Of a DNA stretch of 64,000 bases, positions 1-64,000 are shown one piece after another. Origin of the DNA: Candidatus Poribacteria bacterium (lineage in GTDB: Bacteria > Poribacteria > WGA-4E > PCPOR2b). Where the stretch lies: assembly GCA_965208675.1 (NCBI GenBank), contig OZ242351.1, positions 4,224,001-4,288,000 on the forward strand, given 5' to 3'. The notes under the pieces were generated by a model. The model did not search any database. It saw nothing but the letters and a program-made list of their open reading frames with translations, and had not been told where the DNA came from. Each line of letters starts with the position of its first letter. The stretch's first letter is position 1. Both the position numbers and the translations under genes were made by a program.

Positions 1-2203
1 ATTGATTGTCGCCCGACACTTTGAGCAACTTTATGGCGTTGCCCGGTGTGTTGGGCACTGCGGCATGTAACTCTACTACTGCCACGCTGATGGTCTGAGT
101 GGCGGTAGAGCCGTGTGTATCGGTTGCCGTCACAGTGATAGTTGCGCTCCCTTCTGCAACCGCGGTGATTGTCACCGTGTTCCCTGACAAACTGACTGAC
201 ACGGCGCCGTTGCCACCGGCGGCGGAATAGCTCAGCGCGTCTCCGTCCGGATCGCTAAAACTGGCTGAAACTTGCTGGGTGTCACCCGCAGGCAGCAGAA
301 TGGGGTCAATAGACCCCACAGCTTGGGGTGCACGGTTGTTGACGATGGTGCGCCGCGCGTTGGGAATCGGTGACACTATACTGGGCGGGGATTCTACCGT
401 CACGTCAATGGTCTGAGTAGCGGTTGCGCCGTGTGTATCGGTTGCTGTCACAGTGATGGTTGCGCTCCCAGTTGCGACCGCCGTGATTGTCACCGTATTT
501 CCTGAAATTCCCGCTGACGCGGAGCTGTTGCCGCCCGAGACGGAATAGCTCAACGTATCGCCGTCCGGGTCGTTGAATCCGGCGGAGACTTGCTGAGTGT
601 CTCCCACAGTCAGCACGATGGGGTCAACAGTTCCCACTGCTTGGGGTGAACGGTTCGGGTCGTCGCCGTTCTCTGGCGGGTCGCTGGACGGCGCGCTAAC
701 AGTAACGTTAAAGGTCATGCTCCCGGTCCCTTCCCCATCGTTACCCGTCACCGTTACAGCGGAAGTCCCTTCAGCCACCGGCGTGAGCGTGAGCGTTGAA
801 CCTGAAACGCTGGCGGTAACAGAAGCTGAATTTGAGGAACTTGCTGAAAAGCTAATCGTATCACCATCGGGGTCGCTGAAGCTGCTTGCCAGATCAACGG
901 TTCGTGTGCTGTCCCCCTCGGTAAGCGTCATGTCGGAAATCCATCCTTCGGGCACGCTGTTGAGCACCTTAGCAGTGAACGACACCGTCGTACCTGTTGT
1001 CCCATCATTCGCCGTCACTGTTATGGTAGAAGTGCCTTTAGCGCCAGCCTTCGAAATCGTAAGCGTTGAACCTGAAACGCTGACAGTCACATGACTCGTA
1101 TCCGAGGAGGATGCCGAGAACCTGAGCGTATCCCCATCGGAGTCGGTGAAACGGTGCGCCAAATTGATGGTTCGCGTGCTGGCGTGCTTGGAGAGCGTTA
1201 CATCCGGTACATATCCTCTGGGCGCGTTATTGACCACCGTAGCCGTGAAGTGCGGCGGTATCCAGCCCACTCGCCCATCGTCAGCCGTTACGCTGATGGT
1301 AGCTGAGCCAACAGCCACCGGAGTAAGGGTTAAGGTAGAACCGGACACGCTCGCAGTAACAACTTTTGTATTTGAGGAGCCTGCTGAAAAGGTAAGCGGA
1401 TCCCCATCGGGGTCGCTGAAACTGCTTGACAAATTAATGGTCTTTGCGCCGCCCCCTGCGGTAAGCGTAACATTGGAAAGCGATCCCTGCGGCCGGCTAT
1501 TGACTATCGAAGCCAAGAATGACACGGTTGTGGTCGTTGTCCCATCGTTAGCCGTTACCGATATATCGGAAGCGCCCCTAGCCACCGGAGTAATCGTCAG
1601 CGTTGAACTTGAAACACTCGCAGTCGCATACATCGTATGAGAGGAACTTGCCGTGAAGCTGAGCGTATCCCCGTCGGCGTCGCTGAAACTGCTTGACAAA
1701 TCAACCGTCTGTGCGCCGCCCGCTACGGTAAGCGTAACGTTGGAAAGCGATCCCGTCGGTGCCGTATTCAACACCGTCACCGAGAAGGCAACCCTCGCCC
1801 ACCGGCCTGAGGGATCCGTCGCTGTAATGGTTATCGTCGTCTTCCCCGGTGCCACAGGCGTGATTTTGAATACACGTACGCGTGTCGGCGGCCCGCCCCC
1901 TGGGGGAAACACTAATTTGAGGCCCAGCCCGATCGTTGCAACAGATGTTTTGCTGGATTCAAGTGAATACGAGAGCGTATCTCCGTCCGGGTCGCTGAAA
2001 ATGCTTGATGGGTCCTTCGTGACTGCGCCACCACTTTTGGTTATGCTCATAGCTTGAACGGGACGCACTGAAGGGCCTGTATTAGCCAACGAATCCGCTA
2101 CCGGTGCGGCGAAGAAAACCATCAGATAGAAAAAGCAATACAGCTTTAGCAAAGATTGTGTTCGGGGCATGTTTGCCCCAACTCTTGGTACAACAACGTT
2201 CAT
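1..2203 (-). CDS. Large secreted adhesin-like protein with tandem cadherin/Ig-like repeats; runs off the window start
   Basis: Not in the ORF track because it is truncated. Minus frame from ATG 2203 (RBS AAGGAAGG; alternative ATG 2170) reads MNVVVPRVGANMPRTQSLLKLYCFFYLMVFFAAPVADSLA.. (signal-like). Seven F[STN]D[PAS]DGD motifs follow at ~270-310 bp spacing, then an Ig-like 'LLKVSGDNQ' start. The frame was spot-checked for stops, not translated in full. The + strand ORFs 597-2057 are its antisense shadows. Confidence 0.85.
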   Translation of the reverse strand, partial: MNVVVPRVGANMPRTQSLLKLYCFFYLMVFFAAPVADSLANTGPSVRPVQAMSITKSGGAVTKDPSSIFSDPDGDTLSYSLESSKTSVATIGLGLKLVFPPGGGPPTRVRVFKITPVAPGKTTITITATDPSGRWARVAFSVTVLNTAPTGSLSNVTLTVAGGAQTVDLSSSFSDADGDTLSFTASSSHTMYATASVSSSTLTITPVARGASDISVTANDGTTTTTVSFLASIVNSRPQGSLSNVTLTAGGGAKTINLSSSFSDPDGDPLTFSAGSSNTKVVTASVSGSTLTLTPVAVGSATISVTADDGRVGWIPPHFTATVVNNAPRGYVPDVTLSKHASTRTINLAHRFTDSDGDTLRFSASSSDTSHVTVSVSGSTLTISKAGAKGTSTITVTANDGTTGTTVSFTAKVLNSVPEGWISDMTLTEGDSTRTVDLASSFSDPDGDTISFSASSSNSASVTASVSGSTLTLTPVAEGTSAVTVTGNDGEGTGSMTFNVTVSAPSSDPPENGDDPNRSPQAVGTVDPIVLTVGDTQQVSAGFNDPDGDTLSYSVSGGNSSASAGISGNTVTITAVATGSATITVTATDTHGATATQTIDVTVESPPSIVSPIPNARRTIVNNRAPQAVGSIDPILLPAGDTQQVSASFSDPDGDALSYSAAGGNGAVSVSLSGNTVTITAVAEGSATITVTATDTHGSTATQTISVAVVELHAAVPNTPGNAIKLLKVSGDNQ

Positions 2204-2304
2204 ATTCGAGTGCCCTTCCTTTAATCGTTGAGGTGAAATTCCTAATTCGAATCACTACGTGAATTTCAATTGAAGTAAATTATGAATCCGTTATGTAGAG
2301 ACCT

Positions 2305-2320
2305 TGCACAATCTGTGCCA
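2305..2320 (-). promoter_or_regulatory. Sigma-54 (-24/-12) promoter of the adhesin gene
   Basis: Minus strand TGGCACAGATTGTGCA = GG-N10-GC, about 100 bp upstream of the ATG. Confidence 0.75.
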
Positions 2321-2623
2321 ATACGTCTGATCTCGCCACACACATGGCATCCGTGAGTATCTAGGGAAACAGCTGATGTCCAATGTTCAGCGGTCAAAAG
2401 GAAGTTCCACGGCAGATGAGGTGAGGGTAAGACTGGTGAAGTATGCAAATGCTATCGCGGCGGGATATTAGTCGTACACTTGAGTGTGGACTGCTACAGG
2501 AGTATTATCTTGATTTTATGAATGCGGTATACTGCTATCCTTGAAGGACAAACGAAACAGACAGAGTTTTCAAGGAAAGTCTCGGCTTCACGGCAGACAA
2601 TTCTATTCAATCAGATGTGAAAA

Positions 2624-3089
2624 TTTTTTCGGGCATGAGATTCGAAATGTGAGTTTAACGGTTTGGGGCGTATGTTCGGATTGTTGCAAAATGCAACAGT
2701 TTTGATGGGATGGGAGGCAGGAAAACCGGTAGTAATAAGGGTTTATGGAGGTTTCGTTGCAACATGCAACAGCGAGGCATTTCGCAACATCAAAAATAAC
2801 AGGACGACGTATCGAAGCGCTATATCGGACGAATATCGGTAGTATTCTTGTATGTAGGTTGCTTAAAGAGTACTATTTTGATTTGATCAATCCGATGCAA
2901 CAGGAATATTTTTTTCGGGCATGAGATGAGAAATGCGGGCGAGACGTTTTGGGGTGTTTGTTCGGATTGTTGCAAAATACAACAGTTTTGACGGGATGGG
3001 CGGCAGGAAAATCGGTGGTAATAAGGGTTTATGTAGTTTTCGTTGCAACATGCAACAGCGAGGCATTTTGCAACATCAAAAATAACAGG
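2624..3089. repeat. Direct duplication of a ~180-bp block (2624-2803 and 2910-3089) carrying GTTGCA-N3-TGCAAC palindromes; candidate enhancer (UAS)
   Basis: The two copies align along their length. Each contains TGTTGCAAAAT[G/A]CAACA, GTTGCAACATGCAAC and a third partial GCATTT[C/T]GCAACA site. Confidence 0.85.
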
Positions 3090-3394
3090 GAGATAGGACC
3101 AGTGCAATTGGGTGAAATAGTCTGCCTAACCGAAGCAGATTAAAATCATTTGGGTTCATATTTTAACTCGGAGTGATTGACCAATTGATAATCGAGGCTA
3201 GGAAGGCTCTCCCACCCGCCAATAAGTAAATGAATGATTTATGGTTGCAATGGCTAAAACAGCCGTGAAAGAGGAAAATTCGATGAGTTGATAGTTGTCA
3301 GTCTCGCTTTACAAGACTGGGAGGAAATGCCTATCCTAGCAAGGGGCAAACAAAATTGCTGCGGAAAATCGTCATTCCTGCGTTTATTGAGGAT

Positions 3395-5377
3395 CTAGTC
3401 CCATTCATCCGCGCCGGGTTGGTTATATTTGTTTAATTTCCGATGAAACGTGGTGCGATCAATGCCCAGGGCTTCCGCGGCTTTGGTAACATTGTTGCCC
3501 ATAACCTTGAGCGCGTGGATGATGGCTCGCCGTTCTACGGCATCAAGCGGAACAATAACATTTGAAACAGACGCCGTTGAATCGATAGCTTCCGCTGATC
3601 GAACGCTCGGAATCTGTAGAGATAAGCTGTCGGGTTGCAGGAATTCAGTTGTTTCAAACAAAACGGCTCGCTCAATGACATTCTCCAGTTCGCGTACGTT
3701 GCCGGGAAAATCATACTGTACCAAGAGTTGCAGCGCTTCTGGAGAGATCGCGCGAATAGACTTACCGCTGTCCTCGACGTATTTTTTTAGAAAGTAATTT
3801 GCTAAGACAGGGATATCCTCAAGACGCTCTCTAAGCGGCGGGATGCGAATGGGAAAAGCGGCAATGCGGAAATATAAATCCTCCCGGAATCCACCCGCCT
3901 TGACGGCTGCCTCTAAATCACGGTTGGTCGCCGTCAACACTCGGATGTCAGTCACAATATTCGTGGCGCCGCCGACGCGTTGAAAGTGTCGTTCTTGCAA
4001 AACGCGCAACAGCTTTGCTTGAAGGCTAAGTTGCATCTCGCCGATTTCATCGAGAAAGATGGTGCCTTTGTCGGCTTGCTCAAATTTCCCGATTCGTCTA
4101 GCAGACGCCCCGGTAAAAGCCCCGCGCTCATGACCGAACAGCTCGCTTTCGATCAGCGATTCAGGAATAGCCGTGCAGTTGATGGTAATAAACGGCCCGG
4201 CTTTACGCTGGCTGTTATAGTGAATGGACCTCGCCACGAGTTCCTTTCCCGTACCACTCTCGCCGTGAATAAGGACAGTGATATTGCCTTCGGTAGCGCG
4301 CTGAATAAGCGAGTATAATTCCCGCATTGCTTTGCTTTTGCCTACGATTTCATCGTAGGAGTAGGTGGTCTCAAGTGCTGTCCTCAAACGCACAACCTCC
4401 GCTTTCATCCGTTGGATTTCCGCCTCCTTGGAAATGTTGCGGTAACTGAACACGGTACCGCCTCCATCGCTCCCGGTGTTCTTGATAGGCATTGCCATAC
4501 GATAAAAGAGTCTTTGCGTTGAGTTGTCCTTGCCATCAATTTCTTCCATAATGCTTTCCACATTTTCTAGCTGTGTGATTCGATCTTCATCGGGGACCTC
4601 GAACGCTTGCAGCCGCGCTGCAATGCGCGCCTCAAGGTCAGCAGGCGACATCTGGTCAAGTTGACTCTTGGTCAAGTCGAACAACTGGCAATACCCATGA
4701 TTGGCAAATAGTAGATTACCATTGTCATCAAACATTCCAATAACGTCTCCTGTGGCATCAATCACGGTTTCCAGCCTTCGATGGCTAGTTGCAAGTTGCC
4801 TGCGGTTTTCTATCAATTCCTGTTCAATGTTCCACTTCTGAACCAGAGACATAGTGATTTGCTGCACTTCTTCCCGCGCGAAAGGTTTCCTGATATAAAG
4901 CAGCTTGTGAAGCAATTCCATATCCCGCACTATTTCAGGCAGCGGCTTGTCCGTGTAGGCGGTCATGATCACTATTTCAATGTTTTTATCAATTTTTCTG
5001 ATTCGGCGGATAGTTTCAATTCCATCTATTCCCGGCGGCATCCTGATATCCACGTAGGCAACAGCTATGGGCTCGTCAGAGTCCTTCCCGGACCCTACCA
5101 TGGCGTAAGCTTGTTCACCGCTAGAAGCGTGGAACAGGTCGAGATCCGGTAAAAATGTGTCATCGGCTTCCTCAAGAAACGCTTCCGCAAGATCATCAGT
5201 CGAGGTTTCTGAAGATGGACCGGAGAACAACATATCATCGAAGTCGTCGTGAATGTTTTCTTGATCGTCAACAATCAGGACGCGGTTATTCCATTCTGGG
5301 TTTTGATTTCTCGGGTTCACTTTTCTTCCTCCAATATAAACTTCTGCTTTGCGAAAAGAGCTAGATTTAAGAGTCAT
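3395..5377 (-). CDS. Sigma-54-dependent response regulator (REC-PAS-AAA+-Fis HTH)
   Basis: REC 'VLIVDD..YVDIRMPPG..RKPF', PAS-like segment, Walker A GESGTGKE, ESELFGHERGAFTGA, FLDEIGE, PGNVRELEN, C-terminal HTH 'AAEALGIDRTTFHRKL'. Confidence 0.95.
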   Translation of the reverse strand: MTLKSSSFRKAEVYIGGRKVNPRNQNPEWNNRVLIVDDQENIHDDFDDMLFSGPSSETSTDDLAEAFLEEADDTFLPDLDLFHASSGEQAYAMVGSGKDSDEPIAVAYVDIRMPPGIDGIETIRRIRKIDKNIEIVIMTAYTDKPLPEIVRDMELLHKLLYIRKPFAREEVQQITMSLVQKWNIEQELIENRRQLATSHRRLETVIDATGDVIGMFDDNGNLLFANHGYCQLFDLTKSQLDQMSPADLEARIAARLQAFEVPDEDRITQLENVESIMEEIDGKDNSTQRLFYRMAMPIKNTGSDGGGTVFSYRNISKEAEIQRMKAEVVRLRTALETTYSYDEIVGKSKAMRELYSLIQRATEGNITVLIHGESGTGKELVARSIHYNSQRKAGPFITINCTAIPESLIESELFGHERGAFTGASARRIGKFEQADKGTIFLDEIGEMQLSLQAKLLRVLQERHFQRVGGATNIVTDIRVLTATNRDLEAAVKAGGFREDLYFRIAAFPIRIPPLRERLEDIPVLANYFLKKYVEDSGKSIRAISPEALQLLVQYDFPGNVRELENVIERAVLFETTEFLQPDSLSLQIPSVRSAEAIDSTASVSNVIVPLDAVERRAIIHALKVMGNNVTKAAEALGIDRTTFHRKLNKYNQPGADEWD

Positions 5378-5437
5378 GTTCGGTAGTGCCCTATGCCTTC
5401 AACGACCGACGCCGCGTATCGTGATTCGGAATTTTTT

Positions 5438-7897
5438 CTACGGTGTAACAGAGACCAACCGGAGCATGATCCGCATGGTTGTGCCTTTGCCAATCCCCTC
5501 ACTCAACGCGTGGATTTTGCCGCCGCAGCCAATAACAAAATTCGCTGTTGAATGCAAACCCAGTCCGCTTCCGGAATTTTTGGTGGTGTAACCGGCGGCG
5601 AAGACTTTCTTGTAGTTTTCCGGTTCTAACCCGATTCCGTTGTCCGTTACGTCAATGAAAAGAAATCCGTCCTTAACATACCCATTAATCTCTATGCTAG
5701 GGGTTTCATTTTGTCCACCGGTTTGCGTGAGTTCGTCAATGGCTTCAATGGAATTTTTGATTAGGTTGACTATCATTTGATGGAATTGGTTCTCCTGGAT
5801 TCGTACCTCCATGGGCGCATTTGAACAATCAATCCTAATCTGAATTCCTCTTTGGTCAATTGAATCTTGGAGCAGTTTGGCAGCATCCGCCACAGCCTTC
5901 TGAAGAGTGACATCCTTGCGAACCACACTTGCATTGCTATACGATTTCTGCGTCCGGATAATTTCGGCGATGTGCGTTGACCTGCCTTTAACGCGCTCCA
6001 CAGTGCGAATCAACTTCTCATTCTGATTGGAGAAATCTTCGGCGAGCCCAAGCACAAACGGTAGCACCTTTTTTCCCTGCGGATCGTTTTTGATGTAGTC
6101 AATCCAGTCCGTTTGATGCATCTTAATAGCATTCGCCAAGGCATTAAAGCGTTGGATAAGCTTATCTTCAACTAGCTCATCATAAAGGGTACCTATGCCT
6201 ACCATAACGCTGTTGATTGCGTTCCCTATATTGTGGAGGATAGTATCAACAATCTCCAACCGCCCTTGGGCAAATGCTTGTGCCAAGGCTTCCTCTTCAA
6301 GCATTCGTTGGGTGACATCGCGAAAAACGACGACACCGCCGTTCTCAATACCCCATTGATTGCGGATAGGCCTCCCACTTGCACTAATAAAGACGCCCTC
6401 CGGAAAAATCTCACTGTTGGAAACAAACATATTGACTTCGTCGGTTTCCTCGCCTTGGATTGCAAGTCTCAGCGGTAGTTGATCTAGTGGATACGGCGTG
6501 ACTCGGTCGGGAAAATAGAAATCCTGCCCGGCAATCAACGCATCAAGCGTCCACATCTCGGGCGGCTGATCCCAAAATTTGCGCCTAAGAATTCGATCGG
6601 CGCCAGGATTAAAGATTTTTATCTCAGCGTTTTCATTGCCGACTATAACGCCGTCACTGATGCTTTCAAAGATGGACTCCATGAACTGCGTCTGGTTGGT
6701 TAAGCTGTCGATTGTCTGTTCTAACTGGATCTCCGTCTCCTTGAGTTTTGTGACGTCTCGGAAGATGATAACGCCGCCGCGCACGCCGCCTTCCTTTTCA
6801 AGCAAAGGTCTTCCACTGACGTTGATATAAATTCCCTCCGGTTTCATCGCGTTTCTTTGAAATAAATCGACGCTATCTGTTTCCTTGCCTTGCATCGCGT
6901 GTACAAGCGGAAGTTCGTTTGACGGATAGGGAGTAACTTTATCGGGGTAAAAAGTACCGTACGTATCGGACCATTCGCCGGGTTGGGTGTCGGTTTCTCC
7001 CATACCGACAATCCGTTCCGCGCTTGGATTAACAAGCAGGAAATTGCCCACTTCGTCGGTAGCGACAACTCCGTCACTCATACTGTCAAGTACGGTTTCC
7101 ATCAGTTGGGTTTGTTTTTGGAGTTCATCAATGGTCTGATCCAGTTTGCGCTCGGCGGTTTTGAGTTTTGAAATATCGTGGAAGACCATCACGGCGCCGT
7201 AGTTATTTGCATGTGCGTCAACAATAGGTGCTACCGTAAAGTCAACGCGAGTTTCCTTGCCATCTGCATGTATGAGCATCGTATCAAAGTTGGTGTAGTT
7301 GTCTACGCTGCCGTCTTCTGGGGAAGCCAAGTCGGCATTGGTTTTGAATACTTGCGCCAGCGACCTGTCCTTCGCTTCCTCCTGGTTCCACCCGGTCAAA
7401 CGCTCGGCGACTGAATTCATGTAGGTAACCAACCCGTTTTTGTTGGTGGCGATCACGCCTTCACCGATACTGTTTAGAATGGTCGTGCGCCGGCGTTCTT
7501 TCTCAACGAATTTCTTATCTTCCTCATACCAGAATAGATGGTTCTCAATGCTAAGAATTAATTGGTTAGTGTCATAAGGCTTGAAAACATGACCAAATGC
7601 TCGCGTTACCTTGACGCGCTGAAGTAGCGCCTCGTTTACATAACCGGTAAGATAAATGATTGGAATGTCCAAGCGCTCATATACCTTTTTGGCAATATCT
7701 ATGCCATTCATGGTTTCTTGAGGCCCCACATTAATTAAGGCTAAATCGGGGGTAATCTCCATCGCAGTTTCAACGACTTGTGAGTCGGCTGGAATAGCAG
7801 CGCAGACATTATATCCTACATCAGTTAGCCGTTCCGCGATATCGTCGGCGAGGTCGGGATCGTCCTCAACAATAAGAATCTTCGTTTTCTCCGGCAC
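5438..7897 (-). CDS. Cytoplasmic histidine kinase: pseudo-REC + 3 PAS + HisKA/HATPase
   Basis: N-terminal REC-like domain with N at the phospho-Asp position (LALINVG); three 'S[IM][SG][DE]GV' PAS starts; H-box LHNIGN; NLIKNS, DNGIG, GSGLGL boxes; no TM segments. Confidence 0.92.
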   Translation of the reverse strand: MPEKTKILIVEDDPDLADDIAERLTDVGYNVCAAIPADSQVVETAMEITPDLALINVGPQETMNGIDIAKKVYERLDIPIIYLTGYVNEALLQRVKVTRAFGHVFKPYDTNQLILSIENHLFWYEEDKKFVEKERRRTTILNSIGEGVIATNKNGLVTYMNSVAERLTGWNQEEAKDRSLAQVFKTNADLASPEDGSVDNYTNFDTMLIHADGKETRVDFTVAPIVDAHANNYGAVMVFHDISKLKTAERKLDQTIDELQKQTQLMETVLDSMSDGVVATDEVGNFLLVNPSAERIVGMGETDTQPGEWSDTYGTFYPDKVTPYPSNELPLVHAMQGKETDSVDLFQRNAMKPEGIYINVSGRPLLEKEGGVRGGVIIFRDVTKLKETEIQLEQTIDSLTNQTQFMESIFESISDGVIVGNENAEIKIFNPGADRILRRKFWDQPPEMWTLDALIAGQDFYFPDRVTPYPLDQLPLRLAIQGEETDEVNMFVSNSEIFPEGVFISASGRPIRNQWGIENGGVVVFRDVTQRMLEEEALAQAFAQGRLEIVDTILHNIGNAINSVMVGIGTLYDELVEDKLIQRFNALANAIKMHQTDWIDYIKNDPQGKKVLPFVLGLAEDFSNQNEKLIRTVERVKGRSTHIAEIIRTQKSYSNASVVRKDVTLQKAVADAAKLLQDSIDQRGIQIRIDCSNAPMEVRIQENQFHQMIVNLIKNSIEAIDELTQTGGQNETPSIEINGYVKDGFLFIDVTDNGIGLEPENYKKVFAAGYTTKNSGSGLGLHSTANFVIGCGGKIHALSEGIGKGTTMRIMLRLVSVTP

Positions 7898-8061
7898 AGT
7901 GGTCTCTCCTTATTTGTCGGTAGATTCGAAAGACCTACCTTGAATTCAAGCCCCAAGTGGACCATTCGCTTTCGAGTACATCCGGGTAATTTACTCCCAT
8001 CATTGCGTGCCAAGCTTGTGAATCACTCTACAATGCCGCTATGGCGGTAAAATTCTCGCGT

Positions 8062-11000
8062 CTACGGGGTGATTGAATCGAGTCGAAGCATAATCCGCAT
8101 TGTTGCGCCCTTACCGATTCCCTCACTTAACGGGTAGATTTTCCCGCCGGAACCGACAACAAAGTTCGCGGTCGAATGAAGCCCTAGCCCGCTTCCTGAC
8201 GCCTTGGTCGTGTAACCCGCCGCAAAAATCGTTTTATATTTAGAATTTTCAATGCCGATGCCGTTATCAGTCACATCAATGCAGAGATGATTTTCCTTTA
8301 AGTAGGCGTTTACCACGATGCGCGGCGGCTGCCCGATGCCGTCGGAATTCGCGAGTTCATCAATAGCTTCAACAGAATTCTTGATTAGATTAACTATCAT
8401 TTGATGAAATTGGCTTTCTTGAATTCGAATTTCTTTAGGTGCTTTCTGGCAGTCTATATGGAGTTGAATCCCTCTTTTATCAATTGAGTCTTGTAGTAAC
8501 TTAACCCCATCATTGATAATTTTCTTTAGGTCAACGTCCTTGCGGACGGCGCTAGTGTCGCTAAACGATTTTTGTGTTCGCACAATATCGACAATGTGCG
8601 TTGCCCTGTTACTAACCCGCTCAACGGTATGTATCAGGTCTTGATTCTGTTTGGTGAAATCTTCAGCGAGCGCTAACACAAAGGGCAACACCTTCTGTCC
8701 TTGTGGATTATGTTTGATGTAATCAATCCAATCATCTTGATGCGTCCTAATAGCGTCTGCAAGGGCATTGAGACGGTGAATCAGCCGGTTGTCGGTTAAC
8801 CGATTGTTCAATGTACCAATGCCGGTCGCGACACTGTTGACGGCGTTACCGATATTGTGGAGAATAGTATCCACAATTTCCAGACGGCCTTGCGAAAAGG
8901 CTTGTGCCAACGCTTCCTCGGCGAAGATTTTATCCGACACATCTCGGAAAACGACCACGCCTCCTTTACGATCTCCGTTCCGATCACGCAAGGGTCTTCC
9001 GCTGACACTGATATAAAGACCGTCTGGCAACTTAGGGTTACGCACGAACATCTCAACACTGTCTGTCTCTTCGCCGCGTATGGCTTTAACCAGCGGAAGT
9101 TCATCAGGTGGAAACGGCGTCTCTCTGTCGGGAAAGAAGAGACCGTATTGGTCCGACCATTCATCGGGATCTGTGTTTGTTGCCCCTTGACCGACTATTC
9201 GTTCAGCGCTTGGGTTAAATATGGTGAAGTGACCATTTTCATCCGCTACGACGACACCATCGCTGATACTATCAAATATGGACTGCATGAGTTGGCTTTG
9301 GTGCTCAAGTTTGTCAATTGAGTCTTTGAGTTGCTGCTCTGTTTGCTTGATTGCCGTGATGTCGCGACCAACTGCAACCCCGCCTTCTATGGCGCCCGAC
9401 TCGTTGAGGAGTGGGCTAGCACTGATACTTACATAGAGGCCATCCGGCAACGTTGAGTTTTGCACTACCGTTTCAATGTTAGTTACCTTCTCACCCTGCA
9501 GCGCACGGACGAGCGGAAGTTGTTCGACAGGAAAAGGACTTTTGTTTTCGGGCTGGAACAGTCCGAAATTCTCCTGTGCTTGGCTCAGGTATGTTTGCTC
9601 CAAGTTGGGACCGACCGTTTGTTCCACCGCACTATTGTGCATTACGATTTTCCCTTCAGAATCGGCTACGATAATGCCATCACTGATGCTATTAAAGATG
9701 GTATTCAGCAAGCGGCTCTGACTTTGCAATTCCTCAACTGTTTTCGCCAATCGATTTTCTACCGATTTCAACTTGGTGACATCCCGCAACACAGTAACGC
9801 CTCCGTTCAGGACGCCATTTTCATCAAGCAGAGGGCGGCCGGTGACCCGAAAATGAACTCCTTCCGGCCGTTTCGAATTCCGCAAGAAAAGATCTACATC
9901 GTTTGTGTCTTTCCCTTGCATAGCTAGAACGAGGGGCAGTTCGTTTGATGGATACGGTGTCACTTTATCCGGATAGAATACGCCGTATACCTCGCTCCAT
10001 TGCTCGGGTGTTGCCCCAGTAGCGCCCATACCGGCGATTTGCTCTGCCTTAGGATTAACAAATAAAAATTTCCCCTTTTTGTCGGTTACAACGATGCCTT
10101 CGCTAAGGCTGTTGAACACGGTGTCCATGAGTTGCGCCTGCTGCTGATACTTCTGCATCATTTGTTCTAACTTAGTCATCGCCAATTTGTCCGCTGTAAT
10201 GTCACGAATGACTGCGATTGCGCCCGTTACTTCGCTGCTGTCATGACTGTGCAGCGTGTAAGCCTTGGCGCGGAGGTAGGTTTTGCCCTGCTTTTTGTCA
10301 TTCTGCAGAATGAACTCCATCTCCTCTGTTTCTTCGCCGTTGAGGGCTCTGACGAGAAGGTTTTCCTGAGTGGGAACTTGGGTCTCTTCGTCAATATGAA
10401 ACAACCCGTATTTTTCAGCCCACTCTTCGGGCGGTGCGTCCTCCACTTTCACGCCGCTCATTCGTTGCAAACTGGGATTGGCGAGCAATATTCTGGCAGA
10501 GGCATCCATCACCACTACACCATCGCTGATACTATCAAAGGCGATTTGCATAAGTCGAGTCTGCTGTTTGAGTTCGTGAATGGTAGATTCCAACCTGGCT
10601 TCAGTTGCCCTGAGTTGCGTTATATCATTGAAAACAACGACGCCGCCGCTTAAGTTTCCCCGTCCATCAAAAATGGGTCTGCCGGTGACGTTAAGAACAT
10701 AGGTCTTGTTTTCGCGCCGCACTTGCATCAAGGCGTTGTCTGTCGCCTCGCCGCGTAACGCGCGCACCAGCGGCAATTCATTCACGGTATACTTAGTTTT
10801 GCCGTCAAGATGGTACACATGATACATCTCTGACCATTCATTCAACTCTTCGAGCGCAGGAAAAGAACCAGTGACTTCCTCCGTCGGTGCATTATAGAGC
10901 AAGTTATTGCCGTCTAAATCCATTGCTATCACGCCGTCCGCTATTGTGCTAACGATGGTTACCATGATCTTGGTTTGATTTTCGAGTTTACTGATTGTTT

Positions 11001-11826
11001 CCCTCAGCTCGTTTTCGATGTTCTTGAGTTGTGTTACATCGTGCGTAACTACAACGCCTCCTTTCAATTCTCCGTTTTTGTCGTACAGGGGCCGCCCGCT
11101 GACATAGACACGAACCCCGTCCGGGCGCTTTTCATTCCGCACGTACATCTCAATATTATCAGTCTTCTCACCGCGAACGGCACGCACTAGCGGCAATTCC
11201 TCCTCCCTAAAGAGAGTTTCGCCATCAGCGTGGAAGAGACCGTAAGTTCCACTTCTCTCGGCAAAGGGAACACTTGGCATACCGGGGCCGTTCAATTCTT
11301 CAGCGGACGGATTAAACATGAAGTAATCTCCATTTACATTCGACGCGATCACTCCGTCGCTGATATTATCAAAAATTTCCTTCATGAATCCGACGCGTTC
11401 TTCCAGCCGCTCAATTGTCGATTCTAGCTCCGTTTCTTTCTCTGCTATTTGTTGAAGTTTCCGGTGACGGCGCAAGCTCTTTTCGATGCTCAATCGCAAC
11501 TGGTTTGTTTCATAGGGAGGGAAGACGCACTCAAACCGAATTGCGTCAGATAACTGCTCAATCAATTCTTCGGTTAATTTCCCAATCAGGCATACGACTG
11601 GAATATTTAACCGACTATTTATCTTCTTTATGAATTGAATGTCCGCTCCCTGTAGGTCCATACTGATTAGGGCTATGTCGGGCGAAATTTCTTCCACCTT
11701 TTCTACGGCTTGTGCATCGGACGCAACCGAGGCGCGTACCGTATATCCGGAAGCTTTGAGTCGTGCCGCTAAGTCTTCAGCAACGAGGGGGTTATTTTCA
11801 ACAATAAGGATTTTTGAGCTTGCCAT
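8062..11826 (-). CDS. Cytoplasmic histidine kinase: pseudo-REC + 6 PAS + HisKA/HATPase
   Basis: REC-like domain with S at the phospho-Asp position (IALISMD); six PAS repeats with 'ELPLV.A..G' and 'GGV.V..D[VI]T' plus coiled linkers; kinase core closely paralogous to 5438-7897. Confidence 0.93.
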   Translation of the reverse strand: MASSKILIVENNPLVAEDLAARLKASGYTVRASVASDAQAVEKVEEISPDIALISMDLQGADIQFIKKINSRLNIPVVCLIGKLTEELIEQLSDAIRFECVFPPYETNQLRLSIEKSLRRHRKLQQIAEKETELESTIERLEERVGFMKEIFDNISDGVIASNVNGDYFMFNPSAEELNGPGMPSVPFAERSGTYGLFHADGETLFREEELPLVRAVRGEKTDNIEMYVRNEKRPDGVRVYVSGRPLYDKNGELKGGVVVTHDVTQLKNIENELRETISKLENQTKIMVTIVSTIADGVIAMDLDGNNLLYNAPTEEVTGSFPALEELNEWSEMYHVYHLDGKTKYTVNELPLVRALRGEATDNALMQVRRENKTYVLNVTGRPIFDGRGNLSGGVVVFNDITQLRATEARLESTIHELKQQTRLMQIAFDSISDGVVVMDASARILLANPSLQRMSGVKVEDAPPEEWAEKYGLFHIDEETQVPTQENLLVRALNGEETEEMEFILQNDKKQGKTYLRAKAYTLHSHDSSEVTGAIAVIRDITADKLAMTKLEQMMQKYQQQAQLMDTVFNSLSEGIVVTDKKGKFLFVNPKAEQIAGMGATGATPEQWSEVYGVFYPDKVTPYPSNELPLVLAMQGKDTNDVDLFLRNSKRPEGVHFRVTGRPLLDENGVLNGGVTVLRDVTKLKSVENRLAKTVEELQSQSRLLNTIFNSISDGIIVADSEGKIVMHNSAVEQTVGPNLEQTYLSQAQENFGLFQPENKSPFPVEQLPLVRALQGEKVTNIETVVQNSTLPDGLYVSISASPLLNESGAIEGGVAVGRDITAIKQTEQQLKDSIDKLEHQSQLMQSIFDSISDGVVVADENGHFTIFNPSAERIVGQGATNTDPDEWSDQYGLFFPDRETPFPPDELPLVKAIRGEETDSVEMFVRNPKLPDGLYISVSGRPLRDRNGDRKGGVVVFRDVSDKIFAEEALAQAFSQGRLEIVDTILHNIGNAVNSVATGIGTLNNRLTDNRLIHRLNALADAIRTHQDDWIDYIKHNPQGQKVLPFVLALAEDFTKQNQDLIHTVERVSNRATHIVDIVRTQKSFSDTSAVRKDVDLKKIINDGVKLLQDSIDKRGIQLHIDCQKAPKEIRIQESQFHQMIVNLIKNSVEAIDELANSDGIGQPPRIVVNAYLKENHLCIDVTDNGIGIENSKYKTIFAAGYTTKASGSGLGLHSTANFVVGSGGKIYPLSEGIGKGATMRIMLRLDSITP

Positions 11827-12037
11827 TTAATTCTCCTGTAACAGTTTAGTTAAAGAAATTGGTCTATCTAGCTGTGGGGCTGTCGAGTTTGGTCAATGAA
11901 GGCGGCGCAATGGCCGTGGTTTTGTGCTTCTATATCAATGTATAAATCAAGCCGCATAACCATTACCGCCCGGCTTGCGGATGAAAACGCAAATCTGTCC
12001 CCCCTAACATCTGCAGCCAAGTTCAATATCTAATACA

Positions 12038-12053
12038 CGCAATTTATATGCCA
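12038..12053 (-). promoter_or_regulatory. Sigma-54 promoter upstream of the 6-PAS kinase
   Basis: Minus strand TGGCATATAAATTGCG (GG-N10-GC with TTGC), about 210 bp upstream of ATG 11826. Confidence 0.75.
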
Positions 12054-12294
12054 GTCTGAGCGGATTGGGCCTAATTTCATTCAACCAATGCTCAACGCGG
12101 AGTTAAGAAACCGTGAATCGGAGAGATTTCCGGATCGCATTGGCTATTAAGTCAGATGGATTGAGATAATCTACATTCGTGCTTACAAGAATATCTTTCA
12201 CACCAGTGAGCGAAAAGACGAATTCGGTGCTGCTGGAAGGTGTTAACACACTTGCTAGGCGCAACGATTGTCTTTACGAATGTCAGTCATCTGC

Positions 12295-14994
12295 TTATGA
12301 CTGCAAATTCGTTGGGCAATCCATCTGAACCGAATTGGGGCATAGCTCCATAATGGACATGTGTTTCTTGGCGGGATCAAACTGCTCTAAGCTTGTGAAA
12401 GTTGTCACGGCGTTCGGAAAAAGTCGCTCTGCCATTGCCCGAAGGAGACGAGCATTTATCCAATCTACAGCAGACCCCTCATACTTGGCTGGTCCCTTGA
12501 AACCGCTTCGATAAAGCGGACGTCCAGTTTTTCCGGACAGGCGTGGTGGAACATGGTGATAGTCCGAAATCTGTGTTACCAGCAGGTCGATAATCTCTAA
12601 TACGCCTTGTGGGTGGAGCAGTTTAAGCATCTGTAATCCACCTTCAATCGCGCGATTGGAAAGGTGTATCCATATATTATGGGGGTATTCCGCCAAAACT
12701 TCGTGCAGAACATTCCCTTGATCTGGAATTTCCGGTGTTTCAATGAAGCGCAGGTCGGCCAAAGATGGGATAGCAACGTAGCGCTCCTCTAACTTGAAAC
12801 CATTCCAGAGGTCCAACCAGAAATGATAGAATTGACGGCCGCCTTCCTCCGCACCGAGCATATTCAGAAAATCCGACTGATAGCGAGTCAGAAACTCCTT
12901 CACTTCCGTATCATGCGTTGAAAGTTGCTGGAGATCCGCTTCCAAACTATGTCGATTGAGATTATATTTTTCCGCTAATGACTTTAAAATTTCTGCCGGT
13001 AGATAGAGACGCGCCTCAATGAGGTAGCGATGTCCGTCTATCTGTGCTACTTTATCCGTCGGAACGTTATCCGTGACGTTTGTTGAGTGTATTCGCATAA
13101 TGCGGCCGGCGAAGGAACTCAGTGCATGCAAAGGAGCTTCAGCGTGTAAGGGCAGATACGTAAGCGGTATATCGTTTCGCGCCGTGCCTAATTCAGCCTG
13201 TGCTTCTGACAGCACGGATTCTGAAAAATCAGCCAGAACATACTGCATCCGATTCAATAGAGGTTCGATTCCTTGTGAACGCGCTAGCTCAACCAACATG
13301 TCAATAAAGATGCGGGCGCGTTCCACGCTGGCAATACCAATCTCGACGTAGACGTACTCATCTCCGGTATCGCCGATTGCTTGAATTTGATTCAAGAATT
13401 TCTCAACAGTGTAACGAGTCAATGCCTCATTCATATCCGGCGACCCGTGCACGGCATCTCGATAGTCCCGATTATGCGCTGTCATGAAGGGTGTTTTATG
13501 CTGCCAGAAAGCGTCATTGAATTTCCAGACAAGACTCTTGGTATAGGGAACATAATCGCCAATCACGACACCGTTGGCGCTCTCTGTCTCTCCGCGTGCT
13601 GCCCGTTCTAACATTCTTCGAATTGTCTTTGTTAATCTTTGTGTTGAAGGGTGTTGCCGCAGATCGACCGCCAGTTCCCAATCCTTTGAGACGGAGACCT
13701 CATCCGCCTCATCCTGCACAAAAGGGCGAAATGCAATGGGGGCTCGAAAATGGTGCTTATAAGTAATACGGTTCCAGTAAGATCTAAAACGGGCGGGCCG
13801 CCATTTGGGTGGCAATTCGCCTAACGAATATTTCAAGGCTTCCAACGCATTGCGAAATTCTTCGACGTAACCTGGATCTACGAGCCCGGGTTCGTGAACG
13901 ACTACAGCGCCCATCCCGTGCAAACGGGGAATGAGTTGTTTAATGTCTTCGTTAGCCCGATCCGCTGGCGCCAATTTCGCCGCCGTAAGTATCTTCTCAA
14001 TGTCGCGGGAAGCCTGAATTGGCATGAGATGAATCCCAGCAACATCGGGAAGTTGACAAATTTTCTTTATGAGTTCGACAGTCCAATTCGAACGGAATGT
14101 GCGGAAAGCTTCTTTGCCGGCGGCTTCCGCCTCCTTAAAATTTTCCAAGAGTGAGCGCGCTTCCGGATTGCGTTGGCTAATGCCGACAAGCAAGAACCAG
14201 AAGCGAAGCGCCTTTACCGAGGCGATTATTGGGAGGCCCACGACGATTGGAATCCGTTGCACTAAACCGCGTTCAAAAGCTAGGTGCCACCATTTTGAAA
14301 AAACGTCCCAGAGCAGGGGCGGCTGAGTCAGTATCGCTTCAGCGCCAGCGTCTAGTTTCTGCTGTAAGCGATTCACGCGCGCGGTCACGGATTTGCCCGC
14401 AAAAGGGTTTTCCACTGCCCAAATCGATAAATCGGACGGTAGTGTGCCGGCGCACCGCATTCGGTTGAGGAGAGAAAGTATCCTGAACGAGTTCATCGGT
14501 AGTAACCGAGACGCGCCGGGCACTCTTCGAATAGGGTGGCCGCCCGACACGACTAGAACGCCCTTTGCTCCGTTGTCGATAGCGCGGTTAACTCGATCTA
14601 TGACTATTTTACGCGTTCGGGCATTGGCAGCAATCGTGAAGATAGGTTCAGGCGTGTCTCCCAGAACTCCCAGATTATCCATTTTCCCAGTAAATCGGGG
14701 AAAATCCACGACGGTAACCGCGTCAACCCATCCCTTCCGCAATAGACGCTGGTATCGCTTGAACTGCTTTTGGAAGTGTGGGTCCTCGAATTCTTTTGGC
14801 GTTTGAAGTTCTACCGTAATTACGAACTGTCCTTCTTTGAAGCGGCGTGCTGCTGGAAGCGCCGTAACATCAAGCGCCTCTGTTATGCAATTTTCACCAT
14901 CGGCAGAGGGTGAATTCATGTCAGTTTGCACTGATTGTTCTTCCTTATAATCTAAATAATCTAGTGAACTTGGCGTCGCGCGCAATTCACTCAA
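12295..14994 (-). CDS. MTHFR-like FAD-linked domain fused to a SAM-dependent methyltransferase-like domain
   Basis: N-terminal 'TVELQTPK', 'KLDAGAEAILTQP' and 'GIHLM' resemble MetF motifs. C-terminal 'YVEIGIAS', 'YVLADFS' and 'TNVTDNVPTD' resemble class I MTase motifs. Start uncertain (TTG 14994 or a later ATG). Confidence 0.7.
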   Translation of the reverse strand: MSELRATPSSLDYLDYKEEQSVQTDMNSPSADGENCITEALDVTALPAARRFKEGQFVITVELQTPKEFEDPHFQKQFKRYQRLLRKGWVDAVTVVDFPRFTGKMDNLGVLGDTPEPIFTIAANARTRKIVIDRVNRAIDNGAKGVLVVSGGHPIRRVPGASRLLPMNSFRILSLLNRMRCAGTLPSDLSIWAVENPFAGKSVTARVNRLQQKLDAGAEAILTQPPLLWDVFSKWWHLAFERGLVQRIPIVVGLPIIASVKALRFWFLLVGISQRNPEARSLLENFKEAEAAGKEAFRTFRSNWTVELIKKICQLPDVAGIHLMPIQASRDIEKILTAAKLAPADRANEDIKQLIPRLHGMGAVVVHEPGLVDPGYVEEFRNALEALKYSLGELPPKWRPARFRSYWNRITYKHHFRAPIAFRPFVQDEADEVSVSKDWELAVDLRQHPSTQRLTKTIRRMLERAARGETESANGVVIGDYVPYTKSLVWKFNDAFWQHKTPFMTAHNRDYRDAVHGSPDMNEALTRYTVEKFLNQIQAIGDTGDEYVYVEIGIASVERARIFIDMLVELARSQGIEPLLNRMQYVLADFSESVLSEAQAELGTARNDIPLTYLPLHAEAPLHALSSFAGRIMRIHSTNVTDNVPTDKVAQIDGHRYLIEARLYLPAEILKSLAEKYNLNRHSLEADLQQLSTHDTEVKEFLTRYQSDFLNMLGAEEGGRQFYHFWLDLWNGFKLEERYVAIPSLADLRFIETPEIPDQGNVLHEVLAEYPHNIWIHLSNRAIEGGLQMLKLLHPQGVLEIIDLLVTQISDYHHVPPRLSGKTGRPLYRSGFKGPAKYEGSAVDWINARLLRAMAERLFPNAVTTFTSLEQFDPAKKHMSIMELCPNSVQMDCPTNLQS

Positions 14995-16585
14995 ATGTCC
15001 GGTAATTTAGAAATGTCTTCCCGTTTGCTTCGATTTTTATGTCTGAAAGGGTTTCTGTTCTCAGATGTATCCCGTCATCGTCTAGAAAGAAGAGTGATAC
15101 GTTATGTGTTCCCTCTGGAAGCGGCATTCGCACGAGAGATATCTGATTTGGAAGTGTTTCCCAGGAGCGGGTGTCTGCGCGCTCGGTGGCAACGTTGACC
15201 AAATTCACGAGGCGGCCAAGTATTTCACCTTTCTTTTCCGCGCGGCGAAAAGCCAGGTACTTCAAAATTGCGCGTACGACGGTTCGGATTAGAATTGTGT
15301 TCTGCTCGGAAGCGAACGTGGCGAGCGCCGCGCCTTCAACGTCTTCGACCAAGACACTATTCGCTTGGATGTTCAATTTCCCCGAATCGAAATTGATGAT
15401 TTCCGGAAGTTGGCTTTCGGCCTCAATCCTATCAAGGTTATCGCGATTAGAAATAGGCTCAACTTCTAAATTGACCTGCACCAACCGAGGGCGATTCGAT
15501 GTGTAGACCGGAATTGCTACTCGCAACAGATATTCGAGTTCTACCTCTTCATAACGGAGGTTGCGGCGCCGCGAGACGGTATCCGCGAATTCCCAGAGTT
15601 CGTCTTCGTTTTCTTCGCGCCTCTTTTTTCCGCTGGCGATTGGGTCGGTTTTCAAGATTGGGAAATAGAGGTTTTCCGTAGTTTTGTGCGGGACAAAGCC
15701 ACTTTCGTAGATGAAGATGAGTTCACCAAAATTGGGCGGAAACGGATCCGGTTCTCCATATAGTTCTGTGTAACGATTCAGATCTTCAACGAAGCCCAAA
15801 TGGCGTGCGAGCCGTACGAGTGCATGTCCGATGTCGTCTGGCGGTGAAACGCCAAGCTGCTCTGCATAACGCTGATACCCTGCCTCCGCCCATTGATACG
15901 CAATATATGCGTTGTTCCAGTCCTCGACCCATTCATAGAAGATTCCCGAGAGATAAGCGACGAATGCTGCACCGGCAAAATTGTAGGTTTCATCTTCATC
16001 GGAGTAGTATTGGAGAAGTTGACCTGCACGCCGACATTCGACCAAGGCGTCGTCCGGAAGATTCAGATAGGCGTAGTTAAGGGCGCGGTAGTAGTGAATA
16101 AGCATCCTTTCGTAACGTGTACCTGGATACGGACGAATAGTATCTGAGGTCAGAAGCGATGCAATCTCCCTGGAGATGCTTTTCGTGTAAAGATCCTCGG
16201 CGATAATCTCGGCGCGTCCAAATTCCTGATTGCTTTCCTCAAAGCGATTTGCATAGTGGGCAATGAGGCCTCGTTCGAAAAGGTAGGGGAGATTTCTTTT
16301 TTTCGAATCCTCTTTATCAAGATGTGTTAATGCGGTTTCAAATTCTCCTCGTTCAATTGCGAGGCGCACTTCGTGCATGCTGTAACCGCCGCAACCGATG
16401 AGGATTGGCAGAATAAGTGAACAGCCCACTCTCCATATGGCAAATTGTCTGCAAAAGTGTATTGTCAACAGACGAAAGAGAGAAGGACTATTTTGGCGGG
16501 GATTATCCGGCGAATGCGGCGATTGAGGCGAAACACGAGTTCGCCGGCGCGAAGGAACTGTGTGGGGAAAGAATGGCGTCGGCAT
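14987..16585 (-). CDS. COG3014-type TPR lipoprotein
   Basis: Lipobox-like LIGC; 'LFERG', 'PYPG..YER', 'ALVECRR', 'ERADTRSWETLP' typical of the lipoprotein found next to lpoB; true start may be downstream. Confidence 0.75.
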   Translation of the reverse strand: MPTPFFPHTVPSRRRTRVSPQSPHSPDNPRQNSPSLFRLLTIHFCRQFAIWRVGCSLILPILIGCGGYSMHEVRLAIERGEFETALTHLDKEDSKKRNLPYLFERGLIAHYANRFEESNQEFGRAEIIAEDLYTKSISREIASLLTSDTIRPYPGTRYERMLIHYYRALNYAYLNLPDDALVECRRAGQLLQYYSDEDETYNFAGAAFVAYLSGIFYEWVEDWNNAYIAYQWAEAGYQRYAEQLGVSPPDDIGHALVRLARHLGFVEDLNRYTELYGEPDPFPPNFGELIFIYESGFVPHKTTENLYFPILKTDPIASGKKRREENEDELWEFADTVSRRRNLRYEEVELEYLLRVAIPVYTSNRPRLVQVNLEVEPISNRDNLDRIEAESQLPEIINFDSGKLNIQANSVLVEDVEGAALATFASEQNTILIRTVVRAILKYLAFRRAEKKGEILGRLVNLVNVATERADTRSWETLPNQISLVRMPLPEGTHNVSLFFLDDDGIHLRTETLSDIKIEANGKTFLNYRTFE

Positions 16586-16588
16586 GCA

Positions 16589-17209
16589 CTAGAAAACAGC
16601 CTTTTTACGTTCGATAAGTTTCTTAATTTTCTTTTGCCCCAACCAAACCTTCTCATTTGACTCAATGTTTGTGAGGATTAGATCCACTTGGTAATAGGTG
16701 ACTTGCGTTCCACCTTCGCGATCTTGAATGGTGTTGATTTCGCCGGTCATCATATAGTCTGCGCCGTGTTCGCGCCGCATTCTCTTGATAGTTTCGGCAC
16801 GTGCGAACTCACTCTGATCTTCTTTTTCTGCGCGAAGTTCCCCCCTTTCTTCCGCACTGGCGACGACGGTAACTCGGCCTGAATTGATGAAGGCACGTTC
16901 GATATCGTTCACAAATGTATTAATTGCGATGTGTTCCATGCTCATGTTACGAACCGCTCCAACAATGACGATGGGCTTCACGGCCTTGGATTGCGTCATG
17001 TGATTCGTAATCCACGGGTGATTTAGACAATCTAGAATCATCGCTTCGGATACCTGACGAGAGTCCGTGTCGTTCCACCGCCCGGAAAGATCAACGGTGG
17101 TGTCCGTCTCAATGCGTTCTACTGTTTTATGGGCGCTGCATCCAATAAACATAATTATTACAACAAAGAAATTAACCGTGTACAAATGATGTTTCGCTAT
17201 GTTTTTCAT
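16589..17209 (-). CDS. lpoB: Penicillin-binding protein activator LpoB-family lipoprotein
   Basis: Lipobox FIGC; 'DLSGRWNDTDS', 'GADYMMTGEI', 'YYQVDL', 'KKIKK'. Confidence 0.85.
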   Translation of the reverse strand: MKNIAKHHLYTVNFFVVIIMFIGCSAHKTVERIETDTTVDLSGRWNDTDSRQVSEAMILDCLNHPWITNHMTQSKAVKPIVIVGAVRNMSMEHIAINTFVNDIERAFINSGRVTVVASAEERGELRAEKEDQSEFARAETIKRMRREHGADYMMTGEINTIQDREGGTQVTYYQVDLILTNIESNEKVWLGQKKIKKLIERKKAVF

Positions 17210-17301
17210 GATGTCTTCCTAAATTTTTCAGGGGTTGATTCTAAATTTACGGATTAAAGAATGGCTTCAATCATTGAAAATACAATTTCATTCGCCTCTA
17301 A

Positions 17302-18165
17302 CTATTGGCGGATGAACTTCTGGAACCGTCCCTCTACCGCTACCTCGCCGACGTAAAGATCGCCATGGGAATCCATCCAGATGCCGTGCGGCGCGCCAAG
17401 GAATTCACCGGGCACCCGGCTTTTTCTCGCACCTCCCCAGTTAGTAATCTGTTTGCCGTCAAGTGTGTAGATACTAACTTGGCCTTCTGCTTCGGCAAGG
17501 TAAACGACATCGTCATTTGGGTCAAAATATACGGTGTCTGGGCGCCGCAAATCGGTCCACTCTGACAGGAAATGCCCCTCAGTATCGAAGATTTGAATTC
17601 GATTGTTCTCTCGGTCGCAAATCCAAACACGGTCATGCTTGTCTATCCGCACACAATGGGATAGTTGGAACTGCCCTGGTCCACTTCCTGATTCGCCCCA
17701 AGACATTAACAGGTCTCCGTCAGGCGAATACTTATGGACTCTTGAATTTCCGTACCCATCCGAAACGAACAGCTCGCCTGTTGAAGCAATTGCCAAGTCG
17801 GTCGGAAAGTTAAACGGGTCGCCGTCCCTTGGTGCGGGTTGACCCGGCACACCGAGCGTCATCAACAGTTCTCCGTTTGGATTCAGCTTACGTACGCAAT
17901 GCGTGTTACGCTCGGTACAGTAAACGTTGTCCTCGGCATCAATGTATATACCGTGTGCATCCTCCAAGATATCGTCGCCCCATGACGCCAGGAAGTTCCC
18001 TTCGCGGTCAAAGATTACTAACGGGTGTTCGCTGCGCGAGTAGACATAAACGCGATCCTGCGAATCACATGCGACCGCCGGAATCCAGCCCCATGTCCAA
18101 CCTTCGGGCAACGTCCCCCAACCCTCTGCAAGTTCATATGTATAATCGCCTGAACCGAATGCCAT
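17302..18165 (-). CDS. NHL-repeat protein (peptidyl-alpha-hydroxyglycine alpha-amidating lyase family)
   Basis: 'FNFPTDLA..LFVSDGYGNSRVHKY', 'CDRENNRIQIF', 'PHGIWMDSHGDLYVGEV'. Confidence 0.9.
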   Translation of the reverse strand: MAFGSGDYTYELAEGWGTLPEGWTWGWIPAVACDSQDRVYVYSRSEHPLVIFDREGNFLASWGDDILEDAHGIYIDAEDNVYCTERNTHCVRKLNPNGELLMTLGVPGQPAPRDGDPFNFPTDLAIASTGELFVSDGYGNSRVHKYSPDGDLLMSWGESGSGPGQFQLSHCVRIDKHDRVWICDRENNRIQIFDTEGHFLSEWTDLRRPDTVYFDPNDDVVYLAEAEGQVSIYTLDGKQITNWGGARKSRVPGEFLGAPHGIWMDSHGDLYVGEVAVEGRFQKFIRQ

Positions 18166-18372
18166 CTGTCTTTACCTCTTGAAAAAATATAGCTCACGTA
18201 GTTGAACAAAAAGGTGTTGTAATTTGATGCGTCATCACGAAAGCGGGTCAGGATATCCTGCGCACAATAGGTGTCGAGTCTGAACACGCGCTACAATCCG
18301 CTATGATTCGTGAAACTACATCCTCTTATGCATAAGCTTTGAAGGATAATGAGCAGCCAAAACCTTTCAAAC

Positions 18373-19323
18373 TCATAATTCGTTCACTGGAAAACGCGGC
18401 GCTCCACCTTTCAAGACTGTTACTACGTCGTTTACCGCCGTGTCGCACATCCGGTCAATAGCCTCTTCCGTTTTGTATGCTGTCCAAGGTGTGGAGATTA
18501 CGTTGTCCAGTTTTACAAGTGAATCACCTGGCGGACAAGGCGCAGGATCGTGGACATCTATTGCCGCGCCTGCAATCTGCTTTTCCTTTAGTGCATAAAT
18601 TAATGCGCTTTTATCCACTACGTCCGGCCTACTAGTGTTTACCAGATATGCGTCCTTTTTCATCAACTTCAGCCTTCGCTCGTCTATTAGTCCTTGCGTG
18701 TGCTCGTTGAGCGCGGTGTGCAGGGTAACAATGTCGGACTGAGCCATCAATTCATCCAGCGGGACGTATCGGATTTGCCAATTCTCTGCGAAAGCATGGT
18801 CATGATAAACATCAAACGCGAGAATGTTAGCGCCAAATCCTCTTGCTTTTTTAATGACTTCTTGCCCTATCGCACCAGCCCCGATAACGCCTACGGTCAT
18901 ACTTGACAGTTCTCTGCCTGCGAATTGCTTCCACTCTCCGTTTTTCATCTCCTGAGCCATAGCGGGAATGTTTCTTAATAGGCACAGGATGAGGCCGATA
19001 GTAAAATCGGAGACAGCATGGCTTCCTGCACCTGGAGTTGTGGTAACCCAGACGGCATTCTTTGTCGCAGCTCTTAAGTCGACTTGGTCATAGCCTGCCC
19101 CTGTCCGTGCGATTATCTTCAGTTTGTCAGCCGCCTTAAATACCTTATCCGTATAGCGTTCACTTCCAGCAATTACCGCGTCTATACCTCGTATTGTCCG
19201 GCAGAAATCATCTTCCGTTATGTCACTCAGGGAGTCGTCAATTATTTCACAGTCATTCTTCTCCAAGCAAGTTCTAGCATCGTTGGTCAAATAGTGCTGT
19301 GTATTGATTACGTTAAATGGCAT
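18373..19323 (-). CDS. D-2-hydroxyacid (phosphoglycerate dehydrogenase-like) dehydrogenase
   Basis: 'ARTGAGYDQVD', GAGAIG, 'LVNTSR', 'AAIDV'. Start moved to ATG 19323 (MPFNV). The usual 'TPH' His reads TPW. Confidence 0.85.
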   Translation of the reverse strand: MPFNVINTQHYLTNDARTCLEKNDCEIIDDSLSDITEDDFCRTIRGIDAVIAGSERYTDKVFKAADKLKIIARTGAGYDQVDLRAATKNAVWVTTTPGAGSHAVSDFTIGLILCLLRNIPAMAQEMKNGEWKQFAGRELSSMTVGVIGAGAIGQEVIKKARGFGANILAFDVYHDHAFAENWQIRYVPLDELMAQSDIVTLHTALNEHTQGLIDERRLKLMKKDAYLVNTSRPDVVDKSALIYALKEKQIAGAAIDVHDPAPCPPGDSLVKLDNVISTPWTAYKTEEAIDRMCDTAVNDVVTVLKGGAPRFPVNEL

Positions 19324-19559
19324 CAGCTGAAACTCTTGATTTTCTTCTGTTGTTAGTATTGTTGCGGTTACGTGAATATAGCTCACAGTATAGAGCATAA
19401 TGGACACCATGTCAATACAAATTTGGGTAATCAGATAAGATTTGAAAGTTTGGTAAAATTTGAAAATTGTAGTGTATAATAGATACTCTTTAAAACCCAA
19501 ACGGGTGAACAAAAACGGAGTAGGGAAATGTTCACTTCAATTCAATATGGAGGAAAGCG

Positions 19560-20324
19560 ATGACAGCCAGAAACGTGCTCATCACCGGCAAGAGCGGATT
19601 GATTGGAGGGGTAGTGTACGAGCACTTAAACTCGGTAGGCAAGTATGCATTGAGTGCGCTCAACCGCCGCGATGTGCCGGGAGTGAAATTATGGCGTGCA
19701 GATATCGCCGATTTAGACGCAATCCGGTCAGCTTTTGAAGGGGTGGATGTGGTGGTGCATCTAGCAGCGATGGCACAAGGGGATGCGGCATGGGAAGAGG
19801 TGCTTGAACCGAATATCATTGGAACCTACAACGTCTTCGAGGCGTCACGCCAAGCAGGTGTAAAACGCATCGTTTACGCTAGCAGCGGCTCAACCATAAA
19901 TCGGTGGGAATTGGATTATCCGTACAGCGCTTTAGCCCAGGGGCGTTACGATGAAGCTCCCGAAACGTGGAAGAAAATAACGCACAAGTCGCCGGTACGC
20001 CCGGATGGGCTTTATGGAGCAAGCAAGGTATGGGGGGAAGCATTAGCGCGGCATTTCTCGGACAATTGTGGTATTTCTACTGTCTGTGTTCGCATCGGCG
20101 CAGTTACGGCCGAAAACCGTCCGCGCCAGCCGCGCGAGTTTGCGGTCTGGTGCAGCCACCGCGACATCGCCCAGATGGTGGAGAAGTGTATTGAAGCGCC
20201 TGACAGCGTGCGGTTTGACATCTTTTATGCGGTGTCAAACAACAAATGGGGTTACCGCGATTTTTCACACGCTAGTGAGGTCATCGGCTATGAACCACAG
20301 GATTCTGCAGAATCGCATAGATAA
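19560..20324 (+). CDS. NAD-dependent epimerase/dehydratase, uronate dehydrogenase-like
   Basis: TGKSGLIG, VVHLAA, 'RPDGLYGASK', 'VRIG', 'W.SHRD', 'YAVSNN'; RBS GGAGG. Confidence 0.85.
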   Translation: MTARNVLITGKSGLIGGVVYEHLNSVGKYALSALNRRDVPGVKLWRADIADLDAIRSAFEGVDVVVHLAAMAQGDAAWEEVLEPNIIGTYNVFEASRQAGVKRIVYASSGSTINRWELDYPYSALAQGRYDEAPETWKKITHKSPVRPDGLYGASKVWGEALARHFSDNCGISTVCVRIGAVTAENRPRQPREFAVWCSHRDIAQMVEKCIEAPDSVRFDIFYAVSNNKWGYRDFSHASEVIGYEPQDSAESHR

Positions 20325-20467
20325 CCCCAAAGCATCATTCTTTTGCGGCGGCAGAAGGGCAATGGGCTGTGATTATGGCTATTGACATACTACGCACTGG
20401 TTAGGTGCGTCTTCGATTGGGCGAGGTACTTACGTGTATCCGCATCGGTTGAGCGCCTCCCCATTCC

Positions 20468-21472
20468 TCATATTAGTGCTTTGCCGTCCTTTATGCCGCA
20501 ACCTGCCATTAGCACGCGTTGAACGGCGAGGTCGTGCGCTAACGTGTAGTCAGGTTCCTTGATGCCTCGAATGCAGGCGGATAATTCGCGCAAGAGCGAC
20601 GGAAACTCCTTCGGCGGTTTGATAGAGAGTTGCTGCCACCCTGCCTGGTAATCCTCAAAGGGTTTTTCTAAACATAGACTCAGATTGGCTGATCCAATCC
20701 GTTCGTGGATGGCGGTGCCTTCTGTTCCGTAGACCTCGATTCGCCGCGTCCGATCCATCCCTACATGCATGGCTGCGGTGTCAATTGTTCCAAGGCCGTT
20801 CTCGAACTCATGTACCACGACGGCGTTGTCCACGTGAATTGGATTATCGCCGTAGTGTTTTCCCAGAACAGGATGGATATACTTCGGTTCTCCCATCGCT
20901 GCGACCATCAAATCCACGAGATGACCCGCCATCTCGAAATAGACAGCAGCGCGGTACATTCCGAATTCCGAATCCAACTCTGGATGCCACGACTTGGGCT
21001 TGGGTATATGGCCGCGATAGTAAAAAATATCCCCCAATGCGCCAGATTTGACCAACCGGATGATTTCATGGATGGCTGGATTGTAGCGCCACATATACGC
21101 CATCTGAAGCATCAATCCCTTGCACGCCGCGATTTTTTGAACACGTGTTAGGTGCTCCAAGTCCACGCCCGCCGGCTTTTCTAACAACACATGTTTGCCC
21201 GCTTCCAATGCGCGTTCCGCATAATCTAAATTCTGGTAAACATGCCCTTCAACAACCACGGCTTCGGCATCGCTATCCAAAACGGCTTGGAGGGAGGGAA
21301 AAACCGGGATAGCGGGTAGTAATTCAGACCACTCGTTCCTTTTTTGAAGGACGTCTTCATCAGGCTCGAACATCCCGATTAGCTGAAACTCGTTAGGGCG
21401 TTGAGCTGCCTCGCGCACGTGCATTACGGCGTGACTGTGCCAGACTCCCAAGAAGGCGAATTTTAGCGGCAT
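20468..21472 (-). CDS. Gfo/Idh/MocA oxidoreductase
   Basis: 'AGKHVLLEKP', 'EMAGHLVD', 'IEVYGTEG'. Confidence 0.9.
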   Translation of the reverse strand: MPLKFAFLGVWHSHAVMHVREAAQRPNEFQLIGMFEPDEDVLQKRNEWSELLPAIPVFPSLQAVLDSDAEAVVVEGHVYQNLDYAERALEAGKHVLLEKPAGVDLEHLTRVQKIAACKGLMLQMAYMWRYNPAIHEIIRLVKSGALGDIFYYRGHIPKPKSWHPELDSEFGMYRAAVYFEMAGHLVDLMVAAMGEPKYIHPVLGKHYGDNPIHVDNAVVVHEFENGLGTIDTAAMHVGMDRTRRIEVYGTEGTAIHERIGSANLSLCLEKPFEDYQAGWQQLSIKPPKEFPSLLRELSACIRGIKEPDYTLAHDLAVQRVLMAGCGIKDGKALI

Positions 21473-21513
21473 CCTTGCCTCGATATTTTGGAATAGAAGT
21501 TAAGTGAGAATCT

Positions 21514-22512
21514 TTATTGCGGTGATGACCCGATTATGGACAAGATTTCAGATTTCGTCAGGCTGCGTACGTTGAATTTGAGCTTTTCAAAGAACGGTGT
21601 AAGATTTTCGCCGGACACTTGGCTTAAAAAATAAACGAGAACACTGGTGCTCATGCGTTCGAGCGTTTTTTCGTGGAATTTTTCCTGTTCAAACAATCGG
21701 AAAACCTTCGCGTAAAAATCTTCACCGAAGCGAGATTTCAGATTAGAAACGACCGAATAAGAGTAGTCATATCTCCATTTTGTAAGCGCAGGTACGCTAA
21801 TTGTACCGGAGTTCCAGTTTTGGACCATGTTTACGCCGTCCGCGTTCACCCTAATGTCATTTTCAATGTCGATGTTTCTAAAATACCCCTGTTTAACATA
21901 TTCCACTTCGACCAACACAGACAGTCCTTCCGCGAACCACGAAGGAATGTTATATATTTCGGTAAAGGCGTGGGTTAATTCGTGCGCTTGTGTTCCTTTT
22001 TGTTGCATCATGTTAAGCGGAAAGTGTATGCGAGCGCTAGTGACCTGTTTAATCAGTTCTCCGCCGTCAAGCATAATCTGGGCGCCTGAGGAAGTTACCG
22101 CCGCATGCGTGCGCCCTTGAGAGGGCGGATGAAGCACCACTGCAATCCGGTAGTGTGGTTCAAATTTCAAAATGTCGTAAACGAAATTGTAGAGACTCTC
22201 CAGAGACACCAAAATCCCACGCCCTGTATCCTGCCGTTCTTGGGCTTCATCGAAATCCTCATGCTGCAGCAGCGTTTCGTCAAAAGTCAATGTGAAGTGT
22301 TCGCTATTTACCGTTAGCCCATCGGGGGTTGCGTTAAATTCGGAAGTAGGCCGTTCATACAACACGTGCCGTTCTTTTCGTTCATTCTTGACACGCTCTT
22401 GTCTTCGCTGTTGCGCTTCGTTTAAGGTGGCGCAACCTGTACAGAAGAGCACAGCCAGGAGCACAATCAACGCGTAGCCGATGCTGCTGCGAGATTGGCT
22501 GTGGTATTTCAT
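21514..22512 (-). CDS. Lipoprotein, putative gluzincin (MA-clan) metallopeptidase
   Basis: Lipobox CTGC; HELTH followed by 'PSWFAEGL'. Confidence 0.7.
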   Translation of the reverse strand: MKYHSQSRSSIGYALIVLLAVLFCTGCATLNEAQQRRQERVKNERKERHVLYERPTSEFNATPDGLTVNSEHFTLTFDETLLQHEDFDEAQERQDTGRGILVSLESLYNFVYDILKFEPHYRIAVVLHPPSQGRTHAAVTSSGAQIMLDGGELIKQVTSARIHFPLNMMQQKGTQAHELTHAFTEIYNIPSWFAEGLSVLVEVEYVKQGYFRNIDIENDIRVNADGVNMVQNWNSGTISVPALTKWRYDYSYSVVSNLKSRFGEDFYAKVFRLFEQEKFHEKTLERMSTSVLVYFLSQVSGENLTPFFEKLKFNVRSLTKSEILSIIGSSPQ

Positions 22513-22546
22513 CGGTAGTCCTCCTTAGCGCAAATAATGTCAGGCA

Positions 22547-23314
22547 TCAAAGCGGCGTGTCGTAGCATGTATCCTTTAGGAAAGCCAACATCCGCATGCG
22601 TTTCGGTGTCGCGTCTTCAAAGAGTTCAGGCGTGTAATAACCTCCGTCTTTGTGGTAGAGCCATTTTATATGCGCTTCTTCCTCTGGCGACCTGGGTTTC
22701 TGGAGGTAGTTGATGTAGATTGCTCGCCGCCCTACGGCTTCGCCAAAGGCGGCATGATAAAGTTTTACATTGAAAATTACGGCGTCGCCCGGATTGGACA
22801 CGATTGAATATGTGCCGGGAACATCCCTTCCTAACGGCAGTATGTTTCCGCCGTATCGTTCCATCCGCTGCCGGTAAGGCAAAAGGTGGCTTCCCGGTAA
22901 CACCGAGAGACATCCGGTGTCTGCGCTGACTGCGTCTAAGTAGAGCACAACTTTCAGGTGGATATGGTCCCCGGGCGATACATCGTCATGATGCCACCAA
23001 GTGTTGCCGAACCGATACGCGCCTTCGGATGTGCTAAATACGAAGTGCTTGCCAAGCAAATCCTCGACCACCTCACAGACCGCGTCACTGTCAAGCAAAC
23101 GGTGATAGACCGCCGGATTATACTCAAAGAACCGCATCACGGCTATTGTCTTCTTTATGTCCTCGTATGTTCCCGCCAACCTTGCACCCGCGGCTATCCG
23201 AAACGTCTCATCAAAGGCATTGATGTAAGTCCGTATCTCATTCGGCGGGATGAAGTTCTTCAGAAAAATAAATCCCAAGGTTTCAAACTGGTGTATTTGC
23301 TTTTCTGTAAGCAT
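22547..23314 (-). CDS. PhyH-family Fe(II)/2-oxoglutarate dioxygenase
   Basis: 'F.TLGF', WHHD, 'GCLSVLPGSH', 'PGDAVIF...YHA'. Confidence 0.88.
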   Translation of the reverse strand: MLTEKQIHQFETLGFIFLKNFIPPNEIRTYINAFDETFRIAAGARLAGTYEDIKKTIAVMRFFEYNPAVYHRLLDSDAVCEVVEDLLGKHFVFSTSEGAYRFGNTWWHHDDVSPGDHIHLKVVLYLDAVSADTGCLSVLPGSHLLPYRQRMERYGGNILPLGRDVPGTYSIVSNPGDAVIFNVKLYHAAFGEAVGRRAIYINYLQKPRSPEEEAHIKWLYHKDGGYYTPELFEDATPKRMRMLAFLKDTCYDTPL

Positions 23315-23492
23315 TTTTCCAAACCTATTAGCCGTGAACTAAAATGTACCGAACGACGGTTGGAATAATCTTATCACGAATTGGGTTTAATTGCAACGCG
23401 ATATGCGCTGCCGGCTTTTCGTGCTTGCAAGCCGCCGAAAATTTTGATAGTATACTTTAACCTGAACATCGACAATGAAATGGGGAGGAATC

Positions 23493-24764
23493 ATGAAACT
23501 ACCGAGAATGGTTCGAGTGAAACAACGATTTGAATCGCCAGTGGTCGACAATCTTCCGGAAGCTATTTCCGACGAATTGGATCGTATTGATGCCGGGGCA
23601 ATTGTGGGTAAGGGCAGCAGTGTTGCCGTGACGGCGGGGAGCCGCGGCGTTGCAGACATCGGCGTAATAATCAAGGCGGCGGTAGATTACCTCAAACGGA
23701 TTGGCGCAAAGCCGTTTATCGTGCCGGCGATGGGCAGTCACGGTGGCGCCACCGCGGCGGGACAACGCGAAGTGTTGGCGCATTACGGCATAACGGATGA
23801 GAGTATGGGCGTCCCCATCAAGGCTACGATGGAGGTGGTGGAAATCGGTCAGACAGCGGACAAGTTGCCGGTGTTTTTAGATCGATATGCCGCTGAAGCC
23901 GATCATATCCTTCCCCTCAATCGAATTAAAGCCCATACTGACTTCAGCGGTTCTATTGAAAGCGGTCTAATGAAAATAATGGCGATCGGACTGGGCAAAC
24001 AGAAGGGAGCGAATACATATCATCGCGCATCGATCCAGCACGGTTTCGAACATGTAATTACATCGGTGGGAAGCTTAGTATTAGGCACCGGAAAAGTCGC
24101 GTTTGGAATTGGGATTATTGAAAACGCTTACGAGGAGACAGCGAAAGTTGCCGCGTTGCGATCTAATGAACTGGTGTCTGGAGAGCGCGAACTTCTGATA
24201 GAGTCCAAAGCGCTTATGGGGCGGCTTCCTTTTGACACGCTGGATTTCCTCATTGTGGACTACATGGGGAAAAATATCAGCGGGACAGGTATGGACACAA
24301 ACATCATTGGCAGGCGGCTGCAAACTTTAGGGGTTGAACCTGAGAAACCCAAGATTATACGAATCTTCGTCCGAGATGTAACAGATGCCAGCGACGGCAA
24401 TGCGACGGGAATTGGATTGGCAGATTTTACGACAACACGCCTTGTGGATAAGATTGACAGGCACGCGACGTACATGAATGGAATTACCGGTTTAGGGCCC
24501 CAGAAATCGCGAATTCCATTTCACTACGACAACGATCGTGAAGCGATTGAGATAGCGTTACAGACGATTGGATTAACTCCGCCGGAACTGGCGAGTGTTA
24601 TTCGCATTGAGAACACACTGAAATTGACGGAAGTAGATATCTCTGAATCGCTGCTTGAAGCGGCAAAACTGCGCAGCGATTTGGATGTCATCGGCAAGTT
24701 GAGTTCGCTTGAATTTGACTCTTCGGGCAATCTGTTGCCGTTCTCAATCTATAGATTTGCATAA
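23493..24764 (+). CDS. LarA-like (DUF2088) lactate racemase domain protein
   Basis: 'GSRGV', 'PAMGSHGGAT', 'NRIKAHTDF', 'ESGLMK', 'GKNISGTGMD'; ATG 23493 has RBS GGAGG. Confidence 0.85.
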   Translation: MKLPRMVRVKQRFESPVVDNLPEAISDELDRIDAGAIVGKGSSVAVTAGSRGVADIGVIIKAAVDYLKRIGAKPFIVPAMGSHGGATAAGQREVLAHYGITDESMGVPIKATMEVVEIGQTADKLPVFLDRYAAEADHILPLNRIKAHTDFSGSIESGLMKIMAIGLGKQKGANTYHRASIQHGFEHVITSVGSLVLGTGKVAFGIGIIENAYEETAKVAALRSNELVSGERELLIESKALMGRLPFDTLDFLIVDYMGKNISGTGMDTNIIGRRLQTLGVEPEKPKIIRIFVRDVTDASDGNATGIGLADFTTTRLVDKIDRHATYMNGITGLGPQKSRIPFHYDNDREAIEIALQTIGLTPPELASVIRIENTLKLTEVDISESLLEAAKLRSDLDVIGKLSSLEFDSSGNLLPFSIYRFA

Positions 24765-24860
24765 ACGGCGCCTAACGTATTTGTTGGCTAATAGAAGCGT
24801 TGACCGCGTGATTGCCGCTGTAATGGCTACAATTTAGAATCAGATTAAGGGATTTTAGAC

Positions 24861-25283
24861 ATGGAAGGACGTTCAACGGGCATTCTTCGCCGGGTTTTTC
24901 GCAATCCATTCATCGGGGGCTTGCTTGCAGCCGCTCTCGTGTTGATGCTCCTCCTCTTTTTATCGCAATGGTACTTGATTACCGAACTGTTGGATTTGAC
25001 CTTAGACCTTGTGGAGAAGGAACTGATACGGCAGGCGCCTGAAGGTGTGGAGGCATCGGAAATTTCAAGCACTTTTGAAAATGTGAGAGAAGCGCTAATG
25101 AAAATGCCGATGAGCTACATTTCAGGTAAGATAAGCCTGAGAAAGGTTAACGCAGCTGCGAATTACGCGAAAAGTGCTAACAAGGATGGCGAATGGACTT
25201 CAGAGGAGGTCAACACGATGTTAATCATGATGAATGCGGCTGTGGGTTTCAAACGCGCGCGGGGAAAATTAGCGGATGGTTGA
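24861..25283 (+). CDS. Hypothetical single-TM protein
   Basis: 140-aa ORF with an N-terminal hydrophobic helix; overlaps the next gene. Confidence 0.7.
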   Translation: MEGRSTGILRRVFRNPFIGGLLAAALVLMLLLFLSQWYLITELLDLTLDLVEKELIRQAPEGVEASEISSTFENVREALMKMPMSYISGKISLRKVNAAANYAKSANKDGEWTSEEVNTMLIMMNAAVGFKRARGKLADG

Positions 25284-26037
25284 GCTGACAAATCCCTATG
25301 AAAAGTTTGCCTACGCCTACGATCGCATGATGAGCAACGTGGATTACGTGCGTTGGGCAAATTATATCCAGAATCTCTTCCGGCATTACAAATTTCGCCC
25401 GCGAAAAATTTTGGATTTAGCGTGTGGAACGGCGGCTTTGACGGTATTGATGGCGGAGCAAGGATATGAAGTTTGGGGGTTGGATCGTGCGGAAGGGATG
25501 CTGACAGTTGCACGTCAGAAAGCGAAGGATCGCGGCTTGAGTATTCAGTTTTACCAAGGTGATATGTGTAACTTCAAGCTGCACCAACAGTTTGATGCGA
25601 TTGTTTGCATATACGATAGCGTTAATTATGCAATCAATGAAAGCGAATTAACCAATGTATTTCGCTCCGTGTTTAGGCATCTCGCTCCATCGGGGCTGTT
25701 CATTTTCGATGTGACAACCGAACACAATATCGTGCGGCATTTTCATGCACAAACCTTTGCAGAGAACAACGATGACTATGCCTATATCTGGAAGAATCTC
25801 TACTCGTACCGGGATAATATCTGTCGCACTTCATTAACCTTTTTCCTGCGAGAAGGGGAAAGTTTTCGCCGATATGAAGAGGTGCATCTCCAAAAAATCT
25901 TCGGGGTCAACACGGTTAAAAAACTGCTGCACCAGAACGGGTACAAGATGCTCAGCGCGTACGACATGTATACGTTTAATCGCTGGAACCGGCATTCTGA
26001 TCGAATCAATTTCACTGCATGTAAAGAAGCGGGTTAG
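25276..26037 (+). CDS. Class I SAM-dependent methyltransferase
   Basis: 'ILDLACGT', 'GLD', 'QGDM', 'DSVNY', 'LAPSGLFIFD'. Confidence 0.92.
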   Translation: MVELTNPYEKFAYAYDRMMSNVDYVRWANYIQNLFRHYKFRPRKILDLACGTAALTVLMAEQGYEVWGLDRAEGMLTVARQKAKDRGLSIQFYQGDMCNFKLHQQFDAIVCIYDSVNYAINESELTNVFRSVFRHLAPSGLFIFDVTTEHNIVRHFHAQTFAENNDDYAYIWKNLYSYRDNICRTSLTFFLREGESFRRYEEVHLQKIFGVNTVKKLLHQNGYKMLSAYDMYTFNRWNRHSDRINFTACKEAG

Positions 26038-26091
26038 CCAGGGTACATGATTGTTCTAGCCGCAATGCGTGCTGTTTAGCGGTCACAAGAC

Positions 26092-27573
26092 TTACGATAA
26101 CCCCGTTATTGCAAGAAACCTACCAAAAGCCTCATCCCAACGCGTCGAATCTTTCGGTTCGTAGACAGCGGCCTCAAACGACCGGCGGATAATCTCGCGC
26201 GCATCAGCAATCGAAATTATTGCACCGCTAGCGACTGCTTGTACCATGATGTTGCCAATCGCGGTTGCTTCGATTGGCCCCGCAACTACCGGCGTCGCCG
26301 TGGCATCTGCAGTGAATTGGCAGAGCGCCTTATTCTGTGTCCCGCCGCCCACGATGTGTAGGACGTTAATGGGTTTGCCAGTAACGGATTCGAGTTTTTC
26401 CAAAACCCACCGGTATTTGAGGGCAAGGCTTTCCAACGCACAGCGGATGATTTGTCCCTTGTCCAATGGGATAGTTTGCCCGCTCCGTTTGCAATAGTCC
26501 ACGATGCGTGACGGCATATCGCCGGCGGGCAGAAAACTGCTGTCGTCCGGGTCAATTAGCGCGGCGAAAGGCTCTGCGCTCACAGCGAGCTGGGTAACCT
26601 GATGGTAGGACATTTCATCTCCCGCTTGTGCCCAAGTTCGCCGACACTCCTGTACCAGCCATAAACCCATGATGTTTTTGAGGAAACGGAAGGTGTTTTC
26701 AATTCCGCCCTCATTTGTGAAGTTGAGTTCAAGTGCTTGATCGGTAATAATCGGGTTTGGAACCTCTATTCCCATCAATGACCATGTGCCGGAGCTGATA
26801 TATGCCCAGTCTTCTCCCCGTGCAGGTACGGCTGCCACAGCCGAACCAGTATCGTGGCATGCGGGCGCAATAACGGGGATTTTGGGAAGTCCGACCTCGC
26901 TAGCAACATTCGGCAGAAGTGCGCCAAAATGTGTGCCTGGGGGCACAATCTCGGGGAATATTTCGGTTGGCAAGCCGAGTGCGCCGAGAATCTCCTTCGA
27001 CCAGCCGTATTGACGCGGATCGTAAAACTGTGTCGTTGTTGCATCAGTGAATTCGCACGCTTTTCGCCCTGTCAACCAAAAGTTGAAAATATCCGGCATC
27101 ATCAAAAACGTGTCTGCAGCATCAAGCAGCCGTGATTTTCGTAACGCCATCGACAGCAACTGATAGAGCGTATTAATCTGAAGGAATTGTGCTCCGCTAC
27201 GCTTGAAGATTTCCTCGCGCGGCACGCGGCGAAAGGCTTCGTCCAGCATACCATCTGTGCGCGAGTCCCGGTAATGATAGGGGTACCCAAGCAACGCATC
27301 ATCTCTACCAAGCAGTGCAAAATCGACTCCCCATGTGTCCACACCAAGGCTGGTGAGATTTACACGATCGCGCGCGCATATAGAAAGGGCGCGTTTGATT
27401 TCGCTCCAGAGCTGTAAGACATCCCAGTGCAGGCTATCCATCACACGAACCCCGCCGTTGGGGAAACGGTGTATTTCCTCCAATTGAAGCAAATTGCCGT
27501 CGAACTTCCCTAACACGCCGCGTCCGCTTTCAGCGCCGAGATCTATTGCCAAGTATCGTTGCGTTTCGTGCAT
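26092..27573 (-). CDS. rhaB: Rhamnulokinase (FGGY family)
   Basis: 'AIDLGAESGR', 'GVDTWGVDF', 'YRDSRT', 'HDTGSAV', 'SSGTWSL', 'TNEGG', 'KNIMGLW'. Confidence 0.92.
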   Translation of the reverse strand: MHETQRYLAIDLGAESGRGVLGKFDGNLLQLEEIHRFPNGGVRVMDSLHWDVLQLWSEIKRALSICARDRVNLTSLGVDTWGVDFALLGRDDALLGYPYHYRDSRTDGMLDEAFRRVPREEIFKRSGAQFLQINTLYQLLSMALRKSRLLDAADTFLMMPDIFNFWLTGRKACEFTDATTTQFYDPRQYGWSKEILGALGLPTEIFPEIVPPGTHFGALLPNVASEVGLPKIPVIAPACHDTGSAVAAVPARGEDWAYISSGTWSLMGIEVPNPIITDQALELNFTNEGGIENTFRFLKNIMGLWLVQECRRTWAQAGDEMSYHQVTQLAVSAEPFAALIDPDDSSFLPAGDMPSRIVDYCKRSGQTIPLDKGQIIRCALESLALKYRWVLEKLESVTGKPINVLHIVGGGTQNKALCQFTADATATPVVAGPIEATAIGNIMVQAVASGAIISIADAREIIRRSFEAAVYEPKDSTRWDEAFGRFLAITGLS

Positions 27574-28045
27574 GCCAAGTGTCCTCTGTGACTAATGGAC
27601 ATTCTCAATCTCCTAGACTCTCGTTAGACTAAGTGACTTACGCGGTTAAACGATGCGGTGTTGTGATTGGATGCTTCGTCAGGGATTCGGGGCAAGACGC
27701 CCCGCCTTCGGCGGGTGTAGAGCGTGAACATGCTCGTCAGGTCATTGAGTTACACACCGGGATAGCACAAGTCTTTACCTACCCCCAATGTTTAGACAGT
27801 TATGCTTGTTGATTAAGGTGTAAATGCTAGGCAATCCGGCTATGCTTTACACCTAGGATTTTTGAAAATACCCCTCGTGAGGTGTTTTCTTATTGAGCGA
27901 CGTATGAAGCCGCTCCTCATTACGAATCCAGTCGTGGCATAGGTTTTCATGGTTACACTGTCGGCGGCCCAACGTCCCGAACAGTGACCCTATATGATCG
28001 CCTACAGACGAATAAATGTCAAGGAAAAAGTTTCAGGAAGGCAAC

Positions 28046-28072
28046 AAAAAAAGCCCCTGCAAAAGTAGGGGC
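28046..28072 (-). terminator. Intrinsic terminator after the small ORF
   Basis: Minus strand GCCCCTAC-TTTT-GCAGGGGC followed by a T-run. Confidence 0.7.
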
Positions 28073-28094
28073 GGCAGGCTTAGGGATGGACGAT

Positions 28095-28286
28095 TTAATT
28101 ATGAAGATTTCGGTCTTTTATGTGCTCAATGAGCAATTTTTCAAGCGAATCCACTTTGTGCCAGAGCTTGTCGTGTTCGCGTTGCATTTGATTGCGGAGT
28201 GCATTGGTTGTCCAGAAGATTACGCCAATGATGACTGCTGGCGGCAACAAAGTTAATGATAGTAAGGTTGTGAGTGTTGTTTCCAT
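28095..28286 (-). CDS. 63-aa protein with one TM helix and a coiled-coil-like tail
   Basis: METTLTTLLSLTLLPPAVIIGVIFWTTNALRNQMQREHDKLWHKVDSLEKLLIEHIKDRNLHN; RBS AAGGAG; own terminator. Confidence 0.7.
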   Translation of the reverse strand: METTLTTLLSLTLLPPAVIIGVIFWTTNALRNQMQREHDKLWHKVDSLEKLLIEHIKDRNLHN

Positions 28287-28371
28287 AATATACTCTCCTT
28301 TCACGGAAAGTATATCACAAGTCACATCTAATAACAAGAGAGATGACCCCAAACAAAAGGGACAGTATAAA

Positions 28372-28560
28372 ATGGCAAGAAAAAAGAAGGGAAATGTTGC
28401 GAAACGACGTATAAAAGGACGAAATACAAGGAAGGAATTTGTGAAGGGTGTATAACCTATTTTGGATACACCGGATAACATCGCAAGGGCGTTGATCGGA
28501 ATTAAACGGAAAGAAAAAGAAGACGAAAACTCATGGGCGTTTCAGAAATGGGCACTATTA
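28372..28560 (+). pseudogene. Small basic ORF with an in-frame TAA, cut by a MITE
   Basis: MARKKKGNVAKRRIKGRNTRKEFVKGV*PILDTPDNIARALIGIKRKEKEDENSWAFQKWAL continues in frame past TAA 28453 up to the MITE end. Confidence 0.5.
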
Positions 28561-28931
28561 GACATCTTTCCAAAATAATTCCACCGCCCGATAGCCCCAG
28601 GCGGGATCTTCGATCGTCAAATCGAAGATAGTTTTTTCAGACAAATATAAATCACTGTTACACGTCAACATCTAGCCCCAGAGGGGCGGCAGGTGTGTAG
28701 AGACCACCCTTATATTGGGTTCATACGCTGTAGGGGCAACCCTTGTGGTTGCCCTTATCGCCGCACGAGTAGTCATAAGCCAAAGCCCCAGAGCGAATCT
28801 TCGTTCATCAAATCGAAGGTAGTCTTTTCAGATGTGTTTAGAAAACACATTTGACAATTTTCCAAAATATTTCCAGAGTCCGATGTCGCTTCAGTTTTGT
28901 CAACCACATTGAGTTAATTAGGAAAGATGTC
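28561..28931. mobile_element. MITE family A, copy 1 (371 bp)
   Basis: Perfect TIR GACATCTTTCC...GGAAAGATGTC; TA on both sides in an AT-TA..TA-AT context; no transposase; homologous to 37835 and 41492. Confidence 0.85.
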
Positions 28932-28962
28932 TAATGAATCTTACAGGACCTGTACCGATTTC

Positions 28963-29988
28963 CTAGTGCGGCTTAAAGATGAAGATTCTCTCGACTTTGG
29001 AAACGTCGTCGTATTGAAAGTTAATTCCCTTTTTCCAATACCAGTGATTCTTGCCATCGTCTTTGATCTCCTCAGCGGGCCCAAATTCGGTTTCTACACG
29101 CTTGCGGGTACTTCCGATGCCGCTGCCGCCCAACGTTTTAGCTAAACTTGGCTTGTGGCGAACGAGCCTTATGATATCCCCTTCAAATGGCCTGTAGATA
29201 TGTATGCTCCGGACCTGACCGATTCCATCACCGGAAACGGATAACCCAATATCCCAATAATCAAGACCGCCAACTATTCCACCTTTTTTCTGGTCCGGTT
29301 TTCCGTACAGCGCTTTTACCCGATCAGATTCATCGCCCAACTGGATGCCAGCAGCTTCTTTCCCGGGCACAATTAGGGAGTTATTGACAATGACCTGTGC
29401 CGAATTTTCCACCGATTCGTTTATACCGTCGTCCACGGTTAACGTAACGGTTGTTGAATTCGAATCAAATGGGGCAGTCCATATCGTTGTCGGTGTATTC
29501 TCTGAACTAAGCAACCCCGCCGCTTCCCATTTGTAGGTCAGTGAATCCCTATCTAAGTCATCTGTTATCGCTTCAAGTTGTATACGTGCGCCAGCATGAA
29601 CTTTGTCCGGTACGAGGATTCGCTTGATAACAGGCGCTGAATTTTTTAGATTGATGGCGATCTTTTTTGATTTGACAGCCGATTCGTTCACACCGTCATG
29701 TGCGTGGACGACCACAACTGCGGATTTCGCATTGGTAGGGGCTGTCCATTTCACGACGCGCCCTATGGTTGAATCAAGTTTCCCTTCTTTTGCTTCCCAC
29801 ACGTAGCTCAACGCGTCGCCGTCTGCATCATGCGCGACGACCTGGAGTTCGACAGTGGCACCGGGTTCGACTGGTTCAGGCGCAACCACATGATCGATGA
29901 CAGGCGGGTTATTCTGGAGATCGGTGTCGTCTTCGCCGCATGCCAATATTGCGAACGAAATAACCAATAGTGTAATAATCGCCTTCAT
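28963..29988 (-). CDS. Lipoprotein with two PKD/cadherin-like Ig domains and a C-terminal alpha/beta repeat
   Basis: ATG 29988 with RBS AGGAGG; lipobox LAC; 'N.PPVI..DADGDALSYVW..WTAP' occurs twice. Confidence 0.8.
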   Translation of the reverse strand: MKAIITLLVISFAILACGEDDTDLQNNPPVIDHVVAPEPVEPGATVELQVVAHDADGDALSYVWEAKEGKLDSTIGRVVKWTAPTNAKSAVVVVHAHDGVNESAVKSKKIAINLKNSAPVIKRILVPDKVHAGARIQLEAITDDLDRDSLTYKWEAAGLLSSENTPTTIWTAPFDSNSTTVTLTVDDGINESVENSAQVIVNNSLIVPGKEAAGIQLGDESDRVKALYGKPDQKKGGIVGGLDYWDIGLSVSGDGIGQVRSIHIYRPFEGDIIRLVRHKPSLAKTLGGSGIGSTRKRVETEFGPAEEIKDDGKNHWYWKKGINFQYDDVSKVERIFIFKPH

Positions 29989-30107
29989 TGATGTTTGCCT
30001 CCTAACGAAAAGAATCGCTGTCCACGAAGAGCAACCGGAGCAGCGTGGGTTTAAGAAGGATTTCTGGATAAGTGTTCCGATATTGGTGTCCATACTTACG
30101 TTGCCGT

Positions 30108-30635
30108 TTACTTTTTCATATAACGTTGTTTTACGTCTTCCGCAGCTTGACTCCCCGAACGGAAATTTTGCAGCTGATCAATCGATGCACCTGCTTTAAT
30201 AAGCGCTTCAGCGGACGCAGCATAGCCGAACTCAATAGCAAGGCGCAGCGGTTCTCCATCATCGTTTAGTCCTTCCACCTTCGCGCCTGCCTCGACGAAA
30301 ATCTTGACTAAATCCGCCGCGGCGCCGGCATTGTGCGGATGAACACTGGTGACGAGGGACACCAAAGGCGTTGTTCCGCTCTTTCCATCCAGAAAAGTCG
30401 CATCAATCTCGCTGCCCGCCGCAATCAACGCCTTAGCAATCTCCGCGGCATTAATCGGCGTCCTCTGGCGTTCGTCCTCGACTCCGTTTGCCGATACGTA
30501 GTGCAGCAATGTGGCGCGATGGACTCTGGCGGAGCGTGTTTTAGCAAGATCTGAATTGGCGGCAAGCAACTCCGACAACTTCGTTACATCGCCGGCGATA
30601 ATAGCCTCGACAGCGGCTTCAAAGGTTGCATTCAT
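30108..30635 (-). CDS. Ankyrin-repeat protein (possibly truncated)
   Basis: 'ATLLHYV', 'AKALIAAGSEID', 'PLRLAIEFG..AEALIKAGA'. Confidence 0.8.
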   Translation of the reverse strand: MNATFEAAVEAIIAGDVTKLSELLAANSDLAKTRSARVHRATLLHYVSANGVEDERQRTPINAAEIAKALIAAGSEIDATFLDGKSGTTPLVSLVTSVHPHNAGAAADLVKIFVEAGAKVEGLNDDGEPLRLAIEFGYAASAEALIKAGASIDQLQNFRSGSQAAEDVKQRYMKK

Positions 30636-30809
30636 ATATCTGTCGCCTCACACGTAAAAAGTCTTGCGAATCTCTATTTGTAAAATTCGCGGTATTGACA
30701 GCTCAAACGTCCACATTTTTCCGCATTATAACGCCTTATAACGCGTATCCTCGGAGTCCAGCATTATTGTTGAGAAAAGATTTTGCATAAAAATTGAGAC
30801 GCAACCAAA

Positions 30810-31460
30810 TCATACCGGGGCATCCGTTTCAGCTTTTGACATCGTAATCTTGATTAATGCGCCGCCGGCAAGGATGAATCCTAGACTGCGTAGGATGATG
30901 TGCAGTTGAACATCAATTTGGGGGATGAAAAACCCAATCGGAAAAGCGGCAATTGCAAGCAGGAACAGATAGCCTGAAGGTTGATTCCAACCCTTAATCA
31001 GCGCCAAGCCGTAACATAAGGACATGAGAACCGCAAAGAACGCGCTTGTCCGCGAAAGCGCTTCCCAGAACTCTTCAGAAAAATGATAAATCAACATTGC
31101 GGTTTCACGTGATGGCGGTTTGTCGTATAATTCGCTCAGCGTACGCAGCGGTGCTGTTTGAGAGAGGTGTCCCACAATACCAATGCCAATCCACAGAAGA
31201 GCGAAACCGAGCCCTAAGTAACTGCGCGCCGACGCGCCCGATTTTAGCACCGCAAATAGAGCGAAGACTGCTGGCGTGATTAAGATGAGGCTGGCAACGC
31301 TAAAACCGTGTGCGGCGCCAACGAGTTTCAAATCTGGGCTTCCAAGATGCGCCGTGTGCGCATGAAACATGAAAAGATAGCTCGGCATGAACATCAAAAT
31401 GCCGCCGAGCAACCCTGAGATGCCGCCGACCAGATACAGTTCAGTTGGTCTGTTCTTCAA
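30810..31460 (-). CDS. Hypothetical integral membrane protein (~6 TM)
   Basis: Multiple hydrophobic helices; TTG start with RBS GGAGG. Confidence 0.75.
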   Translation of the reverse strand: MKNRPTELYLVGGISGLLGGILMFMPSYLFMFHAHTAHLGSPDLKLVGAAHGFSVASLILITPAVFALFAVLKSGASARSYLGLGFALLWIGIGIVGHLSQTAPLRTLSELYDKPPSRETAMLIYHFSEEFWEALSRTSAFFAVLMSLCYGLALIKGWNQPSGYLFLLAIAAFPIGFFIPQIDVQLHIILRSLGFILAGGALIKITMSKAETDAPV

Positions 31461-31664
31461 AATCGGTACCTCCGTTTGAAAGACATGAGTTAACCGCGAA
31501 CTCGGAAATTAAGAAACCGTGGTAAAATCATCGGTTTCATGGCTTAGTCCAACTCTCCGAAATTAGTATTTGCTCTATTTTAGCATTTCCGCGATGTTGA
31601 TGAAAGACGTTTCTGCCGCCGCCCTTTGGGTATTAGACAGCCTAGGTTATAAAAAGCCAAATGT

Positions 31665-32498
31665 CTACCAGCGCGCCGGACCAGACGGAAACCCGTAAGG
31701 TTTGTAGTTACAATCCCTATTTCCTGATGGCCATGCCTGTCCGCCTATATACCTAAACTCATCAATTTTCCCGGAAAGCCAGTAGAACATACGCGCAGTC
31801 TCTATCGGTCCGTAAGTTGCCGAGTGGAAGTCAAAATCGGGTTCACGAACCCAATCCCGAACTGGCGGCTCGGTGCGCCAGTAGTTGTATTTCATCATAT
31901 GGCGCACCGCCGACCCCGTTGAGGCAGCACGGCGGTGCCAAATTGAATAGACCGTGATGAAAATTGACCCCGCGGGTGAAGCGGTTTTGACCCCATCTCG
32001 AATGCCGCCATAGTGTTGCATATACCGCGCCGGCCAATTGTTAACATGCGAACCGGGCAATACCTCGGTGGGGCCCAATTCAGGGGGTGTATCTTGCGGA
32101 TAATAGAAGACCTGAAGATAGTTCACCTCCGGACCGCACTTTGAACCGCCATCCCGATGCCATCTCTGAGACGATGAAGGGCATTCTCCACGATGTTGGC
32201 TCATAAGAATCGGCAAGCCAAAGTTCATCCCAAGCAATGACCGAACGGCGCCTGCCGCTTGGGTATTAAGAATTACATTCTCAACAAACCAGTCATCCCT
32301 TAAAATTTCGGTTGGTTCATAATAGGTATTTGCGTCGAGGTACTTGATTGCCTTGCGATTTATCTCATCAGGCACGACCCCGTTTAACACGAGAAAGCCC
32401 TTTGTACAAAACTCTAAAATTTGCCCGTCTGTCAGGGTTGGCTCGCAGTCGTAAGTTCTCTGCGGTATGCTGTACCGCTCCCGGTTTGTAAGTTCCAT
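31665..32498 (-). CDS. PhyH-family dioxygenase
   Basis: WHRD, 'YYPQDTP..LGPTEVLPGSH', 'SIWHR'. Confidence 0.88.
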   Translation of the reverse strand: MELTNRERYSIPQRTYDCEPTLTDGQILEFCTKGFLVLNGVVPDEINRKAIKYLDANTYYEPTEILRDDWFVENVILNTQAAGAVRSLLGMNFGLPILMSQHRGECPSSSQRWHRDGGSKCGPEVNYLQVFYYPQDTPPELGPTEVLPGSHVNNWPARYMQHYGGIRDGVKTASPAGSIFITVYSIWHRRAASTGSAVRHMMKYNYWRTEPPVRDWVREPDFDFHSATYGPIETARMFYWLSGKIDEFRYIGGQAWPSGNRDCNYKPYGFPSGPARW

Positions 32499-32671
32499 GG
32501 TAATATCCTCGTAGGAAAATGTTTGAAGTTGAAATTCATTGTCTTCATTTCTTGAAAATGGACAAAAACATTGGTTAAGTATTGCGGTTACCTTTAAAAC
32601 CCAAACAACCGCAGCCGAATTTCATTTCGGGGCCAGAAAATTAAGATATGAGGGTAATCTAGTTTTGTCAA

Positions 32672-34612
32672 TCACCTCCGAATCGGGTGCCAAAAGTGGG
32701 AATAAGTGGGCACATCGAAAATAATGCCGATGACACTCCAAATTGTCATTGACACGAAATCACCCAAGATAACGCCGACAGCCACGGGGATGGTCCTCCG
32801 ATAAGCGCGCAAACCGCCGTATTTCAGGACAATGGATTTTACCAGCCACCCAATGAGGAACGGCGTCCACAGATAGTTCATAGTATGGTCATTTGCCATA
32901 AGATAGCCGACAGGGTGCAGCGACCACCATAGAAAACGCGAGCGCATAAAGGCAAGAAACAGTACGACAATGAAACCCTGTGCGACGGTTGCCATGACCG
33001 GGTAATTCACTCCGCTGGGATAGACCATCCAACGTTCTAGAGCGCCAAAGGTAATCCACCCGAGATAGGTTCTACCTTTTGCGGCTCCAAATTCGAATAG
33101 TGTATGAAGCGATGCCAATAACGCAGCGGCGATCGCAACGCCGACCGCCAAGATGATGGCGGCAAACAACTTCGTATTGTCAATTCCGGTGCGTTCGGCG
33201 ACTTTAAATGCTTCCATCTGGTGCGGCATAGGATTGTTCCTGTTTGCAAGGGAAAACCAGCGAAGCAGTGCCATCATTCCGAGATTCTTTGTTCCGAGTC
33301 TACGTGTGCCGAGTGAATAATACAGGAGATTGCTTGGCCCGATTTCTGGGTAGTAGTGTACCGGCGCACCCAACTCGGCGCGCAGCTTGGTAACGCAGAT
33401 GGAAACTGCGCCGTAGAGCGCGAAGAATAGAAAAGCTACCCAGAGAGACATTCCGCCCATATAACAGAACCAGATTAGGATGACTAAGCCGAACACGACG
33501 CCAAGGAAAGCCATCCGAAAGGGGATTGGTTCAGAGCTTTCATCCACCTGTGTCCCTCCTACAAAGACCTTTTTCAAAATCTGACTCAGCCGCTTTCGGC
33601 TTGCCCAGATTGCTAGCAAACAGATGGCGAGATAAGCGCCGCCGCTGGCTTGGTGATTGAAAGCCATACCAGCCGGTATCGTCCATCCCATTATGTACCT
33701 GACGACTAATTCAGCTTTCCAAACGAGAAAGAAAAACCAAGCGGACAGCGAAAGGTCTAACGGACTGAAATAGACTAAGCCAATCATAAACGGGTAGAAA
33801 GAGATACGCGTCATGCCCATCGCAGTCCACGGTTTGTCCCTAAACAGATGGCCGAAGTCGACGTACCAGATGGGAACGTGCGGTACTTGCGGGAAAAAGA
33901 AGTAGAGACCGTTGAAAAGTTGGAAACCCAGCACAATGGTGAAGCTGGTCCACATCGCGCGCCGCTTGAAGAATTGTGATGTATCCTGTGTCATCTCAAG
34001 CGGAATCTGAATAATCGGATATGTAAGCCTTTCAGCGTTAATCCACTGGCTTCTGAAAAATACGGTAATAACCGCAAGGGTTGAAACAAGAACGAAGGCA
34101 AAGAATCCCCAAGCGAGGACAGGAGTGATTACGGCGCGGATATGTTCGGCGGTGTATAAGGTAGATTCACCTGTATAATAGTCCTTAACTGCACCCTCAC
34201 TGTGAAGGATTAACCATTTGGGAAGATGTGAAATGAAGAGGTTTGCCCAGTCGTTTTCAGGGGTAGCATATGCTACCGGATGCCCGATGACATGAACGAG
34301 GGTTTCTATGAACTCTAACCCGCAAATCACTGCTCCAATCGCCATCATCACGTATATCACCATCAACTCGCCCTGGCTGAATGCGTGCCGAGGCAGGAAT
34401 CGCTGCAAGAAGACGTTGAGTATGATTAGAGCGATTAGCCAGATTACTGCGTTCAGAATTAGCGCGACAGTTGTGGTTTCCGGTGAATAGCGAACGATTT
34501 CCATGTTGTAAATCCAGAAAGCGTTCACGATGATGAGCACGACGCCAATCAGGGTTGCACGTAATGTTACATGGGAGGATTTTTCTGCGTTCGTGGTCAA
34601 ATTATTTTGCAT
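32672..34612 (-). CDS. Large polytopic membrane protein (DUF6785/DUF6784-type, putative transporter)
   Basis: Many TM helices; 'E.L.YPI.Q.P', 'RAELG.P.H', 'WWSLHPVGY', 'LKYGG'; start set at ATG 34612 by comparison with the adjacent paralog. Confidence 0.75.
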   Translation of the reverse strand: MQNNLTTNAEKSSHVTLRATLIGVVLIIVNAFWIYNMEIVRYSPETTTVALILNAVIWLIALIILNVFLQRFLPRHAFSQGELMVIYVMMAIGAVICGLEFIETLVHVIGHPVAYATPENDWANLFISHLPKWLILHSEGAVKDYYTGESTLYTAEHIRAVITPVLAWGFFAFVLVSTLAVITVFFRSQWINAERLTYPIIQIPLEMTQDTSQFFKRRAMWTSFTIVLGFQLFNGLYFFFPQVPHVPIWYVDFGHLFRDKPWTAMGMTRISFYPFMIGLVYFSPLDLSLSAWFFFLVWKAELVVRYIMGWTIPAGMAFNHQASGGAYLAICLLAIWASRKRLSQILKKVFVGGTQVDESSEPIPFRMAFLGVVFGLVILIWFCYMGGMSLWVAFLFFALYGAVSICVTKLRAELGAPVHYYPEIGPSNLLYYSLGTRRLGTKNLGMMALLRWFSLANRNNPMPHQMEAFKVAERTGIDNTKLFAAIILAVGVAIAAALLASLHTLFEFGAAKGRTYLGWITFGALERWMVYPSGVNYPVMATVAQGFIVVLFLAFMRSRFLWWSLHPVGYLMANDHTMNYLWTPFLIGWLVKSIVLKYGGLRAYRRTIPVAVGVILGDFVSMTIWSVIGIIFDVPTYSHFWHPIRR

Positions 34613-34796
34613 GATGCGAAAACCATAAAATTTGGAGTGGCTCGGACGCCGAAGCACGGCGATTTCAATTTAGGTTGGGGCATCAATAAATCCCTATACA
34701 ATTTTGGCGCTGCCACTTCTAAAGCCGAAACGACTATAGCAGATTTTCGTTTCGAGGCCGGAATATAAAGATACAATAATAATCCTGCCGTGTCAA

Positions 34797-35215
34797 TCAT
34801 CTGTGAATCGGGTGCCAAAAGTGGGAATAGGTGGGGATATCAAGAATAATGCCGATGACACTCCAAATTGTCATCGACACGTAATCACCCAGGATTACAC
34901 CAACCGCCGCTGGGATAGGCCAGCCAACCTTCCAGAGTGCCATAGAACACCCAACCGAGACTACTTCTACTCTCCCCGGCTGAATGCGTGTCGGGGCAGG
35001 AATCGTTGCAAGAAGACGTTGAGTATGATTAGAGCGATTAGCCGGATTGCCGCGTTCGGAATTAACGCGACTGTTGTGGGTTCCGGAGAATAGCGGACGA
35101 TTTCCATGTTGTAAATCCAGAGTGCGATCACGACGATGAGCGCAACGCCAATCAGCGTCGCACGTAATGTTACGTGCGAGGAATTTGTTGCGTTCGCGGT
35201 CAAATTTTTTCGCAT
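34797..35215 (-). pseudogene. Internally deleted paralog of the adjacent membrane protein gene
   Basis: ~34973-35215 matches the 5' end (~34370-34612), ~34908-34970 matches ~33014-33075, and 34797-34905 matches the 3' end (32672-32780). Confidence 0.88.
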
Positions 35216-35263
35216 AATGCGAATTTCCGAATATTCGTCGGATTGGCGCGGCTGGTGATGCAT

Positions 35264-36184
35264 TTAACAGATGGCGACAGGATTTCCGAATGAGCCGGTT
35301 GCCCCTTTTATCGGTATCGGCGCGAAAAAGAACGCGAATTCATAGACATTACCGCTAATCATTTCAGTGGTGTTCAAGTTTTCAAGTAGGTATATACCAT
35401 TAACCGTTAAAAAAATCTGATGTACAGGACAAAAGGCGTCATGTTCTTTGGTTGGCAAGACCTCAATGCCCCAATTGTCGGATCCTACAAGCACTATCTG
35501 CTTTTCAACAAGGAAGTGGGCGGCAGAAACACCAAGTCCGGGTTCACCGCTCAGATAACCGTGTTCCGAATCGTTATCCCGCCAGCGTTTTCCCCAGCCG
35601 GTATGAATAAGGACCACGTCGCCGGGATGGATTTCCAGGTTTTGTTTCTGCAACGCACGAAGCAAGTCTTGACCGGTTATTTCGTATTCTTTTTCGAGCG
35701 CGGGCTTCCCTTTGAGGCACGGAATGTCGAGTAAGATTCCACGGGTGAAAAACACTCCCACTTGTTCGATGCCGAGTTTCGTTACCCCCTCGGAGGTGAA
35801 TAATTCTTGCCGGTCGAATCCGTTGTAGAATGAATCCCCAATTCCAACATGAACGAGAGCGTCCATGTGCGTTCCGACATGAATGTTAGCGATTTCCAGC
35901 TTTTCATGAAATCCTGTTGATTTGTTGATGCCTTGCGGGGGCGATGTTGGTGAGACCGGGATTTCCAACTCCCAAGACCACGGCATGCCCTTATCGTAAA
36001 TGCGGCCGAGCTGATAGATTTTACCCTCTTTGATTAAGCCGATGGATTCCAGTACTTTTTCCGATGTCATCATGTTGGCTGCGCCGCGCTCATCATCGCA
36101 GCCCCATTTTGATGAACCGCGTTCAGGTTCTTCTGGCGGTGAATACGAACGGCCGCTTGATTTTGAAAGCTCCTGATTTTTCAT
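35264..36184 (-). CDS. Cyclase family (kynurenine formamidase-like) metal hydrolase
   Basis: HVGTHMDA, 'TRGILLD', 'GDVVLIHTGW', 'GSDNW', 'VH..L...GIYLLENL', 'GATGS'. Confidence 0.9.
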   Translation of the reverse strand: MKNQELSKSSGRSYSPPEEPERGSSKWGCDDERGAANMMTSEKVLESIGLIKEGKIYQLGRIYDKGMPWSWELEIPVSPTSPPQGINKSTGFHEKLEIANIHVGTHMDALVHVGIGDSFYNGFDRQELFTSEGVTKLGIEQVGVFFTRGILLDIPCLKGKPALEKEYEITGQDLLRALQKQNLEIHPGDVVLIHTGWGKRWRDNDSEHGYLSGEPGLGVSAAHFLVEKQIVLVGSDNWGIEVLPTKEHDAFCPVHQIFLTVNGIYLLENLNTTEMISGNVYEFAFFFAPIPIKGATGSFGNPVAIC

Positions 36185-36447
36185 TTCAATCTCCTTTAGG
36201 TTTAGAGTGTTTCAACTGTCTTACAGAGCGGAAAATGCTTCGCTTCAAGTACCCGTTGAATCGGTAGTAAATGTGTCACTCATTGTATTCGATATGGGGC
36301 ATTTGTTCAATTGATTTATACATCCCGAACGCTTGATTCACTACACATATTCCTTACGAACCTCTGTGTGCGCACCTGCGGTTTTTGGACATCGAAGAAT
36401 TGATGTGCATGGCACGGTGGGTAGTCCGAATCGGCGGGTTTTGCTGC

Positions 36448-36476
36448 TTGACATCCGCCGCGAAGTTATGTAGAAT
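36448..36476 (+). promoter_or_regulatory. Sigma-70-type promoter
   Basis: TTGACA-N17-TAGAAT, about 240 bp upstream of the TolB-like gene. Confidence 0.65.
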
Positions 36477-36718
36477 AGTTTAACCTCCAACCATTCCCGA
36501 TTTAATCAGAAGGCAATACCGTTAAAATTTATGGAATCCGGAATTTGGGGGTAATAACGAAGTCGGTTTCGTTATGACGAGATACAACCATGACACGAAT
36601 CAAGAGGTGGGCAGCGCTGCACATGTTCATTCCAAGCGAATCACTGAGTTAAATGCGGCACCGAAAATGGTTCCCAAATGAACTGACGATTTAACGTACA
36701 AAAGTGAGGTGACAATCT

Positions 36719-37717
36719 ATGTTAATACGGATAACGCCTATGTTTGCTCTTTCGGTTGTCGGTTTAGTCCTAATTAGCGTCATGTTTGTAGCGGGCGTCG
36801 AAGCACAAGCGCCGGCCGATTCGACAATCGCGATTACGACGAACGGCGCGGATTCCAACATCTGGCTAATTGACGCGGATGGCGCGAATGAGCGAGGGCT
36901 TCTACATGCTGGCGGACAACAACCCGTTGGTTTGGTATGGTCTCCGGACGGCACGAAGTTAGCGTTCCATAACAAAATTGGAGATAACGTCGATATTTAC
37001 CTGGTGGGTGCGAATGGGAAGAATTTGAAGCGTCTCACCGATCATGAGGCGGAAGATAGCAATCCCGATTGGCATCCAAGTGGTCAAAAACTAGCGTTCC
37101 AATCCATGCGGGACGGGAATTTTGAAATCTATACAATGACAGCGGCGGGGCAAGTCATTGAGAATCTTACGAACGATCCCGGTAACGACATTACGCCTGC
37201 ATGGTCACCAGATGCACGAAAGATAGCCTTTTCCGGCAAGCGGGGCAAAACCTTGGGAGATGTCTTTGTGATGGATTCAGATGGCGCCAACCCTCAGAAT
37301 ATTACAAATAACCGCTCCAAGGATTTAGATCCCCAGTGGGCTCCAGATGGAAAACAATTCATCTTTACGACGGAACGGAATGGAGCTGGTGATATCTTCC
37401 TTATGGATATCAACGGGGAAAATCAGAGACAGATTAATTTTGAGCCGAATCCCGGGTTTGTTGGTATCGACGGGGCTCCCGTGTGGTCTCCGGACGGCGG
37501 GGAGGTAGCTTACGAAGTCTGTGGAGCCGGGGTTTGCAAGATTATTGTGATTGATCCTGATAAGCCCAAAAATCAGCTTATCCTACCGCAACCGGGTGGA
37601 TTCAATCGTTCTCCTGCTTGGTTTGATCCGGAATTTGTGGTGGAATTCTCTGTCTCCCCTGCTGGCAAACGTCCGATGACCTGGGGTTGGCTGAAGCAAG
37701 TGAGACATAAGCAGTAA
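36719..37717 (+). CDS. Secreted TolB-like (PD40/WD40) beta-propeller with the C-terminal TW-x-x-K tail
   Basis: Signal peptide; repeated P.WSPDG motifs; ends 'SVSPAGKRPMTWGWLKQVRHKQ'. Confidence 0.88.
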   Translation: MLIRITPMFALSVVGLVLISVMFVAGVEAQAPADSTIAITTNGADSNIWLIDADGANERGLLHAGGQQPVGLVWSPDGTKLAFHNKIGDNVDIYLVGANGKNLKRLTDHEAEDSNPDWHPSGQKLAFQSMRDGNFEIYTMTAAGQVIENLTNDPGNDITPAWSPDARKIAFSGKRGKTLGDVFVMDSDGANPQNITNNRSKDLDPQWAPDGKQFIFTTERNGAGDIFLMDINGENQRQINFEPNPGFVGIDGAPVWSPDGGEVAYEVCGAGVCKIIVIDPDKPKNQLILPQPGGFNRSPAWFDPEFVVEFSVSPAGKRPMTWGWLKQVRHKQ

Positions 37718-37834
37718 ACTGGAATTATAAGATATGGCAAGGAGGGTATCTGGTTAATCGGCCAGATTTCAGATGTGGATGCTCGGCTTGGTTCGAGAAT
37801 TAGGACTCACTGGCTAGAAGTTGAGCATCCATTA

Positions 37835-38030
37835 GACATCTTTCCAAAATAATTCCACCGCCCGATAGCCCCAGACGGGATATTCGATCGTCAAATCGAA
37901 GATAGTTTTTTCAGACAAATAGAAATCACTGTTACACATAAACATCTAGCCCCAGCGGGGCGGCAGGTGTAAAGCGGCTACCCTCACATTGGGCTAATTC
38001 GCTGTTGGGGCAACCCTTGTGGTTGCCCTT
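37835..38030. mobile_element. MITE family A, copy 2 (left part only)
   Basis: AT-TA-GACATCTTTCCAAAATAATTCC start; similarity ends just after the GGGCAACCCTTGTGGTTGCCC hairpin; no right TIR. Confidence 0.8.
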
Positions 38031-38220
38031 AACGCTCTTTCCTACTCGCTTCCTCTAAAACGGCGCTGTGTCAACGCGAGTTGCACGGCGTTGAAGCCGC
38101 GGCTGCTCAATCATTGGCTGAAATGTCTGGATTCTCAAGGACACAACGGACGCTATCAGCCAGCACATTTCAGGTTCTTTCCCTCCATTGCAGCGGTCGC
38201 GAACAGTTGAAATCACACGA

Positions 38221-39084
38221 CTACATACCTTGGCTGGGGTATTTGTCGTGCTCAATCCGCAGATCGAAGTCGTCCTGCTCCTCCCACACCGGCATTCCGT
38301 GCGGCACCTGATACTTGAACTGTTCCTCATCAGAAGGGTAGGGTGCTTTGCCGCGTTCATTGAAGGCGCGTTGCAGTAGTTTGCATCGTTGTGCGATGAA
38401 TCCGCGGCGCCACCGGCGGTGTTTTTCATTCCATGCGATTGTGCGCTGATCGAAGTAAATTACACGGCGAAGCTGACGGCTAGTGTTGGACCGACTGCCG
38501 TGGAGCACCTTCGTATGGTGGAGAAGGATGTCACCGGGTCCCATTTCCGCAGGCACTGCATTTGGGAGATCGAATTTTTTGCGTCCTTGTTCAATCATCG
38601 CCGCGGCTTCTTCAACGCTCCACACATGGCTGCCCGGAACGACCCAGACACAACCGTTGTCGACGGTCGATGCGTCAGGGTAGATGTCCACGTTAAAAAT
38701 TCGCGGCGTTTTTGCAAAGTGCTGATCGTCACGATGCCACGGCACAGAAGAGCCGTTTTCCGGTAACTTGAACACCAGTGACTCGAAGCACGGAATAAAA
38801 TCAAACCCGACCATTCGATTCAGCAGATCGGCGATGAAAGGGTGGGCAAGTAGTCGAAGCGAAAAAGAGTTGGGGTGGGAATGAAGATACCGCAGATAAT
38901 AAGGAACACCTTCAGGTCCGCGAGAACACCAAGAACCCGCCGGTCCCCCCGCTAGGACCTCATCAATTAAACGTAAACTTTCCCTTTTGATCTCCCCAAG
39001 TTCGTCCGGTTGGATAATTGCGCGTAGTATGACGAAACCGTTCTCATCAAAGTATTGTATATCTTCGTCTGTTATCTTTTTCAT
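38221..39084 (-). CDS. PhyH-family dioxygenase
   Basis: 'FDENGF', 'VPWHRD', 'NGCVWVVPGSH', 'GDILLH...LHGS'. Confidence 0.9.
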   Translation of the reverse strand: MKKITDEDIQYFDENGFVILRAIIQPDELGEIKRESLRLIDEVLAGGPAGSWCSRGPEGVPYYLRYLHSHPNSFSLRLLAHPFIADLLNRMVGFDFIPCFESLVFKLPENGSSVPWHRDDQHFAKTPRIFNVDIYPDASTVDNGCVWVVPGSHVWSVEEAAAMIEQGRKKFDLPNAVPAEMGPGDILLHHTKVLHGSRSNTSRQLRRVIYFDQRTIAWNEKHRRWRRGFIAQRCKLLQRAFNERGKAPYPSDEEQFKYQVPHGMPVWEEQDDFDLRIEHDKYPSQGM

Positions 39085-39336
39085 TTAGGTGCCGCTGTAC
39101 ATGTTTTTCGCCATTTAACTTGCTATTGCGTGAAATCATGATTAGTGATATGATAAAAACGATCGAAGACGGACTGGATTTAGACATTAAAATCCACGCC
39201 TAACTGCAATAAGCAGACTACATTATACAATTAGCACTTCAGAATTACAACGCGTGTTTTAACGCAGTTCGCATGCACGGCACGATTTTCAAGTGCGGAA
39301 CGGTGCCCAGAATCAGTTTCGGACGGTGTATTTCCT

Positions 39337-40110
39337 ATGCTTGACAAGAATATGGTTGCAAATCTTCCATCGCTTCCAGGGGTATATTTTTTCCTTTGTA
39401 AATCGGGGAACATCCTCTACATCGGCAAAGCGAAATCGTTACGTAAACGAGTCGGATCCTACCTGCATAACCGGCGGCATCACGCGAAAGTTAAACGGTT
39501 GGTGCGCCGCGCCGCGCAAATTGATTATGCGGTGTGTGAATCAGAAATGGAAGCCCTATTGCTTGAATCGCACCTAATAAAAGAACATCAACCGCCATAC
39601 AATACTACCCTGAAATTCAACCGTCCCTCCTGGTTTATTCGGATCAATCCCAACGATTGTTTCCCCAAAGTAGACCTTGTATTGAAAATTGCTCCAGATG
39701 GCGCGAGATATTGGGGGCCATTTTCTAGCCGCCGCTGGACGGAGGAAGCCATCAAAGTATTGCACAAGATTTTCCCGATTCGGTCGTGCGAGGATGAAAT
39801 TACGCCCCAACCTGCGTTTCGCCCTTGCTTTAGTTACCATGTAGGGCGTTGCGGGGCGCCATGCGCTGCGCGAGTCAGCCAGAATGCGTACCACGCCATG
39901 ATTGAAAATGCCAGTCGTTTACTGGATGGAGAACATCAGGAGGTCGTCAAAGAACTGACTGATCAACGTAATCAAGCCGTAGACGAATTGCTATTTGAAC
40001 GAGCGAGTGCCATCCAGAAACAAATCGAACGCGTCCAAAAAGTTTTCGTTTACCTGAACGTACATCGAAATTATGCCAACACTAAAATTAAGGAGTTTCA
40101 TGGCATATAG
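39337..40110 (+). CDS. Short UvrC homolog (GIY-YIG, Cys cluster, UVR domain; Cho-like)
   Basis: 'PGVYFF..ILYIGKAKSLRKRV.SY', 'EALLLE..LIK..PPYN', C..C..C..PC, 'FERA'; no RNase H-like or HhH half. Confidence 0.85.
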   Translation: MLDKNMVANLPSLPGVYFFLCKSGNILYIGKAKSLRKRVGSYLHNRRHHAKVKRLVRRAAQIDYAVCESEMEALLLESHLIKEHQPPYNTTLKFNRPSWFIRINPNDCFPKVDLVLKIAPDGARYWGPFSSRRWTEEAIKVLHKIFPIRSCEDEITPQPAFRPCFSYHVGRCGAPCAARVSQNAYHAMIENASRLLDGEHQEVVKELTDQRNQAVDELLFERASAIQKQIERVQKVFVYLNVHRNYANTKIKEFHGI

Positions 40111-40135
40111 CAATTAGATACCGATTTACTGATTA

Positions 40136-40336
40136 GGGCGTGTTGACATTTGGCATCCCGTAGGTTGAATTGAACGGTTAAACGGCAGCCCCTATCAAGT
40201 GCAAAGGAATCTTTTGTAACACAATCTGTTAGATTGTGATCCGAGCCCGCAAACTAACAGTTTGCGCTACTTATATCAGATTATCCAATGGTGACAACCT
40301 TTGCCGAATCAGTAGCCTCAAAATGTCAACAGAACC
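40136..40336. mobile_element. MITE family B, copy 1 (201 bp)
   Basis: Imperfect TIR GGGCGTGTTGACATTT / AAATGTCAACAGAACC; TA both sides; near-identical inverted copy at 44827-45027. Confidence 0.85.
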
Positions 40337-40427
40337 TAGTATTGTATCAATTCAATTCGCGGCAAGGGTGGGTTGGAATCAGGGAGTACCACTGATGCGC
40401 CGCGGAAATTTGTTTTAGGAGGAAATA

Positions 40428-41486
40428 ATGGCGCCGCTCTATTCCATATCGGTATGTGGCGGACTTGAAAAGATTGCGCTTGAAGAGATTCAAGCCCGAT
40501 TTCATCGCACAGGCGGTTTGAAGGTCGTTGAACGAAGGCCGAAACGCATACTCTTTCGCTACTCTGGTGATGCGGAGCAATTGTTATCGCTTCGTGCCGC
40601 CGAAAATGTTTTCCTAATAATCAGAGTTTTTAGGGATATGACGCGATCCCGCCGCTCCTTAACAACGCTGAAAAAATCGTTCAGAAGGTTTGATTTTCGT
40701 CCGTATCTTGAGATTTGCCGAAACGCCGGAGTTCGATTTCGAAATCGGATTACTTTTCGCGTAACAAGCCGGATGTCTACTCGCCATAATTTTCGGCGAA
40801 TTGATTTGCAGCGAGCTGTTGAGGAGGCGCTTGCAAGTTGCGGATGGTATCTGACTAATGAGAATCCCGCACTCGATGTATGGGTGGAAATTCACGGGGA
40901 CGAAGCGCACGTGGCTATAAGGATTTCTCCGATGCATATGGCGCAAAGAGATTATAAGCAAGCTCATATCCCCGCCTCTTTAAAACCAACGGTCGCTTAC
41001 GGTCTCGTCCGTCTCTCCAATCCACAGCGCGACGATGTGTTCTTGGACGCAATGTGCGGCGCCGGAACTATTTTAATTGAACGAGCCTATTCCGGCCGTT
41101 ATCGCTATCTACTTGGCGGTGATGTCTTGCCCGAAGCGATTCGCGCGGCGCAGCAAAACATCAGCCGGAAGCATCGCCCGCGTCAACTCTTCTTATGGGA
41201 TTCCCGATCCCTTCCACTGGCACAGTGGAGTGTCGATAAAATTGTATGTAACCTGCCTTTTGGCGAACAGCGCAACGATGCCGAAATAAAGAGTCTGTAT
41301 CGACTGTTCCTCAAGGAATGCGAGCGTGTCTTGAAACCGACCGGGCGGATGGTGCTCCTCACTACCCAGCAGTCAACACTTGAGTATCTGTTGAAGCAAC
41401 GTGAATCTGTGTTTAAAATTGGGCAGAAATTTCGGATTAACCTGCTTGGGTTAAAACCTTGGGTTAACTTATGTCTTCCATATTAA
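40428..41486 (+). CDS. THUMP-domain RNA methyltransferase (UPF0020/TrmN-like)
   Basis: 'TFRVT', 'ASLKPTVA', 'LDAMCGAGTILIE', 'NLPFG'. Confidence 0.85.
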   Translation: MAPLYSISVCGGLEKIALEEIQARFHRTGGLKVVERRPKRILFRYSGDAEQLLSLRAAENVFLIIRVFRDMTRSRRSLTTLKKSFRRFDFRPYLEICRNAGVRFRNRITFRVTSRMSTRHNFRRIDLQRAVEEALASCGWYLTNENPALDVWVEIHGDEAHVAIRISPMHMAQRDYKQAHIPASLKPTVAYGLVRLSNPQRDDVFLDAMCGAGTILIERAYSGRYRYLLGGDVLPEAIRAAQQNISRKHRPRQLFLWDSRSLPLAQWSVDKIVCNLPFGEQRNDAEIKSLYRLFLKECERVLKPTGRMVLLTTQQSTLEYLLKQRESVFKIGQKFRINLLGLKPWVNLCLPY

Positions 41487-41491
41487 TATTA

Positions 41492-41913
41492 GACATCTTT
41501 CCAAAATAATTCCGCCGCCCGATAGCCCCAGAGCGAATCTTCGTTTGTTAAATTGATGATAGTTTTTCAGATTAAAGAACTCATAATACGACATCAACAT
41601 CTAGCCCCGGAGGGGCGAAAGGTATATAGATATCGTAGCGACACATCACATTTAGCCCTAGCGGGGCGGCAGGTGTATAGCGTCTACCCTTCCATTGGGC
41701 TAATTCGTTGTAGGGTCAACCGTTGTGGTTGCCCTTAACACACCGCACTAGCAGTCATAAACCAAAGCCCCAGAGCGAATCTTCGATCGTCAAATCGAAG
41801 ATAGTGTTTTCAGGCGTGTTCAGAAAACACATTTGTCAACTCTCCAAAATAATTCCAGAGCCCGATATCGCTGCAGTTTTGTCAACCGTATTGAGTCGAT
41901 TAGGAAAGATGTC
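41492..41913. mobile_element. MITE family A, copy 3 (422 bp)
   Basis: Same TIRs and AT-TA..TA-AT flanks; an extra internal TAGCCC..GGGGCG..AGGT.TATAG module. Confidence 0.85.
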
Positions 41914-41951
41914 TAATAACGAGCGCTTGCGGTCAAAGTGAGAATCGCGCA

Positions 41952-44369
41952 ATGAAAGTCCAACGGGATCTTACGACGGTTTTCTATATTTTTTCGTCCG
42001 GAATATATCTAATCATTGGGGCGCGGAGTTTTGCTAGAGCGCCTGATACGCTTGAAACCAGCTTCTTTTACCTGCTTGGATTAGTAACATGGCTGCTTGC
42101 CACGCTTGTGTGGATGCAACAGACAGACAACCGTGCAGCGCGCATTTCCTATCTAATGAGTATCGGTTTCATGAGCATCTGCTCCATTGATGCTTCGTTC
42201 TCGATTGATGAACGGACGTTGAGCAGCCGAGTATTACCGATTTTCCAGTTTTTGTCGGCAACCATCTTACCTTGCCTTTTTCTTCACTGCTTCCTAATCT
42301 TTCCCGTAGAGAAGAGAATTATCCAACGCCGCGAATGGTTGTTAAAGTTGTTATATGCTCCGGGAATCGTATTGTTTTCTACAATGTCGTTCCTCTACTT
42401 GAGCGGCAATGACTATTCTCGCGAGTTTTTCCTCGTGCATTTTTTACAATTTCCATTGCTGGAATTTGCCATTAGCGGGTTTCTCTGTGCCTATTCAGTT
42501 ACGGGACAATTGCTCCTGTTACATTCAAGTTTTGCAGCGCATTCGTCCTCACAACGCCGTCAGGCACGATGGCTGCTGCTGGGGATAACCGCCGGAACAC
42601 TGCCGCAGGCGGTTTTGACGGCGATACCGAGGGTCTGGGATGTTTCTATCCCGTATGTTCACCTTTCAGCTTACGCGCTATGTTTCATCCCTATTTGCTA
42701 TGTTGTTGCCATTGTTCGTCATCGATTGATGAACATCGAGTTAATTATCAATCGCAGCGTGGTGTACGCCCTTGTTAGTGGATTTGCGTTGGGGATGTAT
42801 TTGCTAAGCATTCACGGATTAGCGAGGTTTTTCCACACAGAAGAACGCTCGTGGGCGGTGACGGCTGTATCAATATTTATCGCCGCTGTGCTTTTTGCGC
42901 CTGCCAAGACACGGATACAAAATTTGATTGATCGGGCGTTTAATCGAGAAGCTTACAATTACCGTCAAACACTATTGGCATTGAGCCAAACTCTTCACTC
43001 AATCCTCGACTTGGAAATCCTCGTTGATACCCTGCTTCGCCAAGTAACTGAAGCGATGCACATCAGTCGAGGTGTCGTGATGTATCGCGTTACGGCCGCC
43101 GATCCAACGTTTGTTACCGAGGCAACTGTTGGCATGGATTCCATCCAGGATAGAATACAAGTTAGGTTATCGCCATCGTTAGTAGACCTTTTGAATGAAG
43201 CCGATAAGCCGCTAGATTTTTCCAATCAACCGCTGGCTCCAAATAGCATTAAATTACTAGAGGCTGAGGCGCTTTCACAGGATGCGGAAGGTTTCAGTAA
43301 CTTTCTTCGATCGGCAATATGGATTCCCTTTGTGACGCGAACGAAGGAACAAGAAAACCTAGTCGGATTACTGGTGCTTGGACAGAAGCTGTCTGAGGAA
43401 CCGTATACACAGACCGATCTCGCACTACTCGGAACGCTTGCGCACCAAGGTGCTACGGCAATTGAAAATGCAACGCTTTACGCACAATTAAGTGCACGAA
43501 CGGAGGCAATGGAAAATGCGCGGCAGCAACTGATGGCGACTTATCTGGACACGTATGGCGGGACAATTCCGAAACCTTCAAGCGAGGTGAAATTCCAGCC
43601 TAATGAGGGGGACAGCGGTTTGGTCGCAGAATTCGACAATATTGCCGCCGCACTCAAGGATAGCCATGATAAACTAAAGCAGTTAGACGGCCTTAAATCT
43701 CAGTTCTTGGACAACGTGTCCCATGAGCTGCGAACACCGTTGACGCATATCAAAGGGTTCGTGGACAACCTGCTCGACGGCGTCGGCGGAGAACTTGCGG
43801 AGAGACAGAAGAGATACTTGTTTCGCGTGAAGGACAACTGCGACCGGCTTATTCGATTAATCAACAATCTTCTAGATCTTTCACGAACAGAATCCGGCAA
43901 AATTTCATTACAGCTTCAACAACGGTTGCTTTACCCAATCCTCGAAGAAACAGTTGCTGGAATTCAGCCTCTACTTGATAAAAAAGAGATTCACATTGAA
44001 TTGAACTGTGAGAAAACCCTTACCGCATTGGTAGACGCAGACAAGATTAGGCAGATTATGACAGATTTATTGGATAACGCCCACAAATATACTGAAAGGG
44101 GAGGGTATGTTAGAGTAGTGGTCACCGCTGTATCGAATCGGGAGGTACAGATTTGCGTCGAAGACAGCGGAATAGGTATTGCCGAAACAGACCTCGATTT
44201 CATTTTTGACCGCTTCCACCGCGTGGCTGGACCGAGAAGTAACAACACCAGCGGAATCGGCTTAGGGTTGCCCATTGTAAAAAATCTCGTTGAGTTACAC
44301 GGCGGGGATGTCAAGGTTGAAAGCGAATTGGGTAAGGGCAGCCGTTTTTATATTAAACTGAATCGCTAG
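41952..44369 (+). CDS. Membrane sensor histidine kinase (multi-TM, GAF, HisKA, HATPase), orphan in this window
   Basis: About ten TM helices; GAF 'DLALLGTLAHQGATAIENA'; 'SHELRTPL'; DSGIG; GIGLGL. Confidence 0.92.
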   Translation: MKVQRDLTTVFYIFSSGIYLIIGARSFARAPDTLETSFFYLLGLVTWLLATLVWMQQTDNRAARISYLMSIGFMSICSIDASFSIDERTLSSRVLPIFQFLSATILPCLFLHCFLIFPVEKRIIQRREWLLKLLYAPGIVLFSTMSFLYLSGNDYSREFFLVHFLQFPLLEFAISGFLCAYSVTGQLLLLHSSFAAHSSSQRRQARWLLLGITAGTLPQAVLTAIPRVWDVSIPYVHLSAYALCFIPICYVVAIVRHRLMNIELIINRSVVYALVSGFALGMYLLSIHGLARFFHTEERSWAVTAVSIFIAAVLFAPAKTRIQNLIDRAFNREAYNYRQTLLALSQTLHSILDLEILVDTLLRQVTEAMHISRGVVMYRVTAADPTFVTEATVGMDSIQDRIQVRLSPSLVDLLNEADKPLDFSNQPLAPNSIKLLEAEALSQDAEGFSNFLRSAIWIPFVTRTKEQENLVGLLVLGQKLSEEPYTQTDLALLGTLAHQGATAIENATLYAQLSARTEAMENARQQLMATYLDTYGGTIPKPSSEVKFQPNEGDSGLVAEFDNIAAALKDSHDKLKQLDGLKSQFLDNVSHELRTPLTHIKGFVDNLLDGVGGELAERQKRYLFRVKDNCDRLIRLINNLLDLSRTESGKISLQLQQRLLYPILEETVAGIQPLLDKKEIHIELNCEKTLTALVDADKIRQIMTDLLDNAHKYTERGGYVRVVVTAVSNREVQICVEDSGIGIAETDLDFIFDRFHRVAGPRSNNTSGIGLGLPIVKNLVELHGGDVKVESELGKGSRFYIKLNR

Positions 44370-44396
44370 ATTTTTGCTTAGAACGGTGGTAAAACC

Positions 44397-44738
44397 ATGA
44401 ATCTGTTCGTCTACGGCACTTTAAAAGATCGCGAGTTTATCCAGACGCTTCTAAATCGTCGCCTTGATGAGCCATCAAAAGCCATTTTTCCAGGGTTTAC
44501 AACTGTAATGTCAAAGTCGGGATATCCTGTCATGGTACCGGCTGAAGGATGTAGCGTTGACGGAATTGTCTGGCGTGATTTGACGGATAGGGATTTTGAA
44601 ATCATGGACAGGTATGAGGGGTGTAATACGCAAACACCAGTATATCAGCGTGAAAGGCGGAAGGCTATCGTTGAGGGACGAGAAGAGGAAATTTGGGCGT
44701 ATTTTGGGACGCCGGCGTTTTTAATTCAGATGCTTTAG
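44397..44738 (+). CDS. Gamma-glutamylcyclotransferase (AIG2-like) family protein
   Basis: 'LFVYGTL', 'YP', 'DRYEG', 'Y.R'. Confidence 0.88.
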   Translation: MNLFVYGTLKDREFIQTLLNRRLDEPSKAIFPGFTTVMSKSGYPVMVPAEGCSVDGIVWRDLTDRDFEIMDRYEGCNTQTPVYQRERRKAIVEGREEEIWAYFGTPAFLIQML

Positions 44739-44826
44739 GAGGACGATTAACTAAACTCTTGAACTTGGTCCGTAATTGTGATTGAGGTGTACCATTTCAC
44801 GGTTTCATGAAGTTTCAGAAACACTA

Positions 44827-45027
44827 GGTTCTGTTGACATTTTGAGGCTACTGATTCGGCAAACGTTGTCACCATTGGATAATCTGATATAAGTAGCGCA
44901 AACTGTTAGTTTGCGGGCTCGAATCACAATCTAACAGATTGTGTTACAAAAGATTCCTTGGTACTTGATAGCGACTGCCGTTTAACCGTTCATTTCAACC
45001 TACGGGATGCCAAATGTCAACATGCCC
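44827..45027. mobile_element. MITE family B, copy 2 (inverted relative to copy 1)
   Basis: Reverse complement of 40136-40336 with few substitutions; TA flanks. Confidence 0.85.
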
Positions 45028-45038
45028 TAATAACCAAT

Positions 45039-45072
45039 AAAAAAAGGCAGCTAGCTTTAGCTGCCTTTTTTT
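45039..45072. terminator. Bidirectional intrinsic terminator
   Basis: A-run-GGCAGCTA-GCTT-TAGCTGCC-T-run between convergent genes. Confidence 0.85.
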
Positions 45073-45102
45073 ATGTTAGGGGTTGACGAAAATTGTCTGA
45101 TT

Positions 45103-46581
45103 CTACTCAACCATGCCGATCTTTGCGGCTTCTGGCGCCCGTGTCGGCAAATTCTGCTTAGCCAGCTGATCTTCCGGGATATAGTTGGAGTAATCAGAAA
45201 TTTTACCGTGGGTCAATGAGTAAACGACGACATTGGTCATAAACCGGTATACGCCGGGAGAATAGTGCACGGAACGTGTCGGCAGGCTTACCGCCTCCAT
45301 CGCGCACATGTAATCACGGCGAACCAGCAGCACCGAAAGTTTCTCGCCAACGGAGATGCCTTCAAGGAAATTACGTTTTGGTGCTTTTGTGCCAAACCAG
45401 AAGATATCGAACCCAACGGGCGGACCGCCCATCTCGTAGAAGTTGTTATAAACCTCGTGATCGTTGGGAATCCGCTCTATTTGATATTCTGGCATCACGT
45501 AGCGCATTTGGGCAAGGAATATGCGGACCATCGCCTGGCCAGCGGCGTTGACGCCGCAATCGTCAAAGACGAGGACGCCGCCCCTGTCGACAAGGTATCT
45601 CCGCAACCCAGCCGCTTCCGGCTCAGTAAATCTGCTGTTCAACGTCGCGCCAAAACCGCCCTTCTGAGCGAGTCCGTGCGACCGAACTACCGCGGGGTCA
45701 TGCCCAGTCATGAATGCCATTGGAGTCTTTTGCAAGTTGGCGTCCGTTAATTTCAGCGCGCCGCCTTCAACATTCATGTCCGCCTTAATTTTCGTCCGCT
45801 CATTCAGCCATTTGGTCAGCGCATTCAGCGATGACGCATCTGCCCACCAATCAGAAAGGGTGTGTCGGATCCGGGTAAAGCGGAAGACGCCTTGTATGTC
45901 GCGCCCTTTGCCAATGACTCGACCTCCTGGCTCACCTCTCGGCAGGGGCGGAACATCTACATTGCCGAGCGTGATGCTTTCTACTACATCCCCTAGCGCA
46001 TCACGTGCAGCACCAACCTGCTCAACCATCGTCAGACCCGGTGGACGTTCAAATGCAACCTTCACCTGAACTATCCCGCCGGCAATCCCGCGTCCAATAT
46101 TCGACGGGCCGGCGCTTGGTGCAGACGCAACAGGCCCGGAAAACGCCAATGCGCCCGGCGCATCTGATACCGGCAAATCGGCATGAGTCGTGATTTGCGG
46201 AACCGGCGCATTCGGGTTAACGACTTTGGGAACGTTAGGATTAATGGGTTGGTCTAATTTGACGACTTTATTCGAGAATTCGAGCACCGTTTGGGGCTCA
46301 ATAGTAGACGTACGAACGACTGCAGCGGTTGTGACTCTGGGTTGAACCTGAACTTGTTCAACGACAACGGTGTTATCCGTTGGAATAGTCGGTTTAATCT
46401 GTTTGATAACCGGTTTACGTACTTGGGGTTTTGGCGGCTCAGGCGGTTCAAGCACTTGTGCACCGACTAAGTCTTTGAATTGCGGGGTTTGTGTGACGAG
46501 ATAAACACCTAGAATCAGCACGGCGACGCCGTGAAGAATCAACGATGTCATCAAGGCACCTGATGTTTTCTTAGCACTCAT
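45103..46581 (-). CDS. DUF4159-domain protein with N-terminal TM and Pro/Val-rich linker
   Basis: ATG 46581 with RBS GGAGG; 'FMTGH', 'LRRYL..GG.LVFDD', 'IP.DH.VY', 'NVVVY.LT'. Confidence 0.8.
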   Translation of the reverse strand: MSAKKTSGALMTSLILHGVAVLILGVYLVTQTPQFKDLVGAQVLEPPEPPKPQVRKPVIKQIKPTIPTDNTVVVEQVQVQPRVTTAAVVRTSTIEPQTVLEFSNKVVKLDQPINPNVPKVVNPNAPVPQITTHADLPVSDAPGALAFSGPVASAPSAGPSNIGRGIAGGIVQVKVAFERPPGLTMVEQVGAARDALGDVVESITLGNVDVPPLPRGEPGGRVIGKGRDIQGVFRFTRIRHTLSDWWADASSLNALTKWLNERTKIKADMNVEGGALKLTDANLQKTPMAFMTGHDPAVVRSHGLAQKGGFGATLNSRFTEPEAAGLRRYLVDRGGVLVFDDCGVNAAGQAMVRIFLAQMRYVMPEYQIERIPNDHEVYNNFYEMGGPPVGFDIFWFGTKAPKRNFLEGISVGEKLSVLLVRRDYMCAMEAVSLPTRSVHYSPGVYRFMTNVVVYSLTHGKISDYSNYIPEDQLAKQNLPTRAPEAAKIGMVE

Positions 46582-46801
46582 TTTAACCTCCAAATTAAGT
46601 TTATACTGTAAATGTGTTAACAGTTGGAATCGACTAAAACTAATTCTAACGACAAGGCACGTGAAGGTTTCACGACATTCGTAATTTCTTTAAAAATTCA
46701 TAGCGCCGCAATGTTTAATACCCAAACCTATCGAAAAACTCCACGGCGCAATTCTACAATCATCTACCATGTTACACGGAGTAATTCAATTTTATATAGA
46801 G

Positions 46802-46817
46802 AGCAATTTATATGCCA
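46802..46817 (-). promoter_or_regulatory. Sigma-54 promoter of the DUF4159 gene
   Basis: TGGCATATAAATTGCT; 15 bp identical to the 12038-12053 promoter. Confidence 0.78.
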
Positions 46818-47026
46818 TAGTTCAATTATTCCGTAGATGATGATACTTAAACTTAAGCGCATGTCGAGATTTCGCGGCGAACATTAGAACCCGTTTTTTT
46901 GTCGGTTGTGCTTCACGACTATGTTTTGTTTGCGTGAATCCTAGTTTTCCTGCTGCCGAGGTGGCTGCAAAAAAATGTGTGAATTCATGGGACGAACTAT
47001 GGATGCTACAAGATATTATGAATTTC

Positions 47027-47090
47027 TTTGTGCAGATTTGCACAAAACGGTTCAATCTCATCATCAAATTGCACCAAATGGTGCAATTTG
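47027..47090. promoter_or_regulatory. Two palindromes, candidate enhancer-binding protein sites
   Basis: TTTGTGCA-GATT-TGCACAAA and CAAATTGCACCA-AA-TGGTGCAATTTG, 210-270 bp upstream of the -24 element. Confidence 0.6.
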
Positions 47091-47277
47091 GGTTTAATAT
47101 AAGGGAATTAAATCGGATATGGTAGTCGAGTTACTACACTACAAACTACAAAAAAATTGCCAGATTACTTTTTCGAAACCAGACTCTGGTTTGCTGCGGT
47201 TGATGCGTCGGAATTATGGACATACCTAATCTGCACGGCTCGGGTGATTACTAAGGCGAGCGTTGTGAATGCCTATA

Positions 47278-49110
47278 CTAATGCGTCTCAGGTTCGCGTT
47301 GGCTCAGGTGTTTCCGGATGCTATTCGCTACGTTACGGGGAATTCCTTTGACAGCGAGCAATTCATCCAAACTGGCTTGGCGGACGTTTGCGACGGATCC
47401 AAAGTGCTGGAGTAATCTCTGTTTCCGTTTGGATCCGATGTTGGGAATTTCGTCAAGGATTGAGTGGTTGATTGCGCGGCTGCGAAGCTTGTGATGGTAG
47501 GAGATGGCAAAGCGGTGGGCTTCGTCACGTAGACGCTGAATAAGGTGAAGTGTTGGGTTGTCCCGCCGGAGGACAATTGCATCTTGGCGATCTGGCAGAA
47601 AAATATGCTCGAATCGCTTCGCAAGCCCGATAATTGGAAGATGAGCCAGCTCAAGAGAATTCAACGCCTCGCAAGCTGCGCTTAGCTGCCCTTTGCCGCC
47701 ATCAATTAAAATGAGGTCAGGGAATCGGTTTTCCTCAATTGCGCGGCGAAATCGGCGAGTGACCACCTCCTTCATCATTGCAAAGTCATTCTGTCCTTCA
47801 ACGGTGCGAATCTTGAAACGCCGGTACTCGGATTTCGCCGGTTCGCCATCTTCCATGACAACCATTGACCCCACAGCGAATCGATCTCCGAGATTGGAGA
47901 TGTCGAACGCGTCGATTCGTTGAGGCGGCCGGTTTAGGTTTAACAGCTCTTGTAGTTCAACTAGTGCTGGATTATCCCCAGCTTTGAGCACGACCAATTG
48001 GTCTTTTTGTTCAAGAATCAAGTTCGCGTTCTTCGACGCCATCTCCACTAACTGGCGTTTACGCCCTTTCTGGGGAATTTGCAGCGTCACACGACTTTCC
48101 CGTTTCTGGGAAAGCCAGTTTTGAATGGTTTCGAGCGTTTCGATTTCGCCCGGCAATACGACGGTTTTGGGGATGAAGGAAGCGTCCTGATAATATTGCT
48201 GCACAAAAGCCGTCAATGATTCACGCTTCGATTCGCTCTGAACGCCGGTCAGAAAGTAATGTTCGCGCTCGATTAGCTTTCCATCGCGTACCATCAGCAC
48301 CTGTACGCATGCCTCATCACCTTTGCAGGCGATGCCAATCACGTCCTCATCCTCGGCAGACGTATTGTCAATATGCTGTTTAACAATACCTTGGTTTACG
48401 GTTTCAATCTGGTCTCGGTACTTTGCCGCGCCTTCAAAGTCAAGATTGGAGGCAGCGTTCTGCATCTTCTCCGCAAGTTCTTGGATAATGTGTTGTGTAT
48501 TTCCACTAAGGAATCGGCGGACGTTGTTCACAATCTCGGCATAGTCATCAGTGCTGATGAGGTCGGCGCACGGTCCGGGACAGCGCTTGATATGATAATC
48601 TAGGCAAACACGATACGCATTGCCTGCTTCTTTCAAGTTCAAGCTACAGGTGCGTACAGGAAATGCCTTTGTGAGTTGCTTAACTGTAAGGCGCGTAGCA
48701 CGGGTATGCACGAAGGGACCGAAATACTTTGCGCCGTCATTTTCGATTTGGCGTGTGATGTAGAGGCCTGCATAAGGTTCTTTGACCGTTAGTTTCAAGT
48801 AGGGATACCGTTTGTCATCCTTGAGTTTCACATTGTAGCGAGGTTGGTGTTCCTTGATAAGGTTATTCTCCAAGATTAACGCTTCAACGTAGGTCTTGGT
48901 GAGGACAAAATCAACATCATGGACGTATCGCAGCATCGGCTCGGTCAGGGCATGCGGTGAGGCGCTGCTTTGAAAGTACGATCTTACGCGATGGTTTAGT
49001 GACGACGCCTTGCCGACGTATAGGATTTTCTCCTCGATGTCCTTCATCAGGTAGACACCGGAATTGGTAGGGAGATTTGCGAGTTTGTCTTTAAGTCGAC
49101 TATTTGTCAT
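47278..49110 (-). CDS. uvrC: Excinuclease ABC subunit C
   Basis: GIY-YIG, 'P.YNV.LKDDK.YP', UVR, 'FDISN', 'PDLILIDGGKGQL', 'RDEAHRFA', HhH. Confidence 0.97.
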   Translation of the reverse strand: MTNSRLKDKLANLPTNSGVYLMKDIEEKILYVGKASSLNHRVRSYFQSSASPHALTEPMLRYVHDVDFVLTKTYVEALILENNLIKEHQPRYNVKLKDDKRYPYLKLTVKEPYAGLYITRQIENDGAKYFGPFVHTRATRLTVKQLTKAFPVRTCSLNLKEAGNAYRVCLDYHIKRCPGPCADLISTDDYAEIVNNVRRFLSGNTQHIIQELAEKMQNAASNLDFEGAAKYRDQIETVNQGIVKQHIDNTSAEDEDVIGIACKGDEACVQVLMVRDGKLIEREHYFLTGVQSESKRESLTAFVQQYYQDASFIPKTVVLPGEIETLETIQNWLSQKRESRVTLQIPQKGRKRQLVEMASKNANLILEQKDQLVVLKAGDNPALVELQELLNLNRPPQRIDAFDISNLGDRFAVGSMVVMEDGEPAKSEYRRFKIRTVEGQNDFAMMKEVVTRRFRRAIEENRFPDLILIDGGKGQLSAACEALNSLELAHLPIIGLAKRFEHIFLPDRQDAIVLRRDNPTLHLIQRLRDEAHRFAISYHHKLRSRAINHSILDEIPNIGSKRKQRLLQHFGSVANVRQASLDELLAVKGIPRNVANSIRKHLSQREPETH

Positions 49111-49450
49111 CGCTTTTTGGAACCGATTGGATTGAGTTCCAATCCAGTTTGCGCATTGTGCGTTTCAAAAGGGAATATTTCAGGTATCGGCAATTGAAAT
49201 GGATTAATCTGTTGCAACGAGGGCTAAACATCTTTGCATCTTGCCCCGGTCAAATCATCGCGTATCCGGAATGGTCATCGGCGCGCTGCTTATTCCATCT
49301 TATGATGCCACAAAACGCACAATTTATCAAGTTCATCAAGTTCTTTGATACCGATTTGTCAAATGGACAAGCAGTAAAATCCTTGGTAAAGCCGTTCGAA
49401 TATTGGCCTGCCTTAACAAAGAATCGGCAAAATGGGGAAGCCTTAAAATA

Positions 49451-49490
49451 AAAAAGGGGAGCGGGACACGAATTGTGTCTCACTCCCCTT
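49451..49490 (-). terminator. Terminator after groEL
   Basis: AAGGGGAG..GACAC/GTGTC..CTCCCCTT hairpin with an A-run on + (T-run on -). Confidence 0.75.
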
Positions 49491-49517
49491 ACTGTTTTGC
49501 GTGTGCACTATGCGAAT

Positions 49518-51462
<1,945 letters not shown>

Positions 51463-51544
51463 TAGGTGTTCTCCTCTCGTTAACATTTAAAATAGATGAT
51501 ACTTTATTGATGGATAAATGTAAATTTACCCATGCAGTTTATAA

Positions 51545-51560
51545 GGCAAGAAATGTGCCA
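51545..51560 (-). promoter_or_regulatory. Sigma-54 promoter of groESL
   Basis: TGGCACATTTCTTGCC, near-consensus TGGCAC-N5-TTGC, about 83 bp upstream of groES. Confidence 0.75.
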
Positions 51561-51807
51561 ACCCGTTATAAAAGGATACTTGGGCTAGAGGGGACATTTT
51601 GACACGACAAATATCGAGACAAATTGTCGTTATTTCTCTTGATGTTGGGGCGAGTGTCATATTGTCACGGTTAGGCTGTTGGTATGGGGTATTGTCCACC
51701 AAAATTTGCCTGCAATGATGAGATTACGGGGGGCGCTGTCACAATGAAAGTCTGTAAATGCAGCGTCGTAACGACGTTTATCGGAAAGTCATGGCCATAC
51801 TTTTTCA

Positions 51808-51836
51808 TTGACAAATGTAGTCTAGCTTGGTAGAAT
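51808..51836 (+). promoter_or_regulatory. Sigma-70 promoter of the tRNA operon
   Basis: TTGACA-N17-TAGAAT with extended TGn. Confidence 0.8.
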
Positions 51837-51849
51837 TAACCGTGATTAT

Positions 51850-51921
51850 GCGGGAGTAGCTCAGCGGTAGAGCTCTACCTTGCCAAGGTAGAGGTCGCGG
51901 GTTCAAGTCCCGTCTCCCGCT
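51850..51921 (+). tRNA. tRNA-Gly(GCC)
   Basis: Acceptor GCGGGAG/CTCCCGC; anticodon arm CTACC-TTGCCAA-GGTAG; GTTCAAGTC; no encoded CCA. Confidence 0.96.
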
Positions 51922-51926
51922 TTCAT

Positions 51927-52001
51927 GGCGGCGTAGCCAAGTGGTAAGGCGAGAGTCTGCAAAACTCTTATACGTCGGTTCGATTCCGACCGCCGCCTCC
52001 A
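51927..52001 (+). tRNA. tRNA-Cys(GCA)
   Basis: Acceptor GGCGGCG/CGCCGCC; AGAGT-CTGCAAA-ACTCT; encoded CCA. Confidence 0.96.
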
Positions 52002-52006
52002 ATTCT

Positions 52007-52080
52007 GGGCGGTTAGCTCAGTTGGTTAGAGTACTTGCTCGACACGCAAGGGGTCATAGGTTCAAATCCTATACCGCCCA
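52007..52080 (+). tRNA. tRNA-Val(GAC)
   Basis: Acceptor GGGCGGT/ACCGCCC; CTTGC-TCGACAC-GCAAG; no encoded CCA. Confidence 0.93.
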
Positions 52081-52105
52081 TTAACATAGTATCCATTTAT
52101 AATTC

Positions 52106-52129
52106 AAAGAGCCGAAAGGCTCTTTTTTT
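52106..52129 (+). terminator. Terminator of the tRNA operon
   Basis: AAAGAGCC-GAAA-GGCTCTTTTTTT. Confidence 0.9.
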
Positions 52130-52331
52130 GGCGGCCGCGCAACTCACTACACTTTAAATCCTGTTTAAACAATAGGTGAAATATCCATTCCTTGGCGATT
52201 GAGTCGCTAGAACCGTTGGAACTTCTGTCGCACGAGATTTTCTATCGCCTTCGCTCTGACTGTCCTTGTGTCACAACCATAAGTTCCGGTTCCAACCCAC
52301 ACACCAGGATGAGCGGCCAGTTTTAATTGCA

Positions 52332-55019
52332 CTATCCGCTGCGTCGTTTCCATATCGACACACTTTCAATCTTTACATCTGTTTCATATTTCGATCGAAT
52401 ATACGCGGTGACGAGCGGCACCCTATCTACAGTTTGGATTCCATCCGGAGCGTTACCCCATCCACTTCCCGTGGTGAAGATCACATACTTCGGCCTAGCC
52501 CGTTCAAGATCTGCAATCACCTCCTTCTGCAGCGGTTCAGGCGAAGCATAGACAACTAATGGGTACCGCGTTGGATTAGGCCTATCCGCAAGGAAGTAAT
52601 ATGCGGCCTGGTTTGATAGGTCAAAAATCGGTTCGGATGGTGCGGTGTTTTCCTGTATGTATGCGACAACCTTCTCAATCTCCTTTGCTTGGGCGCGAGG
52701 GGTAAGAATTCTCCCCGCACGTTCGATGTTAGGTTGAACGTACGCTTCATACGGCGGCGAGATAGATCCGAATCTCGGCAGACGTATCAATGTCCGTTCG
52801 GCGATTGCGAGCGGCTTGTACACATCGGCTTTAATATAGGAAAGCACTCCGGCAAGGATAACCAACAAAAATGCAAACCGGTGAGCACCTGTTCGGGAAC
52901 GATGCATACTGGGCGCAGCGATTTCTTTGGTATCGTCTTCTTGCGGTTCTAACCGGTGGGGTTTTGTTGTGTGCAAGAACCGCTCAATAAAATAGAAACA
53001 GATGAGCCACAAATATGCCAAACTGAACGTGATATGGTGCCAGTCCGAACGGCCCAAGGCAGTACGGAAACAGATAATGCCAGCCAACAGAATCAGCAGC
53101 AGCTTCCACTCCTTAATTTGTCCTCGGTTGGCTATGGCATGAAACAGAAGGTAGGTTAAGGTCATCAAGTAAATAAGAATTGGGAAATACCACATGAACG
53201 GGCGGCTCAAAATGAACTCCGAAAATGTAACGAGGGACGTCACTTTTGAAAGTTCGGGGGATATGGGAATGAATGGCGTTCCAAAAATTGGGATGTGATA
53301 GACAGTTTGTATCCATGACCCTTCAATTACGTCGTCAATTGCGCCGTGCGCGCCAAAATAGATGAGGAACGGGAGAAAACCGATTAACACGCCAAACTTG
53401 TACCTGAGCAGCGGAGACAGGTAAAATAACCGTCCCATTTTCAGGATTTTGTTTGAGGAAACGGTTTCAGGCAGCTCGCGCCGGACGGCAATAAAGCCGT
53501 AAAGAAACAGAAATAGGCTGGACGCCGCCCATGTGTATAAACCGATGTCCAGGCTGTTGAACACCGCCAGCGATGTACAGATTCCCGCCGCAATGAGAAA
53601 TGGTCTTCCAGACTTGACGCCTTTATTCAACCAACAACACAGCAGCGCCATTGCGAGAAAACCGAAGATTTGCCTGTCTGACGCTGGTAGGTAGGCACGC
53701 GTAACACCTGCGAACACTTCCGTCGCAATCGCAATAAAAATGAAAACCAAAGTGAAAAAATGGGCAGCGATTCGCCGCCGGAAAAATTGTAGTGCGAGCA
53801 GATAAAAAGCTACGTATCCCAGAGGATATACTAGGTGGTAAATTCTTCTATCAGCTTCAATCGTCTCCCCAAAAAGTTTCATCCCAAGCAACGATTTGTA
53901 AGCATTGTGAAAAAGCCCATGCAATATGCGTATGTCTCGATACGCAATTTCACCTCGAATCAGTTCGTTGACAACCCCTACGCGCTCTCCTTCGTGGAAC
54001 AGGTCAATGCCGCCCGTATGCCATGCATGATTGAGACGGACATTGCTATCATACATAAAGACATAGATGAGGCCTGAAATCATGATAACAGTCAACACGG
54101 AGACTGCAGCGTGCGGGTTAAAGGTGCTGGAAGAGGAGCGAAGTTGAAAAAATACGAGAATTTTCAAAATGACAATCGTGACAACGACAATTGTCGCCAA
54201 GATGGTTGCCGCGTTCTCGACTTCAAAGAGCACAGCGAGCAATAGAAGCAGGAAGGTCGGAAAGAAAGTCAGCGCATCCCGCCTGAGCACATCAGCGAAG
54301 CGGTAACCTGCCAATCCACTTAACAATGCGGAATAACCTATCCAGAGAATCCATGTGCCTATGACTGAAAACAGCAATAGATCCCAACATTGGAGCGGTG
54401 TAAGATCTTTTGGACTGCCGCGAATGAGTAGAAACACCGCCAAACACGCACCGCTTGCGATTGGAATACCGTGAAACCTCAAATTTCCTCTCGCCCAGAT
54501 CGCGAATCCGGCGCCATTTTCGGCAGGTTTTCTTTTGATGACTATCAGATTAAAAGCCAGAAGCACGCCTTGGGCAAATAGGCAAAGGAGGAAAGGTATT
54601 CCCACGGTTCCCAGATGTGTTTCGGGCAAATACCCTTTTTCCAGCGTTAGCAGCAAGAGAAGAAATGGGAAAGCGTGTTGTCTCAGAATTAGTTCTTGAG
54701 GCTGTTTCGTCCAGACCGAACAGAACGTAGAAACCAGAATCCAAAAGCCGCATGCTGATATCGTAAATAACGGTACGAAAACCGCCGCCGCGACGTAGTT
54801 CACAATCTCCTGACGCTTTGGATAATTGTGTACTGAAACCCAGCCGACAACCTCTGTCAATTCATCGACTCTCTTTTCCCCCAAAAAGTGCAGATGTTCT
54901 TTGAAGGCAAAACTGAGCGCCAAAGCGAAGATGAAACTGCACACGGCAACTATCGCCGTATACGGTTGGTTGCTCGGGTGCCGCGCACAGTGGAAGGTTT
55001 TACGGATGGCATCTCGCAT
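52332..55019 (-). CDS. Large polytopic membrane protein, possible GT-C glycosyltransferase-like
   Basis: Many TM helices; 'DLFHEGE', 'YRD...HG', 'LGRSDWHH', C-terminal 'YYFLADRPNPTRY' and 'P.YVI' domain. Confidence 0.6.
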   Translation of the reverse strand: MRDAIRKTFHCARHPSNQPYTAIVAVCSFIFALALSFAFKEHLHFLGEKRVDELTEVVGWVSVHNYPKRQEIVNYVAAAVFVPLFTISACGFWILVSTFCSVWTKQPQELILRQHAFPFLLLLLTLEKGYLPETHLGTVGIPFLLCLFAQGVLLAFNLIVIKRKPAENGAGFAIWARGNLRFHGIPIASGACLAVFLLIRGSPKDLTPLQCWDLLLFSVIGTWILWIGYSALLSGLAGYRFADVLRRDALTFFPTFLLLLLAVLFEVENAATILATIVVVTIVILKILVFFQLRSSSSTFNPHAAVSVLTVIMISGLIYVFMYDSNVRLNHAWHTGGIDLFHEGERVGVVNELIRGEIAYRDIRILHGLFHNAYKSLLGMKLFGETIEADRRIYHLVYPLGYVAFYLLALQFFRRRIAAHFFTLVFIFIAIATEVFAGVTRAYLPASDRQIFGFLAMALLCCWLNKGVKSGRPFLIAAGICTSLAVFNSLDIGLYTWAASSLFLFLYGFIAVRRELPETVSSNKILKMGRLFYLSPLLRYKFGVLIGFLPFLIYFGAHGAIDDVIEGSWIQTVYHIPIFGTPFIPISPELSKVTSLVTFSEFILSRPFMWYFPILIYLMTLTYLLFHAIANRGQIKEWKLLLILLAGIICFRTALGRSDWHHITFSLAYLWLICFYFIERFLHTTKPHRLEPQEDDTKEIAAPSMHRSRTGAHRFAFLLVILAGVLSYIKADVYKPLAIAERTLIRLPRFGSISPPYEAYVQPNIERAGRILTPRAQAKEIEKVVAYIQENTAPSEPIFDLSNQAAYYFLADRPNPTRYPLVVYASPEPLQKEVIADLERARPKYVIFTTGSGWGNAPDGIQTVDRVPLVTAYIRSKYETDVKIESVSIWKRRSG

Positions 55020-55167
55020 ATTAAGACTTTAGTTCATAGTGAATCACTGCGTTTTTTTTAATTACAGTTGCCTAGTTTTTCATTGGCGAGTTTTGCGCCG
55101 GACATCTTGGGCACACACGATTTGTGGGTGCGCGTCAATGAATAGAATGTGAGTTTTAACAACCTGC

Positions 55168-55950
55168 TCATTTCTCTTTCGCTTTGGCTTCGTCCCAAAT
55201 TTTGTCCAGCCCCGCCAAGTCGTAATCCACAAAAGATTTACCCCGCCTGTCAAGTTCGGCCTCGACGTGATGAAAGCGATTGACAAACTTGCGGTTAGAT
55301 TTCCGCAGCGCCTCTTCCGCCTCAACTCCAACGAAGCGGCACAGATTGACGATTGAAAACAGCAAATCTCCAATCTCCATTTCGACTGCTTCTTTATCCT
55401 CCGATGAAATACTCGCATTAACTTCTTGAATTTCTTCCTCCAGCTTTGGCAACACATCTGTAACCTGCTCCCAATCGAAACCGACGCGGGCGGCTTTTCG
55501 CTGAATGGTTTGCGCTCGCATTAGGCTTGGAAGGCGGTCAGGAATTCCGTCGAGAACGGAGTGGCGGTCTTCGTATCCTGCTTCGCTTCGTTTAATCTCC
55601 TCCCAGTTTTTTAGAACTTCATCCGTATTCCTGACAGTGGTGCCGCCAAAAACATGCGGATGCCGGCGGACCAGCTTATCCGTAATTGATTGGATAACCT
55701 CGTTGATGCTGAAAGCCCCGCTGTCCTTGGCTATTTGGGCATGCAGCATCACCTGCATGAGGAGGTCCCCGAGTTCTTCTGACAATTTGCATGAATCTTC
55801 GGCATCAATCGCTTCGATCACTTCATAAGTTTCCTCGATTAGGTCCGGTTTTAATGTTTCGTGAGTCTGGGCTTTGTCCCACGGACAACCGTTCTCGCTC
55901 CGCAACGCGGCAACCACCTGTACGAGCTTGTCAAACAGTTCTTTGTGCAT
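55168..55950 (-). CDS. mazG: Nucleoside triphosphate pyrophosphohydrolase MazG
   Basis: 'LRSENGCPWD', 'EETYE', 'EELGDLL', 'RRHPHVF', 'GFDW', 'EIGDLLF'; start ATG 55950. Confidence 0.95.
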   Translation of the reverse strand: MHKELFDKLVQVVAALRSENGCPWDKAQTHETLKPDLIEETYEVIEAIDAEDSCKLSEELGDLLMQVMLHAQIAKDSGAFSINEVIQSITDKLVRRHPHVFGGTTVRNTDEVLKNWEEIKRSEAGYEDRHSVLDGIPDRLPSLMRAQTIQRKAARVGFDWEQVTDVLPKLEEEIQEVNASISSEDKEAVEMEIGDLLFSIVNLCRFVGVEAEEALRKSNRKFVNRFHHVEAELDRRGKSFVDYDLAGLDKIWDEAKAKEK

Positions 55951-56366
55951 TATGTGTAGGAACTCTCCTGAATTAGGTGTAACCTTGATACCTAACTGCC
56001 GTACATTATTGAACGAAACATACATCCAATGCAACCTGCGGCAATTAGGTTCGATTCCAACTAGATTATCATTATATCCTTTGACGGATGTTTGTCAAGA
56101 TGGAAGTCAGACTAATCCATTCTCGCGGGATTCGGAGCATAACCGTACATTTTGAAAATGATTGACACACCAAATTAGGCGTGCTAGACTCTTGAAGGTA
56201 CTTGAACAGATTTGGTTAAGCGCCAACTCGATGAAGCCGCGTTCTTCGAGTCTGATTTGAGTAGGGAAGACATCACCAATATCTAGGAAAATGGTCTTAA
56301 ATAAGCCGCTTATTGAACAGTTCTTCGTTACGCTGGATTCAAAACATGGGGTGTACAGAAAAATGG

Positions 56367-56396
56367 TTGACGCACAAAAATAGAACATGGTAAAAT
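56367..56396 (+). promoter_or_regulatory. Sigma-70-type promoter for the first LamG gene
   Basis: TTGACG-N18-TAAAAT with TGn. Confidence 0.55.
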
Positions 56397-56513
56397 ATCA
56401 TAGCGCAACAGTGTTTGGGTAGTTTCCAAACAACCCGCCAATTTTTATTGATGGCCTTTTCAAAAACGGGACATGTATTTATTGTCCCCTAACATTAACA
56501 GGAGGTAATAAAA

Positions 56514-57308
56514 ATGAAAGTTTCAATAACGTTTTTATCTGTGATGTTCGGTCTCGTTGTGTTCGGATTGATGTTCACTGTGGATAGCGATGCCAAGATT
56601 GAATCCTCCGGTGCATGGCTTTTGGACGAAGAAAGCGGAGGTAAGATTGAAGACGCTTCCGGTAACGGCATTGACGGAGAAATTGAGGGCGACGCCAAGT
56701 TCCCTAAGGGTCAGTTCGGCAACGCGATGGAATTTAACGGCGAAAACACGCTCGTTCTCTTCGAAAATGAAGATCCGAACCACGCATTTGCCCTTCATCG
56801 TGAAAAGGATGTTACATTCATGTTTTGGGTGCAGCCTTTTGATGTCACCCATGACGGCATTTTCTGGACACGAGGCAATCCCAAGGGTGATGATGCAGAT
56901 AGATTTAACATCTATTCTGGTCCCGGTGAAACCTTCGGTTTCGATTACCGGGAAGCCGGCGGGAATATCCATGGCCTCATCCAAGGCATCGAGCTTCCCA
57001 ACAAAAAATGGACCCACCTTGCCGTAACGAGAGAAGGTAATACTTACAATCTTTTCCACAACGGCAAACAGGTCTCGCAGGCGAAAGATCCCAGTCCAAA
57101 ACTGCCTGAGACTGCAAGCTGGATGATGTCTGGAAGACCCGGTTTCATTTTTAACGGAATGTTGGATGAAGTTGCGTTTTTCGACGCCGTCCTGAGTAAA
57201 AACGACATTACCAACATCATGGATAATGGACTCGAAATAGCCGCACTTTCCGTCGAGCCTTCAGCCAAGCTCGCCACAGCGTGGGCGCGGATAAAAACCA
57301 GCCAATAA
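56514..57308 (+). CDS. Secreted LamG/concanavalin A-like protein 1 with C-terminal tail
   Basis: Signal peptide; 'WLLDE', 'D.SGNG', 'WTHLA', 'F.G.LDEV'; ends SVEPSAKLATAWARIKTSQ. Confidence 0.9.
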   Translation: MKVSITFLSVMFGLVVFGLMFTVDSDAKIESSGAWLLDEESGGKIEDASGNGIDGEIEGDAKFPKGQFGNAMEFNGENTLVLFENEDPNHAFALHREKDVTFMFWVQPFDVTHDGIFWTRGNPKGDDADRFNIYSGPGETFGFDYREAGGNIHGLIQGIELPNKKWTHLAVTREGNTYNLFHNGKQVSQAKDPSPKLPETASWMMSGRPGFIFNGMLDEVAFFDAVLSKNDITNIMDNGLEIAALSVEPSAKLATAWARIKTSQ

Positions 57309-57384
57309 TTTCGATTTTGAGGTTTTGGGTAAAATTTGTTTCGCGCAAATTTCCCAAACCGAAATTTTAAGCAGTTGAAACCAC

Positions 57385-57423
57385 AAGCGTGCTTCTAGTT
57401 ATTGAATTGCTAGAAGCACGCTT
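57385..57423. terminator. 14-bp perfect stem-loop after LamG gene 1
   Basis: AAGCGTGCTTCTAG-N11-CTAGAAGCACGCTT; no long U-tract. Confidence 0.5.
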
Positions 57424-57509
57424 CAAACTCTCGCCTTGGGCTTTTCTTGTACGGCAGGTTTTTTACACACCTTAATGATATCCTCGGTTAGCCACGAAGG
57501 GTTTATCTA

Positions 57510-58286
57510 ATGGCTATGAGTAAGCGTGTTTTATTGGGAGTAAGCGTTCTCGCTCTCGGATTAATCGTTGGATCGCAGTGCGCCGCGAGGATTGATCCGA
57601 ACACTATAGTAGGGATTTGGCTGCTTGATGAAGGTGAGGCGGATGATGCGTCCGAAAATGAACGGCACGGCAGACTTACCGGCAAACCCAAAGTGGTCGA
57701 AGGGAAGTTTGGGACGGCGCTGGATTTTTCCGGGGAAGGCGAATCCGTCAAGATTGCAGACTTAGCCGAAATCCTGCCCACGAAAGTAGTGACAATTACA
57801 CTTTGGGTCAAAATTGGAGACCACGGTAAAAATCCGGATGTATTCAGCCTGAACCCGTGGGAGCCGGGCCGTATCGCGGTTGCCATTTGGGACAAGCAAA
57901 TATTCTGGCATTTTGGCGTTGGGGGGAAATGGATAGTTATCCGCTTCATTGACGAGGAATGGGTCGGCCAATGGAAGCATTGGACATTCATCAATAACGC
58001 TGAAGATAACTTCATGGCGGGATACATTGACGGTGAAAAAGCAGCGAGGATTGGGGGCATATCCGGCGTGTACGAACAACGCGGCGGCGACTTTCACATC
58101 GGCGGACGGCCAGAAGCCTCCTTTTCGGGCGCGATTGACGATTTCGGGATTTTTAATACGACTTTGTCCGAGGATGACATAAAAATGATAGTTGACAGGG
58201 GACTTGAGCGCGCAGCTCTATTTCAGGGTGTGAACAGCGCGGCTAAATTGGCTGCGATTTGGGGGGGACTTAAGGCGTCACAATAG
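57510..58286 (+). CDS. Secreted LamG protein 2 with C-terminal tail
   Basis: 'GIWLLDEG', 'GKFGTALDF', 'FSGAIDD'; ends GVNSAAKLAAIWGGLKASQ. Confidence 0.9.
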   Translation: MAMSKRVLLGVSVLALGLIVGSQCAARIDPNTIVGIWLLDEGEADDASENERHGRLTGKPKVVEGKFGTALDFSGEGESVKIADLAEILPTKVVTITLWVKIGDHGKNPDVFSLNPWEPGRIAVAIWDKQIFWHFGVGGKWIVIRFIDEEWVGQWKHWTFINNAEDNFMAGYIDGEKAARIGGISGVYEQRGGDFHIGGRPEASFSGAIDDFGIFNTTLSEDDIKMIVDRGLERAALFQGVNSAAKLAAIWGGLKASQ

Positions 58287-58305
58287 CACGCTAGGAAGGA
58301 TATCT

Positions 58306-59115
58306 ATGAGTGTGAAAGGAAAATTGCTGGCGGCATTTACAATTGCACTGTTAATAAATGCTTGTGTGTGGGTGTTTTCACCTGTTGCGGAAGCGATTAT
58401 CAAACTCGAATCGCTTGTGGTTGCGTTGCCGTTTGATGAGGGAAACGGTAACACAGCGGAGGATCTCTCGCCGCACGGGAATGATGGTCAACTCGTGGAG
58501 GGCGCCAAATGGGGAGACGGAAAGTTTGGGAAATGCCTCCGCGTAAAGGAGCCCGCCCGCGCCGAAGTTGAGAATAACGAAAGTTTCTGGTTACACGAAA
58601 AGGATTTCACCCTAGCCATTACGATTAATTTTTCGAAGGAACCCGGTACCACCGGTTTAATTGCGCACGATAACGGACTTGGCGCAGAGGCTTTTAAGGC
58701 TGTATGGGAATTATTGGGCGGAGTGTTTACGTTCCACATAAATAACGGTGGGAACAACGTCGCTTGGATTCGATCGGATTTTCTGGGTACACCCGAAATC
58801 AATCGATGGTATAGCGTGGTATTAGTTAAGAAAGGGATTACGTACACGCATTATCTTGACGGTGAAGTGTTCGGTGTGGTGGAGGAAAAGGAACCGATTC
58901 CCCGCGAAATCGATAATCCGCTGACGATTGGCATGGCGGAACACACTTTCTATTTCCCCGGCCTTATTGACGAAGTCGTTGTCGGGCACACGCCGTGGGT
59001 GCAGCAAGATGTGCAACGGTATTTTGAAAGAGGTATCCAAGGTGTGTTGGCGGTTGAGCCCAGTGATAAGCTGGCAAGCACATGGGGCGGCCTCAAATCG
59101 AACCGCAACTATTAG
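58306..59115 (+). CDS. Secreted LamG protein 3 with C-terminal tail
   Basis: 'FDEGNG..D.S..GNDG', 'GKFG', 'GLIDEV'; ends AVEPSDKLASTWGGLKSNRNY. Confidence 0.9.
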   Translation: MSVKGKLLAAFTIALLINACVWVFSPVAEAIIKLESLVVALPFDEGNGNTAEDLSPHGNDGQLVEGAKWGDGKFGKCLRVKEPARAEVENNESFWLHEKDFTLAITINFSKEPGTTGLIAHDNGLGAEAFKAVWELLGGVFTFHINNGGNNVAWIRSDFLGTPEINRWYSVVLVKKGITYTHYLDGEVFGVVEEKEPIPREIDNPLTIGMAEHTFYFPGLIDEVVVGHTPWVQQDVQRYFERGIQGVLAVEPSDKLASTWGGLKSNRNY

Positions 59116-59353
59116 GGCGTGTTGACATAGCGAACCGCACAATTCTAATAGAGAACTGAAAGGGGGTGTTGCGGGGACGCGATCCATATACCCTAGGGTA
59201 ATGTGAAAACGACCTAGGGGATGTTCAAAGCGAAATGTGTCGCTGGATATAAATTTCCGGATTTTACGCCGGATTGCTGATGTTTTTAAATACAGGGGGG
59301 CGGTGCGTTGCACAGCTCCTCATTCAAAAATTTAAATGGAGGGACTCACTTTT

Positions 59354-60151
59354 ATGATTACTAGAATTGCAACATTAGGTTTAGCCTTTTTTATGGCATT
59401 TGGGCTGATGATTGTTGGTCAGAGCGATGCCGGGCTTGTTGGCGCATGGCTGTTCGATGAAGGTTCGGGCGATGTAGCCGGAGACGCTAGCGGCTACGGT
59501 AATGACGGTATGTTAATGAATGGCGCCGGTTGGACGGCTGGTGTAAGAGGGTCTGCAGTTTCATTTGTGGGCGGCGGCGATCCGCAATTCATCCTATTTA
59601 ACGCGGACGAAGATCCGGCAAAAGCCTTCATTCTGCATAGTGATTCAGATGTAAGCATGGTACTGTGGGTTCGTCCTACCGAAGGCGGGCACGGCTCATG
59701 GATGTGGTCTAGAGGCGATGACGCGGATGCCGGTCGATTTAATGTCCACAACGGACCTGGCGACATTTTCAACTTCGACTACAGGGAAGACGCGGACAAG
59801 AGCCCAGATCCGCCGCACGGCGGGGCAGCCGGGATCCCGACTCCAATAGGAGAGTGGACTCATGTTGCAATAACGCGAGTCGGAAATGAATACACGTTCT
59901 GGGGTAACGGCAATATGGTGGAAACCTGGGTGGATGAGAATCCGGTACTTCCAAGCGCCAACGGTTGGATAGTCGGGTCGCCGCGCGGATGCTGTCCGCT
60001 TAAAGCCGACATTGATGAACTTGGGTTCTTTAACATTGCGTTGTCCGGTGATCAGATTAGCGCCGTCATGGGCGGTGTTGAGGCACTTGGCGCGGTTGAA
60101 TCGTCAGGCAAACTCGCCACGACGTGGGCAGACATTAAGGATTTCGACTAA
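59354..60151 (+). CDS. Secreted LamG protein 4 with C-terminal tail
   Basis: ATG 59354 with RBS GGAGG; 'LVGAWLFDEGSG', 'WTHVA'; ends AVESSGKLATTWADIKDFD. Confidence 0.9.
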   Translation: MITRIATLGLAFFMAFGLMIVGQSDAGLVGAWLFDEGSGDVAGDASGYGNDGMLMNGAGWTAGVRGSAVSFVGGGDPQFILFNADEDPAKAFILHSDSDVSMVLWVRPTEGGHGSWMWSRGDDADAGRFNVHNGPGDIFNFDYREDADKSPDPPHGGAAGIPTPIGEWTHVAITRVGNEYTFWGNGNMVETWVDENPVLPSANGWIVGSPRGCCPLKADIDELGFFNIALSGDQISAVMGGVEALGAVESSGKLATTWADIKDFD

Positions 60152-60515
60152 TTCCCGCGTCTAGTCCAATAATTTCCATTCCATTACCGGCTGGAAGTTC
60201 AATGTTTTGTCACGATGGTGTTTCGGAAACCTGACAGCTTAGCGGAAGTTAAGGTTTAAATTTGGAGATTTTCCGAGGTTTAAAGTCGTATGATTCAAGT
60301 TTTTCCGTAGCGTCTCGTTTGCGGAACATCATTGATTGAGCCTTAGGCAAAAATATCAATGACCTAGGGCGGTGTCATAGCGGATGCATTTCGCTGAAAT
60401 TTTGTGTCTGTTAACTATCAAAATAATAACGGGACGTGCGTTGCACAGTTGTAGCAATGTATTTGGATAGTGTGCAATTGCGTCCCAAATTTGTTTTATG
60501 GAGGAAATCAGTTTA

Positions 60516-61304
60516 ATGATTACCAGAATCGCAACATTAGGTTTAGCGTTTTTTATGGCGTTTGGGCTGATGATTGTTGGTCAGAGCGATGCCGGGCTTG
60601 TTGGCGCATGGCTGTTCGATGAAGGCTCGGGCGACGTTGCTAAAGGAATAGTTGGTAGTGATGGCATGTTAATGAATGGCGCCGGTTGGACCGATGGCGT
60701 AAGAGGGTCTGCAATCTCATTTCATGATCCAGATTCCCAACATGCTCTATTCAACGCCGACGAGGATCCGGCAGGCGCATTTATTCTGCACGGCGATTCA
60801 GATGCAACGCTTGTATTGTGGGTACGCTCTGTTGAACCTCTTAGACACGGCTCGTGGGTGTGGACACGAGGCGATGACGCGGACGCCGGTCGATTTAATA
60901 TTCACAACGGTGACGGTACCGTATTCAGCTTCGACTATAGAGAAGACGATGGTACGCACCACCCTACGGACTGGGGCGTATTTAATGTGACCCTTACCAT
61001 AGGCGAGTGGACTCACGTCGCATTGACACGAGTTGGAAATGAATACACGCTCTACGGAAACGGCGAACAAACGGCGACGTGGGTAGACGAAAATCCAATG
61101 CTTCCAACCGCCAACGGTTGGATACTCGGGTCACCGCGGGGGTGCTGTCCTCTGAACGGTGATGTTGACGAACTTGGATTCTTCGATATCGCGTTGACCC
61201 AAGATCAGATTAACATGGTAATGGGCGGCGTAGAAGCGCTTGGTGCGGTTGAATCGTCGGGCAAACTCGCCACGACATGGGCAAACATTAAAGGCCGCGA
61301 CTAA
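60516..61304 (+). CDS. Secreted LamG protein 5, close paralog of protein 4
   Basis: First ~42 aa identical to protein 4; ends AVESSGKLATTWANIKGRD. Confidence 0.9.
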   Translation: MITRIATLGLAFFMAFGLMIVGQSDAGLVGAWLFDEGSGDVAKGIVGSDGMLMNGAGWTDGVRGSAISFHDPDSQHALFNADEDPAGAFILHGDSDATLVLWVRSVEPLRHGSWVWTRGDDADAGRFNIHNGDGTVFSFDYREDDGTHHPTDWGVFNVTLTIGEWTHVALTRVGNEYTLYGNGEQTATWVDENPMLPTANGWILGSPRGCCPLNGDVDELGFFDIALTQDQINMVMGGVEALGAVESSGKLATTWANIKGRD

Positions 61305-61712
61305 ATCCCGCGTCATGTTCAATACATTCCATTCGACAGCCTTTTGAGGGGGCAACTGTGTTGCCGCAATAGAATGTTTCGGAAGGCTGATGACCTAATG
61401 GAATGAAACAACTTAATTACTTCTAATTCCAACTTTTATGGTTGGATGATTCATACTTAAATGCGGCGTGGCGCGTTGAGTGAAAACGGATGCCATAACT
61501 CAATGCGCCACCCGTATTTTCATGGATTTTCCCCCGACTCTGATTAAAATCCCTGCGCAACTCCCTGTCCTGCTTGAAAAATCGCGTACGCTCCCCTTCC
61601 GCTTTTCCACTCCATTTCTAATTCCCCAATCTGTGGTATTGAAAAATCAGATATGTTTCGCCGTGCGTAATTTTAGTCAGCGCAGACGAGAGGGTTGTAT
61701 CGGGTTAAACCG

Positions 61713-61741
61713 TTGACGCCTCAACGCTTGCATGCTATGAT
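61713..61741 (+). promoter_or_regulatory. Sigma-70 promoter
   Basis: TTGACG-N17-TATGAT with TGn. Confidence 0.65.
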
Positions 61742-61777
61742 AGCCTCTGCGATAGCTGCGAACCATCGGAGGAAAGA

Positions 61778-62116
61778 ATGGAATACACCCTCAATAGCTG
61801 CCAAGAACTTGTTGACAACTGGATTCAATCTGTTGGCGTGCGCTATTTTTCCGAGTTGACAAATACCGCAATTCTAATGGAAGAAGTTGGAGAGATAGCT
61901 CGGATTATGGCGCGCAAATACGGCGACCAGAGTTTTAAAGCGTCGGAAAAAGACATAGATCTGGGAGAGGAGATGGCGGACGTGCTTTTTGTGCTGATTT
62001 GCCTGGCAAATCAGACGGGAGTGAACCTCGAAGATGCGTTCAGGAAGACAATTGAGAAAAAGACCGAGCGAGATGGAAATCGGCATAAGAACAACCCGAA
62101 ACTGTTATTCGACTGA
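61778..62116 (+). CDS. Single-domain MazG-like nucleotide pyrophosphohydrolase (YpjD-like)
   Basis: 'YFSELTN..LMEEVGE.AR..YGDQS.K', 'EEMADVLFVL.CLANQ'. Confidence 0.9.
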   Translation: MEYTLNSCQELVDNWIQSVGVRYFSELTNTAILMEEVGEIARIMARKYGDQSFKASEKDIDLGEEMADVLFVLICLANQTGVNLEDAFRKTIEKKTERDGNRHKNNPKLLFD

Positions 62117-62232
62117 TATATGAGATACAGGCTGTTTCGTTGGCTCTTCGAGTCACACTGAATTAATCGGACGAAATCTAGTATAGAATAAAACCCACCG
62201 GTAATGTGGTACCTTGCGAACTCAACACCGCA

Positions 62233-63420
62233 ATGAAAATGAACCTTGACGAAATCCAGCGCATTCTCAAATCATACGAGATTGATGGTTGGCTGTTGTA
62301 TGACTTCCGCGGCAGCAACCCAATCGCGCAACGTGTCTCCGGCGTGGCAGAAAGCGCGATTACGCGGCGTTGGTTGTGCTATATTCCGTCAAGCGGCGAG
62401 CCGACTTGGCTGATTCACCGCATTGAACTGTCCCATTTTTCCCAAGTGTCCGGCAGGGTGAAAACCTACGTGAGTTGGCGTGAACTGCACGATGAGATCG
62501 CGGCAATACTCTTCGATTGCGGCAAAGTAGCGATGGAATATTCTCCTAACGCCGCGATTCCCTATGTCTCAAGGGTAGATGCGGGTACACTGGAATTGAT
62601 TCAATCCTGCGGCGTGGAAGTTGTATCTTCTGGCAATTTAGTCCAGCACGTTGAGGCGTGTTTGACACATGAACAGTTTGAGACGCATCGGGAAGCGGCG
62701 CGTCTGATATTGGAGGTGAAAGATCTCGCTTTTGCTTGGATTGGCGAACAAGTCAAAATGGGCAATGCCATCTCGGAATATGATGTTCAATGTCTAATAA
62801 TGGAACGCTTTGAAGCCATGCATCTAATTGTGGGGCATCCGCCGATCGTGGCGGTCAATTCAAACAGCAGCGCCCCGCACTATTTTCCAACCGCTGCCGA
62901 ACACCAGCCGATTGCGGCGGACGATTTTATCCTAATCGATCTGTGGGCAAAAATGGATGTGCCGAACGCGGTTTATGGGGACACGACTTGGGTTGGCTAT
63001 GCTGGAAAGCAGGTTCCGGACAAATACGTGAAGATATTTGAGATTGTTCGTGACGCCCGCGATCTAGCCGTCGCATTCATTTGCGGCATGACCACGGCGG
63101 GGAATCAGATTTGCGGATATGAAGTTGATGAGGTTGCACGGAATTATATTGCAGAGAAGGGATACGGCGAATTTTTTATCCACCGTGTGGGACACAACAT
63201 CGGGACAGAATTACACGGGAACGGCGTCAATATTGACAACTTCGAAACGCGGGATGAACGGCCCCTAGTCCCGGGTATCTGTTTTTCCATTGAACCGGGA
63301 ATTTACCTCCCCGAATTTGGGATTAGGAGCGAAATTGACGTTTTTTTAGCTCGTCCAGAGCAAGGCGGCGTAATAGTGACAACCGCCCCAGTTCAAAATG
63401 AGGTATTGTCACTGCTGTAA
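62233..63420 (+). CDS. M24-family (Xaa-Pro) metallopeptidase
   Basis: 'PHY', 'LIDLW', 'GDTT', 'HRVGHNIG..HG', 'FSIEPGIY', 'GIRSE'. Confidence 0.9.
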   Translation: MKMNLDEIQRILKSYEIDGWLLYDFRGSNPIAQRVSGVAESAITRRWLCYIPSSGEPTWLIHRIELSHFSQVSGRVKTYVSWRELHDEIAAILFDCGKVAMEYSPNAAIPYVSRVDAGTLELIQSCGVEVVSSGNLVQHVEACLTHEQFETHREAARLILEVKDLAFAWIGEQVKMGNAISEYDVQCLIMERFEAMHLIVGHPPIVAVNSNSSAPHYFPTAAEHQPIAADDFILIDLWAKMDVPNAVYGDTTWVGYAGKQVPDKYVKIFEIVRDARDLAVAFICGMTTAGNQICGYEVDEVARNYIAEKGYGEFFIHRVGHNIGTELHGNGVNIDNFETRDERPLVPGICFSIEPGIYLPEFGIRSEIDVFLARPEQGGVIVTTAPVQNEVLSLL

Positions 63421-64000
63421 CTTTGTAATTGTGTCTTTTTAGATCGGCTAACACCCTGTTAAAATATGTCCGAGCGTTAATAATCCATTGCTTCGCGTCC
63501 CTGGGGTTCTGATTATCTCGTACAAGATTTGCCGCCCCGAGGCGGTAAACGAGATACCGTTTGTCATCGCGAGTATGTTGTTCAGGTACAAGCGTTCTAT
63601 CCGGTTCGGCGTCAACTGCACCGTCAATTTCAAGGACCCAGAAAAAATAATCCTCGTTATATCCGAGATAACCCATCTCCACATCGAGGCGGTTATCAGT
63701 TTCTGTGGGCAGAGATATTAGCGCAAAGTTTCGATTTAGAACCTGCGGATATATTGCGCTTAGAAATATCTGATCATAACCAGAGGGCTGCTTCGCGCGG
63801 TTGAGGAGTTCCAGCAATGTTTTTCGATCTTCCGTCTTGAGTTTCAGGCAGATTTGTGCAAAAACCTCATTACGCAAACTCATGACGCGCTGATCCAACG
63901 GAATTAAGTGCTTGGCGAGATCCTTAATTGCGCGGCGTTTCAAAGAAATATTCCAGAGCAGCCAACGTCCAATTTGATACCAAGTCTCCAGTTGAAGAAG
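63323..64000 (-). CDS. Hypothetical protein, 3' part (open to the window end)
   Basis: Minus frame stays open from 64000 to the stop at 63323; no family recognised. Confidence 0.6.
   Translation of the reverse strand, partial: LLQLETWYQIGRWLLWNISLKRRAIKDLAKHLIPLDQRVMSLRNEVFAQICLKLKTEDRKTLLELLNRAKQPSGYDQIFLSAIYPQVLNRNFALISLPTETDNRLDVEMGYLGYNEDYFFWVLEIDGAVDAEPDRTLVPEQHTRDDKRYLVYRLGAANLVRDNQNPRDAKQWIINARTYFNRVLADLKRHNYKVTAVTIPHFELGRLSLLRRLALDELKKRQFRS

Follow-up and report, generated by a model that had tools for sequence, protein, structure and literature searches.

Why five LamG proteins and an unrelated beta-propeller should end in the same short peptide is the question raised by this locus, which lies in a window (the whole stretch of DNA analysed, 64,000 nucleotides) of a poribacterial genome whose owner is a sponge symbiont. 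The original prediction had taken the shared pattern V-x4-K-x4-W-x2-[IL]-K for an undescribed sorting signal, and the coordinates and tails of all six open reading frames, each on the forward strand, were confirmed as claimed. LamG/ConA-like protein 1 (56514..57308, 264 aa) carries a signal peptide and a TWG tail of 17 residues (245-261; 57246..57296; matrix score 42.8). The tail recurs at residues 239-255 of protein 2 (57510..58286, 258 aa; tail 58224..58274, score 29.2), at residues 248-264 of protein 3 (58306..59115, 269 aa; tail 59047..59097), where V250 and W260 are invariant in 48 aligned homologues, at residues 252-268 of protein 4 (59336..60151, 271 aa; tail 60089..60139, score 40.9) and at residues 249-265 of protein 5 (60498..61304, 268 aa; tail 61242..61292, score 42.2). 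The TolB-like beta-propeller (36719..37717, 332 aa; PD40 according to Pfam) likewise has a signal peptide and bears its tail at residues 310-326 (37646..37696, score 49.0). As predicted, the final lysine of the pattern stands close to the terminus, being followed by 3, 3, 5, 3, 3 and 6 residues, and the rest of the window is free of the tail, every other called gene of at least 70 aa scoring negative with the tail matrix. All five LamG proteins contain PF13385, the end of which lies 11-20 residues upstream of the tail. Genes 4 and 5 share 78-92% DNA identity and form a recent tandem duplicate, so that the six tails do not count as six independent cases. All five LamG genes are partly covered by sponge metatranscriptome contigs, which come from three runs of a single study and are for the most part 90-95% alike; these contigs are those of relatives and do not prove transcription of the genes studied here. 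A promoter and terminator scan gave a signal not clearly above shuffles, and AF2 modelling of a LamG protein with its tail, run on the single sequence, reached a pLDDT of 35.

In the complete set of 94,654 stop-to-stop frames of the host genome (96% complete) the pattern was found 94 times, far above chance, and 91 of these 94 matches lie within 10 aa of the stop. Altogether 137 tails were counted, each made of 17 aa plus 1-10 residues to the terminus; their bearers amount to about 3% of called genes (137/4259) and are mainly lectin-like and propeller binders. They fall into 13 sequence clusters with distinct Pfam folds (LamG, TolB propellers, cohesin, HmuY and others), which fits a modular C-terminal tag, conserved as protein, that is shared by secreted proteins of unrelated fold. 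Using our own hydrophobicity heuristic in place of SignalP, we detected a signal-peptide-like N-terminus in 121 of 133 carriers, most exceptions being close to the threshold, and found the tail on only 4 of 2020 proteins lacking such a hydrophobic N-terminal h-region. One carrier outside the window has a lipobox-like LSGC.

Two clusters hold 117 of the 137 carriers, as might be expected if the tail were a by-product of paralogue expansion rather than a signal; it could also be the integral end of the LamG fold or a conserved DNA element. We consider all of these very improbable. The spread over many folds already largely refutes them, LamG and propeller homologues without the tail exist in the same genome, and among 35 distant LamG rows tail identity is 0.59 against 0.25 for the body. 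Synonymous codons are used freely within the tail (third-position information of 0.27 bits vs 0.84 and 1.10), which rules out a DNA repeat or mobile element as its source. Judging from these alignments, conservation acts at the protein level.

The tail is probably an undescribed sorting tag. Neither whole proteins nor bare tails retrieved a model for it from NCBIfam or Pfam, as had been anticipated, a result that is no proof of absence since HMMER filters discard weak short matches. Searched alone in the ESM Atlas, it matched unnamed clusters only, all under 0.9, and a literature search of main texts, mostly outside subscription journals, found no published description. Apparent tandem internal repeats of the tail among database matches turned out to be unrelated repeats or odd chimeric sequences. 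The LPXTG/sortase, PEP-CTERM/exosortase and GlyGly-CTERM/rhombosortase signals combine a short motif, a transmembrane helix and a basic end, and occur in many copies per genome. The TWG tail resembles them in lying close to the end of secreted proteins that are otherwise unrelated, in its basic end and in its copy number, but it differs in matching no NCBIfam model and in having no transmembrane helix: within the last 45 aa the 17-residue Kyte-Doolittle mean exceeds 1.6 in just 3 of 136 carriers.

A closer relative was found where the original prediction had seen none. Like the tail, the type A CTD of the T9SS (TIGR04183/PF18962) is a C-terminal signal borne by proteins of many folds that are exported by Sec. 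It starts with the same (G/S/A)(V/L/I), takes the same place behind an FN3 domain or a cohesin, and occurs in hosts that also have PorV, PorU and SprA or an SprA-like protein. Unlike the CTD, the tail spans only about 17-25 residues, has an invariant W, lacks the beta-sandwich and motifs B, D and E, and is not found in GldN-positive genomes; the six window proteins and their tails gave no match to TIGR04183/PF18962. That the tail is nevertheless not unrelated to the T9SS, contrary to what had been claimed, is indicated by copies of it ahead of CTDs, by a PorU motif and by a distribution that tracks SprA.

In the host genome, a W-to-L/F copy of the tail directly precedes 22 of 52 type-A CTDs, so the original assertion that it is never internal is not supported; the other 30 of the 52 CTD proteins have no tail-like junction. 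Only the domain behind these copies matches TIGR04183/PF18962. The W is always replaced in pre-CTD copies (L in 18, F in 3, M in 1 and I in 1), G-x-[IV]-K is retained on several unrelated bodies, and 17 of the 22 tail-plus-CTD proteins group in one supported clade. In 20 of 21 cases, [GA]V lies 23 aa upstream of YPNP, which we take to be motif B of the CTD. Long CTDs are described in part of PMC11969387 as having 19-30 aa between cleavage motif and motif B, and the PorU cleavage site is given in a section of PMC4560394 as X/(GSA)(VLI). This motif is matched, by sequence only, at the tail junction, where G/S/A precedes V in 121 of 137 tails against a background of 21%, the V being already part of the seed regex and (G/S/A)V a weak two-residue motif. 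Exchange of the two signals can be seen on the same bodies: an LPVEL-type FN3 domain has the tail at its end in 8/8 loci from Poribacteria and a CTD directly after it in 20/30 loci from other genomes, and a cohesin likewise bears either signal, the CTD being seen in 3 homologues. The short CTDs of Prevotella intermedia, in the account available from PMC11969387, measure 43-55 aa, keep three beta-strands and motifs B, D and E, and were modelled as binding PorV like long CTDs. They offer a precedent for a shrunken T9SS signal with a cleavage motif; the TWG tail differs from them in retaining the junction only, without the strands.

An uncleaved envelope anchor would be the main alternative account of these features. 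The predicted amphipathic character found modest support on one scale and none on the other: the Eisenberg moment (0.26) is not above shuffles (0.29), whereas the Fauchere-Pliska moment (0.38) exceeds all of them (mean 0.31, maximum 0.35), and strongly so in other phyla (0.52 vs 0.30). Mean net charge from the tail to the protein end is +2.5. A W/I/L face with flanking lysines might bind an anionic polymer of the envelope or the surface of a membrane; carriers without a CTD would stay periplasmic, and proteins with both elements would be cut between tail and CTD and, once exported, would finish with the same anchor, in keeping with the persistence of G-x-[IV]-K before the CTD. The C-terminal helices of MinD and FtsA are short and basic with a hydrophobic face, cytoplasmic and protein-specific. 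The TWG tail, above all its shorter form (see below), recalls these membrane-targeting helices in size, charge, hydrophobic face and position at the very C-terminus; it differs in being extracytoplasmic, fixed in sequence and, in Poribacteria, only modestly amphipathic. We regard such an anchor as unlikely. The W is present in 137/137 tails, in part because the seed was built that way, and the core is fixed across phyla, which would seem beyond the needs of a generic lipid-binding helix; the invariable loss of W before a CTD is odd for a lasting anchor, and the cleavage-like dipeptide and the tie to SprA are left unexplained.

The host genome encodes a PorU above the NF033707 cut-off (427 vs 420), eight PorV-family matches over cut-off and an SprA-like protein of 2178 aa scoring 160 bits against a family cut-off of 200; the poribacterial SprA homologue is under this cut-off in 61/61 genomes. 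GldN, PorZ and the plug were absent from it under searches that detected the positive controls; GldM gave no match in the host and none in the controls either. Judged by GldN and GldM, no PorKLMN motor ring was detected. A partial view of PMC3909097 has TIGR04183 domains on poribacterial WD40 proteins, with no structural Por genes reported; the WD40 proteins in question are those bearing the pre-CTD copy of the tail. Our results differ from that account in the finding of PorU, PorV-family and SprA-like genes, and in the portion of PMC3909097 available no mention of the short tail was found. A dedicated machine for the tail, as originally proposed, was looked for and not found. An obligatory second sortase is ruled out by the 13 of 54 tail-bearing genomes with one C25 match at E <= 1e-25, and no tail-specific PorV clade appeared in a weakly resolved FastTree phylogeny of 120 domains from 7 tail-positive and 4 tail-negative genomes, which left out weak matches and three G151 matches over the cut-off.

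The tail is present in 121/121 genomes of the host phylum, and Poribacteria, Eisenbacteria, Krumholzibacteria and Latescibacterota have from tens to more than 100 binding-type proteins carrying it. A shorter form, TWGxIKAxF, ends a single-copy secreted protein of about 135 aa in Ignavibacteria, Rhodothermia, Calditrichia, KSB1 and others. In this family G/S/A occupies its position in 46/54 rows and V/I in 43/54, with a search pattern that did not include these positions. The mature N-terminus of the same protein (G/S-A/V) was considered as a PorU acceptor and dropped because it equals the first FN3 strand; a PDB sequence search with the protein gave no significant match, and the ESM Atlas returned unnamed clusters only. 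Among 151 sampled genomes, the protein occurs in 54, all SprA-positive and none GldN-positive, that is, the tail is found in 54/120 SprA-positive, 0/31 SprA-negative and 0/36 GldN-positive genomes, counts that follow lineage and include non-independent kin. SprA exceeds its cut-off in 37/38 genomes with a C-terminal tail vs 0/6 with an internal match to the pattern, and GldN was detected in 0/48 tail-bearing genomes and in 2/2 positive controls. The exclusion of the tail from GldN-positive genomes may reflect one single loss. No tail protein was found in 28/84 SprA-positive, GldN-negative genomes, indicating that the reduced system can do without it.

Since the tail sits in the CTD slot and has turned up exclusively in bacteria whose T9SS is reduced, we lean towards reading it as a CTD-free sorting tag of an SprA-PorV-PorU system lacking PorKLMN. 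It would combine a cleavage motif of the PorU type, [AGS]-V, with a short W-G-x-[IL]-K segment behind it, probably helical. Carriers would be exported by Sec into the periplasm, as suggested by the heuristically called signal peptides, where a component of the translocon or of the attachment complex would read the W segment instead of a folded CTD, and would then cross the outer membrane via SprA. Motif and position further suggest, with less assurance than the sorting role itself, that PorU might cut right before [AGS]-V, shedding the tail of about 20 residues, and that the cargo would be attached or released. Against this reading stands the lack of folded CTD strands and loop: in the parts available of PMC11285876 and PMC11969387, known T9SS export requires a folded CTD, of which the C-terminal strands and loop are essential.

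Alternatively, the tail could dock onto a soluble partner, a carrier or scaffold with a CTD of its own, much as a dockerin does with a cohesin; its bearers would be co-exported or assembled at the surface and would not themselves count as T9SS substrates. Dependence on the T9SS without a CTD would be accounted for, the fixed W would fit a protein pocket, and the host genome encodes 54-67 CTD proteins as well as CTD-bearing cohesin/dockerin proteins. We find docking quite improbable: in the AF2 model of tail plus CTD the tail is not packed on the CTD (pLDDT below 50 for residues 1-33, with only 22 aligned rows), and the single-copy gene has no conserved neighbour pointing to a partner.

The T9SS is commonly portrayed as restricted to Bacteroidota and their relatives, as running on the PorKLMN motor and as needing a folded CTD. 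A tag of about 20 residues travelling with SprA, PorV and PorU and not with GldN would, if real, represent a new class of T9SS signal, bear on the working of reduced T9SSs and on the poribacterial export route left open by PMC3909097 as far as its available part goes, and allow envelope proteomes of uncultured phyla to be predicted. A bolder version of the sorting-tag reading, which we put forward as a somewhat unlikely proposal, is that the tail could stand in for the folded CTD as the export and sortase peptide of an older T9SS without a motor, spread over several phyla. In Ignavibacteria, Rhodothermia and Calditrichia, the single-copy FN3-tail protein might then be a working part or core substrate of this system that has so far gone unrecognised and that was lost from bacteria with the PorKLMN motor. 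For the tail carriers themselves, surface display of a putative lectin repertoire is plausible. One of the genomes with the single-copy carrier bears the title Roseithermus sacchariphilus (L074); this species is in culture, which makes the idea testable at the bench.

The five adjacent LamG genes at 56514-61304 and a TolB-like propeller gene at 36719-37717 each end in the tail, a C-terminal peptide of about 17 residues, and the motif that the original prediction had placed at these six ends is indeed followed by the stop 3-6 residues further on. The end of the Pfam LamG match is separated from the tail by 11-20 residues, and none of the remaining called genes of the window scored positively with the tail matrix. 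The last two LamG genes and their 3' flank form a recent tandem duplication (window 59336-61403, spacing about 1155 nt). Applied to the 94,654 frames of the whole genome, the predicted regular expression gave 94 matches, and no more than 10 residues separate the stop from 91 of these. With an iterated matrix we collected 137 tails, of consensus [LF][AS]V[SED]PxGKL[AT]TTW[GA]x[LI]K followed by 1-10 residues; a gapped HMM added a handful.

The tail is modular. Once tails were removed, carrier bodies fell into 13 BLAST clusters (77, 40, 5, 3, 3 and 2 members plus 7 singletons, two of which are fragments), whose representatives either lack any match or hit LamG, PD40 propellers, 3-keto-disaccharide hydrolase, cohesin, HmuY, DUF3108-like, Big_5 or Temptin_C. 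A crude heuristic assigned a signal peptide to 121/133 carriers. The tail is present on 2/110 lipobox proteins and on 4/2020 proteins without an h-region. Because synonymous codons vary freely within the tail and because its identity is 59% vs 25% for the body (35 distant LamG rows), constraint acts at the protein level. We regard a structural or DNA-level origin of the tail as very unlikely. Individual carriers include an HmuY-family protein (host genome G000:C1:2583153-2583995) and a Big_5 protein with both a lipobox-like signal and a tail (G000:C1:3647347-3648897), and a partial tail retaining the W segment without the V-x-P part ends a 1649-aa RHS-repeat and LamG protein (G000:C1:2459956-2464905).

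All 121 sampled genomes of the phylum carry the tail; the lowest count in a genome is 14, and the highest is 65 or more, scoring being capped at 65. Among the best 150 of 271 matches (E <= 0.001) in 1.84 billion representatives, the best window lay within 12 residues of the end in 142; a few of the 150 are unrelated repeats. We found no model of the tail in Pfam or NCBIfam, and no description of it in the literature searched, mostly main texts of open-access papers.

Matrix matches more than 12 residues from the stop numbered 22. In 17 of these the distance to the C-terminus is exactly 96 residues, and an 18th is interrupted by a stop. These 18 internal tails continue directly into ALLQN[YF]PNPFNPET, the start of a domain identified as a type A CTD by TIGR04183 (54 matches in the genome). 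An AF2 model of this CTD is a beta-sandwich matching FlgD, PorU (6za2), PorZ (5m11), RgpB-CTD (7pq4) and substrates of SprA-PorV complexes, with streptococcal C5a peptidase domains ranked top; the tail portion of the tail-CTD model is not confident (pLDDT < 50). Homologous junction copies precede 22/52 type A CTDs, 17 in one WD40 clade and 5 scattered, and in every copy the W is replaced (L 18, F 3, M 1, I 1). According to the accessible text of PMC4560394 PorU cleaves at X/(GSA)(VLI), and in that of PMC11969387 19-30 residues separate the cleavage motif of long CTDs from motif B; in the pre-CTD copy [GA]V to YPNP spans 23 residues in 20/21 cases. In free tails G, S or A precedes the V in 121/137 vs a 21% background, the V itself having been part of the seed pattern. 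The tail probably works like a T9SS signal, but fold and motifs place it outside the type A CTD family.

The simplest account, to which we give slightly better than even credence, is that the tail is a CTD-free tag for a reduced SprA-PorV-PorU system. What the data themselves show is the modularity and position of the tail, signal peptides on its carriers (as called by the heuristic), its homology to the pre-CTD junction, the swap of tail and CTD in one slot, and the co-occurrence pattern. Such a tag would combine the cleavage motif with the W segment in the slot otherwise held by the CTD; carriers would cross the outer membrane, PorU would cut at the tail, and some reader protein would recognise it. 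Two further arrangements were seen around CTDs: an early TAG in the CTD of one WD40 gene leaves the tail and a stub (G000:C1:2851873-2854128), and a second recurrent module, probably a helical hairpin following dockerin, precedes about 10 CTDs (G000:C1:3803369-3810710 and others).

The host encodes a PorU above the NF033707 cut-off (G000:C1:4188812-4195087), another PorU-like protein, roughly 2100 aa long, below it (3854386-3860736), a 2178-aa SprA-like protein below its cut-off (3218107-3224643) and 16 PorV-family matches, 8 above cut-off (about 15 genes). A divergent SprA-like match is present in 61/61 genomes of the phylum. In the host genome GldN, PorZ and the plug went undetected, as did GldM, whose search had no positive control. 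In its accessible part, PMC3909097 (2014) describes orphan CTDs in Poribacteria and reports no Por genes, and that of 10.1101/031039 gives T9SS as found in Bacteroidetes only. Several PorV-family genes adjoin genes for large CTD proteins (G000:C1:3045565-3049736, 2042315-2044682, 1471073-1478653, 4336919-4340138, 4401421-4411900), which suggests that barrel and cargo may form dedicated pairs, as happens with type B CTDs. By eye, a TonB-like gene lies directly 5' of a PorV-family barrel (G000:C1:2390239-2392034), and its product might energise a motor-less system.

Beyond the phylum, the short form was searched as TWGxIKA[LIVMF][YF], giving at least 123 stretches with 125 matches (two counted twice); 108 lie within 6 residues of the stop among the matches listed, and the others, by eye, are mostly internal to IF-2-like and further unrelated proteins. 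Of 44 hand-picked genomes with a match, 38 have it C-terminally and 6 internally. Twenty of the 38, including Eisenbacteria, Krumholzibacteria and Latescibacterota, hold 8-66 copies, and the bodies that bear them are CHRD, beta-helix, LTD, LamG or unknown. Only 1-2 copies occur in each of the remaining 18, which include Ignavibacteria, Rhodothermia, Calditrichia, KSB1, Neomarinimicrobiota and Zixiibacteriota; their carrier is a secreted FN3-like protein of about 135 aa, except in Zixiibacteriota, where the body is a different one. SprA scored above cut-off in 37/38 genomes with a C-terminal tail vs 0/6 with an internal match, and C25 peptidase in 38/38 vs 2/6. Among 151 genomes from the phylum of Roseithermus, 54 carry the tail, 120 SprA and 36 GldN; all 54 tail-bearing genomes are SprA-positive and none is GldN-positive, with 3 of the 54 tail matches weak (E > 0.001) and position judged from frame length and model coverage alone. 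A GldN search of tail-bearing genomes gave 0/48, both positive controls being detected. All these co-occurrences are lineage-level patterns in incomplete genomes and do not amount to independent tests.

Several points count against the tag reading. Known T9SS export needs a folded CTD (accessible text of PMC11285876), and tail amphipathicity varies with the hydrophobicity scale. Neither a dedicated sortase among the C25 peptidases of 54 tail-bearing genomes nor a dedicated barrel among 120 PorV domains of 11 genomes was found. The reduced system can also occur without the tail: 30 SprA-positive, GldN-negative genomes had no tail match, and a fuller search recovered the small protein in 2 and left 28 without it. 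Of the rival readings, that of an uncleaved envelope anchor seems rather unlikely to us, and that of a peptide docking its protein to a carrier or scaffold less likely still.

One FN3 domain bridges the long and short tail spacings. Elsewhere in Poribacteria it is the last domain of large proteins and the long tail comes after it (8/8 loci), and in other genomes a CTD follows immediately in 20/30 loci, an exchange of tail and CTD in one slot. The single-copy FN3-like protein, ending TWGSIKAMFR (around 800-1600 in loci L071, L074 from Roseithermus sacchariphilus, L080, L099, L105 and L107, from Ignavibacteria, Rhodothermia, Calditrichia, KSB1 and Neomarinimicrobiota), has no family model that we could find and 4397 homologues at E <= 0.001, not necessarily all tailed. 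Ahead of its TWG, at positions unspecified by the search pattern, stand [GSA] in 46/54 and [VI] in 43/54 closely related rows. Its gene neighbours, by eye, vary (MATE-like, Maf-like, SpoIID-like). In Zixiibacteriota and similar bins (loci L077, L084, L119, L145) the tail sits on another small body, whose gene, by eye, has a rex-like gene on one side and an anti-sigma-factor pair on the other, with one copy in the single genome checked.
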